64,000 bases of DNA from an uncultured bacterium (lineage in GTDB: Bacteria; Armatimonadota; Hebobacteria; CAIYQO01), in assembly GCA_964638715.1 (NCBI GenBank), contig CAZWZF010000020.1, positions 6,653 to 70,652 on the forward strand, in the 5' to 3' direction. A model generated the notes under the pieces. It was not told the DNA's origin, made no database searches, and saw nothing but the letters and a program-made list of their open reading frames with translations. The position numbers and the translations under genes are program-made. Positions 1 to 64,000 of the stretch are shown piece after piece. The first letter of the stretch is position 1, and the number at the start of each line of letters is the position of its first letter.

Positions 1-413
1 TCTTTATTTCGCCGTACTATTAATTGCGGCGAATTAACATCAATAGCGGTAATTGCCGCCACCGGCGCAAGCGGATTGGACAACAAAGCGTTTATATCAT
101 ACTTAACGATAACTCTCGGAATTGTAATAACATCATCATCTGCCGCATCGTGGGCATTAAATTTGTTAATTACGATGGTGCCTTTTTTACTGAGGTCAAT
201 TCTGCCGATATTAATATCCCAACCGGTCTCAATTGACAGGTGGTAAATGGCTAATCGACGCGCTAATTCGTTGAAGTTTACCTGGCTGAAGGAATGGATT
301 AATACTAAAAGAAGGGCGGGCAAGATTACAGCAGGCCGCAACAGCAGAAAAAATAGCTGTCTGAAAAATGTTGATAAGCTGCTAATTTTGCGTTTTTTTC
401 TGTTTTTTGCCAT
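1..413 (-). CDS. AsmA/TamB-like membrane protein, N-terminal part only; the gene runs off the left edge of the window
   Basis: Manual translation of the minus strand from ATG (reverse complement of cat at about 411-413) gives an open frame with no stop down to nt 1: MAKNRKKRKISSLSTFFRQLFFLLLRPAVILPALLLVLIHSFSQVNFNELARRLAIYHLSIETGWDINIGRIDLSKKGTIVINKFNAHDAADDDVITIPRVIVKYDINALLSNPLAPVAAITAIDVNSPQLIVRRNK. It has a basic N-terminus, a hydrophobic signal-anchor and a beta-rich body resembling AsmA-family N-termini. It is absent from the ORF track because it has no in-window stop. It lies downstream of, and co-oriented with, the response regulator and a small TM ORF. Confidence 0.45.
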   Translation of the reverse strand, partial: MAKNRKKRKISSLSTFFRQLFFLLLRPAVILPALLLVLIHSFSQVNFNELARRLAIYHLSIETGWDINIGRIDLSKKGTIVINKFNAHDAADDDVITIPRVIVKYDINALLSNPLAPVAAITAIDVNSPQLIVRRNK

Positions 414-493
414 ACGCGTTGTAATCATCGTTACCAACGCCTTGCGGGACAGGGAAATCCCCTGCCCCGCATGTAGAGTTTAATAACTGCTGA

Positions 494-718
494 TTATTTA
501 TCCAGTTGCTTCTGGTATTCTGATAACTGTTGCAATCTATGCTCGATTTCATCCAGTAATCTATCTGATTTTGACTCAGGATCTTCTTTTGTCGCAGGAG
601 CACGGTTAATTGCCCATAAGCTCAATGCCGCCAGCCCTAATAAGGCAACAACGCCAAAGATGATCCCTGCTGAACTGGAGTTGCAGCAATTGCATTTAGA
701 TTGTGTAGGTGTGCCCAT
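494..718 (-). CDS. Small hypothetical membrane protein (Cys-rich N-terminus, one TM helix, coiled-coil tail)
   Basis: 74-aa ORF with CNCCNSS, a hydrophobic stretch GIIFGVVALLGLAALSLWAI and a charged C-terminus. It overlaps the response-regulator stop by 23 nt on the same strand. No recognisable family. Confidence 0.3.
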   Translation of the reverse strand: MGTPTQSKCNCCNSSSAGIIFGVVALLGLAALSLWAINRAPATKEDPESKSDRLLDEIEHRLQQLSEYQKQLDK

Positions 719-1100
719 CGTCTTCTCCCTCTGATTCAGTGAAGATTCTCTTCACGAAAGTCAGTAACTCCATGGGGTTAAATGGCTTGGTCAGATAAAT
801 GTCCGCGCCGCTTGAATAACCCGTAAAGATATCCTGATCCTGCGCTTTAGCCGTTAACATGATAACCGGGGTACGGTTTGTCATCGGATTTGCGCGGATA
901 CGCTTTAACGTTTCTAATCCGTCCATGAACGGCATCATCACGTCAAGAACAACCAGGTCAGGTCGCTCTTCTTCAATCTTCTTTAATGCCTCACGACCGT
1001 CAAAAGCTGTTATAACAGTATAACCAGCTCTTTCCAGGTTAACCTGGATTAATCGGACTATATGTCGTTCGTCATCAACCGCCAAAATTTTCTTAGGCAT
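696..1100 (-). CDS. Single-domain response regulator (CheY-like receiver)
   Basis: 134 aa, MPKKILAVDDERHIVRLI...DVMMPFMDGLE...MLTAKAQ...KPF, with the canonical receiver motifs (DD pair, phospho-acceptor D, T/K). The ORF track labels it +, but the reverse complement of nt 1066-1100 reads ATGCCTAAGAAAATTTTGGCGGTTGATGACGAA (MPKKILAVDDE), and the + strand at 696 starts ttagat. The gene is therefore on the minus strand. Confidence 0.85.
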   Translation of the reverse strand: MPKKILAVDDERHIVRLIQVNLERAGYTVITAFDGREALKKIEEERPDLVVLDVMMPFMDGLETLKRIRANPMTNRTPVIMLTAKAQDQDIFTGYSSGADIYLTKPFNPMELLTFVKRIFTESEGEDDGHTYTI

Positions 1101-1527
1101 GCCTGTTAGCCCCTTTACTATTTCTACGAATGGGTAATTCAGGTATAAATAATATATCTATCGTACTTTTTGAGTATAGCAAAACAGACACTATATCGTC
1201 AATGTAAGTAGATATAAACTACAAAAAAATATCTAAAAATAGGTATTTCACCTTATTTATTCCATAAATAAAGTACAACTGCATCAATTTTACTCTTTTT
1301 AGCGAAATAAAAAAATAGCAATAGTCGAATATTACAAAATATTAGATACGAATAATAGCAGTATCAAAAGTATTATATTACTGAGTCAATTTTAATATCT
1401 GCCACGAATTGTAGGGAATGCCGTCCCCGGCATTCCGCAAATTGGTAGTTTATTTCTCAATAAGGAGATACATTTCCCCCTGAAAAGTGGTATATTTATC
1501 TCGTAATATTTCGGCAAAGGTGATTTT

Positions 1528-2778
1528 ATGCGGGCGGAGATTTTATCTATTGGCACTGAACTGCTGTTGGGGCAGATTATTGATACTAACGCGGCGTGGC
1601 TGGCGGAACGGCTGGCGGAATTGGGCATTGGCGTGTATAACCGGCAAACCGTCGGTGACAACGATGAACGGCTGGCGGATGCTATCCGACTGGCGAAAAG
1701 TCGCGCTGACCTGATTATATGTACCGGCGGATTGGGGCCTACCGGCGATGACATTACCTCGGCGAATATCGCACGGGTATTTGACACTCCGCTGGAAATC
1801 AACCAGGAAGCCAAGGTTAATCTGGAAAAATTGTTTGCCCGCCGCAGTTACCCGTTCACGGAGAAACAATATAAACAGGCGATGCTGCCCGTCGGGTCGG
1901 AGATGATTCTCAACCCCACCGGCACCGCGCCGGGATTTATATTAGACAAAGACGGCGTGATAATAATGGCATTTCCCGGTCCGCCGTTGGAGCTATACCC
2001 CATGTGGCGTCAAACCGCGGAGCCATACCTGCGCGCACGCGGCGAAAATGTAATCCATTCAATAACGCTGCGTTTTTGCGGCATCGGCGAATCGGCGCTG
2101 GAATCGCTGTTGCAGGATTTGATGGACAAGCAGAGCAATCCCACCATCGCGCCTTACGCTAAAACCGGCGAATGCCACATTCGGTTGACCGCCTGCGCCG
2201 CGTCGGTAGATGAAGCGAAAAAGATGATTGCGCCGTTGCAGGCAGATGTGATGGCTCGCGCCGGGAAATATATGTATGGGGTGAATGATGAAACCCTGGA
2301 AGTTGCAACCGGCAAGATACTGCGCCAGCGCGGACTGACCCTGGCAGTGGCGGAATCCTGTACCGGCGGCGCGCTGGGCGGACGCATAACATCCGTCGCG
2401 GGGGCATCAGAATATTTCCTCGGCGGGGTAATATCTTACGATAACCGCATAAAAGAAGAACTATTGGGCGTGTCGGCAAAATTGCTGCAACAGCATGGCG
2501 CGGTGAGTGAAGAGTGCGCCAAAGAGATGGCGGATGGCGTACGCAGAACCACCGGAGCGGATATCGGCATATCGATAACCGGCATTGCCGGTCCGGGCGG
2601 TGGCACCCCGGAGAAACCGGTAGGCCTGGTATATATCGGCATCAGCGCACCGCAATTCGCCACCACCGCCGTGCGCGGAATATTGGGCAGCGACCGCGAG
2701 ATGATACGCATCCGCGCCACCACCCAGGCACTGTTGATTTTACGGGATTATTTAACCGGGGCAGGAGTAATAATATGA
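1528..2778 (+). CDS. cinA: CinA family protein (competence/damage-inducible protein A; N-terminal MoCF-type domain plus C-terminal CinA/PncC-like nicotinamide-nucleotide amidohydrolase domain)
   Basis: 416 aa starting MRAEILSIGTELLLGQIIDTNAAWLAERL, the typical CinA N-terminus. The C-terminal half has the CinA domain signature (LAVAESCTGGALG...ISYDN). Confidence 0.9.
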   Translation: MRAEILSIGTELLLGQIIDTNAAWLAERLAELGIGVYNRQTVGDNDERLADAIRLAKSRADLIICTGGLGPTGDDITSANIARVFDTPLEINQEAKVNLEKLFARRSYPFTEKQYKQAMLPVGSEMILNPTGTAPGFILDKDGVIIMAFPGPPLELYPMWRQTAEPYLRARGENVIHSITLRFCGIGESALESLLQDLMDKQSNPTIAPYAKTGECHIRLTACAASVDEAKKMIAPLQADVMARAGKYMYGVNDETLEVATGKILRQRGLTLAVAESCTGGALGGRITSVAGASEYFLGGVISYDNRIKEELLGVSAKLLQQHGAVSEECAKEMADGVRRTTGADIGISITGIAGPGGGTPEKPVGLVYIGISAPQFATTAVRGILGSDREMIRIRATTQALLILRDYLTGAGVII

Positions 2779-2978
2779 ATATGCCGGATTTGCTGGGCAT
2801 GACCGCGGAAAACGCGGAGATGGCGATTAAAAAAGCCGGCTACGAGGTGATTCGCATAGATTCCCCCCGCCCCCGCTTCCTGAAATTCCCCGCCGAAGCA
2901 AAAGTGGTGCGGCAAAGAATGGTAGAAGGCAAAATAGAAATCTTCGTCGCGTTGACACCGGTTATTTTAACGGATTGA
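2775..2978 (+). CDS. Stand-alone PASTA-domain protein (67 aa)
   Basis: An internal Met of track ORF 2514..2978: MNMPDLLGMTAENAEMAIKKAGYEV...VVRQRMVEGKIEIFVAL matches the PASTA fold pattern (vPdl.Gmt.eeA...L...G). Its ATG overlaps the cinA TGA (ATGA), suggesting translational coupling. Confidence 0.45.
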   Translation: MNMPDLLGMTAENAEMAIKKAGYEVIRIDSPRPRFLKFPAEAKVVRQRMVEGKIEIFVALTPVILTD

Positions 2979-2998
2979 ATATATAAATCTTAAATATT

Positions 2999-3070
2999 CT
3001 TGCAAAACCTGTGTAACCAAGAGTATTCCGAGTATCCTGCTCACAATACGTTGAGTTTTGCAATTGACTC
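2999..3070. repeat. About 70-bp segment that is an inverted copy of the interior of the family-B element at 7780-7850
   Basis: cttgcaaaacctgtgtaaccaagagtattccgagta...gagttttgcaattgactc matches the reverse complement of 7780-7850 with 1-2 mismatches. It lacks the family-B TIRs. Together the two copies bracket the CBS-hydrogenase cassette. Confidence 0.55.
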
Positions 3071-3374
3071 TGATAACTTTATTTTTACTTCATTCGAGAG
3101 GTGGCAAGAGCGTCCCTCTCGGAAAAAGAAAGCGCCGGAAATAAATTTCAGCACCTTGCACCTTCTTGCACAGCTAACGTCACCGGGACGGTGACGCCAC
3201 ATTTTGCGCTAAATCCTGATACTAACCCTCAACCCATACCCACTCAATCACTTCAATTACAAAAAATAAATAAATCTATCACTCGAATTCTGAAAAAACA
3301 GTGATATAATTTACTAAAGTCCAAACTTTATGCTGAGTTTCTTATATCGAAGTAGTGATATAAAAGGAGAACTT

Positions 3375-3776
3375 ATGGATTATAATAAAAAAGCGGCGCA
3401 GGTGATGAATACTGATATTGTCACCACCACGCCGGATTTGTTATTGACTGATGCAATACAGCTAATGCTTGATCATTCAATCAGCAGTCTGCCGGTTGTG
3501 GATGAAGATGGCATGCTGCTTGGGTTTATTACCGAGTATGACATCATTAATTTTGCGATTAGCGGTGAAGCAGACCGGACCCGGGTGAAAGAAGCGATGG
3601 CGTTGGCGCATAAAGTAGTATCTTTTTCACCTGACACAGATTTAGAGACGATGGCTAACTGCTTCGTCACACAACGCATTCACCGGGTACCCATCGTTTC
3701 TGATGGCAAGGTTATCGGCATGGTTAGCCGACGTGATATTTTACGTGAAATACTGAGAATTTATCGAAAGAATTAA
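3375..3776 (+). CDS. CBS-domain pair protein
   Basis: MDYNKKAAQVMNTDIVTTTPDLLLTDAIQLMLDHSISSLPVVDEDGMLLGFITEYDII...RIHRVPIVSDGKVIGMVSRRDILR shows two CBS motifs. An AGGAGA RBS lies 7 nt upstream of the ATG at 3375. It sits immediately upstream of the hydrogenase operon. Confidence 0.8.
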   Translation: MDYNKKAAQVMNTDIVTTTPDLLLTDAIQLMLDHSISSLPVVDEDGMLLGFITEYDIINFAISGEADRTRVKEAMALAHKVVSFSPDTDLETMANCFVTQRIHRVPIVSDGKVIGMVSRRDILREILRIYRKN

Positions 3777-3780
3777 CTGC

Positions 3781-4821
3781 ATGGGGGTGCAAGCCATGAT
3801 ATTAAAAAGCATTGATGTTGCAATGATGACAACATGGGTAGATCGCCTGATTCCAAAGTTTAATATTTACGGGGTACAGGCTAAAGAAGATAAGTTTGCT
3901 TATGGTCTTTTGACACGCGGTGCAGATTTGCGGTTGGATTTTGATGTTACAATTCTACCGCCGAAAAAATATTTCCAGCCTCTCAAAGAAACGATAATGA
4001 AGTTCGTCCGGGGTGGTGAATATGAGTCAGTTCATGATGACGAATCAATAGTTTTATTTGGCGTACATCCCTACGATGTTGTTGCCATTGCCCAGATAGA
4101 CAAAATATTCAGTCATGGTGTCTACGATAGCCATTATATGAACCGCCGCAATAAAGCCACCATCGTCGCCTGCGATATTCAGAATACATCTCCAAATATG
4201 TTTGCCGCCTGCATGGGAACTGCTGTTGTTGACGATGATTATGACATACTACTCACCAAACTGGGGAAACATTATGTCGTCGAAGTTCGCACGGAGAAAG
4301 GCGAAGCATTACTGGCAGAGTTGGGTGACGTACCGGACGCTGACGCGCTGCTGCTGGCGCGACGCGAACAATTTTGGGAAGATGCCCGGCGATTTATGAA
4401 CAAATATTTATTGAAATGCAAGCCGGAAGATCTCCCTGAATTGCTGACGCAAACTTACGAACATCCAATTTGGGAGGAAAATGCCGCCCTTTGCTATTCT
4501 TGCGGTTCATGTAATCTCGTATGTCCCACCTGTTACTGTTTTGATGTCTACGATGATGTTGACTGGACATTAGAGAGTGGTGAACGTTTCCGGCAATGGG
4601 ACGGCTGCATGCTGCGCAAATTTGCTGAAGTGGCGGGAGGGCATAACTTCCGTAAAAACAGGGAAGAGCGATACCGGCATCGTTTTTACCGCAAGGGAAA
4701 ATATTTGTGGGACCGCATGGGAATGATTGCCTGTGTTGGATGCGGACGCTGTACCACAGCATGCACTGCTAAAATCGCTAATCCCGTTACCCTTTATAAC
4801 ACATTATATGAGGATAAATAA
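3781..4821 (+). CDS. hydB: Group 3b [NiFe] hydrogenase (sulfhydrogenase-type) beta subunit, 2x[4Fe-4S] ferredoxin-like
   Basis: 346 aa with two ferredoxin-type Cys clusters (CYSCGSCNLVCPTCYC and CVGCGRCTTACTAK). It is the first gene of a beta-gamma-delta-alpha arrangement matching the Pyrococcus-type hydBGDA order. Confidence 0.75.
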   Translation: MGVQAMILKSIDVAMMTTWVDRLIPKFNIYGVQAKEDKFAYGLLTRGADLRLDFDVTILPPKKYFQPLKETIMKFVRGGEYESVHDDESIVLFGVHPYDVVAIAQIDKIFSHGVYDSHYMNRRNKATIVACDIQNTSPNMFAACMGTAVVDDDYDILLTKLGKHYVVEVRTEKGEALLAELGDVPDADALLLARREQFWEDARRFMNKYLLKCKPEDLPELLTQTYEHPIWEENAALCYSCGSCNLVCPTCYCFDVYDDVDWTLESGERFRQWDGCMLRKFAEVAGGHNFRKNREERYRHRFYRKGKYLWDRMGMIACVGCGRCTTACTAKIANPVTLYNTLYEDK

Positions 4822-5664
4822 ATGACTGAACCTTCTATTTCTATAAAAGATGCGTATTTGCCGGAAACCGCAACGATATTGCATACAGAAATGCTGACAG
4901 CGCAGGATTTGTATATTAAAATTAAACTTGCAAACGGCAAAGATTTGGGGCACTTACCCGGTCAATTTGTCCAAATATCCATTGCTGGTGTTGGCGAAGC
5001 GCCGCTTTCTATCTCCTCATCACCAGACCTTCATGGCGCATTTGAAGTTGTTGTTCGCAATGCCGGACGTGTAACAGATGTGCTGCATCGTCTGGAAACC
5101 GGCTCAACACTCGGTATTCGCGGTCCATTCGGAACACATTTCCCGGTAGAAGAAGAAATGAAAGGGAAAAACATAATATTCATTTGCGGAGGCATCGGAC
5201 TGGTTCCCATTCGTTCGGCTATACAATATGTGCTTAACCGCCGCGATAATTATGGCAAGATCGCTATCCTGCTTGGTACCCGCTCACCCGCTGAACGGCT
5301 ATTTACCGATGAACTGGCAGCCTGGGGCGCTGTTGAAGGAGTAACTTTTCTGGAGACGGTTGACCGTGCTGATGAGCAATGGACTGGAAATATCGGTGTC
5401 ATCACTACGCTGATTCCAAAAATAGAAGTTGTTCCCGCCAACACCTGTGCGATAATTTGCGGCCCACCAGTGATGTATAAGTTCGTCATACGCGAATTAA
5501 CCGCCCGCGGAATGATGCCTAATGAAATCTACGTTTCTCTTGAACGACGCATGAAATGCGGAGTGGGGAAATGCGGACATTGTCAGATTAACGGTCTGTA
5601 TACCTGTATGGACGGGCCAGTGTTCAATTACGCAGATGTTGCGGATGCGCCGGAGGCTATATAA
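4822..5664 (+). CDS. hydG: Hydrogenase gamma subunit (FAD/NAD(P)-binding oxidoreductase, PyrK-like, C-terminal [2Fe-2S])
   Basis: 280 aa with a ferredoxin-reductase-type FAD/NAD fold (GQFVQISIAG...IICGGIGLVP...IICGPPVM) and a C-terminal CGVGKCGHC cluster motif. Its ATG follows one nt after the hydB stop. Confidence 0.75.
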   Translation: MTEPSISIKDAYLPETATILHTEMLTAQDLYIKIKLANGKDLGHLPGQFVQISIAGVGEAPLSISSSPDLHGAFEVVVRNAGRVTDVLHRLETGSTLGIRGPFGTHFPVEEEMKGKNIIFICGGIGLVPIRSAIQYVLNRRDNYGKIAILLGTRSPAERLFTDELAAWGAVEGVTFLETVDRADEQWTGNIGVITTLIPKIEVVPANTCAIICGPPVMYKFVIRELTARGMMPNEIYVSLERRMKCGVGKCGHCQINGLYTCMDGPVFNYADVADAPEAI

Positions 5665-6417
5665 ATGAAAAAACCAAGAGTAGCTATTTTTGATTTTGCC
5701 TGTTGCGAAGGCTGCCAATTGCAGATTGTTAATATGGAAGAGGAATTACTCGACCTGATAGCGTTAATAACACCGGTAGAGTGGCGGGAAGCCATGTCGG
5801 AACAGAGCGACAAGTATGATATTGCCATCATCGAAGGTTCTATCACCCGCCCGGAAGATGAAGAGCGTATTAAAGAAATCCGCTCACGGGCAAGTATACT
5901 CATCGCACTGGGTGCCTGTGCCACCATCGGCGGAGTTAATAAGCTGAAGAATAATTTTGAAAGCATTGATGAGGTGAAACGATGTGTCTATGGCGACGCT
6001 GCCCGTATGCCCCATTTGGTAACCATGCCGGTAAAAGCGGTGAATGAAGTGGTGAAAGTTGATTACTACGTGCATGGGTGTCCTATTAATATCGACGAGT
6101 TCAGCTACATTGTGCGCTGCCTGGCGCGAAATGTGCCGCCGGTAATCCCCAACTTTCCCGTTTGTGTCGAATGCAAAATGCGCGAGAATATTTGCCGTTA
6201 TGAATACGGTGAACTATGCCTTGGCCCGGTAATTCGTGCCGGATGCAATGCGCCATGTCCGGCTGCCGGCATGTGGTGTTTTGGGTGTCGCGGGTATGTT
6301 GATGAGCCAAATGTAAACGCAGCGAAAGATGTAATGGACAAATACCGGTTAACCATTGCTGACTTGCAAAGCAGATTATTGCTGTTCAACAGCACACAGG
6401 AGTCGACCAATGTCTAA
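5665..6417 (+). CDS. hydD: [NiFe] hydrogenase small (delta) subunit
   Basis: 250 aa with an N-terminal FDFACCEGCQ proximal-cluster motif and C-terminal Cys clusters (CVECKMRENICRYE...CNAPCPAAGMWCFGC), typical of group 3 small subunits. Confidence 0.8.
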   Translation: MKKPRVAIFDFACCEGCQLQIVNMEEELLDLIALITPVEWREAMSEQSDKYDIAIIEGSITRPEDEERIKEIRSRASILIALGACATIGGVNKLKNNFESIDEVKRCVYGDAARMPHLVTMPVKAVNEVVKVDYYVHGCPINIDEFSYIVRCLARNVPPVIPNFPVCVECKMRENICRYEYGELCLGPVIRAGCNAPCPAAGMWCFGCRGYVDEPNVNAAKDVMDKYRLTIADLQSRLLLFNSTQESTNV

Positions 6418-7735
6418 AATTGTTGAAATTAACGTACATCATGTCACTCGCGTAGAAGGACACGGCAATATTCATGTGCGCATCAACGATTGCGGTGTTG
6501 AAAGCGTAGAATGGCAGGTACCGGAAGCACCGCGATTTTTCGAGGCAATGGTGCGCGGACGAAGCTGGGAAGATATCCAGACCGTGGTGGCGCGTATCTG
6601 CGGTATATGTTCCGTGACACATTCGCTGGCGGCACTGAAAGCCATAGAGGATGCCATGGAAATAGAAATTTCTGAACAAACAGAAATGCTGCGCATCCTC
6701 GCTTTGTATGGGGAACATATAGAAAGCCATGTCCTGCATATTGGTTACCTGGTGGCTCCTGACCTGTTGGGAGTAAAATCAGTCGTACCGCTGGTAACTT
6801 CACACCCCGAATTGCTGAAACTTGTCATCAGGCTGCATAAGTTGGGCAATACCATGATGGAAATACTCGCCGGTCGAAAAACGCATCCGATTTCATTCAG
6901 GCCTGGTGGGTTTGGACGTGTGCCAACTGAAAATGAATTGCGCGAGTTAAGAAAAATGCTGGTTGACGCAATTCCTGATTACCAGGTTTTAATGGACGCG
7001 GTATTTGGCCTGGCAGACAAATTGCCAAAGTTTGAACGCGATACCGAATATATTGCACTGATTGACCATGTTGATTATGCCCTTTACAACGGGAATATCG
7101 GCAGCAGCGACACCACGAAAACAATGCCGGTGCAAAAGTTCAAATCGGTAGTAAATGAATACGTCGTGCCGCAATCAACAGCAAAATGGGCAAAGTGGCA
7201 TCGTGAATCTTATGCCGTTGGTGCACTTGCGCGCTGCAACCTGAATAGCGAGTATCTGCTGCCGCTGGCACGGGACGTGGCAAAGAAGTTTGGATTATTA
7301 GACGGATGCTGCAACCCGTATATGAATACAGTTGCACAACTGGTAGAGGTGGCACAGGTTGTTGAACATGGTATACAACTCATCGACCAGCTGCTCACTG
7401 CCGGTGTAACGCATAATCTTCCAAAGATAAAACCACAGGCAGGATGGGGAGCAGGAGCGGTAGAGGCGCCTCGCGGAGTGCTTTTCCACAGTTATGCTTT
7501 TGATGATAACGGCATCTGCACCGGGGCAAACATGACTATTCCGACAAACCAGAATCACGCCAATATCCAGCATGACATGGAAAAACTGGTGAACTTAATC
7601 GCAGACCAGGATGAGGACAGTATAAGGCTGCAGCTTGAAATGCTGGTTCGCGCCTATGACCCCTGCATATCATGCTCAACTCACTATATGGACATCGAAT
7701 TTATCAAATGTGGGTATCCACCCACAACCCATTAA
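6410..7735 (+). CDS. hydA: [NiFe] hydrogenase large (alpha) subunit
   Basis: 441 aa from an internal ATG (MSKIVEINVHHVTRVEGHG) that overlaps the hydD stop by 8 nt and is preceded by ACAGGAG. It carries the N-terminal RICGICSVTH (L1) and C-terminal DPCISCSTHY (L2) Ni-Fe ligand motifs. Confidence 0.9.
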   Translation: MSKIVEINVHHVTRVEGHGNIHVRINDCGVESVEWQVPEAPRFFEAMVRGRSWEDIQTVVARICGICSVTHSLAALKAIEDAMEIEISEQTEMLRILALYGEHIESHVLHIGYLVAPDLLGVKSVVPLVTSHPELLKLVIRLHKLGNTMMEILAGRKTHPISFRPGGFGRVPTENELRELRKMLVDAIPDYQVLMDAVFGLADKLPKFERDTEYIALIDHVDYALYNGNIGSSDTTKTMPVQKFKSVVNEYVVPQSTAKWAKWHRESYAVGALARCNLNSEYLLPLARDVAKKFGLLDGCCNPYMNTVAQLVEVAQVVEHGIQLIDQLLTAGVTHNLPKIKPQAGWGAGAVEAPRGVLFHSYAFDDNGICTGANMTIPTNQNHANIQHDMEKLVNLIADQDEDSIRLQLEMLVRAYDPCISCSTHYMDIEFIKCGYPPTTH

Positions 7736-7736
7736 T

Positions 7737-7900
7737 ATTCACCACAAAAGAACGCAAAAACCACAAAAGAAGAATTTTAGAGTCAATTGCAAAACCCAAT
7801 GTTTTGCGAGCATCTTACTCGGAATACTCTTGGTTACACAGGTTATGCAATTACCTCTTTAGAAAACTCTTTGTGTTCTTTGAGTTCTTTTGCGGTGAAT
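7737..7900. repeat. MITE-like element, family B (TIRs ATTCACCACAAAAGAAC / GTTCTTTTGCGGTGAAT), copy 1, about 164 bp
   Basis: The TIRs match with one mismatch. The interior contains gagtcaattgcaaaac...tactcggaatactcttggttacacaggttatgcaa, which is the reverse complement of 2999-3070. It begins 2 nt after the hydA stop. Confidence 0.6.
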
Positions 7901-7967
7901 AATAGCCCATTACATTAATTTACAAACAACTGGTTATATTTCAATGTTCTTTGAACTTAAGGTACTA

Positions 7968-8438
7968 ATGAACAACCAGTCAAATCTGTCTGTTATTGGC
8001 CTTGGCAACATTTTATGCTCCGATGAAGGCATAGGAGTATATTTGTTGCGCCGATTACAGGAATGTTCATGGCCTGTAGCAATTGATTTCATTGAATTTG
8101 GCGTTGGCGGCATGCAATTGCTGCACCTGATAACCGGTCGGCAAAAAGTCATTCTACTCGACTGCGCTTTCATGGGTGACGCGCCGGGAACAATCCGCCG
8201 TTTCACCCCGGACGAAGTTATTTCACGAAAAAACAACACCGGCTTATCGCTTCATGAAGGCGATCTGCTATCAATTCTTACTCTCGCAGCAACTATTGGT
8301 GAATCCCCTGACGAAATAATCATCTTTGGTATTGAACCAGCGATTGTAACCCCGGGTATGGAACTATCACCAGTGTTAAGCAAACGTCTGGATGAATACC
8401 AGGCGATGGTGACAAAAGAAATTTTTCACATCGATTAA
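7968..8438 (+). CDS. Hydrogenase maturation endopeptidase (HycI/HyaD family)
   Basis: MNNQSNLSVIGLGNILCSDEGIGVYLL...LLDCAFMGDAPGTI, the typical GxGNxlxxDDGxG protease N-terminus. It lies downstream of hydA, after a 164-bp MITE-like insertion. Confidence 0.8.
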   Translation: MNNQSNLSVIGLGNILCSDEGIGVYLLRRLQECSWPVAIDFIEFGVGGMQLLHLITGRQKVILLDCAFMGDAPGTIRRFTPDEVISRKNNTGLSLHEGDLLSILTLAATIGESPDEIIIFGIEPAIVTPGMELSPVLSKRLDEYQAMVTKEIFHID

Positions 8439-8680
8439 CAGGATTTTAAAGATAAAATTGTTGAAGTAAATAGGAAAACCTATTTGCTAAATTATAGATT
8501 GATACCTTAAAAGCCCCTCCCCTCAATCCCCTCCCCGGTTGGAGAGAGGAAGAACGACTATCAGTGACTGACACCAAGTGGCGAAGCCAGGAAGGTGTCT
8601 GTCACATCGGGTTGCCGCAAGGTTTTGCAAGAGCCTATTAAAATATTAAATCTTTTAAATCCTGTTAATCGATGTGAAAA
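8423..8680. repeat. MITE-like element, family A (terminal inverted repeats TTTTCACATCGATTAACAGG / CCTGTTAATCGATGTGAAAA), copy 1, about 258 bp
   Basis: A perfect 20-bp TIR pair, extended imperfectly to about 29 bp. The left TIR overlaps the last codons (FHID*) of the hydrogenase protease gene. The interior contains G/C-rich palindromes (cccctcccctcaatcccctcccc...; gtgactgacacc/ggtgtctgtcac). Confidence 0.6.
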
Positions 8681-8778
8681 TTAGAATACCGCAAAATGTG
8701 AACAATTACATGAAACCATTGAATTTTTCAACTATTTCTGGTATAAAAACAATGTATTCAATTAGTGGGGGATTTACT

Positions 8779-9252
8779 ATGAAGTGGTTTGCTTTTATTG
8801 GTTTGCTGATTGTTTTGCTGTTATGCGGATGCACGCAGGATGGCACTTTGCGGCATGATGTTAACACCGGCAGCAATGGCTCGCTGGACGGATTATCCAT
8901 CACGCCTGCCCCGCAAAGCCTGGGCATCGCGACAGACACAGAGTTTTATCTTGATTGGGCAGTAAACACCTCGCCGCCATCCACCTTCACGGTAACCTTG
9001 CGAAAAATCGAGAAAAACGGCGACACCCACCTGGTACGTACCGTTTTAGATACATTAAGTACCGGCCATTATCGCCTGTACAAAGATTGGAACTTGGACA
9101 CTCAGTCATTTTATATGCTGGAGATAATAGGCGGCGGCAAACAAGTACGCACCATCTACCTCACCGGCGGCACATCCGGCGCCCAAAAACGCAATTCCGG
9201 CGAGGAAAAAGGCGAAGAAACGCACGAAGTTAAATTGACAATTGACAATTGA
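8779..9252 (+). CDS. Hypothetical lipoprotein
   Basis: MKWFAFIGLLIVLLLCGCTQDG is a signal peptide with a LCGC lipobox. The start was chosen at the internal Met preceded by a GTGGGGGA RBS-like stretch. There is a T-run directly after the stop. Confidence 0.5.
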   Translation: MKWFAFIGLLIVLLLCGCTQDGTLRHDVNTGSNGSLDGLSITPAPQSLGIATDTEFYLDWAVNTSPPSTFTVTLRKIEKNGDTHLVRTVLDTLSTGHYRLYKDWNLDTQSFYMLEIIGGGKQVRTIYLTGGTSGAQKRNSGEEKGEETHEVKLTIDN

Positions 9253-9295
9253 GATTTTTTTTTATCCATGTTAATTTTCTCCCGTAACCAAGTCA

Positions 9296-9332
9296 CAAAA
9301 AAGCGGGGCGGATTTCTCCGTCCCGTTTAAGT
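9296..9332 (-). terminator. Probable terminator between the convergent lipoprotein and lpxA genes
   Basis: The minus strand reads aaacgggacggagaaatccgccccgcttttttgtg, an imperfect GC stem followed by a U-run. On the plus strand a T9 run directly follows the lipoprotein stop (9254-9262). Confidence 0.45.
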
Positions 9333-9389
9333 TGCATTTTGTTAAGTTATAAAAAGCCGGTGGCCGTGTTTCCCTTCTTTTCGTTTAAC

Positions 9390-10187
9390 TTAGCAGGATG
9401 AAACCATGCTTTTTTGTTCCAAATGTCTTCCTGATCGTCCGCTTAATTCCAGGAACTCTATGAACTCCTGTACTTCCGGGAAATCGTTGGGTTTTTCTTT
9501 TGCTTCTGCTATCAGTCTGCTCAGATTTCCTTTGTTCACTAACAATTTGAATATCTCTTTCAATTCGTTGCGGGTTTTGCTGCTGACATTGTTTCTGCGC
9601 AACCCGACTCCGTTAAGTCCAATTAACCGCATCGGATTTCCCTCTGCGATTACAAATGGCGGCACATCGTGGGTAATTTTGCTGAGTCCGCCGACCATTG
9701 CCAGTCTGCCGATATGCACATTTTGATGTATGCCGGCCAGTCCACCGAGTACTACGCGATCATCTACCTGGCACCCGCCGCTGATTCCCACGTAATTTGT
9801 AATGTAAATGTTATTGCCAATTTTACAATTATGCCCAATATGGCTGTATGCCATCAGCATATTGTTATCGCCAATAACGGTCATGCAGCATTCGCCAACT
9901 GCGGAATGCACAGTAACGAACTCGCGAATGATGTTGTTGTCACCAATTATCACCCCGGATTTTTCGCCGTGATATTTTTTATCCTGGGGTGGTTCTCCCA
10001 ATACGGCGTGCGGGGATATGTGACAATCATTGCCGATTTTTGTGAGTCCTGAAACGATAGTGTGAGGCCCTATGACAGTACGGTTGCCGATATTAACATC
10101 GGGACCGATTACCGCGTAAGGGCCAATTTCAACGTCATCGCCCAGCACAGCACGCACATCGACTATTGCTGTGGAATGAATTTTCAA
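9390..10187 (-). CDS. lpxA: Acyl-ACP--UDP-N-acetylglucosamine O-acyltransferase LpxA
   Basis: Hexapeptide-repeat left-handed beta-helix protein (KIHSTAIVD...IGPYAVIGPDVNIGNRTVIGPHTIV...). The start is a TTG 5 nt downstream of the fabZ stop, with AAGGAAGGG 7 nt upstream. The track's ATG at 10250 lies inside fabZ. Confidence 0.9.
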   Translation of the reverse strand: MKIHSTAIVDVRAVLGDDVEIGPYAVIGPDVNIGNRTVIGPHTIVSGLTKIGNDCHISPHAVLGEPPQDKKYHGEKSGVIIGDNNIIREFVTVHSAVGECCMTVIGDNNMLMAYSHIGHNCKIGNNIYITNYVGISGGCQVDDRVVLGGLAGIHQNVHIGRLAMVGGLSKITHDVPPFVIAEGNPMRLIGLNGVGLRRNNVSSKTRNELKEIFKLLVNKGNLSRLIAEAKEKPNDFPEVQEFIEFLELSGRSGRHLEQKSMVSSC

Positions 10188-10191
10188 CGTT

Positions 10192-10647
10192 TCACCCTTC
10201 CTTTTCCTCTGTATTATAGGTAGGATTGGGCACCAGCATGAATGATGCAATGCCGCTCATTGCGACTTCATCGCCAACTTTGGAGATTATTTCGCATTTA
10301 CCGAAGCTTTTGCGCAGATTAGTGATGGTAACTTCAGTAATCAGTTGATCGCCCGGCACTACTTTACGTCGAAATTTCACTTCGTCGATGCCGGCAAACA
10401 AGCCTAATTTCCCTTTATTTTCCGGCATTGACATCATCAATAGAGACCCTATCTGCGCGGCATGCTCAACTATCAGCACCCCTGGCATAATCGGATTTCC
10501 CGGAAAATGACCCTGGAAAAATGGCTCGTTCATGGTAACGCATTTCAACCCAACCGCACGTTTGCCCGGTTCAAGTTCTAATATCCTGTCTACCAGTAAA
10601 AACGGATAACGGTGCGGGTTAGTATTCATGATCTGAACAATATCCAA
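10192..10647 (-). CDS. fabZ: 3-hydroxyacyl-ACP dehydratase FabZ
   Basis: ...NPHRYPFLLVDRILELEPGKRAVGLKCVTMNEPFFQGHFPGNPIMPGVLIVEHAAQ... is the hot-dog fold with the catalytic His and PGVL motif. The TTG start at 10647 has a GGGAGG RBS 7 nt upstream. Confidence 0.9.
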   Translation of the reverse strand: MDIVQIMNTNPHRYPFLLVDRILELEPGKRAVGLKCVTMNEPFFQGHFPGNPIMPGVLIVEHAAQIGSLLMMSMPENKGKLGLFAGIDEVKFRRKVVPGDQLITEVTITNLRKSFGKCEIISKVGDEVAMSGIASFMLVPNPTYNTEEKEG

Positions 10648-10682
10648 GCTAAAACCTCCCGATTTCGTCGCGTCGACGCATA

Positions 10683-11507
10683 TTATTTAACTGCGTATTT
10701 TACGCGCAGATTTTTTGCCATCTCGACATGGCTGTAATGTCCGCTGCGCACCGCAGTTATTCTGCCTTGCAAGCGGAATCCGGTTAATGCCAGGTCGCCC
10801 AATAAATCAAGCACCTTGTGCCATGCCGGTTCATTATGCCTTACATCGTTATTTAAATAACCGGTTTCGGTGATTATAACCGCGTTATCCAATGACCCGC
10901 CTTTTGCCAATCCGCTGTCCAGCAAATGCCGCACTTCGCGTTCAAGTCCATAGGTACGGGCAGATATTATATTTTCAATTACATCAGCATCAGTAATGTC
11001 GCCGCCAGCGGTCATTCCGGTTATTTTCGTCCCGGGTATAGTAATTTCCGCAAACAGTTCCAATTTATCTGACGCAGCAACATTAATATGCGAATTGCCT
11101 GTTGCCATGTCATCTTTATCTAATGCAATCGTTAATATTTCGCCTTCTAAACACCTTATTCCTGCCTGTTTCAGAATATCGTACCATATTTTTGCTGCGC
11201 CTTCTAAAGCCGGCAATTCCGGGCCGTCAACCTCAATATACATATCGGTTATTCCGCATAGGTAAATGGCAGCCATCAAGTGTTCAATAGTGCGCAGACT
11301 GGCTCCATTATTTGCTATCCTGGTGCAGCGGGTGGTGTCATCCACATACTCCGCCAGCGCGGGAATTTCTATCCCATTAACTGCAAATATTATACCGCAT
11401 CCAGACGATGCCGGTTTGCCTATGACATTAACCTGCTGTCCGGTATGCAGTCCGATGCCATTAATATGCCATTCATTATTTACAGTCGCTCTTTTCATGT
11501 CGAACAA
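10683..11507 (-). CDS. lpxC: UDP-3-O-acyl-N-acetylglucosamine deacetylase LpxC
   Basis: 274 aa ...KRATVNNEWHINGIGLHTGQQVNV...HLMAAIYLCGITD...SGHYSHVEMA shows the LpxC domain pattern. An alternative ATG start lies at 11498. It forms an lpxC-fabZ-lpxA operon. Confidence 0.9.
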   Translation of the reverse strand: MFDMKRATVNNEWHINGIGLHTGQQVNVIGKPASSGCGIIFAVNGIEIPALAEYVDDTTRCTRIANNGASLRTIEHLMAAIYLCGITDMYIEVDGPELPALEGAAKIWYDILKQAGIRCLEGEILTIALDKDDMATGNSHINVAASDKLELFAEITIPGTKITGMTAGGDITDADVIENIISARTYGLEREVRHLLDSGLAKGGSLDNAVIITETGYLNNDVRHNEPAWHKVLDLLGDLALTGFRLQGRITAVRSGHYSHVEMAKNLRVKYAVK

Positions 11508-11709
11508 ATTATATCAAAAATTTAAAAAAGTATGAAATACATGAAATTTCGGATGAAAGTAGTACAGATTTTATAGGTTCTTAATCAAGCTATTTTTGTT
11601 GTATAAAGAATAATTCCATAGCCCATAGCATCGCTCTCACCCTTATACACATTTTTATCAAATATATTTTGACTCCAGAGGAGTCACATATTTATAGAAA
11701 AGAATCAAT

Positions 11710-11778
11710 CATGAGATTTTCGACCCCAGCGTGGGTCGCATATAATGACCGACAATCTGCTTTGTTATATGCGACCCG
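11710..11778. repeat. Long inverted repeat (24-bp arms, 21-nt loop) 3-prime of galT
   Basis: cgaccccagcgtgggtcgcatata ... tatatgcgacccgcgctggggtcg has one mismatch in 24. It is not followed by a U-run on the galT strand, so it is not a canonical intrinsic terminator. Confidence 0.6.
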
Positions 11779-11810
11779 CGCTGGGGTCGTCTCAAATAAC
11801 ACATTATTTT

Positions 11811-12857
11811 CTACCCTTCCAAATAATGCACTTCAGACTGCCCGTGTAAACTTTTCGCTGCCGATTCGGCGGTTATGTCTCGTTGCGGGTTGCCCAGCAT
11901 TTCAAAGCCTACCATAAATTTTTTCACGCTGGCACTGCGCAATAGCGGCGGGTAAAAATGCGCATGCAGGTGCCATTCTTCATGATTGCCGCCATCGGTG
12001 GGAGCATGGTGCCAGCCCATGGAATACGGGAAGGAGCATTTGAACAAGTTGTCATATTTGCAGGTGATTTTTTTCAGAATATCGGCAAGCGAGGCTTTTT
12101 CTTTTTCTGTTAATTCTGCCAGCGATTTCACATGGCGGCGCGGCAGCAGCATTGTCTCGAACGGCCATGTCGCCCAGAAAGGAACCAACACCATAAAATC
12201 GTCATTTTCAACTACGATTCTTTCCTTCGTTTCTGCCTCTATTTTCAAGTAATCGCACAACAGGCATGATTGGGTTTCTGCCAGGTATTTGCTTTGATTA
12301 ACCAATTCCTTGGCGGGTTCGCCGGGAATATTTTCACTGGCCCATATCTGGCCATGCGGATGCGGGTTGCTGCACCCCATCATGGCACCTTTATTCTCGA
12401 ATATCTGTACGTAATTAATATAATCGCAGGCACCAAGTTCGATATACTGGTCTACCCACACATTTATAACGCCGGTAATATCTTCAATGCTCATGCGTGG
12501 CAGCGTCAGGTCGTGACGCGGTGAGAAACAAATCACCCGACACTTGCCGCGGTCGGCCTTGGCGCGCAGCAGGTTATTAACGTTCATCACACCGTCCGGG
12601 GTATCCGGCAGCAATGCGCTGAAATCATTGTCAAACACAAAAGTACTGGCATATTTCGGATTGCTGACACCCTCAGCGCGGGTATTGCCGGGGCACAGGT
12701 AGCATTTGGGGTCATACTGCGGACGATTGTCGGCGATTGCATCCTCTACCGCCCCCTGCCAGGGACGTTTGCCACGGTGCGGCGACACCAGCAGCCATTC
12801 ACCGTTAAGCGGGTTAAAACGCTGATGCGGATGTTCCGACATATTAAAAGACATCAA
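11811..12857 (-). CDS. galT: Galactose-1-phosphate uridylyltransferase (GalT, HIT superfamily)
   Basis: [12 protein letters not shown] zinc motif, the HPHGQIWAS active-site motif (HxHxQ) and [16 protein letters not shown]. Confidence 0.85.
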
Positions 12858-12937
12858 AATTACCTCGGGAAAGTTTAAGTTGAATATATATCTTTCGATA
12901 AATGAAGTAAAATTCCCTGCTGAACCAAAATGATATT

Positions 12938-13021
12938 ATTCACCACAAAAAAACGCAAAGACCGCAAAAGAAGACTAATTAATAACCTCTTTTGCGGTCT
13001 TTGTGTTCCATTGCGGTGAAT
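12938..13021. repeat. MITE-like element, family B, short copy (about 84 bp) between galT and fabH
   Basis: attcaccacaaaaaaacgcaaagaccgcaaaag...cttttgcggtctttgtgttccattgcggtgaat has the same outer TIRs as 7737-7900, plus a perfect internal 15-bp inverted repeat (caaagaccgcaaaag / cttttgcggtctttg). Confidence 0.55.
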
Positions 13022-13041
13022 CTATATCTTTTCAAAACCTT

Positions 13042-14019
13042 CTACCAGCGCATTGCCATTGCACCCCAGGTTAAGCCGCCCCCGAAGCCGACGAGGATTA
13101 TCAGGTCGCCTTTGTTTACCCGTCCCTGCTCAACAGCTTCGCTGAGAGCCAGCGGGATTGAGCCGGCGCTGGTGTTGCCGTATTCCTGCAGATTTACCAT
13201 CCAGCGTTCGATAGGTATGCCCAGCCGTTTTGCTGATGCGTCGATGATGCGCATATTTGCCTGGTGCGGTATAACCAGCGCGATATCGTCGACGACGGCA
13301 TTAATGCGCGACAGCACTTCGCGAACAGATTCTTCCAGAGATCGCACTGCAAATTTAAATACTTCGGCACCATTCATGCGTAGAAAATGTTCGTGCTTTT
13401 CAATGGTTTCGATGGATGCAGGTCGGCGCGAACCGCCCGCCGGTATGGTCAGCAAATCCGCACCGCTGCCATCAGCGCGCAGGTAAGATGCTAATATTCC
13501 ACTTCCCTGTTCTGTCGGCTGCAATACGCATGCTCCGCCGCCATCACCCAATAATACGCAGGTGCCGCGATCGGTATAATCGGTAATGCGCGATAAAATA
13601 TCTCCGCCAACCACCAGGGCATTTTTATATAATCTTGAGCCGATGAGCGACGCACCGACTGTTAAGCCATAAATAAAACCGGTACAGGCGGCGGCAATGT
13701 CAAATGCGGCGGCGTGAGTTGCACCCAGAAGATTTTGCAGCAAACAAGCGGTGGATGGCATTAAAGTGTCGCCGGTCACCGATGCCACAATTATGCAATC
13801 AAGGTCTGCGGCGTCTAACTTGGCTTCTTCCAATGCTGCCTGGGCGGCTGGCAATACCATATCTGATAAAGCCATATCTGGATCAGCGATGTGTCGGGTG
13901 ATGATTCCGCTTCGTGAGCGTATCCACTCATCTGAAGTATCCACCAATTTTTCCAAATCAGCATTTGTCATAATATGTTTTGGAGCACAAGCCTTAATTG
14001 AAGTAATCCCTGCTGGCAT
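13042..14019 (-). CDS. fabH: 3-oxoacyl-ACP synthase III FabH
   Basis: The start was set at the internal Met so that MPAGITSIKACAPKHIMTNADLEKLVDTSDEWIRSRSGI aligns with the canonical FabH N-terminus (M...GTGSYLPE..RTNADLEKMVDTSDEWI). It carries the active-site C in AAACTGFIYGL and the C-terminal GFGGGLTWGA. The track ORF extends to 14052. Confidence 0.9.
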   Translation of the reverse strand: MPAGITSIKACAPKHIMTNADLEKLVDTSDEWIRSRSGIITRHIADPDMALSDMVLPAAQAALEEAKLDAADLDCIIVASVTGDTLMPSTACLLQNLLGATHAAAFDIAAACTGFIYGLTVGASLIGSRLYKNALVVGGDILSRITDYTDRGTCVLLGDGGGACVLQPTEQGSGILASYLRADGSGADLLTIPAGGSRRPASIETIEKHEHFLRMNGAEVFKFAVRSLEESVREVLSRINAVVDDIALVIPHQANMRIIDASAKRLGIPIERWMVNLQEYGNTSAGSIPLALSEAVEQGRVNKGDLIILVGFGGGLTWGAMAMRW

Positions 14020-14078
14020 AATAGTATTTAACAATTCAGAATCTTTAATCACAGAAATCCCCTTTCCATATCAACCTT

Positions 14079-14105
14079 GCGAATTAAGAAATATAATTCG
14101 CAACC
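14079..14105. promoter_or_regulatory. Candidate operator palindrome upstream of fabH: TTGCGAATT-N9-AATTCGCAA
   Basis: Perfect 9-bp inverted arms about 60 nt upstream of the fabH start on its strand. A related half-site, caaggttacgaatt, recurs about 25 nt further upstream. Confidence 0.4.
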
Positions 14106-14210
14106 ATATTTCAGCAAGGTTACGAATTATTCTTACAATTCACCCTGCAACTAAACTTTACCAGTGAATTGGTTATACGTCAATAACTATATGATGAATG
14201 TCGAATACAT

Positions 14211-14726
14211 TTACCGTTCAGCGACTACCACTGCATTATCAATTATATACAACATTTTATCATCAGGCTTTCCAGTCGCTACTTTTAATGTTCCATATAT
14301 ACTTACCGGCCAATCAGTTAAATCTAACTGTTTGCCATTAGCTACATTTACCTGCACAATTTCCGCTACTCCAGGTGGATTGCAAAAATAGCATCCGCGC
14401 GGCCTTCCAGCTATGAAGAACTGAGATGATGGACCTGCTTCATGAAAAGGAAGCATGAAGCCTTTGACGTGCACATATTTGTCAGACATCTGTGCAATAT
14501 CTGGCTTAACTATCGGTTTTTTTCCATATTCCCAACATCCCTGTTGTAAATTTTTCCAATCAATATCTGCATATTGACCGGAAGGTGCATGCTTTGAATA
14601 ACCCGGCAATTTAGGCCCAATTACCAATTGCATCAAATCTTTATCTGACATTACCCAAATGACAAGAAGAAGAACTATTACACCAATAGCAATTAAAATA
14701 TTCCTCTTTCGTTTTTTCTGATTCAT
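14211..14726 (-). CDS. DUF3299-like periplasmic/anchored protein associated with the ABC exporter
   Basis: 171 aa with an N-terminal TM anchor (ILIAIGVIVLLLVIWV). It is the last gene of the ABC ATPase-permease operon. The family assignment is from memory of its usual genomic context, with moderate confidence. Confidence 0.5.
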   Translation of the reverse strand: MNQKKRKRNILIAIGVIVLLLVIWVMSDKDLMQLVIGPKLPGYSKHAPSGQYADIDWKNLQQGCWEYGKKPIVKPDIAQMSDKYVHVKGFMLPFHEAGPSSQFFIAGRPRGCYFCNPPGVAEIVQVNVANGKQLDLTDWPVSIYGTLKVATGKPDDKMLYIIDNAVVVAER

Positions 14727-14729
14727 CTT

Positions 14730-15962
14730 TTACTCCTGAACTAATATATCTGCAACCGATAAACGATATGCGATAATAGCCGGCAATAAACCGGCAAAAA
14801 CACCTAAAATCAAAACACTTAATGCAACTACACCTTCTATCGGCTCAAAATGCCAGGCATTTAAGGCAATGCCAAAGCGAGTCATTACCATCGACGACCC
14901 TAACGCGGTAATTCCATGACCAAGCAGCCAACCTGATATAACACCAAACGCCGACAATACCGACGCCTCTAAAGCTATTACACGAAATACATCAACACGG
15001 GTAGCACCCAGGGAACGAATAACAGCAATATCGCGACGACGCTGGTGTATTGAATAGTACAGACTGATAAGTATCGTTAAAGATGACACAAAAACCACCA
15101 GGTAAGCCACTATTAACAAAATACCTTGTAATGGTGCAATAAACGTACTGGCAACTTTATCAATTTGATCTACCGGAACAACAGCCATGGCAGCTTGATG
15201 AGCATTTAAATCCTGGATTAAACGAAACCTGGCAGCGGGCTGATTAAGCCGTACCAGCAGTGAAGTTACTTCGCTGGTTGGATCGTGTCCCGGCTCAGGC
15301 TTTTCATCAGCATCAGGATGCGAGTGAACTATCCAGGTACTGTGATAATCAACATATACCGCGCGATCTATATTTGTTCCGGTTGGTGATAAAACACCGA
15401 CAACTGTATATGGAAATTGCGGGTGAAAATCATCACTTTTACCCCACCCGTGCGCACCGATTATCTTCTGTCCAATTTGTAAATCACTTCTCCTTGCGAC
15501 TTCAGACCCAACTACTGCTTCAAATGGTTTAATAAAACATTTCCCCTGTGCGAATAAGCCATCATTATTTATTGCTTTCCTGCCATCAAAAAAAGCCGGG
15601 ATGGTGCCAACAATCGGTGACCCGAAATAATTGTCACCCATAGTTAGTGGAATCACCCGCTCAACTACCGGGTCAGATTGCAGTCGTTTCCATACAGATA
15701 TGTTTACATTGCCAACTGGCGAATCCAGATAATACAGGCTGTTCAAGACAATCTGCAACGGACTTCCCTTTGCCCCTACAACAATATCCCAATTTGCGGT
15801 TTCTTTATTAAGTGTAGACTGAGTTTGAGTAGATAATATAAGAACTATTGTCGCGAGTGCCAGACCCAAAGCTACAGAAATAACAGTGAGTGATGTCATC
15901 AGTATCCGGGAACGAAGGTATGAAAAAATTAATTTAAAATCAGTCATTATAAAGCTCCTCAT
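14730..15962 (-). CDS. ABC transporter permease, FtsX-like (MacB/LolE family)
   Basis: 410 aa with an N-terminal TM, a large periplasmic domain and three C-terminal TMs, and the FtsX-like conserved region (RRRDIAVIRSLGATRVDVFRVIALEA). It overlaps the upstream ATPase gene by 23 nt. Confidence 0.8.
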   Translation of the reverse strand: MRSFIMTDFKLIFSYLRSRILMTSLTVISVALGLALATIVLILSTQTQSTLNKETANWDIVVGAKGSPLQIVLNSLYYLDSPVGNVNISVWKRLQSDPVVERVIPLTMGDNYFGSPIVGTIPAFFDGRKAINNDGLFAQGKCFIKPFEAVVGSEVARRSDLQIGQKIIGAHGWGKSDDFHPQFPYTVVGVLSPTGTNIDRAVYVDYHSTWIVHSHPDADEKPEPGHDPTSEVTSLLVRLNQPAARFRLIQDLNAHQAAMAVVPVDQIDKVASTFIAPLQGILLIVAYLVVFVSSLTILISLYYSIHQRRRDIAVIRSLGATRVDVFRVIALEASVLSAFGVISGWLLGHGITALGSSMVMTRFGIALNAWHFEPIEGVVALSVLILGVFAGLLPAIIAYRLSVADILVQE

Positions 15963-16620
15963 GTGTCACCCATGTTGAGGCATCGATAATGCGGGTAAAT
16001 CGTGAAGCGATACTGGTATCATGGCTAACCATGACAAGAGTGGAATTATGTGTGTCGCAAATACGGAACAGCATATCCAATATCGTTGCAGCATTCGTTT
16101 TATCCAGGCTTGCCGTAGGCTCATCTGCCAATATTACTGCCGGCTCATTTATCACCGCACGGGCTATTGCAACCCGCTGCTGCTCTCCGATAGATAATAA
16201 TTTCGGCATTGCATGGACACGTTTTGTTAACCCAACTTCGGTCAGCAATTTATCAGCATGATGATGTGCTTCTGATGCAGACCATTTTCTACCGTATCGC
16301 GCGCCTAATAATAAATTATCAGTCACCGTAAGGGTGGATAATAACTGAAATGACTGAAAAATAAGCCCTAAATGGTGACCGCGAAAAATGTCGACATCAT
16401 GAGAACTCATGCTGTCGATGCGTTCACCAGCGATAGTTATTGTGCCTTCATCAGGACGCAATAATCCCGCAAGAAGATTTAATAATGTTGTTTTTCCGCA
16501 CCCGCTGGGACCGCTGATAAGTATGCGTTCACCCTTTTTTATTGATAGTTCATCAACAGCCCAATGCAAGGTATGACCAAAGATTGAATAATTTTTTTTG
16601 ATATCATGACAATAAATCAT
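15940..16620 (-). CDS. ABC transporter ATP-binding protein (MacB/LolD type)
   Basis: Walker A GPSGCGKTT, signature LSIGEQQRVAIARA, Walker B ILADEPTASLD and H-loop MVSHD. Confidence 0.9.
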   Translation of the reverse strand: MIYCHDIKKNYSIFGHTLHWAVDELSIKKGERILISGPSGCGKTTLLNLLAGLLRPDEGTITIAGERIDSMSSHDVDIFRGHHLGLIFQSFQLLSTLTVTDNLLLGARYGRKWSASEAHHHADKLLTEVGLTKRVHAMPKLLSIGEQQRVAIARAVINEPAVILADEPTASLDKTNAATILDMLFRICDTHNSTLVMVSHDTSIASRFTRIIDASTWVTHEELYND

Positions 16621-16715
16621 GTTTTATGCTCCAAATATATAGCTGGCAATTACTGACACGATAATGCTAAATAACATTACATTTTACTGTATCAGCAATA
16701 ATGGTTGAGGATAAA

Positions 16716-17075
16716 TTAACCTGCTAATGTTGGAGGAGCGCGGGACGGAGTGAATATTGATACCGTGCGCTGAATGAAGGAAGCGGCACAAGGTGGATTT
16801 TCTATTTTTATCAACTCTACGGAATAAGTTGGTATTAAAAGTGAACCGCAACTATTGAAAGCATCCTGGACGAAACAAGCCGGGCATGAATCACCATTAT
16901 TGTTAACACTATTTGATATAAATACGGTGCAGTTGCTGTATAGATTTGTTTGCGATAGACGAAAATTATTATGGTTATGACCAGACAACCCGATACCTGC
17001 ATAAAACAGATACGGAATTAAAAACAGCAATAACCAGGTTTTTCTGAAACTTCGCAACACGTTACACTTTACCAA
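16716..17075 (-). CDS. Hypothetical secreted/membrane protein
   Basis: 119 aa with a hydrophobic N-terminus (WLLLFLIPYLFYAGIGL), several Cys and a GHNHNN stretch. It is upstream of the ABC operon. No family recognised. Confidence 0.3.
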   Translation of the reverse strand: MVKCNVLRSFRKTWLLLFLIPYLFYAGIGLSGHNHNNFRLSQTNLYSNCTVFISNSVNNNGDSCPACFVQDAFNSCGSLLIPTYSVELIKIENPPCAASFIQRTVSIFTPSRAPPTLAG

Positions 17076-17154
17076 TGATTTACTTTATGGTTGGATTATA
17101 CCTGTTTTTTACCCGAAAAGACAAAAATGAAACATCGTTAATTAAACCGGAAGT

Positions 17155-18045
17155 TTAATTCAACAATTGTCCCTGGGTAGAGGCGATGCGGATTTGACCG
17201 AATAGTTCTTTCTGGATGATGGTTATCCGGTGCATGCGCATCAGTTCCAGTACGGCGAGGAAGGTTATTATTATGGTGGTGCGGGTCAGCGGAAAATCGC
17301 AATCGGGGGTGAAAAATATATCGGCAAATACGACGCCGTCGGGACCGCATTTTTCCAATTGTTTCAGGATATACATCATCTGCTGGCGAATGCTTACGCG
17401 CGGGCGGGCAACCTCGCGAAATGTCGGTCCGGCGGCTTCCGCACGTGCCAGCACTTCCTGCAATGCCTTCCACAGGTTAAATGAATCCGGGTCGACAGAA
17501 AACTCGGGGTTTATCTTTGGCAATGGTATAGTGGCGACGATATCGGGACGCGATACGCATTGACTTCTTTCTTCTGCACGTTTTTGCAGTTCCTGGGCGG
17601 CGGATTTGTATTGGGTATATTCCAGCAAGCGGCGTACTAATTCTGCCCGCGGATCTTCATCTTCGTCCAATTTTTCTTCAATCATCGCCGGCGGTCGCGG
17701 CAGCAGCATGCGGGATTTAATTTCCAACAGGGTAGCCGCCATTACCAGAAACTCGCTTGCCAATTCAATATCCAGCACTTCCATTAATTTAATGTAATCT
17801 AAAAATTGCCGGGTGATGGATGAAATGGGGATATCGTTGATGTCGATTTCCTGGCGTTTGATGAAGTATAACAATAAATCCAGGGGACCTTCGAATAAAG
17901 GCACGCTCACCGGATATCCGGTGAAACGTGCCCTCAATTCGTCTGAAATATTTACTACATTCGTTGCTGTATACATAATTGTGAAAGTTGCAATGATAAA
18001 AACTGCTAACGGATGAATAATACCACAGTCCCACAGATAGCGCAA
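17155..18045 (-). CDS. scpA: Segregation and condensation protein A (ScpA)
   Basis: ...FEGPLDLLLYFIKRQEIDINDIPISSITRQFLDYIKLM... is the conserved ScpA N-terminal block. The true start is probably the internal Met at about 17976 (MYTATNVV...). Confidence 0.8.
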   Translation of the reverse strand: MRYLWDCGIIHPLAVFIIATFTIMYTATNVVNISDELRARFTGYPVSVPLFEGPLDLLLYFIKRQEIDINDIPISSITRQFLDYIKLMEVLDIELASEFLVMAATLLEIKSRMLLPRPPAMIEEKLDEDEDPRAELVRRLLEYTQYKSAAQELQKRAEERSQCVSRPDIVATIPLPKINPEFSVDPDSFNLWKALQEVLARAEAAGPTFREVARPRVSIRQQMMYILKQLEKCGPDGVVFADIFFTPDCDFPLTRTTIIITFLAVLELMRMHRITIIQKELFGQIRIASTQGQLLN

Positions 18046-18173
18046 GGGGAAATTGAAAACACTATGGGTAGAGTTGAAAATATTTTCATTTATTTTTTTA
18101 CATTTAATTTACGCAAAAGCGATAATTATTATTGAAGTAATCGTTCCAATATGCTATCCTGCCAAAAAATGAG

Positions 18174-19418
18174 GTGGATATGAATAATAACGATATTAAA
18201 AGATTGCGCGAAATAGCGCAAAAGGTGAAACAAGTCAGCGAGTCTGACGAGAACCAGGCGAAAATTGCCAACTGGTACGCAATGGATGAAGGCAACGCAA
18301 CCCGTCCGAATATTGTAATCGAACTTGGCGGCATCCATGGCATTTTCGATAATTTCGTCACGCTGCAATGCGAAGATGAAATGGCGAGAGCGCAGGAACA
18401 CAGCATGCTGGCGACGTTATTCATTCATGATTATGTTAAAGATGACAACGCAATTTTGCCATATATCAATTTGGGTTGGAGTGTCAGCAGCACCGGCTAT
18501 GGAATTGAATCGCAAATCGACCGGTCAGACAATGACGGCAAAATGGGGGCATATCATATCGGTTCAGCATTAACAGATTTATCCCGCGAAGTGCCTTTGC
18601 TGAAAAAACGTGTATTCACCGTTGACCGTCAGAAAACCCTGGATAACAAGGCGGCACTGGAAGAAATTTATGACGGCATATTGAAAGTGCGTATGCGCGG
18701 CAACCCGTGGTGGACAATGGGATTAACCCAGGCCGCGGTATATCTAATTGGCGTGGAAGGCTTGATGATGCAGATGTATGATGATCCTGAAGGCCTGCAC
18801 GCGCTGATGTCTTTCCTGCGCGACGACTACATGGGAATGCTGGATTTTTACCAGAATGAAGGCCTGTTGAACCTGAACAATGAAGATGACTACATTGGCT
18901 CCGGCAGCCGCGGCTACACCCGCAGATTGCCGGTGAACACCGATGGCAAGATAACCACAAAAGATTTATGGTGCCTGATAGAATCCCAGGAAACCGTCAG
19001 TGTCAGCCCGGGAATGTATGAAGAGTTCGTATTCCAATACGAAAAACCGTTCGCAGAAAGATTTGGCAGCACATATTATGGCTGCTGCGAACCAGTGCAC
19101 ACACGCTGGCACCTGGTAAAAAAACTGCCAGGGCTGAAACGGGTATCGGTATCCCCCTGGTGCGATCAGGAACTGCTGGCGCAGGATATGCAGGGAATAG
19201 TATTCTCCCGCAAACCAAACCCGTCACTGATAAGCACAGACAAATTCGACGAAACCGCCATCCGCGAAGATTTGCAGAAAACCCTGCAAATAACGAAAAA
19301 GTATAATGTAGCCACCGAAATAGCCATGAAAGACGTCCACACCATCGCCAACGACCCCACCAGACTACCCCGCTGGGTGGAAATAGCAAGAGAAGAAGTG
19401 GCGAAGATATATGGGTAA
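18174..19418 (+). CDS. Hypothetical protein (about 410 aa, no family recognised)
   Basis: Long ORF with uniform codon usage, followed by a strong intrinsic terminator. The start is GTG at 18174 or ATG at 18180. I could not assign the sequence to a family by eye. Confidence 0.55.
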   Translation: MDMNNNDIKRLREIAQKVKQVSESDENQAKIANWYAMDEGNATRPNIVIELGGIHGIFDNFVTLQCEDEMARAQEHSMLATLFIHDYVKDDNAILPYINLGWSVSSTGYGIESQIDRSDNDGKMGAYHIGSALTDLSREVPLLKKRVFTVDRQKTLDNKAALEEIYDGILKVRMRGNPWWTMGLTQAAVYLIGVEGLMMQMYDDPEGLHALMSFLRDDYMGMLDFYQNEGLLNLNNEDDYIGSGSRGYTRRLPVNTDGKITTKDLWCLIESQETVSVSPGMYEEFVFQYEKPFAERFGSTYYGCCEPVHTRWHLVKKLPGLKRVSVSPWCDQELLAQDMQGIVFSRKPNPSLISTDKFDETAIREDLQKTLQITKKYNVATEIAMKDVHTIANDPTRLPRWVEIAREEVAKIYG

Positions 19419-19427
19419 ATAAATCGT

Positions 19428-19458
19428 AGGGTCAGGTTCTAAACCTGACCCATTTTTA
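19428..19458 (+). terminator. Rho-independent terminator after the 18174-19418 gene
   Basis: gggtcaggttctaaacctgaccc is a 9-bp GC-rich stem with a 4-nt loop, followed by atttttaac. Confidence 0.75.
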
Positions 19459-19486
19459 ACATTAAAACTTCGGTCTATAAAATAAT

Positions 19487-22120
19487 TTAATGATGATTTA
19501 TTAAATCATCAAATACATCAAGAGAATCAATTATTATTTTAACAGTTGAAATATCAAATTCTTCACAGTCTTCATTCTCATGTGTTGCATCATTTAAATA
19601 ACGCCATTCCTTCGATTGTCCATCAATACCAAGTATATTAGTAAAAGCAGAAAGTAATTCATCTTTTTTAGGGTGTGTGAACTCATTATTCGTTACCTTA
19701 GATTTAAGTTGCTCAATTTTGTTTCTTAATTCAGTTTTTGATTTAGGATCTTTAAACTTTAACTTTATAGTTCCATCCATTCGACGAGAAATTAATCTCC
19801 ATAATTCATTAGATATAAACTCCATAGCACGTCGACAATTTGTTAATGATTCTCTAATTTCTCTTCTACTAAATTTCTCAGTTGCTGCTACAATATAATT
19901 TCTCGGTGTTGTTTGATAGTCAATAATAAGTTGGTTATCACCAGTATGAGGAATAAAAGTAAAAGTCTTTGTTTTACAAAACTTGTCTACACCTAAAATA
20001 TTAGAGATATCTTTTAAGAACTCTTCACCATGACATGTTAATATTATTTGTGTATCAATGAATAAACCTTCACTAAATATCGTCTTACGAATTCCTTCAC
20101 GATGATCATCATCAATAGCATTAACAGGATCATCAAACACTAAAAGTGGGCACTTCTGATTTATATTTTTTGCTAATAATATTGATAATCCTAAACAACG
20201 TATATGACCTTCACTTAAAACATGCAACGCATCATACATTTGAGATGGATTACTATTGAAAGCGATTTCTATTTTACTTCCACTTTCGAGTGGTAAACGA
20301 ACATCTGCCAACAAATCTCCATTTTTATCTAATCTATTAAACCCATTATATAAAGTTTTAACCTTCTCTGCTAAATCAGCAATTAATAGAGAAGGCAAAG
20401 AATTTCTATAAATGTTTAATTTTTTTACAAACTCATTGTATGCTTTAGCAATTCTTTTATTAATATCAATTTTTATCTTTTCTGATTCAACTTCATCAAT
20501 CAAATCTTTGTTCTCTATATCAAATTGTGATATCTGTATACTTGCATTTTCTTTATCTTGTCTTTTACTTTCCTTTATTGCATTTATTTTGATTATTTCA
20601 TCTCGATATACTTTTATTCTATTTAATTCGTCAATATTATTTTTTCGTTTACTTACTAACACATCAATATTATTATCATAAATTTCTATCTGCTTAAGAA
20701 TTAACTCTATTTGTTGCCAAAACGAAACTCCATTTGTATGTTCTTGTTTATGTGTCATCCACCATTCCTCTGTAAAATCATTTTCTGAGTTTGGTATATC
20801 TTCAATATATAATTTACTTTCCATATGATCTTTATTAAAATCAATTACTAATTTCACCAATTTATATAATTCCTGTAACGATTTTTTCTGTATTTCCTTT
20901 TGATCTTTCAGATGCTGTTCAAGACTTGAAAGATACTCGAGATCTCTTAATCCTTTCTCTGCACATAAATAAGGATTTTGCGTTACTTTTTCTAATGGAG
21001 TTGAACACGCAGGACAAATATCTGGGTTGATAACATTTAATTCTTTTACAGATTGATACAGATTGCGAAAAGATATCCTATTTCGTTTTTCATCATATTC
21101 ATTTTCTAAATCATAAATTTGTTGTGTATTATTTTTAAGTAAAGCATCAATATCTGTCAATGATTTTATTGTTAGTCCTATTTTATTTTGTGGTACTGAT
21201 GTTGTTAAATTTTCAAGTTCCTGAATTCTTCCAGGATTTTTTAAAGTTCCCAGATAAATTTTCAATTCATCATACTTCATCTTTCCATTATCAAATTTAG
21301 AAGCAATCAACATTTCATCTTCTTCTATTTTTCTTAAATCTTTATCACATGATAAAAGAGTTCTCTCAAAAACATTTAATTCTTGTCTTTTCGAATTTAA
21401 CAATAATGCCTTTTGACCAGATAAATCAATGTGTCTCGAATCTAATTCTGATGAAAATCCAATTACAAACTCACTAAATGGTTCTAATCCAAATAAAGTA
21501 CTTATAAGTTTATTTTGTTGAGACGGTAATTTTGCTGCCATTCTAGAAAAATCATCTATTCTATTTTTTTCAACAAAACAAAATCTATATAAAGAATCAT
21601 TAGGAGAAATCAAGACAATTTCTTCATTTTCATTAAGTGCTTGTAACTCAGGTGACTTAAACTTCTTAGTTCGAGCATTTTCAAGATAATCATTTATTTC
21701 AAAGAAGCGTTTGACAGTAGCTTCTTCTACAGAACCCAACAGAGAATATTCAAGTGCCTCACAAAAACTGGATTTTCCAGAACCATTAGGGCCATATACA
21801 AGAACAAAGGATGCATCCAAATCAAAACTTTCTTTATTGGTAAAACCTCTAAAAGATTCAATATCAATTTTTTTTAATCTTTTGAAAGCAAACTCATTTG
21901 AATTATTATAATCAGATAGAGTTGTTATTTCTGGTTCTGTAAATGTAAACTCATTTTGCGCAATCTCTATAATTTTTTTTGAACGAAGAGAATGCGGTGT
22001 TCCAAGTGGAACAAGGGTGTTAAAATGTTTAAAAACGATATTGCCAATTCGCTTAGCATCATCTGAAACATCATTTTTATTAAGGTCTATTAAAAATCTT
22101 CTATATTCTTGAATTATCAT
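19487..22120 (-). CDS. Rad50/SbcC/RloC-like ABC ATPase with a coiled-coil CxxC zinc hook and a C-terminal extension of unknown function
   Basis: 877 aa with Walker A GPNGSGKSS (aa 109-117) and a long predicted coiled coil containing CPAC at aa 369-372, almost exactly midway to the ABC signature LSEGH (aa 635-639). Walker B LLVFDD (about aa 659-664), a D-loop and an H-loop TCHGEE follow. An about 100-aa N-terminal extension and an about 170-aa C-terminal domain have no recognisable motifs. The local GC is very low (about 30%). Confidence 0.75.
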   Translation of the reverse strand: MIIQEYRRFLIDLNKNDVSDDAKRIGNIVFKHFNTLVPLGTPHSLRSKKIIEIAQNEFTFTEPEITTLSDYNNSNEFAFKRLKKIDIESFRGFTNKESFDLDASFVLVYGPNGSGKSSFCEALEYSLLGSVEEATVKRFFEINDYLENARTKKFKSPELQALNENEEIVLISPNDSLYRFCFVEKNRIDDFSRMAAKLPSQQNKLISTLFGLEPFSEFVIGFSSELDSRHIDLSGQKALLLNSKRQELNVFERTLLSCDKDLRKIEEDEMLIASKFDNGKMKYDELKIYLGTLKNPGRIQELENLTTSVPQNKIGLTIKSLTDIDALLKNNTQQIYDLENEYDEKRNRISFRNLYQSVKELNVINPDICPACSTPLEKVTQNPYLCAEKGLRDLEYLSSLEQHLKDQKEIQKKSLQELYKLVKLVIDFNKDHMESKLYIEDIPNSENDFTEEWWMTHKQEHTNGVSFWQQIELILKQIEIYDNNIDVLVSKRKNNIDELNRIKVYRDEIIKINAIKESKRQDKENASIQISQFDIENKDLIDEVESEKIKIDINKRIAKAYNEFVKKLNIYRNSLPSLLIADLAEKVKTLYNGFNRLDKNGDLLADVRLPLESGSKIEIAFNSNPSQMYDALHVLSEGHIRCLGLSILLAKNINQKCPLLVFDDPVNAIDDDHREGIRKTIFSEGLFIDTQIILTCHGEEFLKDISNILGVDKFCKTKTFTFIPHTGDNQLIIDYQTTPRNYIVAATEKFSRREIRESLTNCRRAMEFISNELWRLISRRMDGTIKLKFKDPKSKTELRNKIEQLKSKVTNNEFTHPKKDELLSAFTNILGIDGQSKEWRYLNDATHENEDCEEFDISTVKIIIDSLDVFDDLINHH

Positions 22121-22168
22121 AGTTTCCTCATTAAACAGATTCCTATTTGATTGTTCTATAAAGTAACT

Positions 22169-23278
22169 TCAACCATCGCTGATGGTACTGGCTTTAGTAA
22201 GATATGCTTTTGCTTTACTTTCTGCAACTTTAGCTTTCTGTTCTAATGCTTTTGCGTTATTTGCGTCTTTAGCTATTTTTAATTTAAAATCAGCTACACT
22301 TGCGCATGGAGCGATTCGACTGAGAGTTTTTGGGTCTAATTCATTGAGTTCTAATATCATGGTATCTATTTCGTCCCTAAGAGATTGCATCATTACTTCC
22401 ATAGCAGTTTTCATTGCACAATCTGCAGCGTAGGAATAGGCTTTAACAGCGAATAGGTGTGAGTCACAATATGTTTCATATAGCTCACAGTATAATTTAT
22501 AAAGATCAGAATTCGAAACACAAAAAATTCTATTAGAACTCAAATTCACAAAAATAGCAGAAAGATTATCAAATGCTACGCAAAGGTTGTCAATAGCACT
22601 AGAATGAGAGTCCAAGTAGGCTTCGGTATATGGTTCAAAGTCTGCGGGATCTTTATAATGTGAAACTGTTTCATTATAGGTATCAACAGCGGATTGATCA
22701 TTACCATTGTCAAGAGCATTGGTAGCTTTTAGTATGGAATAACGATTATTTGCACGTTCGGTGTAAGGTTCAATTACTTTAAAAGCGGCATCATAGGTGT
22801 TTATAGCAATGTCAAATGCAATAGCGTCAGTATCCAATTTATTGGATGTGATGTAAAAACGACCATATATTATATCAAACTCTCGTCTTTGGTCAGAGCG
22901 AAATTCTTTAAACAAGGGAGAAAAAATCACAAATATAGTTCCAAGATTGGCACTCAAATTAAGCGCCAAGTTATTATACAAATATGTCGCTGTTGAAGGA
23001 CTAAAGAATCCAATCAAAAATGCTACTACGAATAAAAGTATTACCCAAGTTAAAACAACAAGAATTATTTTACCAAAAACAGCAGGACGCATCTGTTTTT
23101 TGAACACAAGTTTTATTGCAATTGGAAGATAAGATATAAGTGGTAAAATTACCTGTGCAGAAGTAAATAGACCAAAATAGTACCCTATAGGAACCCACCA
23201 CAATGCTGACCAACCTTGATGTATAATCATCAAGATAAGAAGTATACCTGTTAATATAAAAACTATTATTCTCCACAT
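22169..23278 (-). CDS. Four-TM membrane protein with an about 250-aa cytoplasmic domain, partner of the ATPase at 19487-22120
   Basis: 369 aa with four predicted TM helices in the first about 125 aa (IIVFILTGILLILMII; WWVPIGYYFGLFTSAQVILPLISYLPIAI; ILVVLTWVILLFVVAFLIGFF; GTIFVIFSPLF), then a soluble domain ending in a Lys/Ala-rich coiled coil. It is 48 nt upstream of the ATPase on the same strand, in the AT-rich island. Confidence 0.65.
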   Translation of the reverse strand: MWRIIVFILTGILLILMIIHQGWSALWWVPIGYYFGLFTSAQVILPLISYLPIAIKLVFKKQMRPAVFGKIILVVLTWVILLFVVAFLIGFFSPSTATYLYNNLALNLSANLGTIFVIFSPLFKEFRSDQRREFDIIYGRFYITSNKLDTDAIAFDIAINTYDAAFKVIEPYTERANNRYSILKATNALDNGNDQSAVDTYNETVSHYKDPADFEPYTEAYLDSHSSAIDNLCVAFDNLSAIFVNLSSNRIFCVSNSDLYKLYCELYETYCDSHLFAVKAYSYAADCAMKTAMEVMMQSLRDEIDTMILELNELDPKTLSRIAPCASVADFKLKIAKDANNAKALEQKAKVAESKAKAYLTKASTISDG

Positions 23279-23589
23279 ATTTCACTTCCATTTAAATTAA
23301 TTCTTATACGTTTTAATTCCTCTAAAATCAGAGATCTTCTATGAATACATCTTAGACATTTCACAATCCTTCATAAGTTTTATGAAATGTATATGAGTGC
23401 AAGTAGAATATCCTCATTTCAATAAACACATTATCTATGTGTTTACTACATTTGGTCAATACTAATTCAATACTTTTAACTATTATTTCTATAATAAAAC
23501 TCACTAATTTTATAGATAATAAAGACTTTATAAACTTCACTTCCTTATTTTAACGCAGCCCGGTTATCAAAATGTTGCTATTTATTTTG

Positions 23590-23670
23590 TTATTACACAG
23601 CGACTCACAGAGGAAATTTATTAACACCTCCGTGTATCTCTGTGTCTCCTCTGTGTATCTCTGTGTCACC
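23590..23670. repeat. Palindromic repeat unit, CACAGAG family (copy 1, about 80 bp), 5-prime flank region of the membrane-protein gene and 3-prime of the repeat-protein gene
   Basis: ttattacacagcgactcacagaggaaatttattaacacctccgtgtatctctgtgtctcctctgtgtatctctgtgtcacc shares its ends with 25760-25866 in the same orientation. Confidence 0.55.
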
Positions 23671-23693
23671 AAAAAAAATAAACTCTCAATTGA

Positions 23694-25676
23694 TCAATCC
23701 CACGCCAACTCCCCCTTCTCTACATCTACCCCTGACCCGCGCAGAATTGGTATTGGGGTTTTGTTTTGCTGGGTCCAGGTGCGGTTGTTGCCGTAATTCG
23801 CATTGGGGTAGGTATCATTGCCGTCAAGGTCGATAAAAAGGCCAACGGTGTTTATTTCGGTGCGAATGCCGGTGGGATTGGATATTACCGCCTGACCGAA
23901 GGAGCCGCCTTTGTAAATGTCGTTACCGCTTTTATCCACGAACAGCGCAATGCTGTTATTCAGCGCCTGCCCCATATTGCTGGCGCCTTCATAAATATCA
24001 TCACCCGACTCTTCAACGAACAGGCTGACGGAGAAATCGTGGGCGGCGCCAACGTTAACACAGTTTGTCGAGGTGTAGTGATCATTGCCGGTGCCATCCA
24101 CAAGGTAGCTGACGGCAAAATGAGCGGTGGCGGATTGGCCATACCAGACGCTGCGGTAATTGTCGTTGCCAGAACGGTCGTCTAATATGCCGATGCCGTA
24201 CCAATAACCCACTGCCTGGCTGAATACCCCGCCGAAATACGTGTCGTCACCCGCGCCATCCAGCAGCATCCCCACGCCGCCGGCGACGGAATGACCGTCA
24301 AGATAATCGCGGCGTTCCCCGGTTCCCGCACCCTGACACATGCTGGAGTTATGGGTTTTTGTTTGCGCACTGGGGTAAATAATGTCGGTGTCGTTGGCGG
24401 TATATTTATCATTTCCGGTCAGGTCATATAACAGACCAACCCCCATGGTGCGACCGCATCCCTGGCCGTTAACATAAGTTTCATAACTGTCCGACCCGCC
24501 GGTATCGGCGAGAATGCCAATGCCGAAATAACCATATCCCTGCGCGCCGGCAAGCGAAAAATACGTATCTTCGCCATCGCCGTAATCCGCCAGCAATCCG
24601 ACTCCGGCGATACCGCAACCCTGGCTGTAGCAACCCTTTGTCGTGTAGACATCCTTGCCGCCCTGGTCTACAAGAATCCCCCAACCCATTACCCCTGCGC
24701 CAAAGCACGGCAAAGTAGATGATGATTCGTAGCGGTCATTTCCACCGCCATCAATAATGATGCCAACCGGATATTGCGCGCCGCCGGTTGCCCCACCCGC
24801 CTGGTAAATGTCATCGCCGCCAGTATCGAAAATCAGCAGATTATGAGCGTTGGCAGTATATTTATCATTCCCACTGCCGGACAGACTTATCACACCAAGT
24901 TTTGTTTTGCAGGTAAAGTTGAACTGTTCCTTCACCGGGGTTTTCGCCAATTCATCATTAACCGCCTGCACTATCGTCATCATATCGTCATTGCCGGCAA
25001 ACATCAGCGACAAATCAAGGCTGCCTAAATTATCCATCTCCTTCAAACTATCGCCAATCTGGTCAGACTCGCTTCTTTCATACTTGCTGCCGGTTTTATC
25101 CTCGGGGTGGATTAGCGGGTCAATCAGCCGATTGTACAGCCAGACGCGGTCGCTTGCCGGTATCTTTCGCAGAGCCTGTTCGCGCCATTTCAAAGCATCC
25201 GCAGTGACAAACAACAATTCAGCCGCGAGTTTTTGCACCTGTGGCGGAACGTTTTTTGTTGATGGCACTTTTGCCCGCGGGTCAACTGCCAAAATCGCCG
25301 CCTTTAACGCGTCCGGCTTCGCCGCCATGGTGGTATATTTCACCAACGGTGTCGGCTCATTAAGACTGCGCCAGGTGGTGGTTCCCAGTATGCTGGCAGA
25401 GGTAACAAATAGCGGTTGCGGCGCGCCTTTTGCGCTCAGCATCTGCTCGCGCAGGTAACGCTCAAAAAACGGAATCCGCAGCGGATGCTGATACCACTGG
25501 TCAAAAAATGACAGTTTAAATGCAGTATTCCCCCGGCTCTTCACCGCTTCAGTATCAACCTTAAACCCATCCCGCGTCATGCTAACACCCGCCAACGCGG
25601 TATCTAACGCGTCCCCGGCAAACGCAAACTGCGCCATCATCACCAGCAAACAACAAAAAAACACCCGCTTTACCAT
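23694..25676 (-). CDS. Secreted repeat protein with about 11 beta-roll/beta-helix-like D-x-G-x-D-x-Y repeats
   Basis: 660 aa with a signal peptide (MVKRVFFCCLLVMMAQFAFAG). The C-terminal two-thirds is built from about 22-aa repeats with the cores DGGGNDRY, DQGGKDVY, DYGDGEDTY, DTGGSDSY, DLTGNDKY, DGAGDDTY, DRSGNDNY, DGTGNDHY, EESGDDIY, DKSGNDIY and DLDGNDTY. These resemble Ca-binding RTX/beta-roll nonapeptides but are not canonical. Confidence 0.7.
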   Translation of the reverse strand: MVKRVFFCCLLVMMAQFAFAGDALDTALAGVSMTRDGFKVDTEAVKSRGNTAFKLSFFDQWYQHPLRIPFFERYLREQMLSAKGAPQPLFVTSASILGTTTWRSLNEPTPLVKYTTMAAKPDALKAAILAVDPRAKVPSTKNVPPQVQKLAAELLFVTADALKWREQALRKIPASDRVWLYNRLIDPLIHPEDKTGSKYERSESDQIGDSLKEMDNLGSLDLSLMFAGNDDMMTIVQAVNDELAKTPVKEQFNFTCKTKLGVISLSGSGNDKYTANAHNLLIFDTGGDDIYQAGGATGGAQYPVGIIIDGGGNDRYESSSTLPCFGAGVMGWGILVDQGGKDVYTTKGCYSQGCGIAGVGLLADYGDGEDTYFSLAGAQGYGYFGIGILADTGGSDSYETYVNGQGCGRTMGVGLLYDLTGNDKYTANDTDIIYPSAQTKTHNSSMCQGAGTGERRDYLDGHSVAGGVGMLLDGAGDDTYFGGVFSQAVGYWYGIGILDDRSGNDNYRSVWYGQSATAHFAVSYLVDGTGNDHYTSTNCVNVGAAHDFSVSLFVEESGDDIYEGASNMGQALNNSIALFVDKSGNDIYKGGSFGQAVISNPTGIRTEINTVGLFIDLDGNDTYPNANYGNNRTWTQQNKTPIPILRGSGVDVEKGELAWD

Positions 25677-25759
25677 AGCAACACCTCAACAGGAAAATCT
25701 ATTATTGAATGGTATTGATATGCAGGGTGGTTTGTCAATGTCAGGTTTGTTGAAGACGA

Positions 25760-25866
25760 TTATTACACAGAGATTCACAGAGGAGACACAGAGTCTCACG
25801 GAGGAAAATTTATAAAAACACCTCCGTGTATCTCCGTGTCTCCTCTGTGAATCTCTGTGTAACACC
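25760..25866. repeat. Palindromic repeat unit, CACAGAG family (copy 2, about 107 bp)
   Basis: ttattacacagagattcacagaggagacacagagtctcacggaggaaaatttataaaaacacctccgtgtatctccgtgtctcctctgtgaatctctgtgtaacacc contains nested inverted repeats (cacagaggagacacagag / ctctgtgtctcctctgtg; cacggagg / cctccgtg). Together with copy 1 it flanks the 660-aa repeat-protein gene as direct repeats. Confidence 0.55.
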
Positions 25867-25879
25867 CCGAAAAACTAAA

Positions 25880-26152
25880 CTATATCTCTTCGCCGTCAAC
25901 ATCAAAGCTCTCTTCATCATCCGCCTGTGGTTGTTGTTCCGGGTGAATTTCTATTTTCTGGTCTTCCGGGTACCAAACCATTTTTGGCTGGTTTGCCAGT
26001 ACCAGTGCCGCGTTTACTATTTTTTTAGCATTTACATTATTGTCGCCGGATACGATATCCGGGGTTAACGCGATGTTGACATAGCCGTATTCCACCGTGG
26101 TGCGTTGTACGCGAACCTGACAGGTAAAAGTTTTAGCTTTCTTTTCAGACAT
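25880..26152 (-). CDS. Hypothetical small acidic protein
   Basis: 90 aa ending in an acidic tail (DDEESFDVDGEEI). It lies upstream of the repeat-protein gene on the same strand. No family recognised. Confidence 0.35.
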   Translation of the reverse strand: MSEKKAKTFTCQVRVQRTTVEYGYVNIALTPDIVSGDNNVNAKKIVNAALVLANQPKMVWYPEDQKIEIHPEQQPQADDEESFDVDGEEI

Positions 26153-26219
26153 TTACTGGTCTCCCTAATCAAAAATTGCCTGGTTGATGATAGCAATTGG
26201 GCATTTGATGGTCAAGAGA

Positions 26220-26360
26220 ATGAAGAGAGAGGAGTGAAGAGAGAAAATTTGAAATGGCAAATAGCAAATGGCAAATTAATTAAAAATTAAAAATTAAAAA
26301 ATTCGGTTACGCTAAATGTTGTCGATTTCTACCGATTTCTACCGATTTCAATCGACACCA
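26220..26360. repeat. Low-complexity promoter-proximal region with several short tandem repeats
   Basis: Consecutive tandem repeats: gaagagaga x2, aaatggcaaatagcaaatggcaaatt, (aattaaa)x3 and ctaccgatttctaccgatttc (10-bp unit x2.5, ending in a short palindrome gtcgat...atcgac). They lie upstream of the minus-strand 90-aa ORF. Confidence 0.5.
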
Positions 26361-26381
26361 TCGATAAATATAACATATTTT

Positions 26382-26476
26382 TATTGAACCACGATTTATT
26401 GGATTATAAGATTAGAGGATAATAAAAAATTCTTAAATCTCAAAAAATCCTCTCAATCCGTGGTTCAGATAAACAG
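26382..26476. repeat. Inverted-repeat element, GAACCACGATT family (copy 1), immediately 3-prime of the FGE gene
   Basis: ttattgaaccacgatttattggatta...aatcctctcaatccgtggttcagataaaca has inverted arms tgaaccacg / cgtggttca about 60 bp apart. Confidence 0.5.
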
Positions 26477-26484
26477 ATAAGGAT

Positions 26485-27315
26485 TTATTGACATGGCGAA
26501 GCACAACGGAAACCGATAACGCCGTAGCCGTAGTAGTCTGGGTTGGTGTAGCCGCGACACGCGACACGACACCAGTAGTAGTCGTAGTAGTCGCCCCAAG
26601 AACCACCCCGAAGCACGCGTTTATCTCCAGTTACTGGACCAGTAGGATTCTTCGCCGGTGCAGTCTTATAATAATTATCACCATACCAATCTGCACACCA
26701 CTCATACGCATTGCCAGACATATCTATCACACCAAACGGGCTGGCTCCTTTAGGAAAACTGCCAACCTGATGAGTTCCCGTCAACGTATCACCATCACAG
26801 GAATTTGACCAATTCGCACATTTAGTTTTATCCCACTCATTACCCCACGGGTAAACGCGGCCATCGGTTCCCCGTGCCGCTTTCTCCCATTGTGCCTCGG
26901 TTGGTAACACAACACCTGCCCAATCTGCATAAGCCTTTGCGTCATTCCAGCTTACATTAACTATCGGGTGATTATCCTGCCAACCCCAATCTGGTGCATC
27001 CGGCATTTTCCTTCCTGTTGCTACACAGAACTTACGGTACTGTGCTACAGTAACTTCAGTTTTATAGATATAGTAGGAATTCAGATTAACTTTACGTTGT
27101 GGTTTTTCATTGTCTTTTGCCTTTTTATCAGTATCAGTACTGCCCATCAGGAACTCACCGGCGGGGATAAATATCATTTCTGCTCCGTCTTTCGAATTTA
27201 TTTTCGTAGCTGGCAACGGAACAGTAGCCGGAGTGGCAGCCGGTTCATCAACCGCAAACACAGCATTTCCAATAGAGCATGTCAGTAAATAGACAAAGAA
27301 CATCACTTTGTTCAT
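26485..27315 (-). CDS. Formylglycine-generating enzyme family protein (SUMF1/FGE-sulfatase domain)
   Basis: FIPAGEFLMGS..., LPTEAQWEKAARG, GNAYEWCADWY and RVLRGGSW are the hallmark FGE-domain blocks. The start is an internal ATG with an AGGAGA RBS 9 nt upstream (MNKVMFFVYLL is a signal peptide). The track ORF begins at a TTG at 27339. Confidence 0.8.
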   Translation of the reverse strand: MNKVMFFVYLLTCSIGNAVFAVDEPAATPATVPLPATKINSKDGAEMIFIPAGEFLMGSTDTDKKAKDNEKPQRKVNLNSYYIYKTEVTVAQYRKFCVATGRKMPDAPDWGWQDNHPIVNVSWNDAKAYADWAGVVLPTEAQWEKAARGTDGRVYPWGNEWDKTKCANWSNSCDGDTLTGTHQVGSFPKGASPFGVIDMSGNAYEWCADWYGDNYYKTAPAKNPTGPVTGDKRVLRGGSWGDYYDYYWCRVACRGYTNPDYYGYGVIGFRCASPCQ

Positions 27316-27354
27316 AAAATAAAGTCTCCTAAAATACAATTATTTTTTTGTCTG

Positions 27355-27592
27355 AACCACGATTTATAGGATTAATGGATTAGGGGATTATTATTTTCGA
27401 ATTAGCCATAATTTTTTGAATTAAAAAAATCCTGTAATCCCAAAATCCCCAGAATCGTGGTTCAGACAAAAATCCTCTAATGAAATATTATATGTATCTT
27501 GCGGGTGTGTCAATGAATGTTTGGGGGGTATTTGTCTGAACCACGGATTGAGAGGATTTTTGGGATTACAGGGAATTAGCATCGAAATTGGG
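27355..27592. repeat. Cluster of GAACCACGATT-family inverted repeats (copies 2-4) 5-prime of the FGE gene
   Basis: tgtctgaaccacgatttataggatta..., cccagaatcgtggttcagacaaaaatcctctaatg (inverted) and tgtctgaaccacggattgagaggatttttgggattacagggaatt. There is also a second nested pair, aatcctgtaatcccaaaatcc / ggatttttgggattacagg. Confidence 0.5.
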
Positions 27593-27636
27593 ATAAAAGA
27601 CGTGGTTTTAAATTGAAAATCTCATATCGTCGAAGA

Positions 27637-27833
27637 CCACCCCCTGCCCCCTCCTTGTCAAGGAGGGGAGTTTACTTTATATAGTACTATTTTAATCACT
27701 AAGAAATCGAAGTGACCTCTACCGAAAACTTAACACTTTTCCAATTTATTGGGGTTAGGTATTAGGTGTAATAGTGACAATTAATATCAAACGAACTCCC
27801 CTCCTTGCCAAGGAGGGGGCAGGGGGTGGTTTG
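27637..27833. repeat. MITE-like element, family C (about 40-bp G/C-rich TIRs ACCACCCCCTGCCCCCTCCTTGTCAAGGAGGGGAGTT / AACTCCCCTCCTTGCCAAGGAGGGGGCAGGGGGTGGTTTG), copy 1
   Basis: The near-perfect inverted termini are each internally palindromic (ctccttgNcaaggag). It sits in the large FGE / DUF1549 intergenic region and is flanked by TTAGGGG/TTAGGT-type imperfect repeats at about 27741-27780 and 27881-27910. Confidence 0.6.
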
Positions 27834-28023
27834 ATTAAGATAAAATTTGATATAGTAATAAAATTTTTAACAAAAACTAAGAACCTAACCCCTAAACTCC
27901 TAACCCCTAAAATGCAACTATTCCACCCCAAATAAGGTATAATAAAGCATAATGACCTGCTGTTACGTCCGGGGTTTTGTGGAATAATTCTCTACCGCAC
28001 CCTGTAACGAGGAAGGATTGTTG

Positions 28024-29595
28024 ATGAATAAATTAATTTTGCTGATAATAACCTTAATGCTTGCATGTACTGCTCAACTAATGGCGCAAGACCAAACCGT
28101 GATAAAACCTTATGAGACCGATAAATGGGCTACTGCTGGTAATATTATCGACACCAAGGTTGAGGCGACACTGGCGAAGTCCGGCGTGAAAATGCGCAAC
28201 TCCTGCAGCGATGAAGTATTCATTCGCCGGGTATACCAGGATATGATAGGCACGCTGCCCAACTTCAAGGAAGTCGATGCTTTTCTCAAAGACACTCGAC
28301 CTGACAAGCGCGCATTGCTGATTGAAGCGCTTTTCAACCGCGATGAGTTTGCGGATTATTCAGCGCTGCGCTGGTGCGATTTATTACGGGTAAAGTCGGA
28401 ATTTCCCATTAACCTGTGGCCAAACGCGGTGCAGGCATACCACCACTGGATACGAGACGCGGTGCAAAAAAATATGCCGTATGACCAGTTCGTCCGCGAA
28501 CTGCTCACCAGCAGTGGAAGCAACTTTCGTGTGCCGCCGGTGAATTTTTACCGCGCCTTGCCCAGCAAAGACCCGACAACCATCGCCAGAACCGTCGCCC
28601 TTAATTTCATGGGGACGCGCTATGATAAATGGCCCGACCAGCAGCAGAAAGATATGACTGTATTCTTTTCCCGAGTGGCGTATAAAAAAACCGGCGAGTG
28701 GAAAGAAGAGATGGTTTACCTGAACCCGGCGGATAACAGTGCGTTAAAAACAAAATTCCCGGATGGCACCGACGCGTTAATACCCGCTGACAGCGATCCG
28801 CGAGTTGTTTTTGCAAACTGGCTGCTGGCTCCCGGCAATAAATGGTTTGCCCGCAATATTGTTAATTGCGTTTGGACATGGACAATGGGTCACGGAATAA
28901 TCCACGAAACTGATGATATACGCGCCGACAACCCGCCGGCAAGCCCGGAAACCCTTGCTGCACTTGAAGCTGAATTTGTTAAATCAAAATACGATATCCG
29001 GCAAATTTACCGATTGATATTAAACTCTAAAACCTACCAGCAGTCGTCAATACCACACGGCGATACTGCCGACCCGAACATGCAATTTGCCCACTACACC
29101 GTGCGCCGATTGGATGCCGAGGTATTGATAGATGCGCTGTGCTGGATTGGTGGGCACGGTGAGAACTATTCCAGCGCAATTCCAGAACCATTCACTTATA
29201 TACCAAAAGAGAATCACACCATATCCCTGGCAGACGGCAGCATCACCAGTACATTCCTGATGAAATTTGGCCGGCCATCACGAGATACCGGACTTGAATC
29301 TGAACGCGACAATCACCCATCGGAAGACCAGGCGTTGTATATGCTCAATTCGTCTGATATTCAGCGCAGAATCGACACTTCTCCGCGATTGCTGGCGGTT
29401 AATTCCCTTGCCAAAGGCAATAAACAAACAATAATCAAGTGGATTTACCTGCCGCTGCTGTCGCGTTTCCCTACCCCCGCCGAAATGGCTACCGCAGACA
29501 AATATTTCCAAACCCCAGGTCTGCAAACCAGACAAGCACAAAGCGACCTGGCATGGTCGCTGATTAACAGCAAAGAATTTTTGTATAAGCATTGA
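28024..29595 (+). CDS. DUF1549/DUF1553 (PSCyt2/PSD1) domain protein, Planctomycete-type secreted protein
   Basis: Signal peptide MNKLILLIITLMLACTAQLMAQ. The conserved DUF1549 block is ...FNRDEFADYSALRWCDLLRV..., with DUF1553-like C-terminal blocks. It forms the usual pair with a downstream DUF1501 protein. Confidence 0.7.
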   Translation: MNKLILLIITLMLACTAQLMAQDQTVIKPYETDKWATAGNIIDTKVEATLAKSGVKMRNSCSDEVFIRRVYQDMIGTLPNFKEVDAFLKDTRPDKRALLIEALFNRDEFADYSALRWCDLLRVKSEFPINLWPNAVQAYHHWIRDAVQKNMPYDQFVRELLTSSGSNFRVPPVNFYRALPSKDPTTIARTVALNFMGTRYDKWPDQQQKDMTVFFSRVAYKKTGEWKEEMVYLNPADNSALKTKFPDGTDALIPADSDPRVVFANWLLAPGNKWFARNIVNCVWTWTMGHGIIHETDDIRADNPPASPETLAALEAEFVKSKYDIRQIYRLILNSKTYQQSSIPHGDTADPNMQFAHYTVRRLDAEVLIDALCWIGGHGENYSSAIPEPFTYIPKENHTISLADGSITSTFLMKFGRPSRDTGLESERDNHPSEDQALYMLNSSDIQRRIDTSPRLLAVNSLAKGNKQTIIKWIYLPLLSRFPTPAEMATADKYFQTPGLQTRQAQSDLAWSLINSKEFLYKH

Positions 29596-29682
29596 GTAGG
29601 GGCAGGTTCGTAACCTGCCCATGTGACCGTAACGCAGTTCGGTCGCTGAGTTTGTCGAAGTGGACATGCAAAAGGAAAAAAG

Positions 29683-31020
29683 ATGAATATCAAATCATTA
29701 ATAAAATATCAACTTGTCGCATTGCTGGTGACAGCATTTATCAGCGCAATGCCGCAGGCGCCGACACCAACTCCAACAACACCTACACCCGTTGTAGATG
29801 CACCGGTAAAAAAGCCAAATGCAAAAGCCGTCATCCAGATATGGATGTGGGGCGGTCCGTCGCATCTCGACACTTTTGACCCCAAGCCGGATGCCGGTTA
29901 CGACTATTCCGGTCCGCTGAAAAATCCGATACAGACAAATGTGGAAGGTATTAAGATAAGCGAATTGCTGCCTTTATTGGCACAGCAGGCCGACAAATAC
30001 GCCATCATTCGCAGTATGACCCACGGCAGCAATTCTCACGAAACTGCGGCATATATGATGCAGACCGGCCACGAACCGGGAGTTGGTTTGGTTTACCCAT
30101 CATGTGGCGCGATAGTATCCTGTTTTAAGGGGTACGACCATGGCTACACCGGCATGATTCCGCCGTATATCGTGCTTACCGAAGGGCAGGGACGCTTTGC
30201 TGAAGAAGGATTTTTAGGCCCGAAATACAAACCATTCATCACCGGCGGTGACCCCAGCAGAACGCCATTCGCGGTAGAAGGAATCATTGCCGCCGATATA
30301 ACCGATCAACGCCAGCAGGCCCGGCGCGAATTGATGCACAATTTAGATACCCTTGGCATCGCTATTCCTGACAATCCTGATTTTGTAACAGCAAAAAAAT
30401 GCGAAGATAAAGCATACGATTTAATTTTAGGCAATGCCCGCAAGGTATTCGACCTGACCCAGGAAACTGATGAAATGCGCGACAAATATGGACGAACGAA
30501 GTTCGGACAGGAATGCCTGGTGGCGCGGAGACTGGTCGAAAGCGGCGTGCCTTATGTAACAATCAATTATGGCGGTTGGGATACCCACAAACAACATTTT
30601 GAAGCGATGAAACAAAAATTGCCCGACCTGGACCGCGGCATGTCGGCATTATTGCAGGATTTATCTGATAAAAAATTGCTTGATACCACCATCGTATGGT
30701 GGGGCGGCGAATTCGGTAGAACCCCGAAAGTATCCTGGGAAGCCCCGTGGAATGGCGGACGCAGCCATTACGGCAATGTCTTTTCCGTTGTTCTTGCTGG
30801 TGGTGGATTTCAGGGTGGCAAGGTTGTTGGCGCGTCTGACGCAAAAGGCGAAAAAGTAGCTGACCGTCCGGTTTACCCGCGCGATTTAATCGGCTCTATT
30901 CTGGAACGCCTTGGTATCGACCCCGACGCCAAGTTGCCCAATGACAAGGGTCTGGATTTAAAAGTCATGCCTTCCACCGATAATAAACCAGGTGCTGGCC
31001 GCTTGAAAGAGATAATGTAG
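29683..31020 (+). CDS. DUF1501 domain protein (sulfatase-like fold)
   Basis: 445 aa with ...IQIWMWGGPSHLDTFDPKP..., a central GWDTH and C-terminal WWGGEFGRTP blocks characteristic of DUF1501. It follows the DUF1549/DUF1553 gene after 87 nt. Confidence 0.8.
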   Translation: MNIKSLIKYQLVALLVTAFISAMPQAPTPTPTTPTPVVDAPVKKPNAKAVIQIWMWGGPSHLDTFDPKPDAGYDYSGPLKNPIQTNVEGIKISELLPLLAQQADKYAIIRSMTHGSNSHETAAYMMQTGHEPGVGLVYPSCGAIVSCFKGYDHGYTGMIPPYIVLTEGQGRFAEEGFLGPKYKPFITGGDPSRTPFAVEGIIAADITDQRQQARRELMHNLDTLGIAIPDNPDFVTAKKCEDKAYDLILGNARKVFDLTQETDEMRDKYGRTKFGQECLVARRLVESGVPYVTINYGGWDTHKQHFEAMKQKLPDLDRGMSALLQDLSDKKLLDTTIVWWGGEFGRTPKVSWEAPWNGGRSHYGNVFSVVLAGGGFQGGKVVGASDAKGEKVADRPVYPRDLIGSILERLGIDPDAKLPNDKGLDLKVMPSTDNKPGAGRLKEIM

Positions 31021-31037
31021 GCTTGAGGAGTATCACT

Positions 31038-33383
31038 ATGAATTTGCTCACGCGATTAATTATATTAACATCATTGTTTGCCGGGTCTCTTGCATTATTG
31101 CATGCGGCAAATGAACCATACATAGCCTACGTTTATCCTGCCGGCGGTCAGCAAGGCACCACCTTTCAGGTTACTATTGCCGGCCAGCGCCTGCGCGGTG
31201 TAAATACCGTATATTTCACCGGCAGCGGTATAAAAGCATCTATTCTCGACTACACACCTGCTAATGGCAAACTAAATAAATTGCAGGAAGAAGAATTGCA
31301 GAAGCGCCTTCAGGAAATTAGAAAAACGCGTTTAGATGAAATGCGCAATAAGAATAAAAAACCTGCTCCAGTTGCACCAGTTACTAATCCTGCTGCACCT
31401 GTGACCGCTCCTGTTGTACCAGCCACTGCTACTCCTGCTGTGCCGCCAGCGAATCCACCAGTTGTTGCACCAGGAACAACTCCCGCCGCCACACCAGCAG
31501 AACCGCCAGTTGTTACACCGCCGCCAATCGTACTGCCTGATTTACCGGAACTTCGCAATCTGGACCAGATGACAATTAAACAGCTTCAGCAAGTATATGA
31601 TAAATTTTTAAACAAGCAAAAACAGCCAAAAGCGCCTATGAATGAAATAGTGGTGATTGAAGTGACCATTGACGCCGATGCAGCCATCGGTAATAGAGAA
31701 TTGCGTCTTCGTACCCCTGCGGGCGGATTGACGAACCCGATGATGTTTCAGGTGAGCAATCTGCCGGAGATGCACGAACCAACCGAATATGATACCCCGC
31801 CAGAAAATCCAGTACCACTGACAGCACCCGCTGTATTAAACGGGCAAATAATGCCTGGCGAGGTAGATAAATATAATATACAGCTAAAAGGCGGGCAAAA
31901 ACTGATCATCGCCGCCCAGGCACGCAACCTGATACCATATATCGCGGATGCCGTGCCGGGATGGATACAGGGAATACTCACCATCAGCGACTCTACCGGC
32001 AAGGAGTTAGCATTTAACGACGACAACGGGTTCGACCCCGACCCGATATTATATTTCAATGTTCCGCAGGATGGGAATTACACCATAAAATTCCGCGACT
32101 CCATTTACCGCGGACGCTGGGATTTCGTCTATCGTATCTACATCGCGGATCAACCGGCAATGCAGGTATTATTCCCCACCGGCAGCCGCGTTGGCATGTC
32201 AATGAATAATGTACCGGCAGACTGGGGAGTAACCGTAAAACCACCGATGACAGACGTGCAATTCCCGGAATTGCCGCGTGCTGCCGAGGTAGAACCGAAT
32301 AATACCATCGAGAAAGCACAGGCTATCACCATACCGGTAGTAATAAATGGCTGCATCAACAGCAGCGACACCGATTATTACAAATTTACCGGCAGCACCG
32401 GCGATACCATTGTCGCTGCGGTATATGCCCGGCAATACGGGTCGCAGTTAGATTCCATATTGCGGTTAACCGATGCCGCCGGCAAGGTTGTCGCGTCGAA
32501 TGACGACTTTGAAAATAAAGACCTGGGATTAATGACCCACCATGCGGATTCTTACCTGATGATAAAATTGCCGGCAAACGGAATATATTACCTGCAGATA
32601 ACCGACGCAGAACGTCACGGCAGCGATTTATTCACTTACTCACTGCGGGTCAGCCCGCCGCAGCCAGATTTCTCGCTGACTATCTCGCCATCGTGCGTCA
32701 ATGTGCCACCGGGACGACCGGGAATTATCACAGTATCCGCGGTACGCAAAGATGGCTGGGATGGCGACATCGAAGTAGCATTAAAGGATGCGCCTGCCGG
32801 ATTCTCACTGGGCGGAGCAGTTATCCCACACGGTAAAAACAGCATACGAATGACCCTGACAGCACCAGATAAAAAATCTGAACAGCCTATCAGTATAAAT
32901 CTGGAAGGCCGTGCCACCGTTGGAGACAAAGTAATTACCCGCTCGGTAATCGCCGCCGATAACGTAATGCAGGCATTTGCGTATATGCACCTGGTACCGT
33001 CACAAAATCTGGAAGTCGCCATTGCCGGCGGACGCAGAGCACCGATTATCATCCTGCTAAACAAAGACCGCCTGAAAATCCCTTCCGGCGGAACGGCAAT
33101 AACCACCATCACCATCGTACCGGCAATAAACATAAACTTGCCTATCAGCATAGAATTAAGCGACCCGCCGGCAGGAATAACCCTGAAAGACGCCAGCAAC
33201 ACCGCGCAGGGAATAGTGCTGACCTTCGCCGCCGATGATAAACACACCGGCACCATCGACAACCTGATAGCAGAAGTATTCACCACCATAGATGTTCCTG
33301 ACAAGAAAACCGGAACCACAAAAAAACAAAGAGTCTCCGCCGGAGTATTGCCGGCAATACCGGTTGAGGTGGTGAAACAGTAA
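31038..33383 (+). CDS. Secreted protein with a Pro/Ala/Val-rich linker and two bacterial pre-peptidase C-terminal (PPC)-like domains
   Basis: The start is an ATG preceded by GAGGAG (signal peptide MNLLTRLIILTSLFAGSLALLHA). The linker is PAPVAPVTNPAAPVTAPVVPATATPAVPPANPPVVAPGTTPAATPAEPPVVTPPP. There are two PPC-like modules (DKYNIQLKGGQKLIIAA...NDDNGFDPDPILYFNVPQDGNYTIKF and DYYKFTGSTGDTIVAAVYA...NDDFENKDLGL...ANGIYYLQI). Confidence 0.6.
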   Translation: MNLLTRLIILTSLFAGSLALLHAANEPYIAYVYPAGGQQGTTFQVTIAGQRLRGVNTVYFTGSGIKASILDYTPANGKLNKLQEEELQKRLQEIRKTRLDEMRNKNKKPAPVAPVTNPAAPVTAPVVPATATPAVPPANPPVVAPGTTPAATPAEPPVVTPPPIVLPDLPELRNLDQMTIKQLQQVYDKFLNKQKQPKAPMNEIVVIEVTIDADAAIGNRELRLRTPAGGLTNPMMFQVSNLPEMHEPTEYDTPPENPVPLTAPAVLNGQIMPGEVDKYNIQLKGGQKLIIAAQARNLIPYIADAVPGWIQGILTISDSTGKELAFNDDNGFDPDPILYFNVPQDGNYTIKFRDSIYRGRWDFVYRIYIADQPAMQVLFPTGSRVGMSMNNVPADWGVTVKPPMTDVQFPELPRAAEVEPNNTIEKAQAITIPVVINGCINSSDTDYYKFTGSTGDTIVAAVYARQYGSQLDSILRLTDAAGKVVASNDDFENKDLGLMTHHADSYLMIKLPANGIYYLQITDAERHGSDLFTYSLRVSPPQPDFSLTISPSCVNVPPGRPGIITVSAVRKDGWDGDIEVALKDAPAGFSLGGAVIPHGKNSIRMTLTAPDKKSEQPISINLEGRATVGDKVITRSVIAADNVMQAFAYMHLVPSQNLEVAIAGGRRAPIIILLNKDRLKIPSGGTAITTITIVPAININLPISIELSDPPAGITLKDASNTAQGIVLTFAADDKHTGTIDNLIAEVFTTIDVPDKKTGTTKKQRVSAGVLPAIPVEVVKQ

Positions 33384-33413
33384 GTCAGTTGATAGTGGAC
33401 AGTGGACAGTTTT

Positions 33414-33536
33414 TTTCACATCGATTAATAAGATAAAAAGGATATTAACACCTTGATATCACAGTAACTGCGAAGACATCTGATTTTAAAATCAGATGTC
33501 TTCTATCTTTTCAATCCTATTAATCGATGTGAAAAG
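33414..33536. repeat. MITE-like element, family A, copy 2 (about 123 bp; TIRs TTTTCACATCGATTAATAAG / CTATTAATCGATGTGAAAAG) containing a terminator-like hairpin
   Basis: It has the same 15-nt TIR core, TTTCACATCGATTAA, as the copy at 8423-8680. The interior holds a perfect palindrome, gaagacatctgattttaaaatcagatgtcttc, followed by a T-rich tract. Confidence 0.6.
33472..33512 (+). terminator. Terminator-like perfect hairpin after the PPC-domain protein gene, inside a family-A MITE-like element
   Basis: gaagacatctgattttaaaatcagatgtcttc followed by tatcttttc. Confidence 0.55.
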
Positions 33537-33632
33537 ATAGAAGCCTACAGTATATGTACTGTTACTAAAAAAATCACATTGACGTATCTGACGATAAATA
33601 GAGATAATACAGTCGGATGGCAGGAATAAAAA

Positions 33633-36600
33633 ATGGCTTCTTTAAATATAAATGACATTGTTGTAATTAATAAAGGTACTCTCGACCCGGATTTAGGCAT
33701 AGATATCGGGGGTTGGCAAGGTAAAATTACCGAATTCGAGGTTGAGAATGATGAGCAATTTGCTTGTGTTGAATTAGACGATTTTACCATTCTTAACATG
33801 GCTGATTGGATTATTAAATTCTGCGATGAAGAACGAATGGACATGGCATTGTTAAGAGTAGCGGTTGTTAACTTAACACCAGCCAAACCTGATGAAATAA
33901 AAGCGCACATTTTACAGAAAGCCGCTGAATTAGGTTCTCAATTCCATGATTTAACGCTTGAAGATGTTAAACTGCTTGCCGATTCAAATACAATATTCAA
34001 ACGCGGTAAAGACTATTATAATTCGGGAGCAATCCTGCATTATATAATATCCAATGGCAAAATCACCGCTCATGTTGAAGGAAGTTATAGCAATTATATA
34101 GTACATGCCGCTGAAGGACCAAGGGATATAAAAACGAATTGCACATGCCCATACGAAGGGGATATCTGTAAACATATCGTAGCGGTGCTGCTGAAAACTG
34201 TAAATGAAATTGCAAAAAGCAAACAGCTTTCCTTTGCTGAACTAATGAAAAATGGACCGGTATTAATATCAAAAACACCGAATATTAATGAAGTTAATAA
34301 TGCTATATCAACTGTTCAAACCCGGCATCAGCAAACAACTTCTGCCAATGATGAAATAGAGATAGCGACCCCGGAACCGATAGAGGAAATAGTTCCTGAA
34401 ATACAATCGCATTTGCTTGATATATTTCGGAAAGCTAAATCATTGACCCCGCTTTTTACCCGGGTAAACCATCGTGCCCACCCCATGGGAAAAGAACTAT
34501 TTCATAAAAAAGCTGCCGTATTGAATCATATAACAAATACTGCGGCTGAATTTGATGTTATAGAAGATGAAAAACTTTTATATCGGGTGAAAATAGTAAA
34601 CGATACGGATAGCCTGAGTGCGACAAAGATGTATTGCACCTGTTCCGGTTCGCGGGGGTACGGGTCGTATAATACTTGCGTTCATCAGGTAGCGGCAGTT
34701 TTCGCTCTGCATAAATTAGCTACGGATAATATCTCGCTGGAACAACAAAAAGCTGATACCGCATCAATATGGGAATCAAAATTATCCAATTTAATAGAAG
34801 GAACGAAAGCTGTAAAAAAACATCCATCAACTGCCGCAATACTGGCATTTTGTCTGAAAACAAATATTTCAACCGAAAAATGGAACTTAAAGGCATATAC
34901 CATCGCCACCTCGCATTTTGATGAAGATATTTTAAATGACCGGGCAGCGCTGCAAAATGCCATCTCTACCACCTTTAACTATCAAACAGCAAAAGAAATA
35001 TCACAATACAGTGCAATTCCGACAAACCTAATATATGGATCACCAGAATTAAACACCCTCGCGCGACTGGTAAGCCAGGCAAATTTTTATCACACCGGAA
35101 ATCCGCTGGAATTTTTGCTTCCTCAATTACGCAATGCGCTGGTATTTCATGGAGAACCGGATTATTACGGCAACCCATTTCTGCAGCCAATTATCGAGGT
35201 AGACCCCGAACCGCGAAAATTACTGCTTAATATTGAACAGGATGAAGTTAATATCTATATTCAACCCGCCATAATTGATGACGGAATTGAATATACATTA
35301 ACCCAGGAAGATACATCTATTGTTAATAATTCACCTTTGTGGATACTCGCGAAAAACAAGTTGCTGCTGATAGACGGCAATTATGAATTATTGCGGCGAC
35401 TATTGGAAACCCGCACGATAACAATACCTGTAGAAGGCAAGAAGAGATTCATCACCAACTATCTTCCCAAGCTGATTGACCGTGCTGAAGTATCTGGTGA
35501 TGCCATCGCCAACAAAATAGAATTGAGCGTAAAACCGGTAAACAGGGTTTATTTAACTGAAGACGAAAAATCTATCGTCGCTGAATTATCTTTCGGTTAT
35601 AATAATCTTGAGATACCGGCAGACACCTCCTGGCCGGAGAAATCGCTGCAATATGATGAAGATAGAAATATATTAGTCACAGTTACCCGCAATAAAGAAA
35701 TAGAGATGGAATCCTGGCGGATGATGAGTGAATTTGGCCTGAAACGCGACGGCGAACGCTTTATCCTCAGACAAAAAGTATCGCCGGTAGATTTCCTGCT
35801 GCGTCATCTGCCAAAAATGCAGGAATCCGGCTTTGAAGTGTTTGGCGAAGAAACATTGAAAAATAACCGGGTTAATAGAAATCAACCCCGGATGCGCATG
35901 TCGGTATCGTCTGGCATTGACTGGTTTGATGTAACGACAGTGGTCAGTTACGGCGATATAGAAGTCAGTTTGCTGGAAATCCGCAAGGCGCTTAAGCATC
36001 GGCAGGGATATGTTAAACTTCCTGATGGTTCGATGGGATTATTGCCGGATGAACTGTTAGCGCAATACCGCATGATATTCGCAATGGGACAAGAAACAGA
36101 GCAGGGAGTTCGCATGTCGAGAACCCAGGCTTCGCTGCTTGAATTAACATTAAGAAACACCGACGTGGTTACAGACGAGGAGTATACTAAACGCGTTGAG
36201 CAATTAAAAAACTTCACTCATATAGAAAACCGCCAGTTGCCAGCCAACTTCACCGGCGAATTACGGCATTATCAACAGGAAGGTTTCAACTGGCTGTATT
36301 TCCTGCATGATTACGGATTTGGCGGATGCCTGGCGGATGATATGGGCATCGGCAAAACGGTGCAGGCACTGGTTTTTCTGCAATCCCTGTTTGCCACCGG
36401 CCATACAAAATCCGCGTCGCTCATCGTTATGCCGCGCTCATTACTGGAAAACTGGGCACGTGAATCTGCCCGTTTCACCCCGGATTTAAAGGTGCTGATA
36501 CATGCCGACAATGACCGCAGCGACAGCCACACCTCATTTGACGGGTATCAACTGGTACTTACCACCTATGGCATTATGCTGCGCGATATAGAGTTGTTTA

Positions 36601-37643
36601 AAAAATATAAATTCCACTATATCGTACTTGACGAAGCACAGGTGGTAAAAAATGGCGTATCACAATCTGCCCGCGCCGCGCGACTGCTGCACTGCGAACA
36701 TCGACTGGCGTTAACCGGCACACCGGTAGAAAACTCTACCGAAGAATTATGGTCGCTCTTCGCCTTTCTCAATCCCGGGCAATTGGGCACTCAAAACGCA
36801 TTTCGCGATCAATTCGCCATTCCCATCCAACGTTATCAGGATGAAAAAGCGGCACAAATGCTGCGCGCGCTGGTACGCCCATTCATCCTGCGCCGAACCA
36901 AAGAACAGGTCGCGCCGGAATTGCCACCCCGCACAGAACGGCTTATTTTCTGCGAAATGTCAGCGGGTCAAAAGAAGATGTATGACCAAACCCGGGATAA
37001 ATACCGGGCAGAACTGATGGGATTAATTAAGAAAAGCGGCGTACAGCAGGCAAAACTGAAAGTATTGGAAGGCTTATTGCGGCTGCGGCAAATAGCGAAT
37101 GACCCGCGTCTGGTAGATAAAAGCTATGTCGGAGAATCATCAAAGTTCGAGGCTATTCTGGAAGCGATGGAAATACTGCGGGAAGAAGGGCATAAAGCAC
37201 TGATTTTCTCGCAATTCACCAGCATGCTAAAACTGCTGCGGACATCGATGGACGAACGCAAATGGCCATATTTATACCTGGATGGCAAAACGAAAAACCG
37301 CCAGGAAATGGTAGATAATTTTCAGACAGACGAAAATATCCCCTTCTTTCTCATTAGCCTTAAAGCAGGCGGAACCGGCCTGAACCTGACTGCCGCCGAC
37401 TACGTAATACATATTGACCCCTGGTGGAACCCGGCAGTAGAACGCCAGGCAACCGACCGAACCCACCGCATAGGACAGGAACGACCGGTAATGGTATACA
37501 AATTCATCGCCGAAGATACCGTGGAAAAGAAAATACTACTGCTGCAGGAAAAGAAACAAGCCCTGGTAAACCAGATAATCTCAACAGAAGCCGGCCTGAT
37601 GAAGTCGCTAACCCCAGACGACATCGCGGCGTTGTTTATGTGA
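33633..37643 (+). CDS. SNF2-family helicase with two SWIM zinc fingers and a long central region (1336 aa)
   Basis: Two SWIM zinc fingers are present: CTCPYEGDICKHIVAVLL at about aa 170 and CTCSGSRGYGSYNTCVHQVAAVF at about aa 325. The C-terminal about 480 aa is a SNF2 ATPase (LADDMGIGKTVQ, DEAQVVKN, TGTPVEN, helicase-C block LISLKAGGTGLNLTAADYVIHIDPWWNPA...QATDRTHRIGQ). Confidence 0.85.
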   Translation: MASLNINDIVVINKGTLDPDLGIDIGGWQGKITEFEVENDEQFACVELDDFTILNMADWIIKFCDEERMDMALLRVAVVNLTPAKPDEIKAHILQKAAELGSQFHDLTLEDVKLLADSNTIFKRGKDYYNSGAILHYIISNGKITAHVEGSYSNYIVHAAEGPRDIKTNCTCPYEGDICKHIVAVLLKTVNEIAKSKQLSFAELMKNGPVLISKTPNINEVNNAISTVQTRHQQTTSANDEIEIATPEPIEEIVPEIQSHLLDIFRKAKSLTPLFTRVNHRAHPMGKELFHKKAAVLNHITNTAAEFDVIEDEKLLYRVKIVNDTDSLSATKMYCTCSGSRGYGSYNTCVHQVAAVFALHKLATDNISLEQQKADTASIWESKLSNLIEGTKAVKKHPSTAAILAFCLKTNISTEKWNLKAYTIATSHFDEDILNDRAALQNAISTTFNYQTAKEISQYSAIPTNLIYGSPELNTLARLVSQANFYHTGNPLEFLLPQLRNALVFHGEPDYYGNPFLQPIIEVDPEPRKLLLNIEQDEVNIYIQPAIIDDGIEYTLTQEDTSIVNNSPLWILAKNKLLLIDGNYELLRRLLETRTITIPVEGKKRFITNYLPKLIDRAEVSGDAIANKIELSVKPVNRVYLTEDEKSIVAELSFGYNNLEIPADTSWPEKSLQYDEDRNILVTVTRNKEIEMESWRMMSEFGLKRDGERFILRQKVSPVDFLLRHLPKMQESGFEVFGEETLKNNRVNRNQPRMRMSVSSGIDWFDVTTVVSYGDIEVSLLEIRKALKHRQGYVKLPDGSMGLLPDELLAQYRMIFAMGQETEQGVRMSRTQASLLELTLRNTDVVTDEEYTKRVEQLKNFTHIENRQLPANFTGELRHYQQEGFNWLYFLHDYGFGGCLADDMGIGKTVQALVFLQSLFATGHTKSASLIVMPRSLLENWARESARFTPDLKVLIHADNDRSDSHTSFDGYQLVLTTYGIMLRDIELFKKYKFHYIVLDEAQVVKNGVSQSARAARLLHCEHRLALTGTPVENSTEELWSLFAFLNPGQLGTQNAFRDQFAIPIQRYQDEKAAQMLRALVRPFILRRTKEQVAPELPPRTERLIFCEMSAGQKKMYDQTRDKYRAELMGLIKKSGVQQAKLKVLEGLLRLRQIANDPRLVDKSYVGESSKFEAILEAMEILREEGHKALIFSQFTSMLKLLRTSMDERKWPYLYLDGKTKNRQEMVDNFQTDENIPFFLISLKAGGTGLNLTAADYVIHIDPWWNPAVERQATDRTHRIGQERPVMVYKFIAEDTVEKKILLLQEKKQALVNQIISTEAGLMKSLTPDDIAALFM

Positions 37644-37713
37644 AGACATTCATAAATGATTAAAACAACCCACATATTTAATCACAAAAACCTAATTCCT
37701 ATTAAATTAATTC

Positions 37714-37747
37714 GATAGCCCACAGCAACGCTGTGGGTCTGATTTAG
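37714..37747. repeat. REP-like palindromic unit ATAGCCCACAGCAACGCTGTGGG (left boundary of the R-M/accessory island)
   Basis: gatagcccacagcaacgctgtgggtctgattt has an 8-bp stem (cccacagc/gctgtggg). Related copies lie in inverted orientation at about 46216-46257 and about 11609-11650 (shared aattccatagccca). Confidence 0.45.
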
Positions 37748-37784
37748 ATAGATTATTTACGCTCTGTAGGAGCATAATTCCTCA

Positions 37785-39248
37785 TTACTTCACATTTGAT
37801 GCAGATGGTTTGTTATCTGCACGAGCATCAATAAGAATGATATCAGGATCATTATCTATTTCAAGTTCACGTAAAATGCTTTTTACACGTTTTTCTTCAT
37901 CTTCGGTGAAAAATACGATAACTTTTAATGATTTATTTGTTTGATTTGCAGTTTCATATACTTTAACCTGGTTTTCAAGGTTTTGTTTTAATTTAGAGTT
38001 TTTTGCTAGTTTAAACTCAACAAGTGATTTATCACGACTACCACGAGAGACTTTAAAATCAACTGGTCCACGACCATTATTAACCTCTCTATTGACATCC
38101 GATGGAGTCGCATACCATGTTAGTCGATAAAGGATTTGTAAATCTGACTCACGATGTATCGGCTCATCTCCTTTATCGAAAAGTCGATAACCATCATTGT
38201 GCTCAATAACTTGTTTTAAATAAAAAACTCGTTCTCGTGCTTCATCAAGAGTATCACCATGAATTTTATAAAAATCGGTATTTGATAAGATTTGTTCAAC
38301 AAACGTTTTCACCTGTGTAATAAATTGTTGTTCTGTTTCAGCAACATATTCATTACTAACATTTGCAGCTTCTTCACCATTATCTTCTTTATTACGAATA
38401 TAATAATCTATAATAGCAGGAAACCTTTGTATTGTGTTAAACCATGCAAACTCTTTATCTTTATTTTTTGATTTTTTAGATAATTGAGAGCGAAAATGAT
38501 AATCAATTTGACCTCGAAGTTGCTCATCTGGAATTGACGGTGGTATCTCATAATATCCTTTCTGTAATTCACAACGACTAATCCATGTTTCATGTCGAGT
38601 CAACATATCTTTTGGTGTCAAGATCACATAGTTTTTCCCATCAATTGTTGGTAAATAAAAAATATCTGTTTTCCAAATATTTTTATCATAGTCAAATCTT
38701 ACTTTATCTATACTGAACAATTGACAATATGATTTATCGATAAACTCACTGGCAAAATTTTGTGTGTAATTAAGTAAATATTCTTTTATTAAATTAACTG
38801 TGAAATCACTGATATTGTCGCGACCAACACCATTATCAATAAGACAAAGTTTTTCAAGGTGACTACCTTTAGTGATTTGTTCTTGTCCAAATGAAATGAA
38901 TTCATTGCGGAGATTTTGATATAATGAATATGCAAAATCTTTACCTAAACCAGAACCATTGTTTCCTACTGTAGAATATCCAAGCCAATTTTCCTTTACT
39001 TCTTTAAATGTAAACCACCGAAATAATAGTCCGTCAGAAATCGAATCAGAAACAGCTACATCGCGAAGAAATTGGAGATATCGAATTATCCCATCATGTA
39101 AATCCTGGTATTCCTGTTTTGAACTGCCAAATAATAAGAATGGGTCAATAAATAGCGGTAAATCATTAACCAATGATATATCAAAAGCACCATATTTTTC
39201 AAGAATATCTGGATCAACTTCAAAAAAATCTGAAAAGTAAATTAACAT
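37785..39248 (-). CDS. Hypothetical protein with a C-terminal PD-(D/E)xK nuclease-like motif
   Basis: 487 aa in AT-rich DNA. The C-terminal region reads ...HRESD(369)...GRGPVD(397)FKVSRGSRDKSLVE(411)FK(413)LAK, matching E/D...PD...(D/E)xK with 14-aa spacing. The N-terminal 350 aa has no recognisable motifs. Confidence 0.55.
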   Translation of the reverse strand: MLIYFSDFFEVDPDILEKYGAFDISLVNDLPLFIDPFLLFGSSKQEYQDLHDGIIRYLQFLRDVAVSDSISDGLLFRWFTFKEVKENWLGYSTVGNNGSGLGKDFAYSLYQNLRNEFISFGQEQITKGSHLEKLCLIDNGVGRDNISDFTVNLIKEYLLNYTQNFASEFIDKSYCQLFSIDKVRFDYDKNIWKTDIFYLPTIDGKNYVILTPKDMLTRHETWISRCELQKGYYEIPPSIPDEQLRGQIDYHFRSQLSKKSKNKDKEFAWFNTIQRFPAIIDYYIRNKEDNGEEAANVSNEYVAETEQQFITQVKTFVEQILSNTDFYKIHGDTLDEARERVFYLKQVIEHNDGYRLFDKGDEPIHRESDLQILYRLTWYATPSDVNREVNNGRGPVDFKVSRGSRDKSLVEFKLAKNSKLKQNLENQVKVYETANQTNKSLKVIVFFTEDEEKRVKSILRELEIDNDPDIILIDARADNKPSASNVK

Positions 39249-39306
39249 TATTTCTCCTAATTATGGGAACGATTAGTAAATATTTATTATGATTAATCAT
39301 CATTTC

Positions 39307-39906
39307 TCACACCTTCATTTTTTGCCATAAATAAACTTCAATATCTTTAATTGCATTTTTGAACTCTATAGAAAAGGCATCTTCATCTGATATATAAAAT
39401 AATATATTTGGTGGATTTTCATGAAGTAACTTTAAAATATCATCAGTTTTCTTTACTGAAAGTATCTTTAGGATTTGTACATACATCTTTTTAAATAACA
39501 TTTCAAATTTCTCAAATTTATTTATTACTTCATCTCCCCATAATACTTCAACTTCATTTTTTATCACATCATATTCAGCAACACATTGCATTACTTTATC
39601 CCAGCGTAAATTGTATACAGCTTTATAAACTTCAGCATCATTTATTTTATTATTATTCTCTATACCATATGTATTCAATGCATTAATTACTTCTACTCCT
39701 ATTAATGGATGTTGTCTTGTATTATAAATCGCATTTCTCACTTTATATACCGCAGCTAACATTTTAAGTGATAATTCATAAGATTTATTTCCTTTTAATT
39801 GTTTTCTCCATGTTTGAAGTCCTAACCAAGCAATAATAACAGCAAATAATGGAGCAACAACAGCAATAACATCTCTAATTATCGGCATAATATTATTATA
39901 TGACAT
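39307..39906 (-). CDS. Hypothetical single-TM protein translationally coupled to hsdS
   Basis: 199 aa with an N-terminal TM (IIRDVIAVVAPLFAVIIAWLGLQTW). Its ATG begins 2 nt after the hsdS stop (TAAAAATG). It is AT-rich, unlike hsdM and hsdR. Confidence 0.5.
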   Translation of the reverse strand: MSYNNIMPIIRDVIAVVAPLFAVIIAWLGLQTWRKQLKGNKSYELSLKMLAAVYKVRNAIYNTRQHPLIGVEVINALNTYGIENNNKINDAEVYKAVYNLRWDKVMQCVAEYDVIKNEVEVLWGDEVINKFEKFEMLFKKMYVQILKILSVKKTDDILKLLHENPPNILFYISDEDAFSIEFKNAIKDIEVYLWQKMKV

Positions 39907-39908
39907 TT

Positions 39909-41339
39909 TTATTTCCTCTTTTTACCAACCGTTACCACTTTCTTCTCCGCCTTTATCCTCCCCAACAATACCTTCGCCGGTTCGTCGTTCGGGTCTTGTG
40001 GTACCAGTTCACCGCGAAAGGCTTTGGCGAGGATGGATTGCGTGAGTCGGTCAACATGGGTTTTTGCCTGTTTGTAACGCGCTTCTACCTGGTCGGAAAA
40101 GGCGAATAAAGTTGTGACACGACGAACTATTTCTTGTTGTTCTTCAATTGGTGGAAGATTAACTTGTAATTCACGAACACGTTGACAATTGAGAGCCTGT
40201 GGTCCTGACCCATTACCTTCTTCACGATTCAATTCATAGCGATGTTGGAACCAATACCAAAGATACTCAGAATTAATAATATCAAATTGTGGAATTATTG
40301 CAGCAATATTTTGATTAATTGTCGCATCTATTTTCAAGATAGCAGTTTGACCACGAGTCTTACCCTCACCAATCATCGCTAATAATACTGTTCCTTTTGG
40401 AAGAATGTGAACTGAAGTTTTTTGATATCCAATTTCAGTAATTTGCTCTCGGGTATTAGTAATTTCATTGTTACGTACTTCACCTGAACTGACCCACGGT
40501 ATTGAACCACCCCAATATGTTAAATCTTTTCGGGATGGCGTACTACCATTACTGACTATTCCTATATGCCCAATATTACAACATAACCATGACATAGGTA
40601 ATTCTTTTTCTATATAACTATCAATATTAAGTGGATAATTGTTAACAAATTCATTAATAACTTTCAGTTCTCGTCCAGATAATGCATCATTTGAAAACCA
40701 TAATTTGCTTACTTTTAATAAAAGTTCAGAGGCATCCTCTTTTTCCCCAACTTCTTCTCTCCAATCCTCAGTCAACCTTCCAGAACACGCGGCGACAAGG
40801 ACGGACTGACGAAAACGTTTCAGGATGGTTGGCACTTTATCTATTTGGGCGCGACAGGCATCCACCCGCGCAAGTAGTTGCTCAAGTTTTGCGACTATTC
40901 TGTGTTGTTCTGGAAGAGGAGCTAAAGGAACATCAAGATTCCAAAACAATTCTGGATCAACATGTGGTATACCTGTACCCCGAGTATTTGAATTGATAGT
41001 ATCAAATTGTGATGTCAAGAAAAATCGTAAATAATCAGTATCAACTTCCTTTGGTGTCAATGCCATTATTGTAGACCCTATTGCACCCACTTGTCCTTTC
41101 CCGATCCAACCACTTCTTGCACCGTCCCAAACAACATAAATATCATTCTCATCAGTTAATCGTGATGATGATATCTCTGCATATTGCCTTGCAACACCTT
41201 TCTCAATAGCAAATATGTCAAGATAAGGAACGAAACCTTCTACAATCGTATCACGTTGTTGTTTAGGTTTTTTACCTTTCTTTTTTATGACAATTTCATC
41301 AAGACGAGTGGAAACCCACCCCTTCGGCAATTCACTCAT
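39909..41339 (-). CDS. hsdS: Type I restriction-modification system specificity subunit HsdS
   Basis: Two target-recognition domains separated by conserved repeats (LPPLPEQHRIVAKLEQLLARVDA... and LPPIEEQQEIVRRV...LTQSILAKAFRGELVPQDPNDEPA). The start was moved to the internal ATG (MSELPKGWVS) that overlaps the hsdM stop by 8 nt. The track ORF extends 135 nt into hsdM. Confidence 0.9.
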   Translation of the reverse strand: MSELPKGWVSTRLDEIVIKKKGKKPKQQRDTIVEGFVPYLDIFAIEKGVARQYAEISSSRLTDENDIYVVWDGARSGWIGKGQVGAIGSTIMALTPKEVDTDYLRFFLTSQFDTINSNTRGTGIPHVDPELFWNLDVPLAPLPEQHRIVAKLEQLLARVDACRAQIDKVPTILKRFRQSVLVAACSGRLTEDWREEVGEKEDASELLLKVSKLWFSNDALSGRELKVINEFVNNYPLNIDSYIEKELPMSWLCCNIGHIGIVSNGSTPSRKDLTYWGGSIPWVSSGEVRNNEITNTREQITEIGYQKTSVHILPKGTVLLAMIGEGKTRGQTAILKIDATINQNIAAIIPQFDIINSEYLWYWFQHRYELNREEGNGSGPQALNCQRVRELQVNLPPIEEQQEIVRRVTTLFAFSDQVEARYKQAKTHVDRLTQSILAKAFRGELVPQDPNDEPAKVLLGRIKAEKKVVTVGKKRK

Positions 41340-42750
41340 CAAAACTTCCCCCGTTGGAGTCGATAAGCAGCAATATCTCCTGCAAATCAATAACGGCGGC
41401 TTCCAATGCGGTGATGGCTTCGGCAGCCAGGTCTTGCGGTTCCGGCAAGGTGTCGGGGTCGTCGAGGGAGTCATCTTTCAGCCAGGTTATATCGAGTTTG
41501 TAATCCCGCGCCTTGATGTCGCTGATATGGAAACGGCGAAAACGGCATTCCTCGCCAAGGTCGGATCGCGGACTGGTACCGTTGGGGTTTGCGCCGTAAA
41601 CAGCCTCGAAATCGTCAAAATGCGCGGCAATTAACGGACGGTCTTTCTTGGTAATTCCAGGCACATTGCTGCGGGCATCGTAAATCCAGGTGTATTCGGT
41701 AGGCATCCCCTTTTGAAAGAAGATAACATTTGCCTTTACCCCCTGGCTGTATGGGGTAAAGGTGCCGCGCGGCAGCCGCAATACCGTATGCAGGTTGCAG
41801 TCCTGCATCAGCAATTCAAATACTTCACCCGCCTTGCCTTCAAACAGGCAGTTGTCCGGCAGCACCATTGCCGCCCGCCCGCCAGGTTTAAGGGTAGTCA
41901 CAACATGCTGGATAAAGTTCAACTGTTTATTGCTTGTCTCAATTGTAAAATCATCCCGCGCCGGCGCCTGATTCGCTCCCTTGGTACCAAAAGGCGGGTT
42001 GGTGAGAATGCAATCAAAACGTTCTGGGCCAGCCGGTTCGTAAATGGTATCGCCGAGTTTTATATGCGGTTCCACGCCATGCAGGTAAAGATTCATCAAC
42101 GCCAGCCGCCGGGGACGATGCACCAAATCCTGACCATAATAGGTTTCAAACTTTATATGACCGGCAATCTTTCTGTCCATTACTCCGCCGGTAATTTCTT
42201 TCAACCATTCATAAGCACAAACCAGAAAACCGCCGGTACCGCACGCCGGGTCGCAAATGGTGAAGCCGGGTGATACGCGCGGGTCGGGCTTCATTACTCG
42301 TACAATAGACTGAATCAATACCCGCGGGGTGAAATATTGCCCTGCTCCCTTTTTCCCCTCGCTGGCTGCCCTCTCCAGCAATCCCTCAAACGCCTGCCCC
42401 TTCACGTCAACATCCATGGCCGACCATTCTTCCTCGTCTATCATGGCTATAACGCGTTTCAGGTTAACCGGGTTGTTAAACCGCGGCATAGACTGGGCAA
42501 ATATATCGCCAAGTATCCCCGGTTCATCGCGCAATACCCGCAATGAATCGCCAAAATGGTCCATCAACTCCTGTCCCGACTTGCCGCAAAGCGTCTCCCA
42601 GTCATACCCGTCAGGAAGTTCCACATTACGTTCATGCGCCATCTTTAAAAACAGCAGGTAAGTAAGCTGCTCAATATAATCGCCATAATCAATGCCATCA
42701 TGCCGCAGCGTATGGCAAAATCCCCAAAGTTTATTTACAATGTCAGACAT
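41332..42750 (-). CDS. hsdM: Type I restriction-modification system DNA methyltransferase subunit HsdM (N6-adenine)
   Basis: N-terminal HsdM_N helix bundle, AdoMet motif I (DPACGTGGFL) and catalytic motif IV NPPFG in ILTNPPFGTKG. Confidence 0.9.
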   Translation of the reverse strand: MSDIVNKLWGFCHTLRHDGIDYGDYIEQLTYLLFLKMAHERNVELPDGYDWETLCGKSGQELMDHFGDSLRVLRDEPGILGDIFAQSMPRFNNPVNLKRVIAMIDEEEWSAMDVDVKGQAFEGLLERAASEGKKGAGQYFTPRVLIQSIVRVMKPDPRVSPGFTICDPACGTGGFLVCAYEWLKEITGGVMDRKIAGHIKFETYYGQDLVHRPRRLALMNLYLHGVEPHIKLGDTIYEPAGPERFDCILTNPPFGTKGANQAPARDDFTIETSNKQLNFIQHVVTTLKPGGRAAMVLPDNCLFEGKAGEVFELLMQDCNLHTVLRLPRGTFTPYSQGVKANVIFFQKGMPTEYTWIYDARSNVPGITKKDRPLIAAHFDDFEAVYGANPNGTSPRSDLGEECRFRRFHISDIKARDYKLDITWLKDDSLDDPDTLPEPQDLAAEAITALEAAVIDLQEILLLIDSNGGSFDE

Positions 42751-42868
42751 ATAATGTTTTCCTATATATTTGCGAATGATAACAACAACAATTCAATATT
42801 CCCCATGGAATTAATGTTAATTTAAAAAATTACAATAAAACTATTGATTTTAATATTTATAAATAATA

Positions 42869-43387
42869 TCAAACCTGACCAGTAATTTTTATAAACGTAT
42901 TAAATAGTGCTATTTTTGTTTTATTTTTTGTATCATATGTACAACTGCTAAACACTGTATCTCCTAATGACTTCATGCCATATTTAGGATAAGCAATGCT
43001 AAAACTCCATCTGCTGTTTTTTGGAAATACAGTTAGTGTGTAATCATCTATAACTAAATAATCATTCCCTTTAGCAGACATTTTCCAAACACGATTTAGC
43101 CACCGTTTACGTCTATTGGCAATATTTCTAAGTGCTCTTTCCCTATTTTCTGCATCAACATAATCATCAGACATTTTTTGAGCGCATACACTACCTACTC
43201 CTATCACATCAGGATAATCTTCATGTTTCATGTAATGAATATATCTTAGACCCTCATTTTCACACATCTCGCAAAATTGATAAGGAATAGCTTCTCCTTC
43301 TTCTAAATTTTCTCCAAGATCATGAACATCAACACACTCCCAACCCTTATGAGGTATATTAGGTTTATCCCATAATCCACTCATCAT
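42869..43387 (-). CDS. Hypothetical Cys/His-rich protein embedded between hsdR and hsdM
   Basis: 172 aa, AT-rich, with WECVDVH...FCEMCENEGLRYIHYMKHEDYPD...SVCAQKM (CxxC...HxxxH...C). It lies 18 nt downstream of hsdR and 118 nt upstream of hsdM on the same strand. No family recognised. It is possibly a zinc-ribbon/HNH-like fold. Confidence 0.5.
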   Translation of the reverse strand: MMSGLWDKPNIPHKGWECVDVHDLGENLEEGEAIPYQFCEMCENEGLRYIHYMKHEDYPDVIGVGSVCAQKMSDDYVDAENRERALRNIANRRKRWLNRVWKMSAKGNDYLVIDDYTLTVFPKNSRWSFSIAYPKYGMKSLGDTVFSSCTYDTKNKTKIALFNTFIKITGQV

Positions 43388-43405
43388 TTACCTCCATTAT
43401 TCTTT

Positions 43406-46099
43406 TCATACCGCCACAGCCTCATTAAGCTCTTCAATTAACCATTGCAGAACATCCGGCTGAAATACCCGTTGTGCCCGACCCAGCCCGCCGTGCTGCT
43501 CGAATACCGGAATAAGGTTAAGGTCATTTATATCTATGGTGAGATTTTCTACCAGGTGCTCGCGAATGTAACCAAGCCATGCCTGCTGTTCACTGGAGAA
43601 AGTTTTGCCTGTTGTCACCTGCTGCATAGCTTTATCAACGCGCTGTTCGGCGGTTAACAGCGGTTCTTCTTCGCGGGCGGCGTGTTTTACCATTGATATT
43701 ATATCTGCCAGCGCGATATGATACACTTCGCTGTGCGCGTCGCGCAATGCCGATTCCGGGAATCCCTGCATACCTAATTTTATTCTCAAATCATCCAGCA
43801 CTTCCGGCCGCCAACCGGCAGGACGTTTTAATAGAACCTGCAACCCGTCTATTTCATCGCGTTTTTCATTCACAAAACGGCTGAATGCAGTCAGGTAATC
43901 CTCGGGTTTAAGGGTGTTATCGCCAACGCGGAAAATGCGCTCTGACACGACGTTATCCTGTATATCGTTGGCAATCCAAAATGACCGTGGCGCGCGTTCG
44001 TAATTCACCAATAATTTCTGAAAATCAGAATTTCGCAGAAGATTCATTGTATCAATAAAGTTTCTATCCAGTCTTCCCGGCAATTCATTGGCAAATAGTT
44101 CCATATTGCCGTCGGATATTCCCCACTGCGCAAATGCGATACGGGCATTCCCGCTCATATCGCGGCTAATCCGGCGTAAGCGTTTTTGCAATACCCGGAT
44201 ATGATATTCGCGCTCAACATTCTGGTAAATATTCTCAATTACCTGAACAATACCAAGCGGGTCTTTAGGCGGCAGCGTAATTTGAAAATCGGTGGCATTA
44301 CGGAAATATTCAATGAGAGTACCATCAAAACAATCAAAAACGGTAAAGTTTGTCTTGTTAATATCAGTACAAAGCCGCGTACCACGACCAAGCATCTGTG
44401 TCCAAAGAATGCGCGACTTAACCGGACGCAGGAAAACGATAAACTCCAATGCCGGAATATCAACACCGGTGGAAAGCATATCAACGGTGACAACAATTTT
44501 TGGATTAGGTCGGTTGCGAAATTCGCGAATACGCTGCAAAGGACGGTCAACAGTGGGACTGCCGGTGATTTTCTGTACAAATTCATCACCGCGCTTGAAA
44601 ATATCGCGGCACTGCTGCACCAATTGGTCGGCATGCGAGGTATGCGGCAAATCGTTAGCCGCAAAAATCAGCATTTTGGGAAAACGCCCGGTTTCTTCCT
44701 CATGCCTCAGCGCATAACCAGCGATTTCCTGCATAATGCGCCGATTGCTGTCAGGTGCGGTAATGCGTGATTCGATATCAGAGGTATCAAATTGCCGTTC
44801 ATCTTCCAACCTGTCCTGAAACAAAGTGCCGGTTTCAGGATTAACAACCCCAACATTATCACCCTCGCGCAGAAAAACACCGTTCATGCGGACATCAGAA
44901 TGTATGCGCACAGCATCATAATCAACAAGATAACCATCTGCTATCGCTTCTTCAGTGGTATAGCGGTAAACAGGTTCGCCAAACAGGTTTACCGTATGAC
45001 TTGCCGGTGTCGCGGTAAGCCCAATCTTCAGCGCGTCAAAATGATCCATCACCTGCCGCCATATACCGAGTTCCTGCGAGGTATAACCACGGTGACACTC
45101 ATCAGCAATTATCACATCAAATGCAGATATTGGAATATCAAGAATATTTGCGTCTTCTTCTAAATCCGGGTCATTGGCATTTTGAGCGAATGAGTATTGA
45201 GGGCCATAAAGATTAATCGCCATCCGCTGAATAGTTGAAACGTATACGAAGGTTTGAGATTCTTTAGGCGAAGTCAGATAACTACCGGGCAAAACTTTCG
45301 GGTCGAAGGTTTGATTATCAGAATCTTCCAAATCTTCACGGCGAAATTGCTGATGAAAAACTTCGTATTCCTGATTGAACTTATTGCCATGTTGAGTTTG
45401 AAAAGAAGCAAATGCCATGACAGCCTGTGCCGCCAATGCGCGACGGTCTACCAGGAAAAGGATTCTCTTTGCAACTGTGGATTTCAACAAACGATATATC
45501 TGTGCAACCGTGGTGAATGTTTTCCCGGTACCGGTCGCCATAGCAACAAGAAAAGAACGCTGGCCACGGGTAATGCCATCTTCAACAGCTTCAATTGCTT
45601 CACGCTGATAATTTCGTATGCCTTGAATATTAACAGGATTATTGGCGAACCAATCATTTCGCGTTGAATGTGAAAACATCTCTTCGAGTGCGTGAATATT
45701 GTGATAATTTGCTAATCGCCGCGACATGGCACGGTCGTCGCGTATATCAATAAACCAGATAGTTTCGCCATTGGTAGAGTAGAGGAAGGGAACGCCGTAT
45801 TCACCCCATTTTCCTGCGTTGTTATGAATACCGCGGGAATAACGTTTTGCCTGTTCGAGAACATTATAAGGGTCTAATGCAACCTTTTTTGCTTCTATAA
45901 TCCCAAGAATTTTGCCATTTACAAAAAGTGCATAATCAGCCGGTCCGCTATCTGTCGGATATTCTTCAACAGCAACACCATGAAGACACGAACAATCCAG
46001 ACCATCCTGATACCGGATGATCTTCCATGGTGGGGTCATAGATTTCAAGCGGGCATCTATTCGCTTTTTTCTGGTTAGTTTCTCCGACTCATCAAACAT
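43406..46099 (-). CDS. hsdR: Type I restriction enzyme endonuclease/helicase subunit HsdR
   Basis: 897 aa with an N-terminal PD-(D/E)xK region (...YALFVNGKILGIIEAKK...), SF2 helicase motifs (MATGTGKTFT, DECHRG, TATP) and a C-terminal HsdR helical domain. Confidence 0.9.
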   Translation of the reverse strand: MFDESEKLTRKKRIDARLKSMTPPWKIIRYQDGLDCSCLHGVAVEEYPTDSGPADYALFVNGKILGIIEAKKVALDPYNVLEQAKRYSRGIHNNAGKWGEYGVPFLYSTNGETIWFIDIRDDRAMSRRLANYHNIHALEEMFSHSTRNDWFANNPVNIQGIRNYQREAIEAVEDGITRGQRSFLVAMATGTGKTFTTVAQIYRLLKSTVAKRILFLVDRRALAAQAVMAFASFQTQHGNKFNQEYEVFHQQFRREDLEDSDNQTFDPKVLPGSYLTSPKESQTFVYVSTIQRMAINLYGPQYSFAQNANDPDLEEDANILDIPISAFDVIIADECHRGYTSQELGIWRQVMDHFDALKIGLTATPASHTVNLFGEPVYRYTTEEAIADGYLVDYDAVRIHSDVRMNGVFLREGDNVGVVNPETGTLFQDRLEDERQFDTSDIESRITAPDSNRRIMQEIAGYALRHEEETGRFPKMLIFAANDLPHTSHADQLVQQCRDIFKRGDEFVQKITGSPTVDRPLQRIREFRNRPNPKIVVTVDMLSTGVDIPALEFIVFLRPVKSRILWTQMLGRGTRLCTDINKTNFTVFDCFDGTLIEYFRNATDFQITLPPKDPLGIVQVIENIYQNVEREYHIRVLQKRLRRISRDMSGNARIAFAQWGISDGNMELFANELPGRLDRNFIDTMNLLRNSDFQKLLVNYERAPRSFWIANDIQDNVVSERIFRVGDNTLKPEDYLTAFSRFVNEKRDEIDGLQVLLKRPAGWRPEVLDDLRIKLGMQGFPESALRDAHSEVYHIALADIISMVKHAAREEEPLLTAEQRVDKAMQQVTTGKTFSSEQQAWLGYIREHLVENLTIDINDLNLIPVFEQHGGLGRAQRVFQPDVLQWLIEELNEAVAV

Positions 46100-46215
46100 A
46101 TATCATCCTGCTGCAACATTCAATTGCTAAAATTATTATTCAACGCAACTATATTAGTATCCTTTTATTACAGATAGGAATTGTGCTCTTACAGAGCGTA
46201 TTCTTTGTGATGGTA

Positions 46216-46257
46216 CCAAATCCCAGCGGCGTTGCCGTGGGCTATGGAATTGATTTT
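46216..46257. repeat. REP-like palindromic unit (inverted copy) just upstream of hsdR, at the right boundary of the R-M island
   Basis: The reverse complement reads caattccatagcccacggcaacgccgctgggatttgg. Compare atagcccacagcaacgctgtgggtctgattt at 37714 and aattccatagcccatagcatcgctctcaccc at about 11609. Confidence 0.45.
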
Positions 46258-46373
46258 GTTATCACTTTTGTTGGTAAAATGATAAATTTATTATAATCCG
46301 CCGGGCTCTCGCCCAGTTCCAAACGGAGACTGACTGTTGATAAGCTATTTTATAAATTCGGGTACTTTCACCC

Positions 46374-47537
46374 TTACACCAACACCTTCCCAATCCTACC
46401 CAAACAATCCGACAGCACTGCGTGGCTGGTGGCGTAGTTCATGCGCAGGAAGCCTTCTCCTGTTTTGCCGAATACGGTGCCGGAGGTGAGGCGAACGTGG
46501 GCATCGCGAAGGAGTGTGGCGGATAGTTCTTCGCTGGTTTTACCGAGTTGGCGGCAATCGAGCCAGGCGAGGTAGGAGCCTTCCGGTTCTATCAGGTTGA
46601 TGCCGTCTTTATCCGCAAAGAAATCTCGCATTATTGTTCGGCTGGTATCGAGATATTTCAGCAGATTTTCGAGCCAGTCGTCGCAATTGGTGTATGCCTG
46701 CTCCAGTGCGATGTTGGCGAACAGGTTCTGGTGGGTGTTGCCGGCGCCGGTGTTCTCGCGGCGTATCTTTTCGCGAAAAACGGGATTCTGGATTATTTCA
46801 TAAGATATATTCAAACCGGCAATATTGAATGTTTTGCTGGGAGAAAAACAGGTGATGCTGTTTTGCGCAAAATCATCATTTAGCGATGCAAACGGGGTAT
46901 ATGGATGGTTCCAGGTAAAGTCGGCATGAATGTCGTCGGAGATTACGATGACGCCATTTTCCAGGCAGATATTCCCTAATTGGATGAGTTCATCAGCAGT
47001 CCACACCCGACCTACCGGATTGTGGGGGTTGCAGAGAATGAGCAGTTTCGCGTCCTTTGCCTGTTGTGCCAGCGAGTCAAAATCCATGCTGTATTTGCCA
47101 TCTGCCAGCAACAGAGTATTTTCCACCACCACCCGCTGGTTATCCTCTACCACAGTGAAAAATGGACGATAAACCGGGGGTTGGATGATAACCTTGTCAC
47201 CCGGTTGCGACAACGCGCGAATGATAGTGCAGAGAGAGGTAACAACTCCCTGATTCATCGATATCATGCTTTTATTTATTTTCAAACCGTATTGCCTTGC
47301 TGTCCAGGCGGCAATGGTATCGAGAAAAGTATCTGAATGACCGGTGTAACCGTAAATGTCGTGGGCAATCCGCGCCGCCAGTGCCGATGATATAGCAGGC
47401 GCAACCGAATATTCCATATCCGCAAGGCACATGGCAACGGCATCGTCAGACGACAATCCCTTCCATTTGATGCTATTGGTATTTCTGCGATTTAAAATAG
47501 TGTCAAAATCATTCATAAGAGATATCCTTTCCGCCAA
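46374..47537 (-). CDS. MalY/PatB-family PLP-dependent C-S lyase (class I/II aminotransferase fold)
   Basis: ...FDTILNRRNTNSIKW... N-terminus and the PLP-lysine block SPSKTFNIAGL. A possible alternative start is the internal Met at 47516. Confidence 0.8.
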   Translation of the reverse strand: MAERISLMNDFDTILNRRNTNSIKWKGLSSDDAVAMCLADMEYSVAPAISSALAARIAHDIYGYTGHSDTFLDTIAAWTARQYGLKINKSMISMNQGVVTSLCTIIRALSQPGDKVIIQPPVYRPFFTVVEDNQRVVVENTLLLADGKYSMDFDSLAQQAKDAKLLILCNPHNPVGRVWTADELIQLGNICLENGVIVISDDIHADFTWNHPYTPFASLNDDFAQNSITCFSPSKTFNIAGLNISYEIIQNPVFREKIRRENTGAGNTHQNLFANIALEQAYTNCDDWLENLLKYLDTSRTIMRDFFADKDGINLIEPEGSYLAWLDCRQLGKTSEELSATLLRDAHVRLTSGTVFGKTGEGFLRMNYATSHAVLSDCLGRIGKVLV

Positions 47538-47640
47538 CTTATTTTATCATTGTTACGGGGGAAAGGATAAGGGGGTAAGGTGATAGGGTCTTAGGTGTTA
47601 GGGTTTTCAGTTTTCAGTTTTCAGTTTTCAGTGTTAGTCA

Positions 47641-47790
47641 CTTGGCCCCATCCCCAAACCCCTTCCCCGAAGGAGAAGGGGCTTATAGATGATAGTTTTA
47701 AGATAAAATGATAGACTGTCCATAAAAACGGGGCAACATCAGCCCCTCTCCCGCTGGGGAGGGGTTGGGGAGGGGCTTATAGGTGGTAAG
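47641..47790. repeat. Degenerate family-C-like palindromic element in the aminotransferase/araC intergenic region
   Basis: ccccatccccaaaccccttccccgaaggagaaggggcttatag ... cccctctcccgctggggaggggttggggaggggcttatag has G/C-rich inverted arms related to family C. It is flanked by a TTAGGG-like inverted pair (47571-47610 and 47806-47845) and a (TTTTCAG)x4 tandem at about 47605-47632. Confidence 0.45.
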
Positions 47791-47885
47791 CAAACATCAT
47801 GTAAAACCTAAGAACCTAATACCTACCCCCTTACCCCTATCCCTTGCAAAAGGTTTTCCCCGCCTGATACAGAATAATTTTACCC

Positions 47886-48707
47886 ATGTTGGCTTTGGGG
47901 AATATTTTATTACAAATATATGATGCTAAATGGGCGGAGTTAACGCCGGAGTCGTGGCAGCGGCAATACATGGGTGATGTATTCTGGCGATTTTATCAGC
48001 ATAATGGCAATGGCGCTTATGTGCGGTCGAGTGATGTCACCCTGGAAATGACCACAGGTAGGATATATCTTATCCCGGCGGGTGTCAGGTTTGACTATTG
48101 GACTTCGCAAAAATGCGGGCAATTTTACGTTCATTTTGACTTGCCGGGAATATCGCGACCGGTATATTCAGAGTTATGCGACCGACCGGTGGCGGTGCGC
48201 AATGACCATGAATTGCAACATAACGCGGCGAAATTTGGACGATATATTCAAAACGGCGGCATCATGACATCATCGCGGGAATGTCAATTAAAGTCAGTGC
48301 TTTACGGCGCTTTGGCGCATTATTTTGACGATATCCCGGAAGAAAGATTCACTCGAGCACTGCACCGCGCGACATTTATGCAGCCAATCGGCCCGGCGAT
48401 AAAATATATTGAAGAAAATTACTCACGGCAAATAACCATCACCGAACTGGCAGAGATCTGCTGTCTGTCACCACAGCATTTTGTGCGAAAATTTGGCCAG
48501 GCCACCGGAATAACGCCAATACAGCACCTGCACACCCAGCGTGTTGGCGCGGCAGCAAAACTGCTGCTGTCTACCGATATCACTATTGACGAAATCGCGC
48601 TGCGAGTGGGATTTCACACCCGGGAATACCTGACGCGGATATTCACCCGCCACACCAGCATGTCGCCGGCAGCATACAGAAACACAATGAAAGCGAAACT
48701 AAAATGA
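47886..48707 (+). CDS. AraC-family transcriptional regulator
   Basis: An N-terminal cupin-like sensor domain and a C-terminal double HTH (ITITELAEICCLSPQHFVRKFGQATGITPIQHLHTQRVGAAAKLL...IDEIALRVGFHTREYLTRIFTRHTSMSPAAYR). Confidence 0.8.
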   Translation: MLALGNILLQIYDAKWAELTPESWQRQYMGDVFWRFYQHNGNGAYVRSSDVTLEMTTGRIYLIPAGVRFDYWTSQKCGQFYVHFDLPGISRPVYSELCDRPVAVRNDHELQHNAAKFGRYIQNGGIMTSSRECQLKSVLYGALAHYFDDIPEERFTRALHRATFMQPIGPAIKYIEENYSRQITITELAEICCLSPQHFVRKFGQATGITPIQHLHTQRVGAAAKLLLSTDITIDEIALRVGFHTREYLTRIFTRHTSMSPAAYRNTMKAKLK

Positions 48708-49312
48708 GCCTGTTCGATGATTTCTTTCGTACTAAAGAACCCCCGAAAAAACAAATAATAGATGTTCGCGAGGAGATAATGCCGGTAATCGTCAGCCTGG
48801 TCAAAGATATACCATTGTTATCTCATATCGACACCCGGCGCATTCGGTTATACGCCACCCAGGCGCGAACAGATAGTAAACACGGATCTTACGCAAAAAT
48901 TGTTCCGATGCGATTCCCGGACGGCAAACCATCCAGAACAAAGAAAACCCATACCGAAACCATCCAACAAATATCCGGACCGGATGGTGATATCCTGTAC
49001 CTGATTTACCTGTATGTTCCGCGCTTTTTAGAAGTAACCCTGGAAGAAAAAATGCTGACCCTTATCCACGAACTGTACCATATCAGCCCGGCATGCGACG
49101 GAACCATAAGAAAAGTAGGTCGCGGCGCCCACGGCCATTCCCGCGAGTCGTTCAACAACATGCTGAAACCGATAGTCCGTGAATATCTGCTGCACCATAA
49201 ACCGGAAGATATAACCATACTGCTGCGGGAAAAATACTCGACAATAGAAAAACAATACGAAATAACTTACCCCTCACTGCCTATGCCAAAGATAAGGGTG
49301 CATAGGTTGTAG
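48704..49312 (+). CDS. Putative HExxH zinc metallopeptidase (SprT/DUF45-like)
   Basis: 202 aa with HELYHI (HExxH) at about aa 122. It overlaps the araC stop by 4 nt (ATGA). The family assignment is tentative. Confidence 0.5.
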   Translation: MSLFDDFFRTKEPPKKQIIDVREEIMPVIVSLVKDIPLLSHIDTRRIRLYATQARTDSKHGSYAKIVPMRFPDGKPSRTKKTHTETIQQISGPDGDILYLIYLYVPRFLEVTLEEKMLTLIHELYHISPACDGTIRKVGRGAHGHSRESFNNMLKPIVREYLLHHKPEDITILLREKYSTIEKQYEITYPSLPMPKIRVHRL

Positions 49313-49444
49313 TTTTCATTTTACATCGATTTACAGAATTGAAAGGATAAAGACAAGGGATAACAAAAGTAATTTTTAATTTGCACAGCCAATTGCAAAA
49401 CTTATTTTATCAAATGTTTATGTTGAAGTTTTTTTGTAGTTGAA

Positions 49445-49586
49445 AACCACCCCGACCTTCGGCCACCCCTCCTTGGCAAGGAGGGGAATTTAAAATGAAG
49501 GTTTTGATTATGAAAGCAGCCATTATTTTATCAAGTAACTATCATAACTCCCCTCCTTGCCAAGGAGGGGGTAGGGGGTGGTTTGG
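49445..49586. repeat. MITE-like element, family C, copy 2 (about 142 bp)
   Basis: aaaccaccccgaccttcggccacccctccttggcaaggaggggaattt ... aactcccctccttgccaaggagggggtagggggtggtttgg has the same TIR family as 27637-27833. It lies between the metallopeptidase gene and feoA. Confidence 0.55.
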
Positions 49587-49634
49587 TTGATAATATAATC
49601 AATATAGTTTTGCAAGAACCTTCGTAATTATTAA

Positions 49635-49952
49635 TTACTTCTTATTCACCACAGTATGCAAAACATGGTGTTTGGCATCATGGGTGCTTTTATCTACCGG
49701 TATGTAAATTATTATCTCCTGCGCCAATTCTGCATCGATAGCTACCTGGGTGTGTCCGATGCGGAAAAGGATGCCGGGGTAGGTTTGTTGTACTGTTACC
49801 CGCATACCCGGCAAGACACCCAACGCCATTAATTTGTGCATGGTCTGGTTATTTTTTGACAATAAAGATACGATAATTCCGTGCTGACCTGACCTTAACT
49901 TGCTAAGAGGAATTAATCCTGCCGCGTCATATTTTTCTTCTATTTTTTCCAT
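49635..49952 (-). CDS. feoA: FeoA family protein
   Basis: 105 aa with an SH3-like FeoA pattern (LSKLRSGQHGIIVSL...LMALGVLPGMRVTV). It is the last gene of the dtxR-feoB operon. Confidence 0.7.
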   Translation of the reverse strand: MEKIEEKYDAAGLIPLSKLRSGQHGIIVSLLSKNNQTMHKLMALGVLPGMRVTVQQTYPGILFRIGHTQVAIDAELAQEIIIYIPVDKSTHDAKHHVLHTVVNKK

Positions 49953-50161
49953 ATTTTTTTCACCATTTCAGTTGCTTTATTGTATGCTGCCGCTATCTTT
50001 GCGGGTAATACTGCCGGAGCAGGAACTTCGTAACTGCACTTCGGACATTTCAATTTAGTACAGCCACCGGATAACCCTTTGCAACCGGCACAGGAATATT
50101 TGCTTTCTTTCACTGTATATACATTGCCGCAAAACGGGCAGGTTACGTTGCCATCGCTCAT
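49940..50161 (-). CDS. Small double zinc-ribbon protein coupled to feoB
   Basis: 73 aa MSDGNVTCPFCGNVYTVKESKYSCAGCKGLSGGCTKLKCPKCSYEV... with CxxC...CxxC...CxxC pairs. Its ATG overlaps the feoB TGA (ATGA). The track ORF starts further upstream, inside feoB. Confidence 0.5.
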   Translation of the reverse strand: MSDGNVTCPFCGNVYTVKESKYSCAGCKGLSGGCTKLKCPKCSYEVPAPAVLPAKIAAAYNKATEMVKKIWKK

Positions 50162-52113
50162 AATTGTACCCCCAGCGTAGTGATTGCCATATTCACCAGG
50201 TAGCCAATAATGAAGGCATACGGAAAAATGAACGCCGCCATTCCCAACGCCATTCCCCATCCGCGTTCTTTAATAGCCACGGCAAATTGCGCGACGCACG
50301 GCATAAATAGCGCCATTGTCACCACTGCTACGATTAACTGCTGGCTTTGCAGAATATGATGCTGATGCAGGTCATACAAACCGGCGGCGCCATAATCACG
50401 GCGAAAGAAACCATAAAGAAACGATACTGCGGCTTCTTTTGGCAAACCAATCCATTGCACCGGATAGCTCATCCAACTCACCAATATATCAAACAACCCG
50501 GTCAGCCGACCCACCCAGATGAATACAGATGCCAGTATGAATAACGGCAGGATTTCCTTTAGATACCACTCAACCCGAGTGTAGGTTTTCACCATTACAT
50601 TTTTAAAAGTAGGTACTCGCAGCGGCGGTATTTCCATGTAAAATATCGGCTTTTCACCCGGCAAAAATTGCGCGGTAAGGAAACCGATAAGCAGGAAATT
50701 TGCCGCCATCACCACGATAAATATCCATAATGACAAAATATGCCCGCCCAGCAACGCGAGAATAACCCCCATCTGTGCGGAACATGGTATGGTCAGCGCC
50801 AACAGGAAAGTTGCGATAATTCGTTCGCGGCGGGATTCAAGAGTGCGGGTTACGATGGTAGCCATCGTCGCACAGCCAAAACCCAACACCATCGGTATCA
50901 CAGCGCGTCCATTAAGACCGATAGCCTTGAAAATACGGTCGATTAACATTGCCAGACGCGGCATATATCCGCTGTCTTCCATGATAGAAAATACGATGAA
51001 AAATGTCGTTACTATCGGCAATATTATGGCGAAGGCATATCGCAAACCGAGGGTGAATATGCCGTATTCATTCACAAATAAATCGCGGCCAACCTGCCAG
51101 GGGATTATTGAATTGATAAAATGAGTCACCGGCGGCAGCAAGTACTTGCCAAATACCACCGTTTCAAGATAATTCACCGCGAACTGTGCGCCAAATACTC
51201 CGACTATTTCATAAAAGACGAATAAGATTGCCAGTAAAATCGGGATTCCCCACAATGGGTGCATCATCATTCGGCTCATTCTCTCGCGAAAATCAATTTT
51301 AGATGGCGTATCATCAACAACAACTGATTTCAGGATTTCCTGCACCGCGCGCTGGCGCGACATGGTGATGTAATATGTCAGCGGATACTCGCCGCCAGTG
51401 GTTGTCTGTGCAATTATTTCCGCAACAGTATTGTAGTCATCACCCATGCGGTCTTGCAGAATTTCTACAACTTCGCGGTCATCCTGCAATGCCAGAAGAG
51501 CGGTTGCCCGCGATGACATCGGCATGATACCAGCCGGCAATAACGCAGTAATTTTCGCCAATGCGTCTTCAACGAACGAGTCATATTCTATCTTTATGGT
51601 ATCTTTAACATACTGGAATTTCGCGATTGCCTCTTTAATTTTATCAATACCGATGCCACTGGGGGCAATAGTGCTGATAACGGGTATCTGCAGCTTTTTG
51701 CTCAATTCATCGACATTTATGGTCATCCCGACCTTTTCTGCTTCATCCATCAGGTTCAGCACCAGTATCACCGGCAAACCAGCTTCCAACAACTGCATGG
51801 TGAATCCCAGCATTCGCTCAATATTCTTTGCGTCGGCTACATGAATGATTACTTCCGGTGATTCCTCAAATATGATAGACCGCGCCACTCGTTCTTCCTC
51901 GGTTATCGGCATGAAAGAATACATCCCCGGCGTGTCGCAGATTTCATATTCTTTATCAGTCTTCATCTTCCCGCGGGTTATCTCAACGGTGGTTCCCGGA
52001 TAATTTGCCACCACTGCGTATGTCCCCGTCAGTTGACCGAACACCACCGACTTTCCAACATTCGGTGTGCCAACCAGCGCTATTTTATTAATATCTTTTT
52101 GTATTTTATTCAT
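50158..52113 (-). CDS. feoB: Ferrous iron transport protein B (FeoB)
   Basis: 651 aa with an N-terminal G-domain (IALVGTPNVGKSVVFGQLTG, DTPG, NLMD) followed by the polytopic FeoB membrane domain. Confidence 0.9.
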   Translation of the reverse strand: MNKIQKDINKIALVGTPNVGKSVVFGQLTGTYAVVANYPGTTVEITRGKMKTDKEYEICDTPGMYSFMPITEEERVARSIIFEESPEVIIHVADAKNIERMLGFTMQLLEAGLPVILVLNLMDEAEKVGMTINVDELSKKLQIPVISTIAPSGIGIDKIKEAIAKFQYVKDTIKIEYDSFVEDALAKITALLPAGIMPMSSRATALLALQDDREVVEILQDRMGDDYNTVAEIIAQTTTGGEYPLTYYITMSRQRAVQEILKSVVVDDTPSKIDFRERMSRMMMHPLWGIPILLAILFVFYEIVGVFGAQFAVNYLETVVFGKYLLPPVTHFINSIIPWQVGRDLFVNEYGIFTLGLRYAFAIILPIVTTFFIVFSIMEDSGYMPRLAMLIDRIFKAIGLNGRAVIPMVLGFGCATMATIVTRTLESRRERIIATFLLALTIPCSAQMGVILALLGGHILSLWIFIVVMAANFLLIGFLTAQFLPGEKPIFYMEIPPLRVPTFKNVMVKTYTRVEWYLKEILPLFILASVFIWVGRLTGLFDILVSWMSYPVQWIGLPKEAAVSFLYGFFRRDYGAAGLYDLHQHHILQSQQLIVAVVTMALFMPCVAQFAVAIKERGWGMALGMAAFIFPYAFIIGYLVNMAITTLGVQL

Positions 52114-52116
52114 ATC

Positions 52117-52803
52117 TTAATTTACAATTTTCACCATGATATGCCCGGCAGCTTCAACCGATAATGCCTGGCGTTCATTATTAACTTCAATCAGAAAAGG
52201 GCCATTCCCCGGTGCTATGTCAACAATCTTCACCATTTGCCCGGGGGTTATCTTCACACGTTCCAGATAGTTCAACAACTCATCATTTTCATCAGTTATG
52301 CAGCAAACCTCGCATTTGTTACCTATCGAAAATTCTGCCAGCGGTGATAAACCGTTATCCTCGCCTTTCTCGCCAGAAAGCGGATTGCCGTGTGGACAGG
52401 TAAGCGGGTTATTTAATGCCTTCAATAAATATGGCTCTATTTCTGCCGTTATGACATGTTCAAAACTGCATGCCAGCGAATGTGCCCGCGACCATGGCAT
52501 TTTCAAAAGGTCAGTCAGCATCCGTTCCGCCAACCGATGCCGTCGCCGCAAATTCATCGCCGCTCCTTCGCCGGTCGGAGTCAAAATCACCGGGCAGCGT
52601 TTTTCATATAATATTAATCCCATCTCTGACATTCGCTTCAGCATGCCAACAACCGACGGGGCGGCAACCTGCAACTCCCGCGCCAGTGTTGTTGCGGTAG
52701 GTGTTTCACCACGATCAAGTATGCGGCACAGCGCTTCAAGGTATTCTTCCATCGGCGCGCTGGGCCTATTTTCTATTGTCAGCAAATCAGTCTGTTTTAA
52801 CAT
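52117..52803 (-). CDS. DtxR/IdeR-family metal-dependent transcriptional regulator with a C-terminal FeoA(SH3-like) domain
   Basis: MEEYLEALCRIL...TATTLARELQVAAPSVVGMLKRM is the DtxR wHTH, followed by a dimerisation/metal-binding region and a C-terminal FeoA-like domain (VKITPGQMVKIVDI). The start was set to the ATG (MLKQ...) just downstream of a 20-bp palindrome. The track uses a TTG at 52836. Another possible start is M at 52752. Confidence 0.75.
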   Translation of the reverse strand: MLKQTDLLTIENRPSAPMEEYLEALCRILDRGETPTATTLARELQVAAPSVVGMLKRMSEMGLILYEKRCPVILTPTGEGAAMNLRRRHRLAERMLTDLLKMPWSRAHSLACSFEHVITAEIEPYLLKALNNPLTCPHGNPLSGEKGEDNGLSPLAEFSIGNKCEVCCITDENDELLNYLERVKITPGQMVKIVDIAPGNGPFLIEVNNERQALSVEAAGHIMVKIVN

Positions 52804-52816
52804 CGGATAACCCTTG

Positions 52817-52836
52817 TTGTTAGTGTGCACTAACAA
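52817..52836. promoter_or_regulatory. Candidate metalloregulator (DtxR-type) operator: a 20-bp perfect palindrome TTGTTAGTG-TG-CACTAACAA
   Basis: It lies about 14 nt upstream of the chosen dtxR-family start, in the divergent dtxR / PLD-nuclease intergenic region. A partial half-site repeat (acttagtgtg) follows about 8 nt further upstream. Its length and dyad symmetry match DtxR/IdeR-type iron boxes, although the sequence differs from the classical TTAGGTTAGCCTAACCTAA. Confidence 0.45.
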
Positions 52837-52947
52837 TACTACTTAGTGTGTATTTTTGTCAAGATAGTAATTGAAATAAATATAAAAAATAATCCTTCCC
52901 CTAACCGACAATAACGGTTACAATACAATATACCAATAGGAGCTATC

Positions 52948-53514
52948 ATGAATAAAAATATTGTTATTACTATCCTTGTCATTGTTTGCATCGCTTTATT
53001 CCTGGGGACAAACTTTAAATCTTCTTCTTCAGGTTCCAGTCCGGCGGGATCAGGTAATAATGCTCTACATTGGCGGGTATATTTCTCGCCGGATGGTGGT
53101 TGTACCGACGCTATTGTCAGCGAAATTAATGCGGCATCCTCGGTCATCAGGGTTCAGGCATATTCATTCACATCAACACCTATTGCGAAAGCATTGGTTG
53201 ACGCAAAAAATCGTGGTGTTGATGTGCAAGTAATATTGGACAAAAGCCAGCGAACCGCCAACTACTCATCGGCAGATTTCGTCGCCCATGCCGGAATGCC
53301 AACATATATCGACGCAGAACACGCCATCGCCCATAACAAGATCATTATCATCGACAACCAGACAGTAATCACCGGCAGTTTCAACTTCACAAAAGCGGCA
53401 GAAAGCAAAAACGCGGAAAACTTGCTGATACTGAAAGATGCCGAATTAGCGAAAAGTTACCTGGCAAACTGGCAAAAACATCTGGAACATTCAGAGAAGT
53501 ATGAGGGTAGGTAA
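52948..53514 (+). CDS. Phospholipase D-family nuclease (Nuc-like endonuclease)
   Basis: 188 aa with an N-terminal TM/signal and the single HKD motif HNKIIIIDNQTVITGSFNFT (HxKxxxxD...GSxN). Confidence 0.8.
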   Translation: MNKNIVITILVIVCIALFLGTNFKSSSSGSSPAGSGNNALHWRVYFSPDGGCTDAIVSEINAASSVIRVQAYSFTSTPIAKALVDAKNRGVDVQVILDKSQRTANYSSADFVAHAGMPTYIDAEHAIAHNKIIIIDNQTVITGSFNFTKAAESKNAENLLILKDAELAKSYLANWQKHLEHSEKYEGR

Positions 53515-53531
53515 AGAGTAAATTGCAAGCC

Positions 53532-55460
53532 TCACCGCAATTGCGCGTGAAAAAACAGGTCCGGGATTAATTCGTCTTTTGCGAGGGTGAATATTTTGCC
53601 GAATATTTTTGCGGTATCGTCTGCGTTATCCTCAATGTCCCAATTAAAATCATCTGTATATAACTCAATCTGTCGTCCTGATGGCTGCAGGAATATTGTT
53701 CCTGAGCTTATATTCACGCGGTAATCTGCTAATTTTCCAAATATCAGCACAATCGGAGAGTCGTGACTGCAGATAATATTGACATATCCTTCCGCGCGTA
53801 CTAATTCCCGCAATAATGCCGTCCGCATCCTTACTGTTTCTGCCGATGATAATAATCCTTCGCCGATGGCAGCCCTGGCCGCCAGCAGGTCGGCAGTGCG
53901 CAAAGCCTCGCTGATATACGCGGGATTAACATCGTCTAAACTTAGCTTTTCGCCATCTTTCTCAAACCATACATCTCCCAGAGTTACCACCCCGCTGGTC
54001 TTACTGGAATAAATCTCTTTATTATTTTTCCCGACAGCCCAATTTATGCAGGCGGTCACACCATGCGCTATTACCTGGCGGGCAATGCCTTCTCCCGGCT
54101 GATATCCGGCGGTTCGCAGCAACGCGTATGCAATATCGACGGTAATTTCTCTGCCTTTTAAATTATTGCAAAGGTATTTGTCTTCACCAGGGAAATATAC
54201 TTCGCGGAATATCTGACGGAATGGCTGGGTAAACCTGTTGTCAACTGCCCATGATTGCCAGGCGGTGATTGTTTTTGCGTTATGCAATTCTATCGGATGT
54301 ACCGGGTAAACAGTAAATGGCGCATCAAAACCGGTCAGCCAGACATTCTCGCCATCCAGCATTTTCCAATGGCCTTCACCTGCCGATGTAAACTCGCGGC
54401 CATCTCCAGCTTTCCACACGATTCTTTCTGCGAGATGTGCGAAAATTGGCGATCTCATCATTTCGCTGAACACACCGATATTGTATACAAATCCAGTATT
54501 CATATCGTTTTCCAGCAATTCACGCACCATTTTCAATTCATCGTCAATTATCTTTTTTGCCTGAATCGCGTTCGCATATCCGGCTGCTTTTCGTGCGGGG
54601 GCAGGAATCTTTTCAAATGCACCTGCTTCGCTAATCGCTTCTATTCTTCCCCTGCCGGCGCGCAGCGAAAGGCGAAAACACCATCCATCACCGTGCCAGC
54701 TTACTTTTACCCGTTCACCTTCTAATATTTGATCTCTCCGGGCAATATCCATCATTGTCTGGCGTTGCAGTTCCTCTATACTGGAAATCCCTTTTCGTTT
54801 TGCTATTTTATCCAATGCCATAGCCGCATTTTCAGAACAACTTTTATTGCCTTTTTGCCGGATATTGAATAATTCTATAATATTTTCCGGCAACACTACA
54901 GATGACAAACCGGCGGACATAATAGCTGTATGATATGTATCAAAATCGAATAACCCTTTGGTCATTAAATCAGCGAAGTATATAAATTGAAAATTCTGAC
55001 GAATAACGTGATAATTAGGCATGAAAGATGCGATATATTGTAAATCACCATCATGGCAATATTCCCTGACATTACTATATGCTGCTGAAAATCCTTCGAT
55101 ATTCTCTGATAATGCTATGTCCCATTCAACGGTATAGTTATAAGGGAAATCGTATCTCTTTTTCGACGAATCGGCTGTAGACCATTCCATAAATTTTCGC
55201 TGATGCGGGTTTGCAGCAAGCCTATCTATCAAAAAAGGGTGTATCCAAAATAATATCCACCTCAAAGCTATTGGAATTTCAGCGGGAATATTAATTTTAT
55301 CCTTATAACTGTGGTGCATTTTATGAATTGTTTGCAGCAGTTTAATATCTTTATCACCAGACACCAACCGCAACAAAGCCGCGTTTACCCGCGAGATATT
55401 AGTTTCTGCATCCCTCTTGTTATCTTTTTTATTATATTCAGGGAGAAAATTATCAAACAT
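53532..55460 (-). CDS. Hypothetical protein (642 aa)
   Basis: Long ORF with no motif I can assign confidently. It resembles the large DUF4132-type proteins found in variable regions, but this is unverified. Confidence 0.45.
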   Translation of the reverse strand: MFDNFLPEYNKKDNKRDAETNISRVNAALLRLVSGDKDIKLLQTIHKMHHSYKDKINIPAEIPIALRWILFWIHPFLIDRLAANPHQRKFMEWSTADSSKKRYDFPYNYTVEWDIALSENIEGFSAAYSNVREYCHDGDLQYIASFMPNYHVIRQNFQFIYFADLMTKGLFDFDTYHTAIMSAGLSSVVLPENIIELFNIRQKGNKSCSENAAMALDKIAKRKGISSIEELQRQTMMDIARRDQILEGERVKVSWHGDGWCFRLSLRAGRGRIEAISEAGAFEKIPAPARKAAGYANAIQAKKIIDDELKMVRELLENDMNTGFVYNIGVFSEMMRSPIFAHLAERIVWKAGDGREFTSAGEGHWKMLDGENVWLTGFDAPFTVYPVHPIELHNAKTITAWQSWAVDNRFTQPFRQIFREVYFPGEDKYLCNNLKGREITVDIAYALLRTAGYQPGEGIARQVIAHGVTACINWAVGKNNKEIYSSKTSGVVTLGDVWFEKDGEKLSLDDVNPAYISEALRTADLLAARAAIGEGLLSSAETVRMRTALLRELVRAEGYVNIICSHDSPIVLIFGKLADYRVNISSGTIFLQPSGRQIELYTDDFNWDIEDNADDTAKIFGKIFTLAKDELIPDLFFHAQLR

Positions 55461-55625
55461 TTTTTAAAAAAATATAAAATATTTTATATTTCCTCTTTGT
55501 GCTTTTCGTAAACAGGTTTATACTAATCATTAAGCGATAGCTTCTTAACCCCGGGGTTGGACAGACGCACATTCTGCGCCCGTTCCTAAAAACCTCAAAT
55601 GTCCAGCTTTGGGGTAGAAATAGAA

Positions 55626-55660
55626 CTTCACCCGCATTTTCTTGCGGGTGAAGTTTTTTT
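55626..55660. terminator. Hairpin with a T-run at the 3-prime end of the pseudopilin gene (bidirectional-looking)
   Basis: cttcacccgcattttcttgcgggtgaag then ttttttt on the plus strand. On the minus strand the hairpin is followed by a moderately U-rich ttctatttct. Confidence 0.45.
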
Positions 55661-56291
55661 ATCTTGGTGCCTTGCTGAGCATCCAAAATTCATCATCAAG
55701 GACATCCGGCTTTATATTTGGCTTTATATCAGGTTTGGAAAAATCCACCGTTCCATCTTTGCGCAGTATGACATATTTGCCTGCCATATCGGTATGATTG
55801 ACACAAATAGTAACAATGGTGCCGTTCGGGCAATTAGGGTTCGCTAAACCGGGGAAATCTGAATCCGGGTAATCATTCGGATGCCAATAATGCTGAGCGT
55901 TATTGTTAAGCGCGCTATATACCGCTTTGGCACTGGCTAAATCTTTCAATGGAGTTGGTGTTGTCGCCTTGGCATATCCCCAATAATTATACATTGCCGA
56001 ATATGAATCAGTACCATCAGCATCCTTCGGACATGTTCTTCTTCCTGTCAACTTCTTTTCATTTATCAATACAGATTGAAGTCCAACCTGCGAAGTAATA
56101 TCCGGGAATATTGCTTTATCCTGACGGTAAGCAATCAATGCTGCTCCAATTTCCCGCATATTATTAACACAGGTAGCCTTATACCCGCTTTTGCGGGCGT
56201 TAGTAACCACAGGAATTAAAATCGCTGCCAAAACAGCTATAATGCCTATAACCACTAATAATTCCATCAATGTAAAACCACGTTTATGCAT
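55659..56291 (-). CDS. Prepilin-type N-terminal cleavage/methylation domain protein (pseudopilin, PVC-type)
   Basis: MHKRGFTLMELLVVIGIIAVLAAILIPV is the class III signal with conserved E+5 and the Planctomycete/Verrucomicrobia-type N-terminus. Confidence 0.8.
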   Translation of the reverse strand: MHKRGFTLMELLVVIGIIAVLAAILIPVVTNARKSGYKATCVNNMREIGAALIAYRQDKAIFPDITSQVGLQSVLINEKKLTGRRTCPKDADGTDSYSAMYNYWGYAKATTPTPLKDLASAKAVYSALNNNAQHYWHPNDYPDSDFPGLANPNCPNGTIVTICVNHTDMAGKYVILRKDGTVDFSKPDIKPNIKPDVLDDEFWMLSKAPR

Positions 56292-56384
56292 ACTTACCCC
56301 TTACGAATTACGAATTACTCTAATAATGATTAACTATCCATTGTCAACTTTTTTTCTCTCTTCTCTCTTCACCCTTCTCTCTTC

Positions 56385-57389
56385 CTACCCCCCCATCTGG
56401 TTAGTCCACCACTGCCAGAATGTCGCGACGGTTCTTACTGCCCATTCGGGGGCATACGCTACAGCAACAGCAGCAGCGGTAAGGAATGGGCCGAATGGCA
56501 TGTAATATCCTTCGGGTTCTTCTTCCGGTACTTCGGGAACGGGTTTGCCTTTTTTCTTTTTCTTTTTATCTTGTTTGCTGACTGCATTTGCCGCAGCAGC
56601 TTTCTCTTCACTCGCGGGTGATTTTGATTTTTTTAATGATCCACCAAGAATCATAACTATACCAACTATCGCGCCAAGGGTGATGGCTATGCCAAACACC
56701 AGCATTGCCTTGCCGGGTCCCAGCAATGCGCCTATTGCCGCACCAATGAAGGAATCGCCTAATCCCATACTATCCTTATGAAAAATTGCGCGGCCAAGCC
56801 AATCGACACCAATGAAAAAAAGAAAACCGATTATCATACCAGGTACTGCTGCCGGTAAAAATTGGATTCCCTGCCAGGCTATCGTTTCGCCGGTGAGGGT
56901 TTTAGATGATAACTCGGTAATAATGCCCGCCACCATGGCAACCCAGCAAACGCCATCAATAACGTAAGTAGTTTCCCAGTCGATAACGAATGTTACCAGC
57001 ATCATGGAAACCCACACCACAGTGCCAACTAACAAAATCAACCCGGCAGGAGTCCAAATGCCTTCGATGGTGAAACGGGTGCAGGCGGAATGCCAAAAAG
57101 CGAGAAATAACAGCGCGGTAATTAACTCAACGAAAAAATAACGCGGTGTAATGCGTACCCCGCAATACCGGCATTTGCCGCGAAGAAATAAGTAACTGAG
57201 CAGCGGAAATAAATCAAGAAACCCCAGTCGATGATTGCAGGCGGGGCAATGAGACGGCGGCGATGATAACGATTTATTAAGTGGTAAACGATATATGCAA
57301 ACATTTAAGAAAGAACCAATAGAAGCGCCAAATAAAAAAGAAAAAATAGCACCCAATAAATATTTTACTTGTTCAATTTCCACAACCAC
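56385..57389 (-). CDS. Prepilin peptidase (A24 family, PilD-like) with a Lys-rich C-terminal extension
   Basis: N-terminal Cys tetrad (CPACNHRL...CRYCGVRI) and polytopic peptidase A24 TM domains. The C-terminal KKKKKKGKPVPEVPEEEPEGYY tail is unusual. Confidence 0.8.
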   Translation of the reverse strand: MVVEIEQVKYLLGAIFSFLFGASIGSFLNVCIYRLPLNKSLSSPPSHCPACNHRLGFLDLFPLLSYLFLRGKCRYCGVRITPRYFFVELITALLFLAFWHSACTRFTIEGIWTPAGLILLVGTVVWVSMMLVTFVIDWETTYVIDGVCWVAMVAGIITELSSKTLTGETIAWQGIQFLPAAVPGMIIGFLFFIGVDWLGRAIFHKDSMGLGDSFIGAAIGALLGPGKAMLVFGIAITLGAIVGIVMILGGSLKKSKSPASEEKAAAANAVSKQDKKKKKKGKPVPEVPEEEPEGYYMPFGPFLTAAAVAVAYAPEWAVRTVATFWQWWTNQMGG

Positions 57390-57444
57390 ACCCTTTCAAA
57401 AAAAAAGCGGAGGGAGCATATAATCCTCCCTCCGCATAATAAAT

Positions 57445-58716
57445 TTATTTAGACAAACCGTCAATTAACTTAACCAATGGCATAAACATGGCGACAACGA
57501 TAAAGCCTACCACGCCACCGAGGAAGATAATCAGCAAAGGTTCAATAGCGGATGTCAATGATTCCATCGCCGCTTCAACTTCACTTTCATAGAAGTCTGC
57601 AACCTTTTCAAGCATGCTGTCGAGAGTACCGGTTTCCTCACCGATGGCAATCATTTGAATAATCATCGGCGGGAATAGTTTTGAGCGTTCCAGCGGGTCA
57701 CCCACTCGTTCACCTTCACGCACCGCGGTACGGGCATCAAGTACGGCGCCGGATATAACCTCGTTATCCAACGCCCCCGCCACCGTTTCCAATGCCTGCA
57801 AAATCGGCACACCTGATGCAAGCAAAGTACCCATAGTACGTGCGAAACGAGCGATAGCAACCTTATGAATAAGCACACCAAAAACAGGCGCCTTCAACAT
57901 CATCTTATCTAAAATACGCTTACCGGATTTAGTCGCTTTAATCCTATTGATGGCAAAGACAAGACCTACCACCGTACCTACAGTAATACCGATATTGGTC
58001 GGGTTGCTCATTGCGTTGCTGATATTCATCAGGAACAGCGTCGGGCCAGGCAATGTCATACCGAAATCTTTAAACAATTCCATAAACTTCGGTACGATAA
58101 AGGTTACCAATCCCCATACAATCAACAATGCCGCTGACATAACAACCGTTGGGTATGTCATAGCGGATTTGAACTTTTGTACCAGCTTCATATCTTCTTC
58201 AAGGAAGGTAGATAACCGTTCCATCGTTTCGTCCAATACACCACCGACTTCACCGGCGCGTACCAGACCGACAAACAGGTTGTTGAATATATGCGGATAG
58301 CGCTGCATGGCACGGGTGAGAGTTTCACCCTGTTCTACCGAGTTTGAAAGTTCGCGAATTACATTTTTCAAGGAAGGTGCGGTCGCCTGCTGTTCCAACA
58401 CTGCAAGGCAGCGTACCAGCGACACACCGGCATTAATCATGGTTGCAAACTGGCGGCAAAACATCGTCAAGTCGCGTTGTTTAACTCTACCAATGCGCAC
58501 TTTCTTTTTGCCTTTTTTCGTCACTGCAGCCGTGGCATTAGCACCGCCTTTTGCGCCAGCTTTAGCACCGGCACCACCTTTTACCTGGCTAATTTGCTGC
58601 ACCCACAATCCACGTTCGCGCAGTTGTTTTCGCAGTGAAACATCATTGTCAGCATCGGCAGTACCTTGCTGGGTTTGTCCAGCCTGGTCACGGGCGACAT
58701 ACGAAAAAGTTGCCAT
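57445..58716 (-). CDS. Type II secretion system F / type IV pilus assembly PilC family inner-membrane platform protein
   Basis: Two GspF repeats each followed by TM segments. An N-terminal Gly/Ala/Lys-rich insert is present. Confidence 0.85.
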   Translation of the reverse strand: MATFSYVARDQAGQTQQGTADADNDVSLRKQLRERGLWVQQISQVKGGAGAKAGAKGGANATAAVTKKGKKKVRIGRVKQRDLTMFCRQFATMINAGVSLVRCLAVLEQQATAPSLKNVIRELSNSVEQGETLTRAMQRYPHIFNNLFVGLVRAGEVGGVLDETMERLSTFLEEDMKLVQKFKSAMTYPTVVMSAALLIVWGLVTFIVPKFMELFKDFGMTLPGPTLFLMNISNAMSNPTNIGITVGTVVGLVFAINRIKATKSGKRILDKMMLKAPVFGVLIHKVAIARFARTMGTLLASGVPILQALETVAGALDNEVISGAVLDARTAVREGERVGDPLERSKLFPPMIIQMIAIGEETGTLDSMLEKVADFYESEVEAAMESLTSAIEPLLIIFLGGVVGFIVVAMFMPLVKLIDGLSK

Positions 58717-58731
58717 GTTCAGCCTCCTTTA

Positions 58732-59889
58732 TTATTCCTCATCAGCGTCGGGCAGAGTACCGTCCGACATCATCATTTTCTTTAATTCCTCAACATTCAT
58801 CGCTCGATCCATTGCCAGCCTATATGTTATCTGTCCGGAAGCATACAGGTCACGAAGGCACTGGTCCATTGTTTTCATGCCAAGGTGTGCCGAGGTTTGA
58901 ATAATTGAGTTAATCTGGTGCGCTTTTGCCTCTCGAATAAGGTTGCGGATAGCCGGCGAGCAAATCATGATTTCCTGTGCGCAGGCACGACCACCGCCTA
59001 TCTTTGGCAATAATTGCTGGGTTACCACCGCCTGCAGGTTATTGGATAACATAACGCGAATCTGCGACTGCTGAGCTACTGGGAAAACGTCAACAACGCG
59101 GTCTACGGTTTGAGACGCGGAGTTGGTATGAACTGTTCCAAACACAAGGTGACCTGTTTCCGCCGCATGTACTGCTAATTCCATCGTTTCCAGGTCACGC
59201 ATCTCACCTACCAACAGGATATCAGGGTCTTCACGAAGGGCAGCGCGTAAAGCGTTTTTAAAAGCTTTGGTATCTGTACCAACCTCACGCTGATTAATTA
59301 CACAAGATCGATGATAATGCATATACTCGATGGGGTCTTCAATGGTAATTATATGTTTCCGCTGATTAATGTTGATGTCATTCAGCATCGCCGCAAGAGT
59401 TGTAGATTTACCAGAACCGGTCGGGCCGGTTACCAAAACTAAACCGCGGTGTTTATGGCATAACTCTCGCACAGCAGGTGGCTGATTTAACTGCTCAAGA
59501 GTTGGAATTTTAAGAGGAATCGTTCGGAAAGCTGCTGCTAATGAACCACGATCGCGGAAATAATTAGCGCGAAAGCGCGACGCCTTGCCTAACTGGTAAG
59601 AAAAGTCCAGCTCAAGAGAGTTTTCAAAGCGCTGTATCTGTTCGTCTGTTAAAATATCATAAAGCAGACGTTGTGCTACCTGTGGCGTAAACTTCGTATA
59701 ATTGCCCGGCAGCAAATCGCCGTCGCAACGATACACCGGAGGAATATCAACGGCGATATGCAAGTCGGAACCTTTCGCCTCGATAAGTAATTCTAATAAC
59801 TCATCAAGATGAACTTCCGACAGGTCGCGTTCATCCGCCGAATTAGCCCTTAAAGTTAGTACTTTTCTCTCTGCTGTTGCTTCTGCCAT
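58732..59889 (-). CDS. pilT: Type IV pilus twitching-motility ATPase PilT
   Basis: Walker A GPTGSGKSTT, Asp box, Walker B ILVGEMRD and the His box, at PilT size (385 aa), with a PilT-specific C-terminal AIRNLIRE. Confidence 0.85.
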   Translation of the reverse strand: MAEATAERKVLTLRANSADERDLSEVHLDELLELLIEAKGSDLHIAVDIPPVYRCDGDLLPGNYTKFTPQVAQRLLYDILTDEQIQRFENSLELDFSYQLGKASRFRANYFRDRGSLAAAFRTIPLKIPTLEQLNQPPAVRELCHKHRGLVLVTGPTGSGKSTTLAAMLNDININQRKHIITIEDPIEYMHYHRSCVINQREVGTDTKAFKNALRAALREDPDILLVGEMRDLETMELAVHAAETGHLVFGTVHTNSASQTVDRVVDVFPVAQQSQIRVMLSNNLQAVVTQQLLPKIGGGRACAQEIMICSPAIRNLIREAKAHQINSIIQTSAHLGMKTMDQCLRDLYASGQITYRLAMDRAMNVEELKKMMMSDGTLPDADEE

Positions 59890-59922
59890 ATATATAATAT
59901 CTCCGTTATTTTGCTATTTAAA

Positions 59923-61722
59923 CTAATGGCTGGAAACTACGCGCAAGACTTCGTCAATTGTAGTAACACCAGTTTTAACTTTTTGCAGTCCGTCTTTAAC
60001 CAATGTAGTCATGCCATTAGCGATTGCAGCCTGGGTAATTTCTGACAAAGGTGCGCGGCGCACGATAAGGTCTTGTAATTCCTCTGTCATAATTAATAAT
60101 TCGTATAAACCAACGCGGCCTTTATATCCACGGTTATTGCATTTATCGCAGCCTACCGGTTTAAAGAAGGTAGCACTTTCTATTTCATCTTCTTTTAAAC
60201 CTAAGCGCAGTAATGCTTCCAATGGCGGTTCGATAGGTGCCTTACATTCAGAGCACAATTTTCGACCCAGGCGCTGGGCGATAATACCGATGGTGGATGC
60301 CGCGATTAAGAACGGTTCTACACCCATGTCGGACAAACGGGTGATGGTTGCCGGTGCGTTATTAGTATGCAAGGTAGACAAAACAAGGTGACCGGTTAAT
60401 GATGCCTGAACGGCGATTTCAGCGGTTTCAAGGTCACGAATCTCACCGACCATGATGATGTCCGGGTCTTGACGCAAGAAAGCGCGCATCGCGATAGGGA
60501 AGGTCAAACCTGACTTTCTGTTAACAGATACCTGATTGATACCGGGAAGCTGATACTCGACCGGGTCTTCAACTGTGATGATATTTTTTTCAATCGAGTT
60601 AATCTGGTTTAAAATTGAATACAGGGTAGTGGTTTTACCAGAACCTGTAGGGCCGGTTACCAGCAGCATACCGTTTGGCTGAACGATTAATTCTTCAAGG
60701 TCGGCCATCATGCCCGGCATAAAACCGAGTTTGCCCAAACCGATTAACACTGATGACTGGTCCAATAGACGCATAACGCATTTTTCACCATGTACCAGCG
60801 GCAGTGTATTAACGCGCATATCAAATTCGCGTCCATCATGTTTAATGTGAATACGGCCATCCTGCGGTACGCGACGCTCAGCGATATTCATATCACTCAT
60901 GATTTTTAAGCGGGAAATTAATGGAGGATGAACATATTTCTGCAGGGTCATGGCTTCGTATAAAACACCGTCAACACGGTAGCGGACACGAACATTCTTT
61001 CTGTCCGGTTCGATGTGAATGTCAGATGCTCCCTGCTTGATAGCCTCACCCAGAATAACATTCACCAATTTAATAACCGGCGCCTGGTCAGCAAGATCCA
61101 TCCCGCTGTCGTCTACCCTGGATTGAATTTCTTCATGAGTAGGTTTTCTGATACCATCCAACATGCTGTCCAGGTCTGGTATTGAGTCCATACTTGGTGC
61201 GGATGAAGAATCACTGGCTGGTGCCGCCGGTGCTGGCGCACCGCCACTGGAAGCAGGAGGAGCAACTGCGGTTTCTACCCCGCCTTTACCGCCACGGTGA
61301 ATGGCAGAAATATCATCCAGTGTTGCAAGAACCGGAATGATGTCATAACCAGTAACCATGCGCAAATCATCTAAAGCGAATACGTTAGTGGGATCATTCA
61401 TTGCCACCATCAGTTTATTGCCATCCCGGCGCAATGGCGCAATATTATATCTGGTAACTAAATTATCTGGAAAACTTTTTGCCACTTGCGGGTCAATTGC
61501 TATCTTTGCCGGATCATAAACCTGGCAATTCAATTGACGCGCATAAGCACCCAATACATCACGTTCCTGTACAAATCCAAGGTCAACGAGCAACCGCCCC
61601 AACTTTTCAGTTGTGGTCTTTTGCATTGCAAGAGCCTGTTTTAATTGATCAGGCGTAATCTTATTGTCATCTAATAAAATTTTCCCAATAGGGATTTTAG
61701 GTCCGCGTTGTGTAACCGTCAT
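59923..61722 (-). CDS. GspE/PilB-family secretion ATPase (T2SS E / type IV pilus assembly ATPase)
   Basis: 599 aa with an N-terminal T2SSE_N domain, Walker [11 protein letters not shown], Walker B IMVGEIRD and the tetracysteine motif CSECKAP...CDKC. Confidence 0.9.
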
Positions 61723-61971
61723 CCGTTCCTCTCACAGTAAGTTCACTACATGATTATACCATATTTTAGCCTTTGTCATGCTCTACAAATGCAAAAGTAA
61801 GATATTTCTCATAATTTCAACTGTCCATTTCAATCCCAATTTTGCGAATTCCGCGTTTTGCATCTGCGGTGAAATTGAATGCGCAACAGGATAACCCATT
61901 ACCCCGGTAACGATTTATTAGCCGGTAACCTGACACAACAATTCATCCATGCATATATTTTAATGATTTTT

Positions 61972-62006
61972 GCAAAAAAAAACAGCCCCCCGTTTCCGGG
62001 AGGCTG
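61972..62006 (-). terminator. Rho-independent terminator after the SLH/collagen-like outer-membrane protein gene
   Basis: On the minus strand: cagcctcccggaaacggggggctg followed by ttttttttt. Confidence 0.75.
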
Positions 62007-62030
62007 ATTTTATACCATTTAAGGTTTGGA

Positions 62031-64000
62031 TTAGAGTGCGAAGTCCATACCGAAGCGGATAACATCCAACTTCTTGCCAATCTGTTCGAGCTTAAGTTCG
62101 CGCCATCCGTAAAGGAGGGTGCAACTTACGCTGTCGTTGACTTGTTTCTTCACGCTCAATACAGCACAGGTATCAGCATCTACATTTGCAATGGTTGATA
62201 CATGGCTGCCGCCGTATACGCGGAGACCGAAGTTATAATTATACTTCCAGTCGTAGTTGGCTTTGATTTCCCAACCGCGGGTAACATTTTCCGGGTCGAG
62301 ATACAGACCGCGATCAATCCAGTTGGTATCGAATGCATTAATTGCAGCATACGGATACAAGGCTGAATAAATTGGGCGGTAGTTCTGTGAAATCTTACCA
62401 TATTTGTAGGTTACGGTTAAATCTTTCCAGTCGTTAACGATATCGCCACCGACCATGTAAGCATAACCCTGGCCGCTTGCAGCAGCTTTCTTAAGTAATG
62501 ATGCTGCGCTGATGAATACGTTGCGGTTGCCCCAAGGAAGGGTTGCGTTGCCATCTACAGACAAGCCTCTTTCTGAACCCATACCGGAAATCAACAATGC
62601 ACCGGTCAGGTTAACATCAGAAACAGTTCCAACCTTGGCTTTTGCCCAACTGGCTGCCAGATATGAATACATATCTTCAACATTAATCGGATCAACAGAA
62701 ACAGGGTTAGTTACTTTGTCCAACATGCCGATATGACCTTCATAAGTGAAATTCTTATATGAAGTGTCAGCTGTTACGCCAACAGTTGGTGCATGTGAAG
62801 TGTCAATCAACAGACCGCTGCCTACATTAACGGACTTGCGACCGAATGTAGTCTGTACTGATCTGCCGAGAACTGTTGATGTGTATTCGCCGTACCATTC
62901 CCAAACGTAAATGCCATCAGGATGAACTGGAGCAAGAGCACCAGCTACCGGGAAGTCGCTGATTACATAACCGTAGTAAGGCTGAGTGAGATTCTCATTT
63001 ACTGAGTTGGTATAAGGAGCAGCAGTTACTGCGAGTGGACTGATTATGCGCATGGTTACATGACCATTAAACTTATCGTTTGCTTTTGCGTCAAAGTTTA
63101 AATCGGTGGAATATACGCCGTATCGGCTGCCTTTTAAAATGTCTTTGCCTAATGTTTCATCTGCATTAGCGGCAATGCCATTCTTTTTATTATAGATATC
63201 CTGGTTATCTTTAGCAACGATGGTGTCATCAGTTAATGAAATGCTGGAACCCTGTAGGCCATAACGCATTCCACCAGTCATGCTGATGGTAACTGCGGTA
63301 CCTTTGTTGCCAGTGGTGCCTTTCAATTTTGCAACTTCATCTTGCAATGCACGAATGTCGCTGCGGATAGCAGAGATTTCCGGGCCATAAGCGGTTAACA
63401 GTTCTTTTACTTTAACTAATGTTGCTTTTTCGTCATCGGTTAAACCTGCAGCTTTCGGGTTCTTAATCATTTGATTGAGAACGTCTACTGAGCTGTAACT
63501 GCCTAAGAACTTGCTGGCTGAATCCAGAGTGGCTTTCTCAGCATTTGATAAAGCGGTAACGGTTTTTCCATCAGCATTAACAACCTTGGTTTCGCCTGGT
63601 GCGCCAGGTTCGCCATTCTTGCCGTCTTTGCCATTCAGACCGTTGGTACCGTTTTTGCCGTCTACGCCATTCTTGCCGTCTACGCCATTGGTGCCATTTT
63701 TGCCATCAACGCCGTTTTTGCCATTCTGACCGTCAACGCCATTCTTGCCGTCTTTGCCATCTCGGCCATTCAGACCGGGTTGGCCATCTTTGCCATTAAC
63801 GCCGTCTTTGCCAGCATCGCCTTTCAGCGCGGTGCGTACTTCAGGGTCATTCATGATTGCTTTCTTGATGGCTTCTACATTTTTGCCTTCATTAATCATG
63901 CCCTGAACTACGTCAAGCATTCTTGCTAAAGCCATAGCGGCTTCATAACGGGTCATCGGACGCTGGCCTTCGAATGTTGCGCCTTTGCCGACACCTTCAA
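62031..64000 (-). CDS. SLH-domain outer-membrane protein with collagen-like Gly-X-Y repeats and a C-terminal beta-barrel/porin-like domain (N-terminus beyond the window)
   Basis: The first in-window residues ...TRYEAAMALARML are the end of an SLH domain. A coiled coil follows, then about 25 GxxGxxG triplets (GKDGVNGKDGQPGLNGRDGKDGKNG...). The about 400-aa C-terminal region has alternating-hydrophobic beta strands ending ...RFGMDFAL. The frame stays open through nt 64000, so the true start lies outside the window. Confidence 0.7.
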   Translation of the reverse strand, partial: EGVGKGATFEGQRPMTRYEAAMALARMLDVVQGMINEGKNVEAIKKAIMNDPEVRTALKGDAGKDGVNGKDGQPGLNGRDGKDGKNGVDGQNGKNGVDGKNGTNGVDGKNGVDGKNGTNGLNGKDGKNGEPGAPGETKVVNADGKTVTALSNAEKATLDSASKFLGSYSSVDVLNQMIKNPKAAGLTDDEKATLVKVKELLTAYGPEISAIRSDIRALQDEVAKLKGTTGNKGTAVTISMTGGMRYGLQGSSISLTDDTIVAKDNQDIYNKKNGIAANADETLGKDILKGSRYGVYSTDLNFDAKANDKFNGHVTMRIISPLAVTAAPYTNSVNENLTQPYYGYVISDFPVAGALAPVHPDGIYVWEWYGEYTSTVLGRSVQTTFGRKSVNVGSGLLIDTSHAPTVGVTADTSYKNFTYEGHIGMLDKVTNPVSVDPINVEDMYSYLAASWAKAKVGTVSDVNLTGALLISGMGSERGLSVDGNATLPWGNRNVFISAASLLKKAAASGQGYAYMVGGDIVNDWKDLTVTYKYGKISQNYRPIYSALYPYAAINAFDTNWIDRGLYLDPENVTRGWEIKANYDWKYNYNFGLRVYGGSHVSTIANVDADTCAVLSVKKQVNDSVSCTLLYGWRELKLEQIGKKLDVIRFGMDFAL

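Follow-up and report, generated by a model that had tools for sequence, protein, structure and literature searches.

The window considered in this study, a stretch of DNA of 64,000 nt analysed as a whole, holds a type I restriction-modification (R-M) operon, recognised by Pfam, in which hsdR, hsdM and hsdS run in the same direction on the minus strand. The original prediction called attention to a 172-aa ORF lying between hsdR and hsdM and co-directional with them, and the ORF list of the window gives it exactly there. I will refer to it as the inserted ORF. The features of the operon, in the order in which the minus strand is read, are as follows:

43406 to 46099, minus strand: hsdR, 897 aa, upstream of the inserted ORF (Pfam HSDR_N, ResIII, SWI2_SNF2, Helicase_C and EcoEI_R_C)
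43391 to 43395, minus strand: Shine-Dalgarno sequence GGAGG, where the minus strand reads GGAGGTAAATGATG
42869 to 43387, minus strand: inserted ORF, 172 aa in the ORF list (171 aa from the ATG at 43384), with its stop codon at 42869 to 42871
42751 to 42868, minus strand: spacer between the inserted ORF and hsdM, 118 nt, AT-rich (GC 0.178)
41332 to 42750, minus strand: hsdM, 472 aa (Pfam N6_Mtase, 5.6e-63, and HsdM_N)
39909 to 41339, minus strand: hsdS, 476 aa in the gene calls of the public contigs (Pfam Methylase_S)
37785 to 39906, minus strand: a second cargo, also AT-rich, at the operon's 3' end, consisting of ORF199 (39307 to 39906) and ORF487 (37785 to 39248)

The genes hsdS and hsdM overlap by 8 nt, and the longest ORF for hsdS reaches back to 41474. 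The two ORFs of the second cargo have GC3 values of 0.16 (ORF199) and 0.17 (ORF487). ORF487 carries DUF8370/DUF8371 and matches the PADLOC candidate PDC-M36A (3.5e-19) as well as phrog_30194; ORF199 gave no matches.

The inserted ORF is a real, recently acquired gene of foreign composition. It is AT-rich, as had been claimed, with a GC content of 0.333 and a GC3 of 0.197, as compared to GC3 values of 0.424 for hsdR (GC 0.457) and 0.573 for hsdM. Given the base composition of the region, the probability that a frame stays open for 172 codons by chance is about 1e-7, and a chance ORF is therefore excluded. The frame offers two start codons in succession, the ATG at 43387 and the ATG at 43384, preceded by GGAGG at distances of 3 nt and 6 nt, respectively. 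Public gene calls begin at the second of these, giving a protein of 171 aa (P0001), and this is probably the true start. The identical protein is encoded by 8 metagenome or MAG contigs from several samples, all with the same gene order. One of the eight comes from a MAG labelled only "bacterium".

Around the inserted ORF, the minus strand presents neither a consensus promoter nor a consensus terminator, and no Rfam element is found there. Within the window, the ORF has no flanking repeats, no target-site duplication and no insertion scar. A megablast of E. coli genomes found no match to it.

When the sequence was used by itself in a word-indexed search, only two proteins came back, the identical one and a second that is 47% identical. 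HMMER, run exhaustively over 1.84 billion cluster representatives, detected 2,027 relatives at E<=1e-3 (1,342 of them reaching 1e-10 and 165 reaching 1e-30); the original prediction would have been refuted had the ORF no conserved homologs. A profile search of an annotated collection found 439 proteins at E<=1e-5. Among the matches listed, every source name is "hypothetical protein" and none bears a Pfam domain. The inserted ORF itself has no Pfam match at E<=1, and no model of NCBIfam, PADLOC or PHROG matches it; the sole hit from the 5,027 models of PADLOC v2.0.0, at E 0.016, is to a stretch inside a NERD+UvrD model, and none of the 145 PADLOC candidates derived from embedding in defence operons matches. 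When 117 aligned members of the family were compared to Pfam, none scored below E 0.01, and PHROG matches were seen in only 2 of them. Searches of the PDB, with the sequence and with the profile of the family, gave noise only. No paper was found that mentions the accession numbers of the homologs, and those consulted on BrxR and BREX contain no description of the family. It is, then, a large, unannotated and unnamed family of proteins of roughly 160 aa.

The structure predicted by AlphaFold2 (AF2) with the 117-sequence alignment is confident (pLDDT 93.3, pTM 0.80) and lays out the protein as an acidic N-terminal domain, a strongly basic helix, and a basic C-terminal domain, rich in aromatic residues, of four strands plus a helix. 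The corresponding positions in the window are these:

43163 to 43387, minus strand: N-terminal acidic domain, residues 1-75 (from AF2 and conservation)
43184 to 43273, minus strand: Cys/His motif C39-x2-C42-x8-H51-x3-H55-x12-C68, within the translated sequence CEMCENEGLRYIHYMKHEDYPDVIGVGSVC
43088 to 43162, minus strand: basic linker helix, residues 76-100, YVDAENRERALRNIANRRKRWLNRV (helix 76-96 in AF2)
42872 to 43087, minus strand: C-terminal four-strand-plus-helix domain, residues 101-172 (from AF2 secondary structure)

The peptide that was quoted in the original prediction, FCEMCENEGLRYIHYMKHEDYPD...C, and its CxxC...HxxxH...C spacing are both present in the translation. To call the protein Cys/His-rich is an overstatement (5 Cys and 4 His among 172 residues), but the motif itself is conserved. 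In the 117-member alignment, C42 stands at 1.0 and C39, H51, H55 and C68 each at 0.99, and these five near-invariant residues are the candidate zinc ligands. They belong to a larger set of positions conserved in 90-100% of the members (W6, P12, G15, W16, D23, C39, M41, C42, R48, H51, H55, G65, C68, A69, M72, W101 and S104). C18 is conserved in 83%. A further cysteine, C66, is found in 91% of relatives, the protein of the window having a Ser there, and this protein also carries an insertion of 8 residues relative to the family.

In the AF2 model, the N-terminal domain consists of a strand (17-23), the CxxC knuckle (39-42) in a loop, a hairpin (49-55/58-64) on which H51 and H55 sit, and a helix (66-73) that begins at C66/C68. 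Folding the domain alone gives the same result, with a pLDDT of 93.1. A metal site here is plausible, as predicted from the near-invariant Cys and His residues, and it would probably consist of a single zinc ion held by the CxxC knuckle, the two histidines of the hairpin and the cysteine at the start of the helix. The order of the modelled elements, from knuckle to hairpin to the N-terminus of the helix, appears to resemble that of a treble clef. The net charge of the domain is -11 here (the family mean is -5.6), and it is unlikely that the domain itself binds DNA.

Of the original proposal of a small metal-binding fold, the metal site survives as a plausible part, whereas the zinc ribbon does not and the HNH-like fold gains no support from profile or fold matches. 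A zinc ribbon has two CxxC (or CxxH) knuckles, supplied by two beta-hairpins; it is rejected on the grounds that C39 and C42 make up the single CxxC, the other candidates being H51, H55 and C68, plus C66 in 91%. As for an HNH nuclease, comparing 117 members to profiles yielded one noise hit (HNHc_6, E 0.022). Set beside a beta-beta-alpha arrangement, the AF2 model has the hairpin 49-55/58-64 followed by helix 66-73, with H55 ending strand 1, but the helix after the hairpin has no conserved Asn or His and Foldseek with the N-terminal domain finds no nuclease. Foldseek of the domain alone against the PDB gave no fold match of any kind (best E 1.6). The only echo of the motif at the level of sequence, in the PDB search by sequence and profile, was a C2H2 finger of ZNF484, at an insignificant E of 1.2.

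The C2H2 fingers deserve a closer comparison. The prokaryotic zinc fingers of Ros/MucR have the spacing C-x2-C-x9-H-x3-H. The inserted ORF, with C-x2-C-x8-H-x3-H, is similar in spacing to these and to treble-clef and C2H2 fingers, and similar also in the order of knuckle, hairpin and helix. It differs in the predicted location of its histidines, which the pLDDT-93 model puts on a beta-strand rather than on a helix. With no Pfam hit besides, a C2H2 finger, whether eukaryotic or of the Ros/MucR type, was rejected in spite of the fitting spacing.

The linker helix has a net charge of +5 here (family mean +6.9), as does the C-terminal domain (family mean +3.7). Aromatic residues are conserved on the strands of the latter and, in the domain as a whole, at W101, Y110, F121, W127, Y151 and F162; its final helix spans residues 154-169 in the model. 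The best PDB hits of the full model all fall on this domain, and all are weak: PUR-alpha (Whirly-like), Sub1/PC4 with ssDNA, and the WGR domain of PARP2 with DNA ends, with Foldseek E values of 0.045-0.9 and query-normalised TM-scores of about 0.2-0.3. The modelled domain faintly resembles these proteins in topology and in its conserved aromatic and basic surface. The likeness is limited by E values that are at least 0.045, by the lack of a Pfam hit, and by the outcome of hhalign, in which the profile of the C-terminal domain matched neither plasmid WGR proteins nor human PC4. A structure search of BFVD contributed nothing further. In two plasmids, a gene for a WGR protein lies directly upstream of the homolog.

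Occasional fusions are found amongst the best 150 representatives, and in these the two-domain module is joined as a whole to a UvrD-type helicase, an RNase H or a Toprim domain. The module is N-terminal to UvrD in P0058, P0076 and P0098 and C-terminal to it in P0140 and P0151; the RNase H fusion is P0027 and the Toprim fusion P0047. The C-terminal domain is duplicated in P0107. All three kinds of fusion partner act on DNA or on RNA:DNA hybrids.

The neighbours of the family were called by a crude ORF caller and marker BLAST. A genome scan, taking one genome per species and a single peptide pattern, confirmed 178 loci, 80 of which were retained, and a survey for hsdM by marker tblastn covered 157 loci in 69 clusters (70% identity). 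In that survey, 10 of the 157 loci (5 clusters) have hsdM no further than 1.5 kb from the homolog, and at a distance of up to 10 kb the number rises to 16 (6 of the 69 clusters), so that about 90% of clusters are without hsdM inside 10 kb. The homologs are therefore not always inside type I R-M operons, a possibility that the original prediction had proposed to survey. Counted by clusters, no other single neighbour recurs as often as type I R-M, but it is far from universal, and the family is not tied to it. A conserved partner gene, sought across sequence clusters, was not found.

Even when type I genes are at hand, the homolog occupies a variety of positions. In locus L082 it stands last (hsdR-hsdM-hsdS-homolog, with overlapping stop and start codons), and in L102 it stands first (homolog-hsdR-ORF-hsdM, the hsdR being of the EcoEI_R_C type). 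The order is hsdM-hsdS-homolog-(hsdS fragments, reverse transcriptase)-hsdR in L074 and HamAB-homolog-hsdM-hsdS in L128. In the L052 group and in L106, the homolog is divergent from hsdM-hsdS-hsdR. Gabija lies beside the homolog on pAsa4, where GajA and GajB were confirmed by PADLOC, and again in L093, L094, L095 and L097/98 (in L097 in the order homolog-DUF4238-GajA-GajB). A Ti plasmid has CBASS with CapP/CapH next to the homolog, in L012 a patatin gene adjoins it, and in the largest cluster a WYL-PsyrT-PsyrA operon is divergent from it. Also found as neighbours are BREX, Hachiman (HamA-HamB), AbiE, and, nearby, a type IIG R-M system with an HKD-Snf2 protein, as well as SIR2, TIR, HNH, DUF488 and RhuM. 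These are qualitative cases, from which it may be seen that the contexts of the family are variable but rich in defence systems. They accord with the idea, contained in the original prediction, that a gene embedded in such an operon is conflict-related cargo.

The specific kinds of cargo named there, anticodon nucleases, Abi proteins and anti-restriction factors, fare less well, as no match to Pfam, PADLOC, NCBIfam or PHROG points to any of them. The anticodon nucleases PrrC/RloC combine an ABC-ATPase domain at the N-terminus with an anticodon-nuclease region at the C-terminus (about 400 aa or more) and are kept silent by the type I enzyme. They were rejected given a protein of only 172 aa with no P-loop and no PADLOC or Pfam match, from a family mostly not linked to R-M. 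Abi proteins, along with the known or candidate defence proteins of PADLOC, were rejected when no model matched beyond E 0.016. The anti-restriction proteins ArdA, KlcA/ArdB, ArdC and the Ocr-like mimics were rejected as well: the 117 members gave no usable Pfam or PHROG match, and the inserted protein has an overall pI of 6.4, its acidity being confined to the N-terminal domain.

By tblastn, the family is present on 47 plasmids, 34 of them conjugative (from Aeromonas/E. coli IncC-type, Rhizobium and Agrobacterium), and in only 4 of 50,697 records of sequenced phages. IMG/VR adds 67 loci, many of them within a few kb of the end of a contig, and the gene is found also as ICE cargo and on prophages. 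A set of 41 genome loci encode proteins that are at least 80% identical to one another in amino acid sequence, and their hosts span distant phyla (Beta- and Gammaproteobacteria, Planctomycetota, Acidobacteria, Sericytochromatia and Caldilineales). When loci with different neighbours are compared, nucleotide similarity of 76-88% sets in at the start codon and ends some 12 nt short of the stop codon. Because homology between such loci is limited to the ORF, the gene moves as a gene-sized unit without a promoter or operator of its own.

What might such a gene do? The original prediction regarded type I operons as normally having nothing in between their genes. This is outdated: Payne et al. (bioRxiv 10.1101/2024.01.29.577857) report 17,432 non-redundant genes that lie inside BREX, DISARM and type I R-M systems, and the genes so embedded are enriched for defence functions. 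The precedent raises the prior for a defence role of the inserted ORF, though the candidate models do not match it. The explanation I prefer, to which I would assign a probability of roughly 0.45, is that the ORF is a mobile, promoter-less, single-gene cassette of defence islands, predicted to encode a nucleic-acid-binding protein. A horizontally acquired cassette of this sort would have landed in the junction of hsdR and hsdM, where it would most likely share the transcript of the hsd genes but be translated from a Shine-Dalgarno site of its own. The basic helix and the C-terminal domain would bind nucleic acid, the likeliest target being DNA that is single-stranded or structured (ends or junctions), and the conserved acidic N-terminal domain might serve as an element of specificity or of contact with a partner. 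The protein would work by itself, as accessory cargo on defence islands and mobile elements and not as a dedicated subunit of type I R-M, and it may have a part in phage and plasmid conflict, where it would sense or block DNA of foreign origin. I infer for the inserted ORF that it binds zinc and nucleic acid, that it is co-transcribed and that it has some defence phenotype. Counting against this explanation, neither experiments nor homology connect the family with a function, none of the embedding-derived PADLOC candidates matches, a small protein with no recognisable enzymatic domain is unusual for a one-gene defence system, and the fold similarity of the C-terminal domain is weak (Foldseek E>=0.045). 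A bolder form of the same explanation, possible but to my mind doubtful, would have the gene be a new single-gene immune or immune-modulating module, in which a new predicted zinc fold is combined with a PC4/WGR-like sensor of phage or plasmid DNA intermediates, and which spreads as a promoter-less cassette into units of type I R-M, Gabija, CBASS, PsyrTA and Hachiman.

The position of the homologs suggests something else that they might be. Placement on the 5' side of defence operons or divergent from them is frequent, and this also fits a regulator. The protein could conceivably regulate the immune operons next to it (in this case hsdM-hsdS), at the level of transcription or after it, as a zinc-based counterpart of BrxR/CapW, RptR or C proteins. 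The family resembles these regulators in being small, in lying beside many defence systems and in being often 5'; it has a basic helix, and it is as promiscuous as BrxR in its association with many unrelated systems. It lies 5' of or divergent from the operon in the window (upstream of hsdMS), L128, L102 and L097, and likewise on pAsa4 and in the L052 group, L095 and L106. The likeness to BrxR/CapW (WYL), RptR and C proteins ends there, however, for the inserted ORF has a zinc-type motif and neither an HTH nor any other known domain for reading DNA. No upstream DNA travels with the gene, and because homology begins at the start codon, no cognate operator is inherited along with it. RptR, a 79-aa helical dimer whose binding sites are conserved with it, is unrelated to the family. 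In several loci (L082, L074, the CBASS locus of pTi and L012) the homolog is the last gene of the operon; fusions to UvrD, RNase H and Toprim are untypical of repressors, and many of the loci already possess a WYL regulator. All told, I consider a regulatory role unlikely.

Another role, more improbable still, is an anti-defence one, or one that benefits the mobile element: the protein might inhibit or modulate nucleases or helicases of the host (UvrD/GajB-like proteins or HsdR), or alleviate restriction by tempering the enzyme next to it. This is what its presence on mobile elements might lead one to expect (the 47 plasmids, 34 of them conjugative, ICE cargo and the 67 IMG/VR contigs), as might the very acidic N-terminal domain, the recurrence near Gabija and the fusions to UvrD-type helicases. 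But the gene is rare in sequenced phages (the 4 records of 50,697), and on plasmids it keeps company with defence cargo and is not seen in any recognisable leading region. Several chromosomal copies are translationally coupled within the R-M operon of the host, as in L082 and the window, and there an inhibitor would defeat its own purpose. Moreover, a pI of 6.4 is unlike that of DNA mimics, and there is no match to a profile of the ArdA, KlcA or Ocr type. Least probable of all, and by my estimate very improbable, is a partner dedicated to type I R-M, either a guard or toxin in the style of PrrC/RloC or a small HNH-like nuclease. The co-directional position inside the operon and the standing of type I R-M as the most recurrent neighbour by cluster count would favour it, and the order of knuckle, beta-hairpin and helix seems to be one common to treble-clef and His-Me fingers. 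Set against it are the roughly 90% of clusters that have no hsdM within 10 kb, a length of 172 aa with neither an ABC-ATPase nor an anticodon-nuclease region, the single noise hit to HNH in 117 members, the want of a match to the His-Me fold, and a hairpin and helix with no conserved Asn.

By the tests run, the inserted ORF was assigned to none of the systems to which it was compared, and it is best described as embedded defence-island cargo of an uncharacterised family. PrrC/RloC, DarTG2 (from the EPEC RRDM island) and the PDCs of PADLOC are, like it, co-directional foreign genes nested among hsd genes, and the operon of the window itself also carries a PDC-M36A-like gene at its 3' end. The inserted ORF differs from all of them in being unrelated in sequence, far smaller, and devoid of an ATPase, nuclease or ART domain. 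It differs from genes embedded in R-M operons in that its family is mostly found outside such operons.

That genes nested in immune operons can yield new anti-phage systems is proven, and here is one from a family with more than 2,000 sequence clusters and a confident structure model, yet annotated in none of Pfam, NCBIfam, PADLOC and PHROG. It is small enough for direct synthesis and assay, and the fusions to UvrD, RNase H and Toprim, together with the type I R-M and Gabija neighbours, provide concrete partners to try. Should the protein prove inert or a mere DNA-binding accessory, a recurrent "hypothetical protein" would still be removed from the annotation of defence islands. The near-identical copies across phyla, with homology that ends at the borders of the ORF, make the gene a clean case of single-gene shuffling between defence islands.

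Homologues of the window protein, the 172-aa product encoded between hsdR and hsdM, are exchanged between loci as a gene-sized unit. Forty-one loci elsewhere (L012-L087) carry homologues at least 80% identical to one another, in hosts as distant as Proteobacteria, Planctomycetota, Acidobacteria, Sericytochromatia and Caldilineales. Where the contexts differ (for example, L042 compared with L016, L052 and L084), nucleotide homology is limited to the ORF itself: it begins at the start codon and ends about 12 nt short of the stop.

The contexts of the homologues elsewhere that are discussed here are as follows, in locus-relative coordinates:

L042 7915-10510, and 14 similar loci: gene for an ADP-ribosylglycohydrolase (ARH) domain protein with the homologue
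L010 6925-8468 (Rhodovulum pRGUI03): co-directional three-gene unit of WYL protein, 84-aa WGR protein and homologue
L094 2955-4497 (Sulfitobacter p4): the same three-gene unit, co-directional
L074 10476-14070 (Treponema MAG): homologue-bearing type I operon with extra genes between hsdS and hsdR
L011 4995-5537, also L122, L124, L130, L131 and L134-L136 (Oscillospiraceae gut phages): matches to N-domain and basic helix

The ARH domain is C-terminal in a protein of 646-689 aa encoded 16 nt upstream of the homologue, at 15 loci in the 80-locus genome survey, and placed between the homologue and a divergent WYL-PsyrT-PsyrA operon. A marker tblastn found ARH within 1.5 kb of the homologue at 19 loci, in 2 clusters; the protein matched no PADLOC model. 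The WYL-WGR-homologue unit adjoins BREX on one plasmid and Gabija on the other. The WGR and ARH neighbours are two links to domains known from ADP-ribose and DNA-break signalling, which may be coincidence. In the Treponema operon the extra genes are two half-size hsdS fragments and one encoding an 807-aa protein with a weak match to DRT (UG24) reverse transcriptase.

The phage proteins match residues 6-112 only, at 47-50% identity, and from the extent of this alignment the C-domain is dispensable or replaced in that lineage. The window protein has peculiarities of its own: an extra acidic stretch of eight residues (NLEEGEAI, residues 28-35; window 43282-43305) N-terminal to the CxxC, and serine at residue 66 (window 43190-43192), where 91% of its relatives have cysteine. 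Because of this serine, Cys66 is probably not an essential metal ligand.

Around the hsd genes of the window, three further features were found:

37785-39906, minus strand: second AT-rich cargo (ORF199 and ORF487), directly 3' of hsdS, GC3 0.16-0.17
33633-37643, plus strand: SWIM-plus-SNF2 helicase, 1,336 aa, convergent with the R-M block
47886-49312, plus strand: AraC-type regulator and 202-aa protein, overlapping by 4 nt

Given the second cargo, the window operon contains two independent foreign insertions. The start of ORF199 lies 2 nt past the hsdS stop; its product is hydrophobic at the N-terminus and gave no matches. ORF487 contains DUF8370/DUF8371 and matches PADLOC candidate PDC-M36A (3.5e-19) and phrog_30194 (4e-28). 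The helicase, which matches the PADLOC models DpdE (1.8e-152) and ZorD (2.7e-123) and does not reach NCBIfam cut-offs, may be a further defence-related gene of the same island. The AraC-type pair lies immediately past the aminotransferase gene that flanks hsdR, and its 202-aa member has a weak precomputed Pfam match to PhageMetallopep.

The longest hsdS ORF (521 aa, window 39909-41474) would overlap hsdM by 143 nt; the start in public gene calls, 41339 (476 aa, 8-nt overlap), is the likelier of the two.
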